DNA of 14,339 bases, from IMG/VR virus record IMGVR_UViG_2617270984_000006; one strand, given 5' to 3'. The position numbers and the translations under genes were made by a program. How positions within the stretch are numbered: position 1 is the first letter of the stretch; every line of letters begins with the position of its first letter. The stretch comes from a virus. Taxonomy: Duplodnaviria; Heunggongvirae; Uroviricota; Caudoviricetes. Below are positions 1-14,339 of the stretch, piece by piece. Below the pieces are notes generated by a model. That model did not search any database and was not told the DNA's origin. It saw only the letters and a list, made by a program, of their open reading frames with translations.

Positions 1-546
1 ATGAATATTAGTGAACTTAAAAAGTGTATACACTATGAAGTAATAGGTTATAAACGCCCTTTCTCCTGGCGAAAAGCAATTGTTCGCGCAATAAAACACA
101 GAAGATTACGTTATTTATTTTGGTGGCGCATAGCCAAATACCTTTTTGATAAAGGCGGATACTGTCGGAAGATTGCGGGAAAAATAGAACGTTTCATTCT
201 TGATAAATACAATGTAACCGTTCCCTTAACTGTAAATATTGGTAAAGGGTTTGACATATCTTATCTCAATGGCGTTGTTATCGGTCACAAAGTTACAATA
301 GGTGAAAATTGTTCAATTAAGCCTGGAGTAACTATTGGACTTCGCGGTGAATTTAATGATATGGATATTGTCATAGGAAATAATGTAACCATTGGCTGTA
401 ACGCCACCATCCTTGGTGGCAAAGTGCATATAGGGAATGATGTAAAAATAGGAGCTCATGCATTGGTACTGCATGACATTCCTGATGACTCCACATTCAT
501 TACTAAATTTCACTCTGAAATTATTTATAACTCATCTCACACATAA
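1..546 (+). CDS. Hexapeptide-repeat (left-handed beta-helix) acetyltransferase, WcaB/CysE-like; probable cargo gene
   Basis: 181-aa ORF beginning exactly at window base 1, so the true 5' end could lie upstream. Tandem [LIV]-G-x4 hexapeptide units (GVVIGHKVTIGENCSIKPGVTIG; IGNNVTIGCNATILGGKVHIGNDVKIGAHALV) preceded by a basic/aromatic N-terminal region, as in WcaB/CysE-type O-acetyltransferases. Visibly AT-rich relative to the adjacent tfa/stf genes (not computed). Confidence 0.7.
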   Translation: MNISELKKCIHYEVIGYKRPFSWRKAIVRAIKHRRLRYLFWWRIAKYLFDKGGYCRKIAGKIERFILDKYNVTVPLTVNIGKGFDISYLNGVVIGHKVTIGENCSIKPGVTIGLRGEFNDMDIVIGNNVTIGCNATILGGKVHIGNDVKIGAHALVLHDIPDDSTFITKFHSEIIYNSSHT

Positions 547-556
547 TTCCGTTTAA

Positions 557-1129
557 TCACAGCTCTGGCCATACAATATCCGGAGCTGTATTTATATCAA
601 TCCGACTCACTAATACCCGGTATTTTTTCCAGGAAGATAGCATCGATACTTCCTCATCAGTTGCCATTTCAAAATTAACAGCATCCTGCAGAATTGTTAT
701 GTTATCAGTCGCTTCCTGGATTAATCTTGCCTTTTTCTCTTCCGCCTCCCGGATCCGGAACAGTTTTTCTCCTTCTGCATCTTTCACCCAGGCTGTGCCG
801 TTCCACTTCTGAAACTCCCCATCCGGCGACAACCAAGTGACGTTTTCTGGTAATGGGCCAAGTTCAGAAATAAATAACGCGTCGCCGGAAGCCACGTCAT
901 AGACGGTTTTTCCCCGATGGTCTTCAACGAGATGCCACAATGCCTCATCACTGTTGAAAACAGCCACGAAGCCAGCCGGAATATCTGGCGGTGCAATATC
1001 GGTACTCTTTGCAGGCAGCCCTGTATGGGGTGGAATATATGCATCACCTTCACCAATAAATTCATTAGTTCCGGACAGCAGATTATAAATTTTTATGGTC
1101 CGTGATTGTTCACTCATTCTGAATGCCAT
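557..1129 (-). CDS. tfa: Tail fibre assembly protein (lambda Tfa family)
   Basis: 190-aa ORF. The N-terminal ~130 aa ([92 protein letters not shown]) closely resemble lambdoid Tfa proteins as I recall them. Its ATG overlaps the stf stop (TAATG on the minus strand), the classic stf-tfa arrangement. Confidence 0.85.
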
Positions 1130-2244
1130 TATGCAAGCCTCACAATATAGTTAAATGCGATGTTTTTGACGGTGTTTTCCGCGTTACCAGCAGCGTTAAC
1201 GGTGATGGTGTGTCCATGTGAACCAATCGCAACAAAGTGCGTATGTGCACCAATAGCGACAGTATGTGTATGCGCCCCAGCACTTGCTGCGGTACCTGAT
1301 ACTGAGTGGGTATGCGCGCCAGCAGAATTCGTTGCACCTAAGTGAGTTTGAGCAGAGTTCGACGAAGCTACTCTACCGGAGCTAACGTTAGCATTATCCC
1401 CCTGAGATATCGGATGCGTATGTGCACCTGCTGAAGCTGCTGTTCCGCTAACGCTATGGGTATGCGCACCAGTGTTATTCGTAGATTTAGTTCCATAATC
1501 AAACGATGATGTGTTTTTTGTCCCTAAATCTGTATTTGAAGCACTGGCGCTGTGGGTGTGCGATTTAATGCCGTCCTGTTCCTGAGACAATACGGCACGA
1601 CCACTGGCGGGCTTGCCCTTAATCGTCCAGCCACGCATATCAGGGATCACGCCTGACGGATAAGCGGCTGCAAGTTTCGGGTATGCAGACTTGTCAAAAG
1701 TCTGTCCCTGCATCAGAGCATAACCAGATGGAACTGTATCTGATGGCCACGGGATCGGGGCACCTACAGGAAAGGTCGAATTATTTTCCAAACCAAGATA
1801 TTTAAGGACATCAGCAACAGAGCTTTTTGCCAAAATATCTCGCCCAACCTGTGTCAGGTCAGCCAAATTAGCGGTATCTTGATTGGTAAAATACGGTAAT
1901 TTGTTTTCGGATGCTGAAAGATTAGCAAGTGCGGTAAGTATGGCATTAATTCTCTGATAGTTCTTATCTAATGCAGACGACATTTTTGCGATAAAGCCGG
2001 CCTGATCGCCATCGTCCTGTACATCCAGTCCACTTTCATTTGCTGTATATTGTGCCATTGCAGATGCAATAAAGCTGGCCTGTCGAATAACCTTATTGAC
2101 TTGCGCACTGGATGCTTTCCCTGCTGTAAATCCGGATAAAAGCGCAGGCAACGCTTCCCATTCCTCCTGCGACATAACATTGGCATTTTTACCCGTTGCG
2201 AATGCTTTAAAGTCATTTTTTGCCATCAGAGTAATACTCCCCAT
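1129..2244 (-). CDS. stf: Side tail fibre protein, distal receptor-binding portion only (lambda Stf-like); probably a 5'-truncated remnant
   Basis: 371-aa ORF. Segments ENKLPYF...[22 protein letters not shown]...[75 protein letters not shown] and the C-terminal [13 protein letters not shown] match the C-terminal region of lambda Stf from memory. Repeated G-A-H-T-H/H-G-H motifs. An in-frame stop lies 3 codons upstream of the ATG, and no shaft/anchor region is present upstream. Confidence 0.8.
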
Positions 2245-2374
2245 GCCCCTACATCAAAACCACTGATGAATTCGTTATCCATATCAAAACCAAAAAATTT
2301 TGAACCTTCCGATGGGGTTTCCACCGAAGGTGTTTCAATGCCACCCGCCCATACCCCGGCGGCTTTTACTGTGA

Positions 2375-2983
2375 GATAAACGAGTAGTTCAGATTGATGC
2401 TCTCGACAGCGCATTACAGGGCGTCAAACGAGCCAGAGCGCTGCTTAAACCTGCTCTCCTGGACCTGTCCCGTAACATTCTTAAGTTCTGGGACGACCTG
2501 CCAACCATCGGCGAGCGACGTGCTTTTGCCGAGCAGCTACTTGATGCACCTGCAGATGGGCGTGATGAAGTTAAGCCGAAAAAGGCCAGTAACAAAGATG
2601 GAGAACGCACGGGGCCGTTTTACGTCAAAAATGTATCCGGCACAGCAGCCAGTGAACTCCACACCTTACGCAAGTTGAACGAGATGCTTAAAAAAGGCCA
2701 TATCGAGATCAACCGTGTTGAGTACCTTCAGCTGCAGGAAGAATTTGCACGCAGAGACGCAGCAAATTCCAGTCAGAATAATGACGCCAAAGATGACCAT
2801 ACAATTGATTTCGCGGCACTACGCAAACAAGCTGAAGGGTTGATCCTCCAGTTAGCAAAAGGGGGTTACCGGGCAGAAGCTATTGCAATTCTGGAAAAAC
2901 AGGGAGCCAGGAAACTTGGTGAAGTAACGGATGAAAATCTCGCTGAAGTAATCACCCTGGCTGAAAAAGCACTGGAGGGTTAA
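2375..2983 (+). CDS. Hypothetical protein; frame open from 2375 with no canonical start before TTG 2675 (possible 5'-truncated gene)
   Basis: Frame of the listed ORF 2675..2983 stays open back to a TGA at 2372-2374 and translates into protein-like sequence (..[60 protein letters not shown]..). Its stop lies 2 nt before the DUF2800 ATG, preceded by GGAGGG, indicating translational coupling. No ATG/GTG/TTG occurs in frame before 2675, and TTG 2675 has no obvious Shine-Dalgarno. A minimal call would be 2675..2983. Confidence 0.4.
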
Positions 2984-2985
2984 TC

Positions 2986-4287
2986 ATGCCAGACGTTCAC
3001 GCACAACTTTCTCCATCATCAGCGCATCGATGGATGCGCTGCCCAGGAAGTCTGGCGCTGGAGGCCACACAACCGGATAAAGAAACAACTTTTGCAATCG
3101 AGGGCACTGCAGCGCATGCACTTGCCGAAAAGGTGCTGCGCAACCGCCAGAGCCACCCGGAGCACTATGCAGGTTGCACCGTCGCGATGTTCCTCGGATC
3201 CTATCCTCTTGCTGAGCACCCGGATGATACTTCCGGCCCGCAGGTAGATGAGGAAATGGTCGAAGCCGTTGGTCGTTACGTCGACACTGTTTGGGCGCTG
3301 GCGCAGGGCAATGAGCTGCTGGTCGAGCAGCGTGTCGACTTCTCCCATATCGTGGGCGTAGACGAGTCATTCGGTACCGCCGACGGCGTAATCATCGCGG
3401 GCAACGAGCTGCAGATCCACGATCTGAAATACGGTAAGGGTGTGCGGGTCGACGCCGAGCAGAACGAGCAGCTGCAGCTGTATGCCCTTGGCGCACTCGA
3501 ACAGTTCAGCATGCTGTACGACTTCGAGACGGTGCGCCTGTTCATCCACCAGCCGCGGCTTAACCACGTTTCAGAGTGGGCTCTGACGGTGGAAGAGCTC
3601 CAGGCGTTCGGCGAACGGGCGCAGGAAGCGGCAGCCAGTGTAATCGTGATGTTCAACATCGCCGATTGCGAAGGCGTCGAAACCCTGCCGCTGGAAAACT
3701 TCACCCCCGGGGAAAAACAGTGCCGATTCTGCAAAGCCAAAGCAGTCTGCATTGCTCAGAAAATGCAGCACATGCAAACTGCTGCCAGCGATTTCGAAGA
3801 CCTGACCAAACCGGTTAGTGAAATCATCACTGATGCCAGCTCGCGCGTACCGCTTCTGACAATCGAGGAACTGGCGGAGATCTACAGCCAGGCCGACTTT
3901 ATTGAATCCTGGCTAAAGGCTGTGCGCGACCGGGTGAACAGTGAGCTGAACGCCGGGCATCCGGTACCGGGCTTTAAGTTGGTTACTGGTAAACAGGGTA
4001 ATCGCGCCTGGAGCGATGAAGAAGCCGCCCGCGCGCTGCTGAAAGACCAGTTCAGGTACAAAACTGAAGAAGTATTCGACTTTAAACTTATTAGTCCCAC
4101 AAAAGCCGAAAAACTTATCAAAAAGGCCAGTCCGCGCCGTTGGTCAAAAGTCGAGGCACTGATAACACGAGCTGATGGTAAACCCACCGTCGTTCCCGAG
4201 TCAGACCCACGCCCCGCACTCAATATCAACCCTGTAAATGATTTCGACGACGTATCCGACGATACGCTAACCGCAGACCTCATCTGA
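2986..4287 (+). CDS. DUF2800-family PD-(D/E)XK nuclease, Cas4/RecB-like, with putative Fe-S cysteine set
   Basis: 433-aa ORF with RBS GGAGGG. Nuclease-like motifs [15 protein letters not shown] and QLQLYAL (QxxxY). One N-terminal Cys (RWMRCPGS) plus C-x2-C-x5-C ([10 protein letters not shown]), the pattern of Cas4/AddB-type iron-sulfur nucleases. First gene of a DUF2800-DUF2815-PolA synteny typical of phage replication modules. Confidence 0.8.
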
Positions 4288-4302
4288 TTTAAGGAAATAC
4301 CC

Positions 4303-4851
4303 ATGAAACTGAAGCTGAACAATGTTCGTCTGGCCTTCCCGTCTCTGTTTGAAGCTAAAACTGTAAACGGCGAAGGCGATCCGCGTTTCTCCGCAGTATT
4401 TTTAATGTCACCCAAACACCCACAACTGGAAGAAATCCGTAAAGCTATGAAGCAGGTAGCGAAGGAAAAATGGGGAGAAAAGTGGGAGCCCATTTATAGC
4501 CAGCTGGAGAAAAAACTCAATCTGTGCCTACATGATGGTGATGAAAAAGCAGAGTATGAAGGCTTTCCCGGTAATTTCTTCCTGAATGCTGCTAACAAAG
4601 CGCGCCCAGCTGTTCTTGATCGCGATCGTTCGCCACTAATTCAGGCTGATGGACGTCCCTATGCAGGGTGCTATGTAAACGCCGTTATCGATATCTGGGC
4701 ACAGGACAATAATTTCGGTAAACGCATTAATGCCTCACTCGGCGGAGTCCAGTTCCTGCGAGACGGCGATGCATTCGCTGGCGGCGGAGTGGCAAGCGCT
4801 GACGATTTTGACGATATCAGCGAAGGTGCTGATGCTGAAGCACTAATTTAA
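4303..4851 (+). CDS. DUF2815-family phage protein (putative ssDNA-binding/replication accessory)
   Basis: 182-aa ORF with RBS AAGGAAA 7 nt upstream. N-terminus MKLKLNNVRLAFPSLFE and acidic C-terminal tail (DDFDDISEGADAEALI) resemble DUF2815/phage SSB-like proteins; position between DUF2800 and PolA fits the conserved module. Confidence 0.75.
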   Translation: MKLKLNNVRLAFPSLFEAKTVNGEGDPRFSAVFLMSPKHPQLEEIRKAMKQVAKEKWGEKWEPIYSQLEKKLNLCLHDGDEKAEYEGFPGNFFLNAANKARPAVLDRDRSPLIQADGRPYAGCYVNAVIDIWAQDNNFGKRINASLGGVQFLRDGDAFAGGGVASADDFDDISEGADAEALI

Positions 4852-4861
4852 AAATATTCAT

Positions 4862-4882
4862 CCCCCAGCTACGTGCTGGGGG
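4862..4882. other. Perfect GC-rich stem-loop (8-bp stem, 5-nt loop) at the boundary of an AT-rich insertion
   Basis: cccccagc (4862-4869) / tacgt / gctggggg (4875-4882), exact reverse complements. No T-tract follows on the + strand; a weak T-rich stretch follows on the - strand. Lies between the DUF2815 stop and the first AT-rich gene. Confidence 0.5.
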
Positions 4883-4902
4883 ATCTCATGAGGGAAAGTA
4901 TA

Positions 4903-5544
4903 ATGTCACAGCCCGTATTAACTAATCACCTTAAAACTCAAATCATCAATAACGCACTTGAGAAAGCGGGTATCCCCAAACGTAAATCAGCACTACGAGC
5001 TGCTCGTGTTGAATGGGCCGAACGTGTTCGGCTTGCAGCTATCGGGGGCGTAGAGAAAGAAGCTGAAATATTAAAAAATATAAAAAAGATTGAATCCATG
5101 GTCACAAAAATCCCTGATTCATTAAAAACCAATAGTTCTTTAATTCGAAAAGATTGCTGCATATATCTCAATCTGGCTGGAGCCAGAGCAAACATTTATT
5201 TCAATGGCAACTACAGAGGTTATGAATCAGGAGCCCCCGAGCATATTAATAAAATAGCACCTGCAGAATTTACTCTACTTGGCGAAGATCCTCTGGTAAC
5301 GGAGTTTTATAGCTTTGATGCTCTCTACACACAAATTAAAAGTGATGAAACCGAAATCATACAGAACGTCAGCGCGGCTCTAAATAAAGTTCGGACAGTA
5401 AAACGATTACTGGATGTATGGCCCGAAGCTAAAGAACTGCTTCCAACAGACGCACCGCCAGTCCCTTTAGCACCAGCGGTACATCGAGAGACATTAAATG
5501 AAATGATAGGCCTTCCTACCAATACAGTGTCTGATACTCAATAA
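4903..5544 (+). CDS. Hypothetical protein (AT-rich accessory gene X); no family recognised
   Basis: Listed ORF starts at GTG 4873 inside the stem-loop; ATG 4903 (MSQPVLTNH..) has an AGGGAAAG Shine-Dalgarno-like element 7 nt upstream, and ATG 4888 is an alternative. About 213 aa from 4903. AT-rich compared with flanking replication genes (by eye). Confidence 0.55.
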   Translation: MSQPVLTNHLKTQIINNALEKAGIPKRKSALRAARVEWAERVRLAAIGGVEKEAEILKNIKKIESMVTKIPDSLKTNSSLIRKDCCIYLNLAGARANIYFNGNYRGYESGAPEHINKIAPAEFTLLGEDPLVTEFYSFDALYTQIKSDETEIIQNVSAALNKVRTVKRLLDVWPEAKELLPTDAPPVPLAPAVHRETLNEMIGLPTNTVSDTQ

Positions 5545-6227
5545 CAAGGGGGATGCTTATTATATGATTTTGAACGTTTTACAATCTCGTTAAGAGGCGT
5601 GAAATCAAAATCTCTGAATAACACATCAGGATACTTCGCTCTTGCTTTATCCAGCAGACCAGTTAAAGTATTTTTTGTGTTACCCAACATTGTATTAACC
5701 GCCACTACATGTCTAATTTCTGGAGGTTTATCTATACCACCAGAAATTGCTTCATTAAGAACCGACGCCAGTGGGGTTTGTCCCTTACTTGTTGAATCCC
5801 ACAGCGTCATTAACAGACGAACTGCGTCTATAAATAGCTTTTTGTCAGCATTTGGCTTGACAGTAATACCAGAACTACCTGAGCCAGAACCGGAACGTTC
5901 TATTGCTGCACTGGTATCCGATTTCATAGGATTAAATAACGGCAGCTCTGTACAACCGATACGCCGAATGAAATCCTTTGCAACATCTCTACCACAGAAA
6001 AAAGCCCCTGTACAATTTTCATCAGAGCGTTTTTTAAATGAAAAACAATAGTACTGATCGGTTAACGGATAACCGGAATAACTGGTTTTAGTTTGTCCAG
6101 TAATAAGTTTCAGGTGTGCAACAGGCTGAATAGTAAAATCCCGAACTATCGCATCTTTTATGTCGTTACCACGGTGACAATAATATTCAGGTAATCCATT
6201 AGGCTGTCTCTTATTACCCACAGTCAT
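5538..6227 (-). CDS. Hypothetical two-domain protein (AT-rich accessory gene Y); Cys-rich N-domain, Gly/Ser linker, helical C-domain
   Basis: 229-aa ORF with strong RBS (AAAGGAG 7 nt upstream of the ATG on the minus strand). Internal SGSGSGSSG linker; N-terminal region carries five Cys (YYCHRGN..YYCFSF..CTGAFFCGRD..RRIGC). 3' end overlaps the convergent gene X by 7 bp. Confidence 0.6.
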   Translation of the reverse strand: MTVGNKRQPNGLPEYYCHRGNDIKDAIVRDFTIQPVAHLKLITGQTKTSYSGYPLTDQYYCFSFKKRSDENCTGAFFCGRDVAKDFIRRIGCTELPLFNPMKSDTSAAIERSGSGSGSSGITVKPNADKKLFIDAVRLLMTLWDSTSKGQTPLASVLNEAISGGIDKPPEIRHVVAVNTMLGNTKNTLTGLLDKARAKYPDVLFRDFDFTPLNEIVKRSKSYNKHPPCY

Positions 6228-6288
6228 TAGTTGTCTCCTTTAATTCATGATATCTAGCATTTAACCATATACCATATGAGGATATTTT
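6228..6288. promoter_or_regulatory. AT-rich divergent intergenic region; probable promoters for gene Y (-) and the polA operon (+)
   Basis: 61-bp AT-rich spacer between divergent start codons, with RBSs on both sides (GAGGA for polA, AAAGGAG for gene Y). Candidate sigma70-like hexamers TTGTCT (6231-6236) and TAGCAT (6254-6259) with 17-bp spacing; weak match, not validated. Confidence 0.3.
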
Positions 6289-8352
6289 ATGTCCAATATA
6301 CTATGGGGCGACCTGGAAACCTATTGTGACATTCCGATCAACAACGGTACCCATGCGTATGCCGAAGGCGTTGAAGTGATGCTTTTCGCATGGGCTATCA
6401 ACGACGGGCCAGTAAACGTGTGGGATATCACTGCCGGTGGTGGTATTCCACACGGCTTATACGAAGCAATCGCAGACCCTGAAACCCTGCTTTATTTCCA
6501 TAACTCTCACTTCGACCGCACCGTTCTGCGTTATGCAATGCCGCGACTGGCACCGCCAGTCGAACGTTGGCGCGACACGATGGTGCAGGCGCTGGCGCAC
6601 GGTCTCCCGGGGTCTCTGGGGGAACTCTGCGAAGTACTAGGCGTCCCGCAAGACAAAGCGAAGGACAAAGAAGGTAAAGCGCTGATCCAGCTGTTCTGTA
6701 AGCCACGCCCGAAAAACAGCAAACTGCGTCGGGCCACCAGTAAAACCCACCCGGAAGAATGGCGGCGCTTTGTTGCTTACGCCGGACTGGATATCGAGGC
6801 AATGCGCGAAGTCTATAAACGTCTGCCGAAGTGGAATTATCAGGGGACAGAGCTGGCGCTCTGGCATCGTGATCAGCAGATCAACGACCGGGGCGTCTGC
6901 ATGGACATGCAACTCGCGCGCGCTGCGATCGAAGCGGTAGACCAGGAGCAAAAGCGCCTGGCAAAGCGTACACAGGAAATGACTGATGGCGAAGTGCAGG
7001 CAGCCACACAACGGGACGCGTTGATTAAGCACATCGTTGAATCCTACGGTGTGGAGCTACCAGACATGCAACGCAGTACCCTAGAACGTCGTATAGCCGA
7101 CCCCGATTTACCATCTGCCGTGAAAGAACTGCTGGCTATCCGCCTGCAAGCCAGTACTACCAGCACCAGTAAATACAAGGCACTAATGAAAGGCGTAAGC
7201 CACGACGGGCGCTTACGCGGTACGCTACAGTTCTGCGGGGCGTCGCGTACCGGGCGCTGGGCCGGACGGCTATTCCAGCCCCAGAACCTTCCCCGCCCTT
7301 CACTAAAACAGGAACAAATAGACGAAGGCATCGAAGCACTGAAAGCCGGATGTGCAGACCTGCTGTTTGACAATATCATGGAACTAACCAGTTCAGCGTT
7401 ACGTGGCTGCATTATCGCGCCAACAGGCAAAAAACTGGTGGTAAGTGACTTGTCGAACATTGAAGGCCGTATGCTGTCATGGCTGGCAGGAGAAGAATGG
7501 AAACTGAATGCATTCAGAGAGTACGACGCCGGAACGGGTCCGGACTTATATAAACTGGCGTATGCAAAAGCTTTTGATATTGCACCAGATGATGTTGATA
7601 AACGCATGCGTCAGATCGGTAAAGTCATGGAACTCGGTCTGGGTTATGGTGGTGGTGTGTCGGCCTTCATCACTTTTGCACTGGTTTACGGTCTCGATCT
7701 CGACGAGCTGGCAAACGCTGCACTGCCAAACATTCCCCGCGATGTTATCCGCGAGGCGAAAAGCTGGTACGGCGAATCGGTTAAACGTAAGTCAACCTAC
7801 GGCCTTTCTGAACGGGTATTTATCGCCTGCGACTCACTTAAACGTCTCTGGCGCCGGGCGCATCCCGCGACCTGTGATTTCTGGTACGAACTGGAGCGCA
7901 CCGTCCGCACTGCAATCGCCACACCGCAAAAAACATTGTATTGCGGTTATCTTAAAATCCGCCGCGATGGCGCGTGGCTACGCATACAGCTACCATCCGG
8001 ACGCGCTGTATGCTACCCGTCTCCGGTTATCGAACAAGGGAATATCACCTACATGGGTGTTAACTCTTATTCGCGTAAATGGCAACGACTCAAAACCTAC
8101 GGCGGAAAGCTGGTGGAGAACGTCACCCAGGCGGCCGCCCGCGACGTTCTGGCCGGAAACATGCCGCTTATCGAAGATGCCGGTTACAGCATTGTGCTGA
8201 CGGTACACGACGAGGTGATCACCGAAGCACCTGACACAGAAGATTTCAACGATAAAGCGCTTTCCGCGCTTCTCTCCACTAACCCCGAATGGGCGCCCGA
8301 TATCCCACTGAACGCTGGCGGTTTTGAGGCGTACCGCTACCGTAAGGATTAA
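6289..8352 (+). CDS. Family A DNA polymerase (phage type) with 3'-5' proofreading exonuclease domain
   Basis: 687-aa ORF. Exo motifs DLETY (Exo I), [10 protein letters not shown] (Exo II), YAGLDIEAM (Exo III). Polymerase motif [13 protein letters not shown], motif [17 protein letters not shown], motif C LTVHDEV. No 5'-3' exonuclease domain is evident. Confidence 0.9.
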
Positions 8353-8357
8353 CTCCT

Positions 8358-8573
8358 ATGTCATTTAAATACCGGGACAATCCACTTTATTACAGGGCTG
8401 CAAGGGAGGCTTTGCGACTTGAACAATCCGGCGAATATGACCGGGCAGCGAAGGTCTGGGCAAAAGCCAACCGCGAATCACATCACGAATTGAATCAGGA
8501 ATGGAGTGAACGCAGATCTGATTTTTGCCTGATGCAGAATATGCGTGAAAAGCGTAAGGTGGTCGAAGAATGA
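8358..8573 (+). CDS. Small basic protein, possibly PerC/ANR-like regulator
   Basis: 71-aa ORF with AAGGA RBS. The pattern YYRAAREALRLEQSGEYDRAAKVW...RRSDFC is reminiscent of small PerC/ANR-type prophage regulators; assignment from memory only. Stop overlaps the next start (ATGA). Confidence 0.45.
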   Translation: MSFKYRDNPLYYRAAREALRLEQSGEYDRAAKVWAKANRESHHELNQEWSERRSDFCLMQNMREKRKVVEE

Positions 8574-8869
8574 TCGTTTACGTTGCCGGGCCGATGAGCG
8601 GTTACGAGCAATTTAACCGCCCGGCTTTTCATTCCGCAGCAAAGAAGCTAACGGACAAGGGATATGTTGTGCTTAACCCCGCAACTGTACCCAATGGTTT
8701 GACACAGGCTCAGTATATGGACATCTGCCTCACAATGCTTCGCTGTGCCGATACGATTTATATGCTCAAAGAGTGGGAGTACTCTGCCGGCGCACGTGCA
8801 GAAAACGCGTTGGCAGAGAAACTGGAATTGAATGTGCTTTTTGAAGAGTGGGATTCAGATGGCCTATGA
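8570..8869 (+). CDS. DUF4406-family protein (nucleoside 2-deoxyribosyltransferase-like fold)
   Basis: 99-aa ORF starting MIVYVAGPMSGYEQFNRP...VVLNPAT, the characteristic N-terminal signature of DUF4406/deoxyribosyltransferase-like proteins. GGTGG RBS; ATGA overlap with the upstream ORF. Confidence 0.65.
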   Translation: MIVYVAGPMSGYEQFNRPAFHSAAKKLTDKGYVVLNPATVPNGLTQAQYMDICLTMLRCADTIYMLKEWEYSAGARAENALAEKLELNVLFEEWDSDGL

Positions 8870-9128
8870 ACGTGAAAGCCTTATCGAAAAGCACCTCGTC
8901 GCTGAAGTGAAAAAAGCTGGCGGAGTGGCCTTTAAGTTTGTATCTCCCGGTCACCGCTCGGTACCGGATCGCATTGTCCTGCTACCAGGTGGTCGTATCT
9001 TTTTCGTTGAATGTAAATCACCCGGCAAGCCACCACGGCCTGACCAGTTGCGCGAACATGAACGTCTGCGAAAACTGGGCTTTACCGTAGTGGTGCTGGA
9101 TAGCAAGAACCTAGAGAGGATATTATAA
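8859..9128 (+). CDS. VRR-NUC domain nuclease
   Basis: Likely start at ATG 8859 (MAYERESLIEKH), overlapping the DUF4406 stop; the listed ORF begins at 8832. PD-(D/E)xK-type motif ...VPDRIVLLPGGRIFFVECKSPGK... typical of VRR-NUC. Confidence 0.8.
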   Translation: MAYERESLIEKHLVAEVKKAGGVAFKFVSPGHRSVPDRIVLLPGGRIFFVECKSPGKPPRPDQLREHERLRKLGFTVVVLDSKNLERIL

Positions 9129-9132
9129 AAAT

Positions 9133-9702
9133 TTAGTCAATGCCTTTTTGATTGAACTTCTGATTCTCCAGTATGCCTTGCAGCTCAATATTATCATTTG
9201 CAGCGGTTTGTTTATGCTCATGATATTTTTCTTGTGTATAATTTCTTTCTCTTAGTTTCTGTGCATAATTATTAGAAATAATATCATGACGATCTTGTAA
9301 TACTTGTTCAAGTTGACTTTTAAAGTCCTCTATCTTTTCATTAGAAATAACATTTTTGTACTTTTCAATATCACGGCGAAGTTCTTTTTCTTTCTTCTTA
9401 TTAATGCTTAATAACTGTCGATTAACGCTACCTAAGGACCATTTAAACCCAATCGACTTTATCCAATGTGCCAGAAACATAGCGCAACTGGGAAGCATTA
9501 ATAAAAGAAATGGCTTTATTGTATTTAAATCAGAACCAATATACGGAAAACGACCGTCCCACGAGGACACCAGTAATGTTAAAAAACCAGTGATGCCACC
9601 AGCAGCAACATTAGAAATCAGAGGGACTTTTTCGTAGCTATCAGGTTTAGAGGCGCTACTCAAACGTCCCTCCTTTGACTGATCTTCCAGCACGAATGGC
9701 AT
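9133..9702 (-). CDS. Predicted membrane protein with two hydrophobic helices and a long charged coiled-coil-like C-terminal region (cassette gene C)
   Basis: 189-aa ORF. Hydrophobic segments LISNVAAGGITGFLTLLVSSW and IKPFLLLMLPSCAMFLAHWI, then a K/E/R/Q-rich tail (KKKEKELRRDIEKYKNVISNEKIEDFKSQLEQVLQDRHD...). An alternative TTG start sits after AAGGAGG just downstream of the listed ATG. Very AT-rich. Its stop is 4 nt from the convergent VRR-NUC stop. Confidence 0.6.
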   Translation of the reverse strand: MPFVLEDQSKEGRLSSASKPDSYEKVPLISNVAAGGITGFLTLLVSSWDGRFPYIGSDLNTIKPFLLLMLPSCAMFLAHWIKSIGFKWSLGSVNRQLLSINKKKEKELRRDIEKYKNVISNEKIEDFKSQLEQVLQDRHDIISNNYAQKLRERNYTQEKYHEHKQTAANDNIELQGILENQKFNQKGID

Positions 9703-9904
9703 TCATTGCAATTTTGTAAAATTCATCATCAGAAGAGACATCAACGACATCGCGACGGACAACTCCTTCTGAGTCAACACATTCAAGAACAAGATGATGT
9801 TTAGGCATAAGCGCAAAGCGTAACCGGTCAAACCCCATCTTAAGAACCCAATATAGTACGGGAAGCAGGCTAAAAAAAGCCAGCCAAAAAGCAAAAGCAA
9901 TCAT
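9656..9904 (-). CDS. Small single-pass membrane protein (cassette gene B)
   Basis: 82-aa ORF. N-terminal hydrophobic helix MIAFAFWLAFFSLLPVLYWVL followed by an acidic soluble tail. Strong RBS GGGGAGGGGG immediately upstream on the minus strand. Overlaps gene C by 47 nt in a different frame. Confidence 0.5.
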   Translation of the reverse strand: MIAFAFWLAFFSLLPVLYWVLKMGFDRLRFALMPKHHLVLECVDSEGVVRRDVVDVSSDDEFYKIAMNAIRAGRSVKGGTFE

Positions 9905-9927
9905 AGCCCCCTCCCCATGTGAATCTA

Positions 9928-10806
9928 CTATAAGATGCCGTGTACTTTAACAACTATGTACGTTTTGTCCAGCGAATTCAAGTTCTCACGGACGAGCAAA
10001 TCAACGAAGTAAGCATCACTAAAAACACCAGGTTCTCTTCCCGTACTAACACGTTGTAAGAACTCAGTATCTTCTATAGACACGCTGATTGTGTCATCGC
10101 CATAGTTGACTCGCCAGCCTGTGTTTTTATCCTTATGAATAGTCAAAAATGTGATTAGAGCCTCTTCAATCACCCTTTCAGACAAGGACTGCACTACAGG
10201 AACGCGCCTATATCTGAACGGTTCAATATTATCTTCGTGCACCTTAATCAGCTCAACCCCCTGTTGAGTTGAAATTTTAAGCGATTCGTATCCTTCCTTT
10301 TGCAAAGGATTATGAATTAACTTCGATAAGGATTTGCGTATGCTTGGTGAGGCAAGTAAAGGCCGGAAATATGACGGGGCTATAATTTCCTCACCATCAT
10401 CCATAACTATTTTACAGTCTCCTTCCGCTGTTAAAGTCAACCGTTTTATTTGCCTACCATTGATCTGACGAATTAAGTCAATGAGAGTATTTCCTGCTGC
10501 GAGTGCAGCTGTACCTCCAAGCCCAATAATGCTTAATATATTCAAATGGTCAAGTGGATTTTGAATAACATCAATCAAATACTCAAATGAGCCTTCTTTA
10601 AAAGGCTCAACCTCAACATTAATACACTCACTAGTGCCATTGACAACCAAATTAACTTCTTTAAGCAAGTTGTTTAGTCCATTCAATGACTCAGTTAAAA
10701 CATCCAAATCTATTTTATGATCTGCTAGTGCGGGGCCATCATATTTAACAACTAATTTATCAGTAATATTTTCTTCTTGCTGGACATCTGTATAAGCTGA
10801 GGTCAT
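9928..10806 (-). CDS. Hypothetical soluble protein, 292 aa (cassette gene A); no family recognised
   Basis: Long AT-rich ORF antisense to the replication operon. RBS AAAGGAA about 6 nt upstream of the ATG. Gly-rich stretch IGLGGTAALAAGNTL; no catalytic motif that I can name. Confidence 0.65.
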   Translation of the reverse strand: MTSAYTDVQQEENITDKLVVKYDGPALADHKIDLDVLTESLNGLNNLLKEVNLVVNGTSECINVEVEPFKEGSFEYLIDVIQNPLDHLNILSIIGLGGTAALAAGNTLIDLIRQINGRQIKRLTLTAEGDCKIVMDDGEEIIAPSYFRPLLASPSIRKSLSKLIHNPLQKEGYESLKISTQQGVELIKVHEDNIEPFRYRRVPVVQSLSERVIEEALITFLTIHKDKNTGWRVNYGDDTISVSIEDTEFLQRVSTGREPGVFSDAYFVDLLVRENLNSLDKTYIVVKVHGIL

Positions 10807-10873
10807 AACTGTTCCTTTCGAAATAAATAATTAAGCTATTACTACATAAGTTCATTCATGGAGATACAATACC
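10807..10873. promoter_or_regulatory. AT-rich divergent intergenic region; probable promoter(s) for the antisense three-gene cassette and for the SNF2 helicase gene
   Basis: 67-bp AT-rich spacer between divergent start codons, each with its own RBS (AAAGGAA for gene A, GGAGAT for the helicase). Several weak -10/-35-like hexamers; none singled out. Confidence 0.3.
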
Positions 10874-12271
10874 ATGGACTATGCTATATTTTCACCTCAC
10901 CCCTACCAAGATCTCATCATCAATCATCAAATCGACATTATGCGCTGCAACATCTGGGCAGGCATGGGAATGGGTAAAACCATGGCAACGCTCATTGCGC
11001 TGGAAGATCTTTTTATGGCAGGGGCAGAAACACGCCCCGCACTGGTCCTCGCGCCGCTACGTGTTGCAGCAAACACCTGGCCGGATGAAGCAGTGAAGTG
11101 GGGGCATTTGCGCAATATCGAGGTGCAGCCGATTGTTGGTAATGCCAAAGCGCGCTCTACGGCGCTGGCGAACAGCAACGCAAGCGTGTTCACCATCAAC
11201 TACGATAACCTTGTCTGGCTGGTTGAAGAATTGGGAGAACGATGGCCGTTCGGTATTGTCATTCCAGATGAAAGCACCCGGCTAAAATCCTTCCGGCTGC
11301 GAGGTGGTGGTAAGCGCGCGGCGGCGCTGGGCAAAGTGGCGCATAAGTATGTCCGGCGCTGGATAAATCTCACCGGTACGCCAGCACCGAACGGCCTGGT
11401 AGATTTGTGGGGACAATCGTGGTTTGTGGACCAAGGGCAACGTCTCGGGCGCACTTACGGCGCGTTTACCTCACGCTGGTTCAACTCGATACAGTTTCCG
11501 GGACAGAGCTGGACTAAACTGGAGCCTTTTGCTCACTCACAGGGTGAAATACAGCGAGCATTAGCCGATGTGACCCTCTCGCTGGATGCGGCCGACTGGT
11601 TCGATATCAAAGACCCCATCCATAACGTAATCCGCGTGGATATGCCGCCGAAGGCCCGTCAGCAGTATCGTGAAATGGAAAAGGAAATGTTCCTCGAGCT
11701 GAATGGCGAAGGTATCGAAGCACCGAACGCCGCGGCAAAGACACTGAAGTGTCTTCAAATCGCCAGTGGCGCAGTATACACAGACGACACCGGAAGTTGG
11801 TCAGAACTGCATGACACCAAACTACAGGCGCTGGACAGCATACTGACCGAAGCAGCTGGCGCACCTGTGCTGGTTGCTTATCACTGGAAACACGATCTTG
11901 AACGCTTGCTTAAAGCATTCCCTCGCGGTCGTCACCTCGACCAGGATCCACAGACACTGCGCGACTGGAATTCCGGAAAGATTCCTGTTCTCTTTGCACA
12001 CCCAGCCAGCGCGGGCCACGGCCTGAACATGCAGGACGGCGGGAATATACTGGTATTTTTCTCACACTGGTGGGACCTGGAGCAATATCAGCAAATTATT
12101 GAACGTATCGGCCCCACCAGGCAGATACAGGCCGGACACAATCGTCCGGTATTTATTCACCACATTATTGCTGCCGACACTATGGACGAAATGGTGATGG
12201 AGCGGCGCAACTCAAAACGAACAGTGCAGGACATCCTGCTCGATGCCATGAAAAAGAGAGGTATAGCATGA
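10874..12271 (+). CDS. SNF2-family (DEAD/DEAH-box-like) helicase
   Basis: 465-aa ORF. Walker A AGMGMGKT, DExx box IPDESTRLK, C-terminal helicase motif HPASAGHGLNMQ. Final gene of the replication module. Confidence 0.9.
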   Translation: MDYAIFSPHPYQDLIINHQIDIMRCNIWAGMGMGKTMATLIALEDLFMAGAETRPALVLAPLRVAANTWPDEAVKWGHLRNIEVQPIVGNAKARSTALANSNASVFTINYDNLVWLVEELGERWPFGIVIPDESTRLKSFRLRGGGKRAAALGKVAHKYVRRWINLTGTPAPNGLVDLWGQSWFVDQGQRLGRTYGAFTSRWFNSIQFPGQSWTKLEPFAHSQGEIQRALADVTLSLDAADWFDIKDPIHNVIRVDMPPKARQQYREMEKEMFLELNGEGIEAPNAAAKTLKCLQIASGAVYTDDTGSWSELHDTKLQALDSILTEAAGAPVLVAYHWKHDLERLLKAFPRGRHLDQDPQTLRDWNSGKIPVLFAHPASAGHGLNMQDGGNILVFFSHWWDLEQYQQIIERIGPTRQIQAGHNRPVFIHHIIAADTMDEMVMERRNSKRTVQDILLDAMKKRGIA

Positions 12272-12468
12272 GCGAGAAACCCGACGATTTACTCACCCCG
12301 GATGAAGTATGCCAAAAGTTAGGTATTACACAGAAAACGCTATGTGAGTGGAATATTAAGCATCGTCATCGGGCTATCCTGGCACCAATTCGTTTCAGTG
12401 CAAAAGTAGTTCGTTATGAGCGCCGCAATGTAGACGCTTTTATTCAAAAGTGTCGCAGCCGGTATTAA
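12268..12468 (+). CDS. AlpA/excisionase-like helix-turn-helix DNA-binding protein
   Basis: 66-aa ORF; LLTPDEVCQKLGITQKTLCEW...PIRFSAKVVRYERRNVDAFI fits the AlpA/Xis-type HTH pattern. ATGA overlap with the helicase stop. Located next to the integrase, as excisionase/regulator genes usually are. Confidence 0.7.
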   Translation: MSEKPDDLLTPDEVCQKLGITQKTLCEWNIKHRHRAILAPIRFSAKVVRYERRNVDAFIQKCRSRY

Positions 12469-13870
12469 CCTCGCCGTCGTAGCAATGCCACCTGCGCAAG
12501 TATGCTCCGCTCGTGAGCTTCGAAAGCTTCGCGCTTCAACGCAATCTCTTCCTGTAAAATCTCATCAGAAAAGTCGTAATGTTCTGCCATCGGGTCATCT
12601 GACTTGCTGGAGTGATGAAGGCAAAGGAGGCTGATTTCCCTTCGGTCTGAGCGGGAATAGCCTCTTTCCTTCATCAAGGCAATAACATTGCTCTTAAGGA
12701 ATTTACGGCACATAGTATTAAATGCACCGTCTTTCCCTTTAACAGTCCCATCATGTTTTATTCCTTTTACAGCCCCGTCCGGGCTGTATGTTTTCACTAG
12801 CTTATCCAGTGATCGTTTTGAAAATGGCTGCATTGGATCACGTGGCTGCAAAAATACATAATCCCTATTGCACTCAGGAACTGAATCACGCCAGGCTTTC
12901 TGCTCGTCGATAATCCGCCGGATCTCAGGCGTTATCGGCAGGGGGGAAAGCCTTTTTGTTTTTTCATAGCCCCTCGCATGCCGATAACCCCTTCCGGATA
13001 AACAATTTCACCAGCCTCCTCGTGAACGTAGTCCCAGCGCAGGTTATGGACATTAATCGGACGAACGCCAGTGATGATCATGAAGCGAACAGCATTCTTC
13101 TGGTGTACAGAGGCGCAGGCAGCAACATTGAGCCAGAGTCGGGCGATTGATTCAATATCGGTAAAAAGCCGTGTGGGGGTAGGTTTCTGTACGCGGGAGG
13201 AAACATAATCATCTGGCAGACTGGCGGCAACATTGCGGCCGTTGCAAAGAGTAGGTGCGCAGAACTTCCAGAACCGACGGAGCTCGGCAAACAACTCCAG
13301 GGCGTTATTGTTCGAGCGAGTGGCGATCCACTCGTCCAGCACTTCCACCAGCCGATTGTATGTTACGTCGCTGAACACCTCGCGCTCGCCGAACGTTGCT
13401 TTAATCCGGTCTATACGCACCCCGTAGGTTGTGAAACTGTCCGGGCTCAGCTTCTGCCGTGCGACTTTGGCTTTGAGGTCATCCCGGTACATTTCCAGCG
13501 CTGCATGTACGGACTCTGCCCGCAGGCCACCGTCAGCCATACCTAGCGCTTTTTCGCGCGCCAGCTGGATAGCGAGCTCCGGCCACTCGCCGAGCTTTTT
13601 ACCTTTGAGGCCCATCTTTTTTGGAAACTCGGCGTAAAATGTAACCTTACCGGCTTTGCTGAAATCGATACGGAGATAGTTCTCTTTTTCGTATTTGGAA
13701 CGGCGAGCCACACCGGAAGCAGCGAGGATGATTTTGGCGGCAGCAACACAGATTTTCATGTGTGCGCTGGTATAGGGGGGTTTACAGGCGTCCCATTTTT
13801 CAGATGCGGCTAAAACATCGTCATTATTGGGGCTATCCGGATTATGTGTTACAGTGCGCGGCATTCTCAA
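12465..13870 (-). pseudogene. int: Tyrosine-type phage integrase interrupted by a 1-nt frameshift in a homopolymer (or sequencing error)
   Basis: Two ORFs in different frames, 12932..13870 and 12465..12851. The upstream ORF carries box I (ITGVRPINVHNLRWDYV). The downstream frame, read back to 13007, gives EKTKRLSPLPITPEIRRIIDEQ...YVFLQP... and the C-terminal LHHSSKSDDPMAEHYDF (His and catalytic Tyr). The frames can only switch within the T6 run at 12959-12964; one extra T would give a continuous product of roughly 465 aa. Confidence 0.75.

Positions 13871-14339
<469 letters not shown>

Follow-up and report, generated by a model that had tools for sequence, protein, structure and literature searches.

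A defective prophage remnant beside yfhL of Escherichia coli, very probably formed by one internal deletion of about 28 kb

The stretch of DNA analysed here (14,339 nucleotides, IMG/VR record IMGVR_UViG_2617270984_000006; hereafter the window) is very probably a defective prophage remnant that arose by a single internal deletion of about 28 kb, joined at a GATA tetranucleotide. The ancestor would have been a temperate prophage of the myovirus type, of about 41-45 kb, residing between yfhH and yfhL of E. coli, in which one illegitimate (homology-independent) recombination joined two GATA tetranucleotides, one inside the DUF2612 gene and the other inside an early gene of 300 aa just upstream of DUF2800. 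The interval between the two copies would have been deleted, and the immunity, lysis, head and tail genes would have gone with it in one step. The first-pass annotation of this DNA had described a rearrangement scar, and the scar is real: homology to related prophages stops exactly at 2375-2378. It had placed the junction in a zone (2250-2375) that cut both a lambda-type tail fibre gene (stf) and an ORF on the opposite strand, instead of at this single point. The features of the window are:

1..546, + strand: hexapeptide-repeat acetyltransferase, 181 aa (Pfam Hexapep, E=2.2e-13; serine acetyltransferase annotation in the intact prophage)
557..1129, - strand: tail fibre assembly protein, 190 aa, intact (Pfam Caudo_TAP, PF02413, E=2.5e-37; same ORF in the intact prophage)
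1129..2244, - strand: tail fibre gene, intact (371-aa longest ORF; likely start ATG 2226, 365 aa)
2229..2378 (stop 2228-2226), - strand: 3' remnant of a DUF2612/Phage_Wedge1 baseplate gene, last 50 codons
2375..2378, no strand: deletion junction with 4 bp of GATA microhomology (three-way alignment; BLAST coordinates overlap there)
2226..2414, - strand: chimeric 62-aa ORF made by the deletion (translation; product on 11 public contigs)
2375..2983, + strand: 5'-truncated remnant, codons 99-300 of a 300-aa early protein (PHROG 6784 positions 97-298)
2986..4287, + strand: DUF2800/PD-(D/E)XK nuclease gene (Pfam), first intact gene of the kept replication module
12465..13862, - strand: tyrosine integrase, frameshifted, at the yfhL end of the prophage (comparison with the intact gene of locus L004, below)
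14079..14339, + strand: yfhL, chromosomal flank gene (annotation under matches in related genomes)

A megablast search of the window against 5,426 complete E. coli genomes identified 2375-14339 as a prophage adjoining yfhL, and all but one of the matches listed begin at exactly 2375; the exception, in E. coli STEC383, consists of five joined pieces and begins at window position 1. When window 1-2700 was used as the query of a second search of complete E. coli genomes, positions 1-2378 matched in nine genomes, each match ending at exactly 2378. In E. coli S1-IND-01-A (NZ_CP145657.1) both halves of the window lie inside one prophage between yfhH and yfhL: window 1-2378 corresponds to 1586724-1589101 (99.8% identity) and window 2375-14339 to 1617243-1631912 (99.9%), the latter match being interrupted by an IS66-family element. 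The locus of this intact prophage (NZ_CP145657.1, ~1586-1631 kb) is referred to as L004, and window 2375-12236 is 99.96% identical to it. One strand of the intact prophage encodes, from the fibre end, the acetyltransferase, tail fibre assembly protein, tail fibre, DUF2612 and Baseplate_J, onward a spike (split by IS2), baseplate, lytic transglycosylase, sheath/tube-type DUF3383 and DUF3277 and neck genes, and then head genes, portal (DUF1073), TerL, TerS, lysis genes, Q, VapE and a cro-like HTH gene. The other strand begins with a LexA-family repressor, a 49-aa ORF, the 300-aa hypothetical gene and DUF2800, and carries DUF2815 (Enc34-type SSB), Nmad5, DNA polymerase, VRR-NUC, SNF2/DEAD helicase and a tyrosine integrase further on. 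Window and intact prophage share their insertion site: yfhL stands at the right end of the window, and the left side of a contig that is 100% identical to the window (L006) runs on into yfhH, yfhb and tadA, as in intact lysogens. The acetyltransferase at 1..546 closes the tail-fibre cassette on the outside, at the end of the prophage nearest to yfhH.

The breakpoint was placed by the alignment to related prophages that had been proposed earlier, a three-way alignment in which window 2300-2450 was set against the two parental sites of L004. At the junction the left parent has the sequence CTGTGAGATACCCCTG, the right parent GAAGGCGATAAACGAG and the window CTGTGAGATAAACGAG; the only sequence common to both parents there is GATA (window 2375-2378). 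Its copies lie at 5599-5602 (left) and 33744-33747 (right) of L004, so that 28,145 bp are absent from the window, a size taken from a relative with IS2 and IS66 insertions and not from the ancestor of this lineage itself. The deleted interval in S1-IND-01-A holds an IS2 of 1.3 kb, and the deletion would therefore measure about 26.8 kb if the ancestor was free of the IS. By our calculation, at least 4 bases of microhomology are expected at ~1.5% of random junctions; because the 4-bp overlap is this short, it suggests rather than proves a mechanism, which may have been replication slippage or microhomology-mediated joining. Longer repeats, IS ends and inverted repeats were absent from both parental endpoints and from window 1-3000, where the sole inverted repeat is a weak 23-nt pair (74% complementary).

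A deletion made by a mobile element or a site-specific recombinase, that is, an adjacent deletion mediated by IS2 or the action of a Pin/Gin-type invertase, could draw on the IS2 inside the deleted interval of the intact relative and on a DNA invertase that a related prophage record has at this end, beside alternative fibre cassettes. However, an IS-mediated adjacent deletion leaves the IS in place, and no IS sequence or IS end is present at the junction, which disfavours the IS route; the neighbour of the cassette is an acetyltransferase and not an invertase, and the parental endpoints carry no inverted or direct repeats beyond GATA. We regard such an origin as highly improbable. An invertible segment, with a start-less fibre cassette and a Pin-like invertase, was also considered and rejected on account of the acetyltransferase neighbour and the lack of crossover repeats; neither the serine invertase nor the inverted crossover repeats of Pin/Gin/Cin segments were found here.

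On the left side of the junction, the gene that was cut is the DUF2612 baseplate-wedge gene, of which the last 50 codons are left. The translation of window 2378-2229 (- strand), which begins with YLTVK and ends with GAWGVLL at the C-terminus, agrees in every residue with the final 50 positions of the intact 226-aa DUF2612 protein of L004, and the full-length protein matches Pfam DUF2612 with E=5.9e-47. The first-pass annotation had taken stf for the truncated gene on this side and did not contain the DUF2612 remnant at 2229-2378. The deletion put 12 new codons with an ATG (2414), antisense to the 300-aa gene, before the remnant and so created a chimeric 62-aa ORF (2226-2414), which is probably non-functional and serves as a tag of the junction.

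The tail fibre, judged by its homologues and its setting, is a complete protein of 365 aa rather than a piece of a lambda-type fibre of ~774 aa. Its longest ORF (371 aa, 1129-2244, - strand) has the in-frame stop that had been noticed three codons upstream of ATG 2244 (TGA 2256-2254), and its residues 33-371 share ~60% identity with distal lambda Stf, a far longer protein. It was proposed that stf is itself a 5'-truncated lambda-type gene and that the junction cut both genes within 2250-2375. Besides the likeness to lambda Stf, this reading can draw on the C-terminal part, which matches the ends of long-fibre PHROGs, e.g., only positions 522-794 of the 794 of PHROG 295, and on an NCBI label in two genomes that calls part of the gene "incomplete; missing N-terminus". 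However, the identical 371-aa ORF with the same start occurs in the intact prophage (L004 4353-5468), directly downstream of the 226-aa DUF2612 gene (5450-6130), and homology between window and intact prophage runs 131 nt beyond ATG 2244, into DUF2612, before it breaks at 2375-2378. The full-length homologues that were aligned begin at the same residues and carry no extra N-terminal sequence. The best of them have 365 aa and are 99% identical, and dozens of further clusters (333-380 aa; E. coli, Shigella and Salmonella) align over 98% of the query; eight homologues aligned together with the fibre of vB_EcoM-606R2 all begin with MAKNDFK, corresponding to window ATG 2226, and residues 7-60 are nearly invariant. 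Stand-alone fibres of ~370 aa with this N-terminus are thus the normal intact form, an outcome that had been named beforehand as speaking against a truncated stf, and we give a truncation of the fibre very little credence. Among the protein profiles, the match to PHROG 3100 (382 positions) reaches the end of the profile, and the fibre N-terminus aligns with PHROGs 11303 and 1396 from position 1 onward.

The arrangement of the neighbouring genes also has the characteristics of a baseplate-attached short tail fibre. On the - strand the stop of DUF2612 and ATG 2226 read cTGATGg, an overlap of 1 nt with GGGGAG 9 nt upstream, and the same wedge/fibre overlap is found in vB_EcoM-606R2 and in a Salmonella locus (L010) whose fibre is only 64% identical. 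The start of the fibre is likely ATG 2226 (365 aa) and not ATG 2244 of the longest ORF (371 aa). In the Salmonella locus the genes follow each other as Apex spike, sheath initiator, Baseplate_J, Phage_Wedge1 (PF11041, the Pfam family DUF2612) and fibre, and the order Baseplate_J, wedge, fibre, assembly chaperone is common to L004, a further intact relative (L005) and this locus. The fibre has a Collar domain (PF07484, E=2.2e-12), and the next gene encodes the Caudo_TAP chaperone.

Mosaicism of fibre genes is well known, and the likeness to distal lambda Stf reflects such mosaicism and not truncation. Nucleotide similarity to lambdoid-type genes annotated as "prophage tail fiber N-terminal domain" ends at ~1771 (about residue 158, the start of Collar), so that the distal fibre, the chaperone and the acetyltransferase form an exchangeable cassette. 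Window 1-1771 (acetyltransferase, assembly gene and fibre residues 158-371) shows 90-97% nucleotide identity with fibres of lambdoid-type prophages. The NCBI pipeline applies its label "incomplete; missing N-terminus" to the last 645 bp of the fibre gene (L004 4353-4997; 4129-4773 of L002, the STEC383 locus); the gene is mislabelled in these two complete genomes, and the whole 371-aa ORF is open, as checked in L004. A short fibre that resembles the end of lambda Stf need not be a fragment, and the NCBI pipeline makes the same error.

On the right side of the junction, the first-pass annotation had described a frame without a start that leads into DUF2800 and had lost its 5' part, and this description holds. 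The ORF list and the sequence agree that the + strand frame is open from 2375, right after TGA 2372-2374, to TAA 2981-2983, and that its first ATG/GTG/TTG is TTG 2675, followed by ATG 2684; the frame ends 2 nt before the DUF2800 ATG (2986), and the GGAGGG that had been pointed out there lies at 2971-2976. In intact relatives the gene preceding DUF2800 has 903 bp and encodes 300 aa (WP_000051353.1); in L004 it occupies 33450-34352, and homology to the window begins 294 nt inside it. The window product matches PHROG 6784 only at positions 97-298 of 298 (E=4.2e-123) and lacks full coverage of the profile as well as a start codon before 2675, and the full protein spans 1-298. When 5.8 billion proteins were searched, 588 homologues of the 300-aa protein emerged; the best 120 of the 588 come from Escherichia, Salmonella, Citrobacter and Enterobacter, and nearly all of them have 297-321 aa and 99-100% coverage; the records of vB_EcoM-606R2, 611R5 and 689R2 encode the protein at 99.3% identity. 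Since nearly all of these best 120 are of ~300 aa, the outcome that would have spoken against a loss of the 5' part, homologues starting at the equivalent of the TTG or ATG, did not materialise, and the reading of a right-hand truncation stands.

The 300-aa protein is without a match in Pfam, NCBIfam, PADLOC and the PDB sequences. An AlphaFold model built with 30 homologues is all-helical and of moderate confidence (mean pLDDT 61.7), and Foldseek found no match to this model in the PDB with E below 1; the cut at residue 98/99 falls inside the best-predicted helical region of the model (residues 60-170). Window 2660-2965 (residues 194-295 of the 300-aa protein) shows a weak match (E=8e-6 to 3e-5) to PHROG 408, a family of stand-alone proteins of ~111 aa, and the last ~57 aa share 54-71% identity with small hypothetical proteins from Hamiltonella APSE phages (P53) and from Yersinia phages YeP4-6. 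On contigs that bear the junction, gene callers predict the C-terminal 99 aa from ATG 2684. It is conceivable, if improbable, that the remnant is not inert, i.e., that this 99-aa C-terminus is translated from ATG 2684 as a domain similar to PHROG 408 with its coupling into DUF2800 kept, and that the replication/recombination module and a gene similar to PDC-S42 (see below) have been domesticated by the host, e.g., for defence or for replication triggered by a helper.

The exact 62-aa chimeric product was used as a probe for other carriers of the junction and was found on 11 public contigs from isolate assemblies and gut metagenomes. One carrier is the NCBI assembly GCA_000627835.1 (JJME01000046.1), whose sequence agrees with window 1-12414 at 100% identity; the others are seven contigs 0.2-1 Mb in length and three ENA metagenome contigs from different assemblies, one of these derived from a Hadza gut sample. 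The four contigs whose sequence was read do not differ around the junction: the closest difference lies at 2773 and none within ~390 bp, and nearly all the others are located in the distal fibre repeats (1000-1999 bins). It might be suspected that an assembler made a chimeric join of two parts of a complete prophage, since the junction was found in none of the 5,426 complete E. coli genomes (megablast) and a 36-nt junction probe had no exact match in the GTDB species representatives. However, the 11 contigs come from different projects, which rules out an artefact and indicates one inherited event, and an assembler would not be misled by an overlap of as little as 4 bp; the join is almost certainly genuine. 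The junction sequence could mark the lineage of its carrier strains. In one carrier (L007), all 82 differences from the window fall in the 1000-1999 bins (distal His-rich fibre repeats), and two others (L008, L009) are similar; this suggests gene conversion with the fibres of other prophages, or mixing in metagenome assembly.

Gene content and the neighbourhood of the join also bear on the possibility that the window shows a natural mosaic boundary, i.e., that it is a functional mobile element (satellite-like, or a recombinant of two phages) in which a fibre cassette normally stands beside a replication module. Phage types do exchange their tail-fibre cassettes, the lambdoid "prophage tail fiber N-terminal domain" genes have window 1-1771 in common with this DNA, and the retained genes are all open except for the integrase. 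However, a single prophage at the same chromosomal site matches both flanks at 99.8-99.96% identity, two conserved genes are interrupted in mid-sequence by the join (the 300-aa protein inside residues 60-170), and the window is without a repressor, a cro-like gene, a primase and packaging genes, and its integrase is frameshifted. A functional mosaic of this kind is thus very unlikely. Collinearity with one intact prophage, a shared insertion site, cut genes and missing modules are what characterizes a defective remnant, and all of them are found here.

Measured against the intact prophage, the window has lost most of DUF2612 and the other genes for baseplate, tail and head, those for packaging and lysis, and also Q, VapE (primase/helicase), the LexA-family repressor and the cro-like gene. 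The early promoter region is missing too, as are codons 1-98 of the 300-aa gene. Kept on one side is the cassette of tail fibre (intact), tail fibre assembly protein and acetyltransferase, and on the other the replication/recombination module, some accessory genes and the frameshifted integrase. Beyond DUF2800, and as far as 12271, the module encodes an Enc34-type SSB, Nmad5, a family A DNA polymerase, DUF4406, VRR-NUC and an SNF2 helicase. The window ORFs (ORF list, Pfam) include no gene for lysis, terminase, capsid or tail. Of the earlier proposal that a deletion or recombination had fused a tail-fibre remnant to the replication module and left a defective element, the deletion, the fusion of the fibre end to the replication module and the defective state are upheld, and the description of the fibre as a remnant is not.

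From its gene content, the remnant would no longer be inducible, lytic or able to form particles. In the intact phage the early promoter of the DUF2800 operon is expected between the repressor and the 49-aa ORF, and this region is gone; a scan of 1-3200 for promoters and terminators returned no more sites than shuffled sequence does, and the replication operon is presumably without its native promoter. The 99.96% identity of the retained genes with the intact relative indicates that the deletion is recent and is silent on selection. In comparison with the intact 465-aa gene of L004, the frame of the integrase is broken by two 1-nt insertions (in G and T runs) accompanied by two substitutions within ~25 nt (about 12942-12960), which could be real decay or homopolymer sequencing error in a draft assembly. 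Between VRR-NUC and the SNF2 helicase lies a variable slot, occupied in the window by a gene for a 292-aa protein (9928-10806, - strand) together with 9133-9702 and 9656-9904, and in relatives by a TIR-domain gene or DUF6338 instead. Two models match the 292-aa protein: PDC-S42, a candidate-defence model of PADLOC (E=4.7e-40), and the NCBIfam "LAPAL motif-containing putative phage structural protein" (E=3.2e-57).

The closest comparison is with the prophage family at yfhH/yfhL (S1-IND-01-A; vB_EcoM-606R2, 611R5 and 689R2), with which the window shares the site, the gene order and 97-99.96% identity of the kept parts, but from which it differs by lacking the central ~28 kb. The vB_EcoM records carry a different fibre cassette, with an invertase, and because they include flanking bacterial genes they look like predicted prophage regions and not like sequenced virions. 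A sister record of the vB_EcoM series is mentioned in bioRxiv 10.1101/2022.06.29.498070. In L005 (ON470579.1), a DNA invertase and two opposed fibre/chaperone cassettes occupy 3983-6524; this record has a 264-aa fibre with the same MAKNDFK N-terminus, and since it includes the bacterial genes tadA, yfhb and yfhH it represents a predicted prophage region and not the genome of a virion. In STEC383 (L002 5226-6628 and 11679-12581) a different deletion is present in a member of the same family: DUF2612 is followed by one short ORF and then by the holin gene, so that the structural genes have gone, and a stop codon interrupts the 300-aa gene. As the decay in STEC383 is independent, decay is recurrent in the yfhH/yfhL prophage family, and our literature search found no paper on the decay of this family. 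The fibre resembles the mosaic fibres lambda Stf, P2 H and Mu S in its Collar, its His-rich Phage_fiber repeats and the Caudo_TAP chaperone immediately downstream; unlike lambda Stf, its N-terminal ~160 aa are those of short fibres of baseplate-bearing prophages of the myovirus type, which follow DUF2612.

The cryptic prophages of E. coli K-12 (Rac, Qin, DLP12, e14) are products of internal deletions, and decay of prophages by deletion with accessory genes kept is reportedly a general pattern. Like these cryptic prophages, the window has an attachment site between conserved chromosomal genes and only some of the modules, with truncated genes at the breakpoint and without lysis and structural genes. 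In contrast to the lambdoid cryptic prophages, its phage has a myovirus-like structure and a replication module of the DUF2800/family A polymerase/VapE type, and the event is very recent (~0.04-0.2% divergence from the intact relative), so that the parental state can be reconstructed to the base. The window is an ordinary instance of known prophage decay whose significance beyond annotation is small, and it provides a base-precise example of how a prophage can be disarmed in one step, with immunity, lysis and virion genes lost together and replication and accessory genes kept.

Follow-up and report, generated by a model that had tools for sequence, protein, structure and literature searches.

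Gene content of the DUF2815-PolA interval

The window, that is, the whole stretch of 14,339 nt that was analyzed, belongs to an E. coli prophage which is a decaying remnant. Its plus strand carries a gene for a DUF2815/Enc34-type single-stranded DNA-binding protein (4303..4851; Pfam PF10991, E=7.6e-44) and a gene for a family A DNA polymerase (PolA, 6289..8352; Pfam DNA_pol_A and a 3'-5' exonuclease domain), which form the left and right backbone edges, respectively, of the interval considered here (4852-6288). Two genes, X (4903-5544, plus strand) and Y (5538-6227, minus strand), lie in this interval tail to tail. Their 3' ends overlap by exactly 7 nt, with the X stop codon TAA at 5542-5544 and the Y stop codon TGA being the complement of 5538-5540; the initial annotation of this DNA had described both the arrangement and the overlap correctly. 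Its observation that both genes are more AT-rich than their flanks was equally well founded: the GC content was 0.411 for X (GC3, 0.304) and 0.394 for Y (GC3, 0.283), i.e., 0.41 and 0.39 compared with 0.54-0.56 in the flanking replication genes (PolA, GC 0.544 and GC3 0.570; DUF2800, GC 0.559 and GC3 0.624). The values for DUF2815 were 0.485 and 0.437, and the GC content of the interval as a whole was 0.401. A scan of positions 4600-6500 against Rfam gave no match at E<=1.

The initial annotation could name no family for either gene, and this part of it has been superseded for both. The open reading frame of X begins at GTG 4873, while its likely start is ATG 4903, located 7 nt 3' of GAGGGA and used also in the RefSeq annotation of an identical prophage. 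The 213-aa protein matched the Nmad5 family (Pfam PF18757) with E=1.5e-54 and 185.7 bits (cut-off, 27) over profile positions 3-206 of 206, matched phrog_1965 with E=2e-57, and is identical to RefSeq WP_001520089, designated "Nmad5 family putative nucleotide modification protein." By these matches, X is a full-length Nmad5 protein, the product of an already known and widespread phage early gene. Like the rest of this family (the name stands for "nucleotide modification associated domain 5"), X is found among phage early/replication genes; it lies on the operon strand and would presumably be read along with the replication genes. Elsewhere, Nmad5 genes occupy the nin region, the N-cIII region, or the space between terminase and portal in other phages. 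The surroundings of X also differ from the base-modification neighborhood of M6-like phages, since the pyrimidine hydroxymethylase, aGPT-Pplase, and nucleotide kinase genes are absent from the window and from the full prophage (L001). The window also lacks genes for radical-SAM proteins, another usual modification partner of Nmad5. The only gene of a related kind, encoding a DUF4406 (nucleoside deoxyribosyltransferase-like) protein, is located 3 kb downstream.

Gene Y (5538..6227, minus strand; 690 nt) encodes a 229-aa protein. A direct scan of Y against a local Pfam copy lacking the PF27729 model gave no match, and its family assignment comes from the precomputed PF27729 (UCP028583) assignments of its homologues, which were found for the 99%-identical cluster P0001 and for all 27 relatives. 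Judged from these homologues, Y is a member of the uncharacterized family UCP028583. A profile search at E<=1e-3 retrieved 433 cluster representatives of this family, spread over mobile elements of Proteobacteria and Firmicutes, while the Enterobacterales subfamily including Y is small, with ~15 clusters among 5.8 billion proteins. The two-domain architecture and the length of ~200-230 aa are kept among the 433 representatives, and almost all of the 150 best-ranking ones aligned to positions 15-220 of Y. Y alone and 59 relatives gave no match in local Pfam, PHROGs, or NCBIfam. No literature was found on UCP028583, PF27729, or the RefSeq accessions, nor any described function or solved structure for the family, and these proteins are absent from the supplements of the DefensePredictor paper.

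The AlphaFold2 model of Y (pLDDT, 82.9; pTM, 0.81) predicts an alpha/beta N-domain (residues 14-100), a disordered Gly/Ser loop (residues 105-121, pLDDT <50), and a six-helix C-domain. This layout agrees with the one read earlier from the sequence, except that the description of the N-domain as Cys-rich turned out to be overstated: only 6 of the 229 residues of Y are cysteines, C78 being the single one unchanged throughout the close subfamily, and no cysteine is conserved family-wide. The notion of a Cys-rich, metal-binding N-domain was therefore rejected. The alignment of 59 members revealed three family-wide invariant positions, F62, G79, and N178, and no invariant residues that look catalytic. 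The protein is basic (pI 9.24, net charge +8.8), and so is the family, with a median pI of 8.96. Neither a single-sequence nor a profile search with Y gave a match in PDB, a search of BFVD was also negative, and Y is without a recognizable relative of known structure. In PADLOC-DB v2, the only hit of Y was IetA at E=0.034, which we took as noise, and no defense model matched the ~59 relatives of Y except for one JAB at 0.0031. The profile searches that the initial annotation had proposed (Pfam and PADLOC) thus placed X in the Nmad5 family but provided no PADLOC defense model for Y.

Variable slot contents and retention of Y

The sequences flanking the interval were matched in 158 of 5426 complete E. 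coli genomes, and in only 26-27 of these 158 was the content the same as in the window. In related E. coli prophages the DUF2815-PolA interval had at least five different contents, including Nmad5 (79% identical protein) together with an 89-aa two-TM protein (type B; e.g., L003), a single 209-aa AT-rich membrane protein, a BRO-N protein, and a 500-aa SIR2 protein. The 89-aa type B cargo was ruled out as a relative or a fragment of Y (hhalign probability, 0.1). The variants part right after the DUF2815 stop codon, converge again at the PolA ATG, and are mostly AT-rich (GC, 0.30-0.43). SIR2, TIR, and membrane proteins are carried by sister prophages either in this slot or in the next one. Nmad5 itself was present, by DNA match, in ~59 of the 158 flank-matching genomes and hence is an optional cargo in this prophage family. 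The 1.44-kb DUF2815-PolA interval is a swappable cargo slot with two separable passengers and not a part of core replication, in keeping with the accessory hotspot envisaged in the initial annotation.

Prophage morons and cargo or defense hotspots are known from several systems, such as lambda rexAB, sieB-type morons, and the P2 and P4 hotspots. The DUF2815-PolA slot is similar to them in combining a fixed backbone position with interchangeable content, and Y shares with morons its patchy presence at such a position, its deviant, AT-rich base composition, its location on the opposite strand, and its own ribosome-binding site (RBS); candidates for a promoter and a terminator are described below. 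The slot differs from the known hotspots in being embedded in a replication operon, with an SSB-like gene on one side and PolA on the other; we know of no earlier description of a hotspot at this position.

Taking the AT-rich pair for a single insertion, as had been done earlier, proved to be incorrect. In Pantoea-type prophages (PolA 70-72% identical), the same slot holds a 56%-identical Y whose partner is DUF2303, and Y alone is AT-rich there (GC, 0.39 versus 0.53-0.55); the same contrast in composition between Y and the backbone as in the window was seen in L023. Nmad5, in turn, occurs in the same slot also with the unrelated 89-aa membrane protein, and no consistent X-Y linkage was found across lineages. 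As far as these sequences tell, a single insertion with a common history does not account for X and Y.

In Dickeya, Enterobacter, Morganella, and metagenomes, Y was found in nine copies that stand alone or in islands, all of them monocistronic. Stubs of PolA comprising codons 2-11 were recognized beside two of them, SNLLWDELET in L004 and LSNILWDALE in L005, with the start codon lost in both, and stubs of the Nmad5 C-terminus were found in L004 (LRRETLDEMIGL) and in L033 (~45 codons). On the sequence level, these stubs show that the stand-alone copies descend from the Nmad5-Y-PolA arrangement. The presence of Nmad5 and PolA stubs beside an intact Y is unusually direct evidence of the retention of one gene after phage loss. 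In E. coli EH2252, an IS1-bounded deletion extends from the holin gene to the middle of Nmad5 and leaves Y untouched, so that this reduction is caught in progress there. Y was intact in all 12 of the 12 copies compared, and dN/dS among the stand-alone copies with the same truncated flank was 0.11-0.19. These values indicate that Y is kept intact by bacteria under purifying selection after the phage genes around it have decayed. Because it persists in this way after the deletion of the flanking phage genes, Y probably serves the cell rather than the phage, i.e., it would act for the benefit of the carrying cell and not in phage replication. The stand-alone copies lie at chromosomal sites unrelated to one another. 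No consistent terminal inverted or direct repeats were found around four of them, and the idea of Y being a mobile cassette was discarded on this ground.

Candidate expression signals of Y

The strong RBS with which the initial annotation had credited Y was readily confirmed, as AAGGAG is present at 6235..6240 (minus strand), 7 nt 5' of the ATG. The promoter region postulated in the same annotation fared less clearly: a sigma-70 consensus scan of the 61-nt gap between Y and PolA called no promoter, but a 29-nt motif upstream of Y (6260..6288, minus strand) turned out to be conserved in every context, namely, in the window, in the Pantoea-type prophages, in L039, and in all the stand-alone copies. 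In the sense of Y, the motif reads AAAATATCCTCATATGGTATATGGTTAAA in the window, and its consensus elsewhere is AATAACCTTnnnTG(A/G)TATATGGTTAAA. Within it is an inverted repeat, TAACC...GGTTA. On the opposite strand the motif overlaps the region of the PolA RBS, and it is conserved also in front of the unrelated type B cargo gene (89 aa). The possibility that the TTTAACCATATACCA motif is only a part of the PolA backbone was rejected; the motif travels with gene Y, because it is conserved in the stand-alone copies. The 29-nt motif is a candidate promoter (extended -10) or operator of the opposite-strand cargo gene.

Two hairpins were found on the other side of Y. The one just 3' of the Y stop codon (5504..5521, minus strand) lies within the Nmad5 3' end and has 7 pairs, 3 of them G-C, and a T-rich tail; it may be the proximal terminator of Y, although taken alone it is weak evidence. 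This 3' stub of Nmad5 is retained by the stand-alone Y copies. The second one (4860..4884, minus strand) is a ten-pair hairpin with a U-tract on the minus strand only, since the plus-strand sequence after the stem, CTCATGAGGG, has no T-run. Its predicted stability was -20.8 kcal/mol (z=-4.66), with none of 200 shuffled sequences folding into an equally stable RNA, and it is shared with the type B variant L003. This hairpin is a candidate strand-specific terminator for transcripts started at Y and running antisense through Nmad5.

Put together, these elements would make Y a minus-strand transcription unit of its own, starting from the 29-nt motif abutting the PolA start and translated from the strong RBS. 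The transcript would end at one of the two hairpins, the weak one within the 3' end of Nmad5 or the strong one at 4884-4860, and in the latter case it would be antisense across Nmad5. That Y is a self-contained unit on the opposite strand, as had been proposed, is borne out by its occurrence with another partner in the same slot and by its stand-alone copies.

The potential antisense transcription brings up the question of whether X and Y could form one functional module, with Y conferring immunity to a toxic Nmad5 or regulating it, or reading a DNA modification that depends on Nmad5, and the overlap providing antisense control. In L039, the backbone genes (DUF2815, PolA, and SNF2) are 91-94% identical to those of the window, whereas Nmad5 and Y are both ~72-73% identical, because of which the two genes appear to have diverged or to have been exchanged together. 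The convergent 3' overlap is retained there as well (4 nt, compared with 7 nt in the window), the Nmad5-Y-PolA arrangement is the ancestor of the stand-alone copies, and with a strong minus-strand terminator located beyond Nmad5, Y transcripts may be antisense to the latter. The only nmad5 genetics found concern a Dhillonvirus, whose nmad5 could not be cloned, apparently due to its toxicity, and in which a point mutation in this gene allows the phage to escape the Tmn defense (PMC11846954). The partners are nevertheless exchangeable on both sides, with DUF2303 replacing Nmad5 beside Y and the 89-aa membrane protein accompanying Nmad5 in the same slot; Nmad5 was present in 154 phage records, and none of the 154 encoded Y. 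Moreover, Y is under purifying selection even where Nmad5 has been destroyed, and its distant relatives lack a conserved neighbor, the genes next to the distant plasmid members having no mutual similarity. A joint module of X and Y thus seems to us quite improbable.

The same signals could also be taken to mean that the target of Y, in cis or in trans, is the replication module of the element, be it as a second repressor or timing regulator binding near the PolA start or through transcription that blocks PolA read-through in the lysogen. The overlap of the promoter-like motif with the PolA RBS region, the inverted repeat in this motif, the basic character of the protein, and the fact that convergent transcription from Y would counter the replication operon are all compatible with such a function. 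It is hard to reconcile, however, with the conservation of stand-alone Y where neither PolA nor any other phage gene is left, with the replication of most sister prophages without Y, and with the membrane proteins, SIR2, or BRO-N found in the same slot of other prophages, and we consider it very improbable.

Neighborhoods and possible role of Y

Conflict-related genes were found next to members of the Y family in ~8 of 17 distinct contexts; the numbers are low, and the mobile elements from which they are drawn are rich in both defense and counter-defense genes. The neighbors included SIR2_2 (L004), Lamassu LmuB (L005), SIR2 with ToxN/AbiQ (L011 and L024), and a methyltransferase, a helicase, and a GIY-YIG nuclease (L046). 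In L006 and L007 the gene lies inside a type I restriction-modification (R-M) locus, where it is preceded by genes for HigB and for an HTH protein with a zinc-peptidase HExxH motif, in L027 CRISPR-Cas is nearby, and L031 is a DUF4238/DUF2971 island. The window, too, has a PADLOC candidate gene (PDC-S42), at a distance of 3.7 kb. No defense gene was present within 8 kb in about half of the Y contexts. A defense, anti-defense, or exclusion role of Y is suggested by context only.

Several distant relatives of Y are carried on plasmids, amid genes typical of establishment or counter-defense. Plasmid leading regions are known for such establishment and anti-defense genes, with ArdA, ArdC, and RadC/JAB-type neighborhoods as examples. 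Y could accordingly be thought of as a counter-defense or establishment factor made upon the entry of a phage or plasmid, which would neutralize host immunity or protect the incoming DNA, to the benefit of the phage. The distant relatives are indeed found on conjugative or mobilizable plasmids, in series of small genes that all point the same way, where they adjoin genes for an ArdC-like zincin metallopeptidase (L011 and L024), RadC/JAB, DUF3846, and YolD-like proteins (L012), a topoisomerase (L025), or tra genes (L028), and the proximity of R-M, SIR2, and ToxN is as compatible with counter-defense as it is with defense. Y departs from this pattern in several respects. Since it is antisense to the phage early replication operon, early transcription would work against its expression instead of promoting it. 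It is kept intact and under the purifying selection described above in chromosomes where no phage or plasmid genes are found within 8 kb and where counter-defense would be useless. Its basic nature is opposite to that of DNA mimics of the ArdA/Ocr type, which are strongly acidic, and no relative is encoded in any of 50,697 phage records. We consider a counter-defense function unlikely.

The reading we favor is that Y is a moron in the cargo slot, provided with its own expression signals and serving the host cell; we hold this to be plausible, if slightly short of an even chance. Y would then be a basic nucleic-acid-binding protein expressed from the resident element and interfering with incoming phages or other mobile DNA, by way of exclusion or defense. 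More specifically, and only tentatively, UCP028583 could provide single-gene immunity or exclusion of a new kind, through a protein whose fold is unlike those of solved structures. As a moron, it would reside in a hotspot within the replication module of enterobacterial prophages, and it would have been domesticated repeatedly; we find this narrower proposal rather doubtful. Domestication would in this case have consisted in the deletion of the phage until only stubs of the genes on both sides were left, with Y and its promoter remaining under purifying selection.

Prophage cargo slots are a productive hunting ground for bacterial immune genes, and Y is a cheap and concrete candidate, comprising 690 nt with its own upstream signals and representing a family of ~430 clusters. 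Should Y have no phenotype, the locus would be an ordinary variable region with an Nmad5 gene that already had a name.

Identity and layout of genes X and Y

The initial annotation had placed an AT-rich, convergent pair of genes belonging to no nameable family in the interval (4852-6288) between the DUF2815 gene (4303-4851) and the gene for a family-A DNA polymerase (PolA; 6289-8352). Both open reading frames were indeed found there, tail to tail: gene X on the plus strand (4873-5544; likely start ATG at 4903, behind GAGGGA and the same as in RefSeq) and gene Y on the minus strand (5538-6227), whose ribosome-binding site, AAGGAG, is 7 nt ahead of the ATG. Their stop codons give an overlap of 7 nt. 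Both genes also proved AT-rich, with GC and GC3 values of 0.411 and 0.304 (X) and 0.394 and 0.283 (Y) versus 0.544 and 0.570 for PolA and 0.559 and 0.624 for DUF2800. Contrary to the annotation, families could be named. X encodes a full-length Nmad5 protein (PF18757, E=1.5e-54; also phrog_1965). Y had no match in the local Pfam, PHROGs, NCBIfam, and PADLOC libraries; in a collection of 5.8 billion proteins, however, its homologues are assigned to PF27729 (UCP028583), a more recent Pfam family. When 1.84 billion representatives were searched with a profile, 433 clusters matched at E<=1e-3; almost all of them have 200-230 aa and match over the full length. Literature searches on this family found no paper mentioning it.

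The structure of Y was modelled with AlphaFold2 using 14 homologues (pLDDT 82.9, pTM 0.81). In the predicted fold, a disordered Gly/Ser loop (105-121) joins an N-domain of alpha/beta type to a C-domain of six helices, which agrees with the layout proposed earlier; the description of the N-domain as Cys-rich was rejected, since no cysteine is invariant in the family comparison. We regard the family as an uncharacterised fold orphan with evidence of domestication. Some relatives match over the N-domain only, such as a 110-aa version in Vibrio alfacsensis pSEA2 (L046 5986-6318), which is found immediately upstream of a methyltransferase-helicase-GIY-YIG nuclease cluster, within an element that has tyrosine recombinases at its borders, and an unannotated match in Staphylococcus aureus pWBG707 (L012 5001-5261), which may be a pseudogene.

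In M6-like phages, Nmad5 has been tied to cassettes for thymidine hypermodification that lie upstream of the polymerase (PMC9476957); the prophage studied here has none of the modification enzymes of the M6 cassette. In a Dhillonvirus, a point mutation in nmad5 allows escape from Tmn defence; the gene was seemingly toxic to clone, and its deletion gave no escape (PMC11846954).

The DUF2815-PolA interval as a cargo slot

The window represents an Escherichia coli prophage remnant. Positions 2375-14339 are 99.8-99.96% identical to the prophage beside yfhL/acpS in strain S1-IND-01-A, and an IMG/VR contig of 14,337 bp is a further match. The replication module runs in the order DUF2800 nuclease, DUF2815 SSB-like protein, X-Y slot, family-A DNA polymerase, ANR regulator, DUF4406, and VRR-NUC, followed by a second AT-rich island, an SNF2 helicase, an excisionase-like gene, and an integrase. 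Structural, lysis, primase, and repressor genes appear to have been lost from the element, or else the contig was rearranged, since no complete E. coli genome among the 5426 spans the junction at ~2375. The part to its left (1-2244), which comprises an acetyltransferase-like ORF plus genes for tail fibre and tail-fibre assembly, abuts a 5'-truncated phrog_6784 gene. The integrase gene (12465-13870, minus strand) is split over two frames, corresponding to residues 1-306 and 292-465 of an intact 465-aa homologue, and probably represents a pseudogene, in keeping with decay of the prophage. The otherwise identical S1-IND-01-A prophage (L001) carries an IS66-family element, ISCro1 (L001 28091-30706), at the 3' end of the SNF2 helicase gene, ahead of an HTH gene; the window is without it.

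The slot flanks were matched in 158 of the 5426 genomes, only 26-27 of which hold X and Y, and synteny thus bears out the proposed accessory hotspot. Its contents were determined in 60 of the 158 records, sampled at even ranking steps, plus annotated examples. Nmad5 and Y, as in the window, occupied it in 10 of the 60 (type A); Nmad5 (79% identical protein) with a minus-strand 89-aa two-TM protein in 12 (type B); a single, very AT-rich, minus-strand 209-aa membrane protein in 31 (type C); and a BRO-N protein in 1 (type D). Five more matched on the DUF2815 side only (type E, a 500-aa SIR2 protein in ECONIH2, the sole example examined), and the remaining one at PolA only. The variants separate at the DUF2815 stop codon and reunite at the PolA ATG, and their GC is 0.30-0.43, the BRO-N type excepted. 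Cargo slots that carry a moron are already known from prophages.

The two following gaps are variable too, with either ANR and DUF4406 or a TIR protein between PolA and VRR-NUC and various minus-strand genes between VRR-NUC and the helicase. After PolA, the window has the ANR regulator and the nucleoside deoxyribosyltransferase-like DUF4406 (8358-8869), while relatives have a 253-aa TIR-domain protein (L002 9509-10270, L003 9865-10626, L009 10451-11212). The second AT-rich island (9133-10806, minus strand; GC 0.31-0.44), between VRR-NUC and the SNF2 helicase, encodes a 292-aa protein matching NCBIfam LAPAL_fam as well as PADLOC candidate PDC-S42 (E=4.7e-40); a gene for a 189-aa protein of phrog_15878 and an 82-aa ORF are also present. 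Different minus-strand genes are found there in sister prophages, e.g., for a DUF6338 protein or for a hypothetical protein of 265 aa. Another variable point in this operon is DUF2800-DUF2815, where E. coli O121 strain 201805972 has an inserted HNH endonuclease gene (L008 1603-2118); the PolA start is annotated differently in that locus.

Stand-alone copies of gene Y and its separability from gene X

The close Y subfamily (62-73% identical) consists mostly of lone genes amid ordinary chromosomal genes of Dickeya, Enterobacter, Morganella, and metagenome bins, several of them lacking any phage gene within 8 kb. The DNA upstream of these copies aligns with the window across the 61-nt Y-PolA gap into PolA, where decayed codons 2-11 are still legible (SNLLWDELET in Dickeya, LSNILWDALE in Enterobacter; start codon lost in both), and decayed Nmad5 C-terminal codons follow downstream (LRRETLDEMIGL in Dickeya, about 45 codons in L033). 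The E-values of these stub matches, 1.4e-4 to 2e-3, are valid only for the 300-nt search space chosen beforehand. The lone copies, flanked by these stubs, thus descend from a window-type Nmad5-Y-PolA arrangement. The reduction process is seen in action in E. coli EH2252, where an IS1-adjacent deletion that starts with the holin gene and stops in mid-Nmad5 has spared Y entirely. All 12 Y copies compared were intact. Among copies truncated at the same flank, whose divergence postdates the truncation, dN/dS was 0.11-0.19 at dS 0.17-0.63. Y is therefore kept by selection in cells that have lost the phage. Lone copies of different genera (L004 and L005 7845-8760; L030 and L031, same range) share a left boundary ~155 nt upstream, PolA stub included; neither terminal repeats nor a recombinase was found beside these roughly 0.9-kb fragments at unrelated chromosomal sites.

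X and Y can be separated. A 56%-identical Y lies at the same position, divergent and 58 nt from PolA, in Pantoea-type prophages (PolA 70-72%, SNF2 79% identical), where its convergent neighbour encodes a DUF2303 protein of normal GC and only Y is AT-rich; the type B partner of Nmad5 is a small membrane protein unrelated to Y. Nmad5 was found in 154 phage records (nin region, N-cIII region, N4-like replication module, terminase-portal gap), whereas no phage record encodes Y. A link between the two is suggested by prophage L039, whose Nmad5 and Y are each only ~72-73% identical to those of the window against 91-94% for the backbone and are still convergent (4-nt overlap), so that the pair can move or diverge together. 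An X-Y module is thus one rival to the function proposed for Y below; the occurrence of Y alone or with DUF2303 speaks most strongly against an obligate one.

Proposed function and expression of gene Y

With a pI of 9.24 and a net charge of +8.8, the Y protein is basic (the median pI of the family is 8.96), and its family-wide invariant residues, F62, G79, and N178, look structural rather than catalytic. Conflict genes were recognisable within 8 kb in about 8 of 17 distinct contexts: SIR2_2; Lamassu; a type I R-M locus, with Y after HigB and an HTH protein with a zinc-peptidase HExxH motif (8-nt gap); SIR2 plus ToxN/AbiQ; a methyltransferase-helicase-GIY-YIG cluster; CRISPR-Cas; a DUF4238 island; and PDC-S42 in the window itself. 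No partner gene of Y is conserved across contexts. We therefore propose, tentatively, that Y is a host-serving moron whose product would bind nucleic acid and take part in conflict with incoming mobile DNA, a plausible role. Other relatives lie amid plasmid genes typical of establishment or counter-defence, as would suit a counter-defence factor, and Y might also serve self-regulation; the main argument against both is its retention under selection without any mobile element.

A 29-nt motif (6260-6288, 33-60 nt upstream of the Y ATG; consensus AATAACCTTnnnTG(A/G)TATATGGTTAAA) is conserved in the window, L039, the Pantoea-type prophages, and every lone copy, and also precedes the type B cargo gene, which is unrelated to Y. 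It resembles an extended -10 element and has a TAACC/GGTTA inverted repeat inside; since a consensus scan called no promoter at this motif, we only infer that it is a putative promoter. The Y stop codon is followed by a weak hairpin (5521-5504), and a strong one (4884-4860; -20.8 kcal/mol, z=-4.66), with a U-tract on the minus strand only, could end Y transcripts after antisense passage through Nmad5.

What the first reader, a model, noticed from the sequence alone, without database searches (positions are those of the whole stretch)
9129..10873. Antisense AT-rich three-gene operon (soluble 292-aa protein plus two membrane proteins) inserted between VRR-NUC and the SNF2 helicase: candidate undescribed defence or exclusion system
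Three consecutive minus-strand ORFs interrupt the + strand replication operon and are much more AT-rich than their neighbours. Each has a good RBS (AAAGGAA; GGGGAGGGGG; an internal AAGGAGG), and B and C overlap, so they form one transcription unit driven from the divergent region 10807-10873. Gene A is soluble with no recognisable catalytic motif. Gene B is a single-pass membrane protein with an acidic tail. Gene C has two transmembrane helices and a long charged coiled-coil-like region. A sensor-like soluble protein paired with small membrane effectors, antisense to the lytic genes, is the layout of many prophage-encoded abortive-infection or superinfection-exclusion modules. I cannot match it to a named system; Kiwa- or RexAB-like layouts differ in gene number and order.
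Basis: partly seen in the sequence, partly recalled or inferred. Interest (0 to 1): 0.8.

Follow-up and report, generated by a model that had tools for sequence, protein, structure and literature searches.

The report
Prophage gp29-family defence cassette, three genes
Three small genes carried backwards inside an E. coli prophage are a mobile cargo cassette; its main protein is related to a mycobacteriophage anti-phage defence protein, but it is paired with two new membrane proteins, so it is a good untested defence candidate rather than a wholly unknown system.

Summary
Window 9129-10873 carries three real minus-strand genes: A 9928-10806 (292 aa), B 9656-9904 (82 aa) and C 9133-9663 (176 aa, TTG start). 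GC is 38% against about 50-54% in the flanks. dN/dS against the Salmonella copies is 0.07-0.12.

The segment occupies a cargo hotspot between the VRR-NUC and SNF2 genes of an E. coli prophage. Only 17 of 158 related prophages carry it. Others hold BstA, DUF6338 or Arc/Rha genes in the same slot.

The A-B-C triad is conserved and moves as a unit through unrelated elements: lambdoid prophages, a myovirus tail cluster, a PM2-like Vibrio phage and an Aeromonas restriction-modification island.

It is not unmatched to any named system. A is a full-length homologue of mycobacteriophage MichelleMyBell gp29, part of the validated abortive-infection gp29/gp30 system (BLASTP 4e-11; hhalign 97%). A also matches PADLOC's untested candidate PDC-S42 (4.7e-40). 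B and C show no homology to gp30.

The most likely function is a prophage-encoded abortive-infection defence, with a gp29-like core and two inner-membrane partners. Verdict: a new variant of a known kind, with unknown mechanism and no experimental test. Interest is moderate.

The parts
9928..10806 (-). Gene A, 292 aa. It is the gp29-like core protein (PADLOC PDC-S42, NCBIfam NF053583 'LAPAL', weak Pfam DUF7946). The model shows an N-terminal alpha/beta domain, a conserved Gly-rich hydrophobic segment (aa ~85-112), a middle alpha/beta domain and a C-terminal OB-like barrel (aa ~205-292).
9656..9904 (-). Gene B, 82 aa. It has an N-terminal transmembrane helix (aa ~1-22) followed by a small conserved domain, probably cytoplasmic (VDV..D.EFY..AM.AIR.G).
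   Evidence: Hydropathy KD19 up to 2.06. phrog_15510 at 2.4e-55. Conserved at 38-63% identity in Aeromonas and Klebsiella. dN/dS 0.12. No PADLOC, Pfam or NCBIfam hit.
9133..9663 (-). Gene C, 176 aa from TTG 9663. It has two hydrophobic helices (aa ~14-37 and ~50-72), then long charged helices (to aa ~172), probably cytoplasmic. It overlaps the end of B by 8 nt, which suggests translational coupling.
   Evidence: Start site. Hydropathy. AlphaFold2 helices 16-37, 50-103, 108-152 and 159-172. Homologues were found only in Enterobacterales in the word-indexed search; weaker C-like partners sit next to A in Aeromonas, Vibrio and Photobacterium. dN/dS 0.07.
9905..9927 (-). A-B spacer of 23 nt, carrying the GGGGAGGGGG ribosome-binding site of B.
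   Evidence: A spacer of similar length (23-28 nt) is kept in Klebsiella, Vibrio, Pantoea and Photobacterium.
10807..10897 (-). AT-rich upstream region of A (GC 0.28 in 10807-10873) and the right-hand end of the swapped cargo segment. It overlaps the first ~8 codons of the helicase gene on the + strand. A promoter is presumed here but was not identified.
   Evidence: Right breakpoint from alignment with two alternative alleles. No consensus promoter. No conserved upstream motif among cassette copies.
8832..9128 (+). Left flank: VRR-NUC / PD-(D/E)XK nuclease gene of the prophage backbone. The cargo segment begins immediately after its stop codon.
10874..12271 (+). Right flank: SNF2/DEAD-box helicase gene of the prophage backbone.

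Best explanation
The segment is a horizontally mobile three-gene cargo cassette (a moron). It sits in a cargo hotspot of a temperate E. coli phage and most likely acts as an abortive-infection-type anti-phage defence expressed from the prophage.

Its core is protein A, a member of the large gp29 / PDC-S42 family. A is a roughly 300-aa multi-domain protein without recognisable catalytic residues. It has a conserved Gly-rich hydrophobic segment and an acidic C-terminal OB-like barrel.

In this gamma-proteobacterial branch A is always followed by two small inner-membrane proteins. B is single-pass with a small cytoplasmic domain. C is a two-helix hairpin with a long cytoplasmic helical region. 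Their genes overlap, so they are probably made together and act as a pair.

Inferred mechanism, not shown: in the uninfected lysogen A is held inactive at the membrane by B and C, as gp30 is thought to do for the toxic gp29. During infection by another phage, a phage product is recognised, most likely a protein bound by the OB-like domain. A together with B and C then damages membrane function, so the infected cell stops supporting phage growth.

Shown here: gene reality, purifying selection, mobility as a unit, hotspot location beside known defence genes, and homology of A to gp29 and PDC-S42. Inferred: defence activity, the trigger, the roles of A, B and C, and the membrane target.
For: 1. 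Homology of A to MichelleMyBell gp29 across the full length. gp29 itself hits the same PADLOC model, PDLC05015, at 1.6e-16.
2. The MichelleMyBell prophage cuts Tweety plating by 4-5 logs (PMC8549241). Its system is described as typical abortive infection (PMC6426606) and as made of toxic gp29 plus putative membrane protein gp30 (PMC11856565).
3. A hits PADLOC PDC-S42 at 4.7e-40. That family was nominated because members sit embedded in BREX, DISARM or type I restriction-modification loci (10.1101/2024.01.29.577857). The Aeromonas copy here lies next to HsdM, Fic, HsdR and Mrr_N genes.
4. Hotspot: among 158 E. coli genomes with this prophage backbone only 17 carry A-B-C. The same slot, also on the antisense strand, holds BstA (PADLOC 1e-115 and 2.5e-110), DUF6338 plus a small ORF, or a 236-aa unknown. 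On the + strand it holds Dcm or Arc/Rha/Ant genes.
5. The triad moves intact among unrelated elements. It lies next to the integrase of lambdoid prophages, inside a myovirus tail/baseplate cluster in Pantoea, next to the integrase of a PM2-like Vibrio phage, and in the same slot of a Salmonella prophage with a different integrase.
6. Strong purifying selection acts on all three genes. The B-C overlap is conserved.
7. Foreign composition.
Against: - No experiment exists for this cassette or for any proteobacterial member in the literature searched.
- PDC-S42 is explicitly an untested candidate.
- B and C have no detectable homology to gp30 (hhalign probability below 1%), so the analogy to gp29/gp30 rests on A alone.
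- Many A-family members stand alone without a membrane partner. The membrane link may therefore be a lineage-specific add-on and not the core mechanism.
- No promoter was identified, so expression in the lysogen is assumed.
- The primary MichelleMyBell paper (Dedrick 2017) could not be read. Its findings are taken from secondary sources.
- The AlphaFold2 model is of moderate confidence (pLDDT 76, pTM 0.57), and no solved structure matches the whole fold.
Confidence: 0.6

Rival explanations
1. Superinfection exclusion at the membrane. B and C, as inner-membrane proteins, block DNA entry of incoming phages (as P22 SieA, T4 Imm and mycobacteriophage Charlie gp32 do), with A as an accessory or regulator.
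For: Two of the three products are small inner-membrane proteins. The cassette sits at moron positions next to integrases.
Against: The conserved and widespread component is the non-membrane protein A (4430 clusters), often without any membrane partner. The only characterised relative is described as abortive infection, in which adsorption and DNA injection proceed (PMC6426606).
Confidence: 0.12
2. Addiction (toxin-antitoxin-like) module that mainly stabilises the carrier element. A is the toxin and B/C neutralise it, with no primary anti-phage role.
For: gp29 is reported as toxic without gp30 (PMC11856565). Other family members have toxin-antitoxin neighbours (HicAB, RelB/ParE). The gene organisation is tight and overlapping.
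Against: The location is a cargo hotspot that swaps with BstA and similar genes. The MichelleMyBell homologue gives a 4-5 log defence phenotype (PMC8549241). The two roles are not exclusive.
Confidence: 0.1
3. A phage structural or lysis function, as the NCBIfam name 'putative phage structural protein' suggests, or B/C acting as holin-like lysis proteins.
For: NCBIfam NF053583 hit at 194 bits. The Pantoea copy lies inside a tail/baseplate gene cluster.
Against: The same triad occurs in phages of unrelated architecture (Caudoviricetes and a PM2-like Vinavirales phage), next to integrases, and in a non-phage restriction-modification island. It is absent from 141 of 158 otherwise similar prophages. 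It lies antisense within the replication module and away from any lysis cassette. No PHROG structural or lysis annotation was found.
Confidence: 0.03
4. A counter-defence or host-takeover cassette used by the carrier phage during its own lytic cycle, for example to inhibit a host defence or alter the envelope.
For: Phage accessory slots also hold anti-defence genes. The function of the family is biochemically unknown.
Against: Family members occur in chromosomal restriction-modification and defence neighbourhoods outside phages. One lies directly downstream of a CI-like repressor in the same orientation, a lysogeny-expressed position. The characterised homologue is a defence gene.
Confidence: 0.07

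Closest known systems
MichelleMyBell gp29/gp30 prophage defence (DefenseFinder 'MMB_gp29_gp30'; Dedrick et al. 2017, read only through secondary sources)
   Same: Gene A is homologous to gp29 along its full length. Both are carried by temperate phages at an accessory position. In both, the gp29-like gene is followed immediately by a gene for a small membrane protein that overlaps or abuts it (gp30: 67 aa with 2 transmembrane helices).
   Different: There are two downstream membrane proteins here instead of one, and neither is detectably related to gp30. The host phylum is Proteobacteria, whereas DefenseFinder finds gp29-gp30 only in Actinobacteria (10.1101/2023.03.30.534874). A and gp29 share only 26% identity. 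This version has not been tested experimentally.
PADLOC phage defence candidate PDC-S42
   Same: A matches model PDLC05015 at 4.7e-40 over aa 17-288. gp29 hits the same model. Like the founding members, one copy lies beside a type I restriction-modification system.
   Different: PDC-S42 is defined as a single-gene candidate and is untested. Here the gene is part of a conserved three-gene unit, and B and C have no PADLOC model.
Lambda RexAB / mycobacteriophage Sbash gp30-gp31
   Same: The layout is similar: a prophage-expressed cytoplasmic protein plus membrane protein(s), proposed to abort infection by membrane depolarisation (PMC6426596).
   Different: A has no DUF4747 (RexA) domain. RexB and gp31 have four transmembrane helices, whereas B has one and C has two. 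There is no sequence relationship. The resemblance is in layout only.
BstA
   Same: It occupies the very same slot and strand in sister prophages. It is a prophage-encoded abortive-infection protein of about 300 aa.
   Different: It is an unrelated sequence family (A does not hit the BstA model), a single gene, and has no membrane partners.

Membership tests
MMB_gp29_gp30 (MichelleMyBell gp29/gp30 defence system) | A gp29 homologue is present | tested here: met
   BLASTP 4e-11 with 26% identity, A aa 9-288 against gp29 aa 3-290. hhalign probability 97.4%, E 9.4e-12, 275 aligned columns.
MMB_gp29_gp30 (MichelleMyBell gp29/gp30 defence system) | A gp30 homologue is encoded next to gp29 | tested here: not met
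   hhalign of the C profile and the B profile against gp30 gives probability 0.2% and 0.4%. Only an analogy holds: small membrane proteins sit directly downstream.
MMB_gp29_gp30 (MichelleMyBell gp29/gp30 defence system) | Expressed from the prophage and protects the lysogen against heterologous phage by abortive infection | not testable with these tools
   Needs RNA-seq of a lysogen and plaque or one-step assays. No consensus promoter was found upstream.
PADLOC PDC-S42 | Match to a PDC-S42 profile HMM | tested here: met
   PDLC05015 at 4.7e-40, 135.9 bits, aa 17-288 on profile positions 5-286 of 302.
PADLOC PDC-S42 | A single-gene system | tested here: not met
   In this branch A is always followed by B and C, in at least 7 genomic contexts. 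More distant members are solitary.
NCBIfam NF053583 'LAPAL motif-containing putative phage structural protein' | Score above the curated cut-off | tested here: met
   194.2 bits against a cut-off of 60.
NCBIfam NF053583 'LAPAL motif-containing putative phage structural protein' | A structural (virion) role, as the name implies | tested here: inconclusive
   Genomic context argues against it. The cassette lies next to integrases, in a restriction-modification island, antisense in a replication module, and in phages of unrelated morphology. Only the Pantoea copy lies in a tail cluster. No virion proteomics is available.
Pfam DUF7946 | Score above the gathering threshold | tested here: not met
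   22.3 bits against 27, covering only aa 19-81. 8 of 28 diverse family members hit it weakly. The family is related to this model but poorly captured by it.
RexAB-like (lambda RexA/RexB, Sbash gp30/gp31) | A RexA-type DUF4747 protein plus a four-helix membrane protein | tested here: not met
   No DUF4747 hit for A. B has 1 hydrophobic helix and C has 2.
Kiwa (KwaA/KwaB) | KwaA membrane protein plus a DUF4868 KwaB | tested here: not met
   No PADLOC or Pfam hit to Kiwa components for A, B or C.

The most novel reading that the evidence does not exclude
A-B-C is a distinct, previously uncharacterised membrane-acting abortive-infection system. The gp29-like protein senses a phage protein through its acidic OB-like domain. 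It then inserts its conserved Gly-rich hydrophobic hairpin into the inner membrane, or gates a B-C complex there, and collapses membrane function. This would give the first mechanism for a superfamily of more than 4000 protein clusters that spans Actinobacteria and Proteobacteria and is currently split between two database names.
Probability: 0.3. Interest if true: 0.65.

Novelty: new variant of a known kind. Interest (0 to 1): 0.5.

Why it matters
The gp29/gp30 defence has been regarded as confined to Actinobacteria, and its mechanism is unknown. This work links it to PADLOC's untested candidate PDC-S42 and shows that the family is very large: 4430 clusters at 50% identity. It also identifies a conserved three-gene form in E. 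coli, Salmonella and Klebsiella, where genetics and phage panels are easy to use. That makes an open question directly testable: how this non-enzymatic-looking protein family stops phages. The work also documents a prophage cargo hotspot (VRR-NUC | SNF2) that exchanges BstA and other cargo, and that holds further unannotated antisense genes worth screening.

Tried and rejected
- Literature searches for PDC-S42, DUF7946, the RefSeq accessions of A, B and C, and MMB_gp29_gp30 found no study of this cassette.
- The primary MichelleMyBell paper was not available by PMC id or DOI.
- Sequence search of the A profile against PDB chains gave nothing meaningful.
- Foldseek against PDB gave no hit below E 1e-3.
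- BFVD gave only uncharacterised phage proteins.
- The afdb50 library was unavailable.
- The genome-contig scan returned only two loci.
- An ssDNA-binding role for the OB-like domain was considered and is disfavoured. The domain is acidic in most members, with a median net charge of -3.
- Homology of B or C to gp30 is rejected.
- A conserved promoter travelling with the cassette was not found.
- The 231-aa gene downstream of the distant homologue P0035 is a Pro-rich protein unrelated to C.
- The + strand ORF 9356-9637 inside gene C was treated as spurious, because it lies antisense to a gene under strong purifying selection.
- Transmembrane calls rest on Kyte-Doolittle windows and AlphaFold2 helices only. 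No dedicated topology predictor was available.
Full report
**1. Observation**

- A, 9928-10806, 292 aa.
- B, 9656-9904, 82 aa.
- C, ending at 9133.

C most likely starts at TTG 9663 (176 aa), five bases after AAGGAGG. PGAP annotates identical DNA that way, and phrog_15878 matches residues 14-189 of the longer ORF end to end. B and C therefore overlap by 8 nt.

GC is 0.378 across 9129-10873, against 0.495 for the VRR-NUC gene and 0.537 for the SNF2 gene.

The genes are real. The same three proteins occur in the same order in Salmonella, Klebsiella, Pantoea, Aeromonas, Vibrio and Photobacterium. Against the Salmonella copies dN/dS is 0.07, 0.12 and 0.07.

Hydropathy and an AlphaFold2 model support the topology. 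B has one N-terminal membrane helix. C has two hydrophobic helices followed by long charged helices.

Two details were not confirmed. No consensus promoter lies in 10807-10873 on the minus strand. A is also not plainly soluble: a Gly/Ala-rich hydrophobic stretch at residues ~85-112 is the most hydrophobic part of almost every family member.

**2. Context**

The window is an E. coli prophage integrated next to yfhL. Its replication module reads DUF2800, DUF2815, DNA polymerase A, ANR, DUF4406, VRR-NUC, SNF2 helicase, HTH, integrase.

Of 5426 complete E. coli genomes, 158 carry this stretch of backbone, but only 17 carry the three genes. Two more genomes have a 70%-identical copy in a different prophage.

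Alignment with two alternative alleles places the left breakpoint at the stop codon of VRR-NUC (9128). The right breakpoint lies about eight codons into the helicase gene, near 10897.

In sister prophages the same slot holds other cargo:
- BstA on the same antisense strand. PADLOC scores are 1e-115 and 2.5e-110, and one copy is mislabelled 'PI-PLC domain' by PGAP.
- A DUF6338 protein plus a small ORF.
- A 236-aa unknown protein.
- Dcm methyltransferase.
- Arc/Arc/Rha, with or without Ant.

These are documented. The slot is therefore a cargo-exchange hotspot.

**3. The cassette moves as a unit**

A-B-C occurs in these contexts:
- Next to the integrase of lambdoid prophages at a tRNA-Arg site in E. 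coli; a near-identical prophage arrangement occurs in Klebsiella.
- In the equivalent slot of a Salmonella prophage with a different integrase.
- Inside a myovirus tail/baseplate cluster in Pantoea.
- Next to the integrase of a 14-kb PM2-like (Vinavirales) Vibrio phage.
- Beside HsdM, Fic, HsdR and Mrr_N genes in Aeromonas.
- On a Photobacterium contig.

The A-B spacer is short in every copy examined, and the B-C overlap (4-20 nt) is kept. C homologues were found only alongside this branch of A.

**4. What A is**

A hits several family models:
- PADLOC PDC-S42 model PDLC05015 at 4.7e-40.
- NCBIfam NF053583, 'LAPAL motif-containing putative phage structural protein', at 194 bits.
- phrog_3243, function unknown.
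- Pfam DUF7946, below threshold.

PDC-S42 is one of 145 untested candidates. They were nominated because members are embedded in BREX, DISARM or type I restriction-modification loci (10.1101/2024.01.29.577857).

A depositor's note on the Vibrio phage homologue read 'MMB_gp29_gp30__gp29'. I fetched mycobacteriophage MichelleMyBell (KF986246) and compared directly. A and gp29 align over their whole lengths: BLASTP gives 4e-11 with 26% identity, and hhalign gives probability 97.4% with E 9.4e-12. gp29 itself hits PDLC05015 at 1.6e-16. The same family is therefore listed under two names in two defence databases.

The literature available here says the following about the MichelleMyBell system:
- The prophage reduces plating of phage Tweety by four to five orders of magnitude. 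Tweety gp54 repeat variants escape (PMC8549241).
- The system is 'typical of abortive infection', with adsorption and injection proceeding (PMC6426606).
- It consists of toxic gp29 and putative membrane protein gp30, with unknown mechanism (PMC11856565).
- DefenseFinder detects gp29-gp30 only in Actinobacteria.

The primary paper could not be read.

**5. What B and C are**

gp30 is 67 aa with two membrane helices, and its gene overlaps the end of gp29. Neither B nor C is detectably related to it. Neither has any Pfam, NCBIfam or PADLOC match.

The resemblance is one of layout only: a gp29-like gene followed at once by small membrane protein gene(s).

**6. The wider family**

A profile search of 1.84 billion representative proteins found 4430 clusters at E ≤ 1e-3 and 2860 at E ≤ 1e-10. 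The 150 best hits listed are full-length matches of 275-354 aa.

More distant members examined are solitary:
- Downstream of a CI-like repressor and beside HicAB in a Marichromatium prophage.
- Near a type ISP restriction enzyme and methyltransferase genes in Thioalkalivibrio.
- Among methyltransferase genes in a Paracoccaceae genome.

No small membrane ORF lies downstream in these cases. A is thus the conserved core, and the membrane partners look lineage-specific.

**7. Structure**

The AlphaFold2 model of A (pLDDT 76, pTM 0.57) shows four parts:
- An N-terminal strand, long helix and hairpin unit.
- The hydrophobic helices, modelled with lower confidence.
- A middle alpha/beta domain.
- A C-terminal five-stranded barrel with the OB order of elements.

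The OB-like domain is acidic in most members, so a protein or small-ligand partner is more likely than nucleic acid.

The invariant residues are G72, W231 and F249. Nearly invariant are D23, G24, R157, P167 and D246. These do not resemble a catalytic set.

**8. Most likely function**

The best-supported reading (confidence about 0.6) is a prophage-encoded abortive-infection-type defence cassette. It has a gp29-family core and two dedicated inner-membrane partners that are probably made together.

The steps are inferred and not shown: A is restrained at the membrane by B and C; a phage product is sensed through the OB-like domain; membrane function is then lost.

The rivals are:
- Membrane-level superinfection exclusion (0.12).
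- A mainly addictive toxin-antitoxin-like role (0.10).
- A counter-defence or host-takeover role (0.07).
- A structural or lysis role, as the NCBIfam name implies (0.03).

The structural reading is contradicted by the cassette's presence in phages of unrelated architecture, beside integrases, and in a non-phage island.

**9. Comparison and novelty**

The cassette works like, and is partly homologous to, MichelleMyBell gp29/gp30. It fails that system's second defining feature, a gp30 homologue, so it should not be filed as a member. It meets the HMM criterion of PDC-S42 but is not a single-gene system.

I rate it a new variant of a known kind. It is a proteobacterial three-gene form of the gp29 family, it is untested, and its mechanism is unknown.

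Interest is moderate (0.5). Defence cargo in prophage hotspots is expected, and PADLOC already flags gene A. On the other hand, the link between two database entries, the size of the family and the availability of an E. coli version make its mechanism directly approachable.

Noticed in passing
window 5538-6227 (-): A second antisense, AT-rich (GC 0.39) gene of 229 aa lies between the Nmad5 gene (4873-5544) and DNA polymerase A. It has no Pfam or PADLOC hit. Similarity between the window and relative L001 breaks across 4851-6289, so this looks like a second variable cargo slot holding an uncharacterised candidate.
   Followed up: partly
window 12465-13870 (-): The tyrosine integrase is split in the window into ORFs 12932-13870 and 12465-12851. 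Frame 1 runs into stop codons after about 312 codons. It is an intact 465-aa gene in relatives L001 and L026, and blastn shows 2 gap positions in this stretch. The cause is either a frameshifted pseudogene in a decaying prophage or a sequencing error.
   Followed up: partly
window 1-2374: The left end is not colinear with related prophages. A hexapeptide-repeat acetyltransferase (1-546, GC 0.36), a tail-fibre assembly protein (557-1129, -) and a tail fibre with a collar domain (1129-2244, -) replace the VapE / HTH / LexA-like repressor region seen in relatives. This suggests a rearranged or chimeric prophage.
   Followed up: partly
L025 2142-3071 (E. coli O103:H2 strain 129): The gene that PGAP annotates as 'PI-PLC domain-containing protein' in the same slot is BstA according to PADLOC (2.5e-110). 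This is a probable misannotation.
   Followed up: yes
L024 407-1168 (E. coli 23CRST009): A TIR-domain gene sits in another slot of the same prophage family, between DNA polymerase A and the ANR regulator gene. The backbone therefore has several cargo positions.
   Followed up: no
L016 6383-7315 (MichelleMyBell gene 29) and PADLOC PDLC05015: MichelleMyBell gp29 hits PADLOC's PDC-S42 model at 1.6e-16. The DefenseFinder system MMB_gp29_gp30 and the PADLOC 'untested candidate' PDC-S42 therefore describe the same protein family under two names.
   Followed up: yes
L003 2335-3045 (-) and L024 1727-2490 (-): Other antisense alleles occupy the VRR-NUC | SNF2 slot: a 236-aa protein with no Pfam or PADLOC hit, and a DUF6338 protein followed by a 47-aa ORF. 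These are further uncharacterised candidates in a slot that also hosts BstA.
   Followed up: partly
L015 8100-8381 (E. coli O157:H16): In this lambdoid-prophage copy of the cassette the third gene is annotated as only 93 aa, and IS66 and IS3 elements lie nearby. Gene C may be truncated there.
   Followed up: no
window 4873-5544 (+), and L027 6941-7717: The replication module carries an Nmad5 'nucleotide modification associated' gene (1.7e-54). The Salmonella relative has a weak PAPS_reduct-like gene in the module. This hints that these phages may modify their DNA.
   Followed up: no

Follow-up and report, generated by a model that had tools for sequence, protein, structure and literature searches.

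The DNA analysed here (the window, 14,339 nt) derives from draft contig JNPH01000053 of E. coli 2-177-06_S1_C1 (2_177_06_S1_C1). The element it represents is a 15.6-kb prophage remnant between yfhH and yfhL, with a 17-bp direct repeat at either end. The prophage is integrated within the 5′ end of yfhL, for which it supplies a replacement start (window 14079-14123; L025 5490-5540). A 17-bp att core sits inside yfhL and its direct-repeat partner is found ~1.5 kb to the left of the window start, by the displaced original 5′ end of yfhL. The integrase gene, which is split between two reading frames in the window, is convergent with the gene for a 66-aa helix-turn-helix protein (HTH_17), a candidate excisionase or regulator. 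The coordinates of these features are collected in Table 1.

The element is genuinely decayed. Fuller relatives have 6.6 kb that are deleted here, with a junction at 2375-2378 that shows 4 nt of microhomology; homology to the tail-fibre side ends at 2378 and homology to the replication module begins at 2375. In strain STEC383 the ~6.6 kb missing from the window is present and includes the genes for a wedge protein, a holin, a Q antiterminator and VapE, together with HTH and LexA-like repressor genes and the 5′ part of a 300-aa gene. In the replication module, a putative nucleotide-modification protein of the Nmad5 family and a family A DNA polymerase are encoded side by side (4873-5544 and 6289-8352), accompanied by DUF2800 (PD-(D/E)XK nuclease) and DUF2815 (ssDNA-binding) proteins; this module may be a DNA-modification cassette. 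We also note that the two closest complete genomes carry ISCro1 (IS66 family) between the helicase and HTH genes (L004 15916-18531 and L001 3171-4404), where the window has none.

Table 1. Features of the integrase region and of the sequences compared with it
Feature	Position	Strand	Remarks
Integrase gene, split	12465-13870	-	Homologues begin at ATG 13864
Integrase N-part, 310 aa	12932-13864	-	MPRTV...GAMKKQKGFPPCR*; protein equals KDW19611.1
Integrase C-part	12465 to about 12940	-	LPITPE... to RRRG*; authentic frame
Lesion cluster	12941-12960	+ (letters)	Window GGGGGGAAAGCCTTTTTGTT; intact copies GGCGGAAAGCCTTTTGTG
Inverted repeat, left arm	12927-12940		AGGCGTTATCGGCA, with GGC motifs; borders the garbled spacer
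Inverted repeat, right arm	12979-12992		TGCCGATAACCCCT; 13 of 14 positions match in the window
Second, overlapping inverted repeat	12893-12953		AGGCTTTC at 12893-12900, GAAAGCCT at 12946-12953
Helix-turn-helix protein (HTH_17), 66 aa	12268-12468	+	Convergent with the integrase gene, overlaps its end by 4 nt
att core, 17 bp	14107-14123		AATTGTGATATGTGTGA; inside yfhL
JJME integrase	L005:4592-5989 (JJME01000046)		Patch corresponds to window 12943-12978 (alignment)
Lesions in Logan contigs	Integrase gene positions 905-911 and 1009		+G in L011 and L014; -A in L013 and L018; CAA>TAA in L012; elsewhere -T in L019

The integrase gene

Translation of the open reading frames bears out the preliminary description of a minus-strand integrase divided between two frames. 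The N-terminal frame reads MPRTV...GVIGMRGAMKKQKGFPPCR from the ATG at 13864 to a TAA at 12932-12934; its product comprises the arm-binding and core-binding domains and the start of the catalytic domain, including R268 and K301. The C-terminal frame (...YEKTKRLSPLPITPEIRR...) is -1 relative to the N-terminal one and holds R386, H416/H417 and Y429, with its stop codon at 12465-12467. As the window is written, R268 and K301 are thus in one frame and R386, H416/H417 and Y429 in the other, never in one polypeptide. Taken literally, such a separation of the presumed catalytic residues would abolish the activity of a tyrosine recombinase. The homopolymer runs pointed out earlier are likewise present: T6 at 12959-12964, T5 at 12953-12957 and G6 at 12941-12946.

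The integrase gene is found beside yfhL in 160 of 5426 complete E. coli genomes. All 40 copies among the matches listed span 1404 nt, against 1406 nt in the window; the annotated intact coding sequence is 1398 nt, corresponding to 465 aa. Among 60 carriers sampled across the 160, the gene has exactly 1398 nt in 59, the exception being an IS1 insertion in strain VL40 (H107). A wider set of 92 homologues ranges from Enterobacterales to Alteromonadales and consists mostly of single proteins of ~465 aa. An alignment of 20 homologues shows R268, M300, K301, F306, P309, T311, R386, H416 and H417 as invariant and Y429 as nearly so. More distant homologues have a C-terminal extension of ~70 aa, and partial integrases of Shigella, 228-365 aa long, also fall in the 90% cluster.

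The intact protein scores 30.4 bits against PF00589 (cut-off 27.1), the N-part of the window scores 15.8 bits, below threshold, and the Pfam profile search gave no PF00589 match for the C-part. A PDB sequence-profile search with the integrase gave no match at E<=1. The AlphaFold model (mean pLDDT 81.8) has a three-domain fold that matches full-length lambda integrase (1z1b, 5j0n) with E ~7e-8 over ~410 aligned columns. The gene is assigned as a lambda-Int-type tyrosine recombinase of 465 aa. In the model the lesion hits the beta-hairpin (residues 286-309) that bears K301.

The layout of open reading frames in the window could by itself be read as two natural, separate genes, with a short N-terminal protein ending at the upstream stop and an independent gene downstream. 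We give this reading practically no credence. The preliminary description had allowed for homologues that end at that stop and are followed by a separate gene, but the homologues are, as noted, mostly single proteins. No part of the alignment is more conserved than the junction motif AMKTQKxFRLPxTP, the match of the predicted fold to full-length lambda integrase runs across the junction, and neither of the window fragments attains the Pfam threshold.

The lesion and its distribution

Alignment with intact copies locates the lesion as four changes within 18 nt, with a net gain of 2 nt. On the + strand, G>T at 12960 creates the T6 run, where intact copies read TGTTTT at equal length; the T5 run has one additional T (T4 in intact copies); and the G6 run results from C>G at 12943 plus an added G (GGCGG in intact copies). 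Each of the four changes repeats a neighbouring base. Read on the coding strand, intact ATGAAAACACAAAAGGCTTTCCGCCTG has become ATGAAAAAACAAAAAGGCTTTCCCCCCTG.

The single-base frameshift in the T6 run that was originally proposed is therefore ruled out, since the T6 site is equally long in the intact copies. The segment KTKRLSPLP, which had been taken as the one expected of an integrase, is also not native; at this position intact homologues read AMKTQKAFRLPITPE, which includes the invariant M300, K301, F306, P309 and T311. Extending the run to T7, which had been held to make the gene intact, restores the frame but yields MKKTKRLSPLPITPE, a non-native protein.

The window equals its closest relative across the whole integrase gene save the lesion patch, and downstream of the lesion its integrase is identical to intact homologues. 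Comparison with the closest complete genome over 11,973 aligned nt gave four scattered SNPs and the four-change cluster, with no other indel. The presence of four of the eight differences inside 18 nt is beyond chance (P ~6.5e-7).

The isolate comes from a study of Tanzanian children in which genomes were sequenced on the HiSeq 2000 with 100-bp reads and assembled with MaSuRCA 2.3.2 (PMC6222053). Table S1 of that paper gives the isolate with its accession and seven isolates of clone ST5257 (O8:H12), among them three colonies from the window isolate's stool (PMC6222053). Colony 3 from this stool (JNPM01000046) is identical to the window across 14,289 nt except for the four changes of the lesion, and encodes an intact 465-aa integrase. 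A Logan re-assembly of the reads SRR1186520, in a contig common to 8 samples, has the clone's alleles together with an intact integrase sequence; it is identical to the window over 7.4 kb bar the cluster, the reads being of the same clone, either the isolate or a clone-mate. A contig from a Hadza metagenome also combines the clone's alleles with an intact integrase sequence. A genuine pseudogene would be common to clonal relatives or independent assemblies; in all three of these the gene is intact. The truncated 310-aa protein (KDW19611.1) occurs on one contig only, with NCBI as its only source. A protein look-up in the contig collection found no Logan contig with the 310-aa protein or its 312-aa alternative, and an ORF look-up found the C-terminal ORF on no long Logan contig.

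The preliminary description considered the lesion to fit other signs of decay. In so far as the element is a remnant with a 6.6-kb deletion this holds, and these signs are real for the element, independent of the integrase lesion. They are no argument that the integrase lesion is genuine, since the sister colony combines this deletion junction with an intact integrase.

A second copy from the same project is corrupted at this site. JJME01000046 (2_005_03_S1_C1) belongs to the same clone, ST5257, but is from a different child, and its patch GGCAGGGGGGGGGCTAAAAAAACACAAAAGTCTTCCCCCCTG has eight private substitutions which remain in frame and differ from the patch of the window. Each of the eight matches a base one or two positions before it on the + strand, and for six of them this is the base directly before. 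The protein encoded (EZK42859.1 / WP_032296332.1) occurs on a single contig and has six residues altered in the most conserved motif, including the invariant M300 and F306. The JJME patch is probably an artefact, one that entered RefSeq as a distinct 'intact' protein, WP_032296332.1.

Sequence context of the lesion

The patches of the window and of JJME both fall exactly between the arms of a 14-nt inverted repeat, in a spacer of 38 nt in the window and 36 nt in intact genes. GGC occurs in or beside both arms and is thus upstream of the spacer for both read directions. The second inverted repeat overlaps the first, and the intact stretch at 12893-12953 folds into a long imperfect hairpin (DNA fold -21.9 kcal/mol, z = -3.0). 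Illumina sequence-specific error (SSE) was described by Nakamura et al. (2011, Nucleic Acids Res 39:e90, PMC3141275) as miscalls in reads; inverted repeats act in both read directions, and SSE hampers de novo assembly (PMC3141275).

A genuine private mutation would mean that a clustered event in the hairpin spacer of one colony inactivated the integrase and so fixed the remnant in the chromosome. Since the element is a true deletion remnant, selection on its integrase may be relaxed, and real inactivations do exist, in the form of the IS1 insertion in VL40, a clean nonsense allele (L012) and a clean -A (L013). The spacer also falls within the loop of a potential hairpin, whose single-stranded DNA might be prone to mutation. 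Against this, the event would require four independent-looking changes in 18 nt and none in the other 14,271 nt relative to the same-stool colony, plus a further, dissimilar cluster of eight substitutions at this very place in one more isolate from the project. Every change repeats a neighbouring base, which is a dephasing signature, and the allele is absent from all independent assemblies. We therefore consider a private mutation unlikely. Template switching within a quasi-palindrome, as one route to such a mutation, predicts GCGG>GCAG in the right arm, which is not seen; the 11-bp stem AGGCTTTCTGC/GCGGAAAGCCT would be corrected to GCAG and not to G6, and this candidate was rejected. Mutagenesis of the kind driven by diversity-generating retroelements was rejected as well, the substitutions not being adenine-specific.

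Simple lesions of the same spacer also occur in Logan contigs of unrelated runs, namely contigs with a 122-aa C-terminal ORF (Table 1). The +G, -A and CAA>TAA lesions lie within 7 nt of one another, which could suggest that the 36-nt spacer, which encodes the beta-hairpin of the catalytic Lys, is a genuine mutational hot spot, for example as a single-stranded hairpin loop. If this were so, the integrase would have been inactivated recurrently across lineages, immobilising the yfhL prophage, and the alleles of the window, JJME and the Logan contigs would all be real. We judge the hot spot to be very improbable, because the look-up itself ascertains such lesions, because four of the six contigs with an upstream lesion (L011, L014, L018 and L019) carry indels outside the integrase as well, and because of the 59 in 60 sampled genomes with exactly 1398 nt. 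A look-up of the 122-aa ORF can return only lesions at gene positions ~898-1030 (~135 nt). Ascertainment and noisy data thus explain the Logan spacer lesions in part; L012 (nonsense) and L013 (-A), both clean, may represent true pseudogenes of other lineages. Four further contigs from different runs (L015, L016, L017 and L020) all start at integrase gene position 1025-1028, which suggests a common breakpoint such as an IS junction.

A further possibility is that the A-rich stretch (A6 C A5 on the coding strand) serves as a -1 slippery site or as a slipped-strand switch, giving low-level or on/off integrase. The relation of the two frames has the appropriate sign, the A6 and A5 runs are located just ahead of the stop in the window, and the simple indels of unrelated contigs occur at the same A4/GG position. 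Those contigs are, however, subject to the same two reservations, namely the indels elsewhere in four of the six and a look-up that required a lesion in the 135-nt interval. The slippery-looking runs are found in this one assembly only, the E. coli copies reading A4CACA4, and across homologues ranging from E. coli to Pseudoalteromonas the gene is one ORF of ~465 aa. A -1 slip would make MKKTKRLSPLP, which is without the invariant F306, and runs of 4-6 nt are short for phase variation. Recoding or phase variation is in our view exceedingly improbable.

Discussion

Judged from the assembled sequences, the frameshift is very probably a base-calling or assembly artefact rather than the mark of a dead gene. 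We favour an artefact because the lesion is private to one draft assembly, is absent from the sister colony and from SRR1186520, and has the signature of SSE. As a biological feature the frameshift is most likely not real, and in the isolate's real genome the integrase is most likely intact. The preliminary description had left the choice between a homopolymer sequencing error and a genuine inactivating mutation; it is the error that is favoured, although not by the one-base mechanism at T6 that had been envisaged.

A plausible course of events can be outlined. On the Illumina instruments of the time, inverted repeats that carry GGC lead to lagging dephasing, which is sequence-specific and affects reads of both directions. 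With dephasing, the called base tends to repeat its predecessor, quality and usable coverage collapse, and de novo assembly is disturbed. Degraded reads at the spacer would then have led the assembler, or its error corrector, to turn miscalls into two inserted bases. The consensus of this assembly has become homopolymer-like (A4CAC to A6C, A4 to A5 and CCGCC to C6), and its gain of 2 nt breaks the frame. Some observations do not sit easily with an artefact. SSE errors are substitutions, so that the two inserted bases require a further contribution from error correction or consensus building; simple lesions (-A, +G and C>T) in the same spacer of contigs from unrelated runs could mean a mutational hot spot; and a dead integrase would be unsurprising in a decayed remnant.

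When a draft genome shows a frameshifted integrase, it is tempting to conclude that the prophage is locked in place. In the present case the break is most likely an error of a single assembly. A second assembly is corrupted at this site in a different way, and pseudogenes or odd variants called from HiSeq-era drafts should therefore be viewed with caution where the coding region contains GGC-bearing inverted repeats. On the sequence evidence, the isolate has probably retained a working integrase, together with both 17-bp att cores, on the 15.6-kb remnant, which may therefore still be excisable.

Comparison with known systems

The intact protein resembles lambda-Int-type recombinases in its predicted three-domain fold and in the placement of its gene at a prophage end, beside an att core and a small HTH gene; R268, K301 (in the beta-hairpin), R386, H416/H417 and Y429, conserved in the 20 homologues aligned, are candidates for the catalytic residues. 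It differs in that the family is very divergent, with a weak Pfam match (30 bits), no PDB match by sequence profile and 9-16% identity to solved integrases, and in that the first His of the canonical H-x-x-R appears to be replaced (FNTMCRKF, with N382, T383, C385 and R386 invariant). The protein is also longer, at 465 aa against 356 aa for lambda Int, and the integration site is the 5′ end of a protein gene, yfhL, and not a tRNA gene.

Programmed -1 frameshifting at A-rich slippery sites is known from dnaX and from IS3-family transposases. The window shares with these systems two overlapping frames in a -1 relation and A6/A5 runs before the upstream stop. In contrast to them, homologues keep neither the slippery motif nor the two-frame layout (the E. 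coli copies compared at DNA level have A4CACA4GG and no A6 run), and the product would be without invariant residues.

Dead integrases of cryptic prophages offer a likeness in that an ORF is disrupted in a prophage that has lost structural, lysis and regulatory genes, and the same family includes the IS1 insertion (H107) and the nonsense allele (L012). Genuine pseudogenes, however, are inherited by clone-mates and recur in independent assemblies, and the window lesion does neither. It also consists of four clustered, neighbour-repeating changes and not of one simple event.

The lesion can also be compared with SSE. The present case differs in being known from errors in the final consensus alone, including two inserted bases that would need input from the assembler, and in that only 2 of ~8 draft assemblies with the clone's helicase allele are affected. 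The two agree in other respects. Whichever the read direction, an inverted repeat of >8 bp and GGC within ~10 nt directly precede the affected positions. In JJME, 8 of 8 wrong bases equal one of the two bases before them, as is characteristic of SSE (PMC3141275), and in the window 4 of 4 changes repeat a neighbouring base. The data are from Illumina sequencing by synthesis on an instrument of that period (HiSeq 2000), the effect reaches the de novo assembly, and it is seen again at one site in independent libraries.
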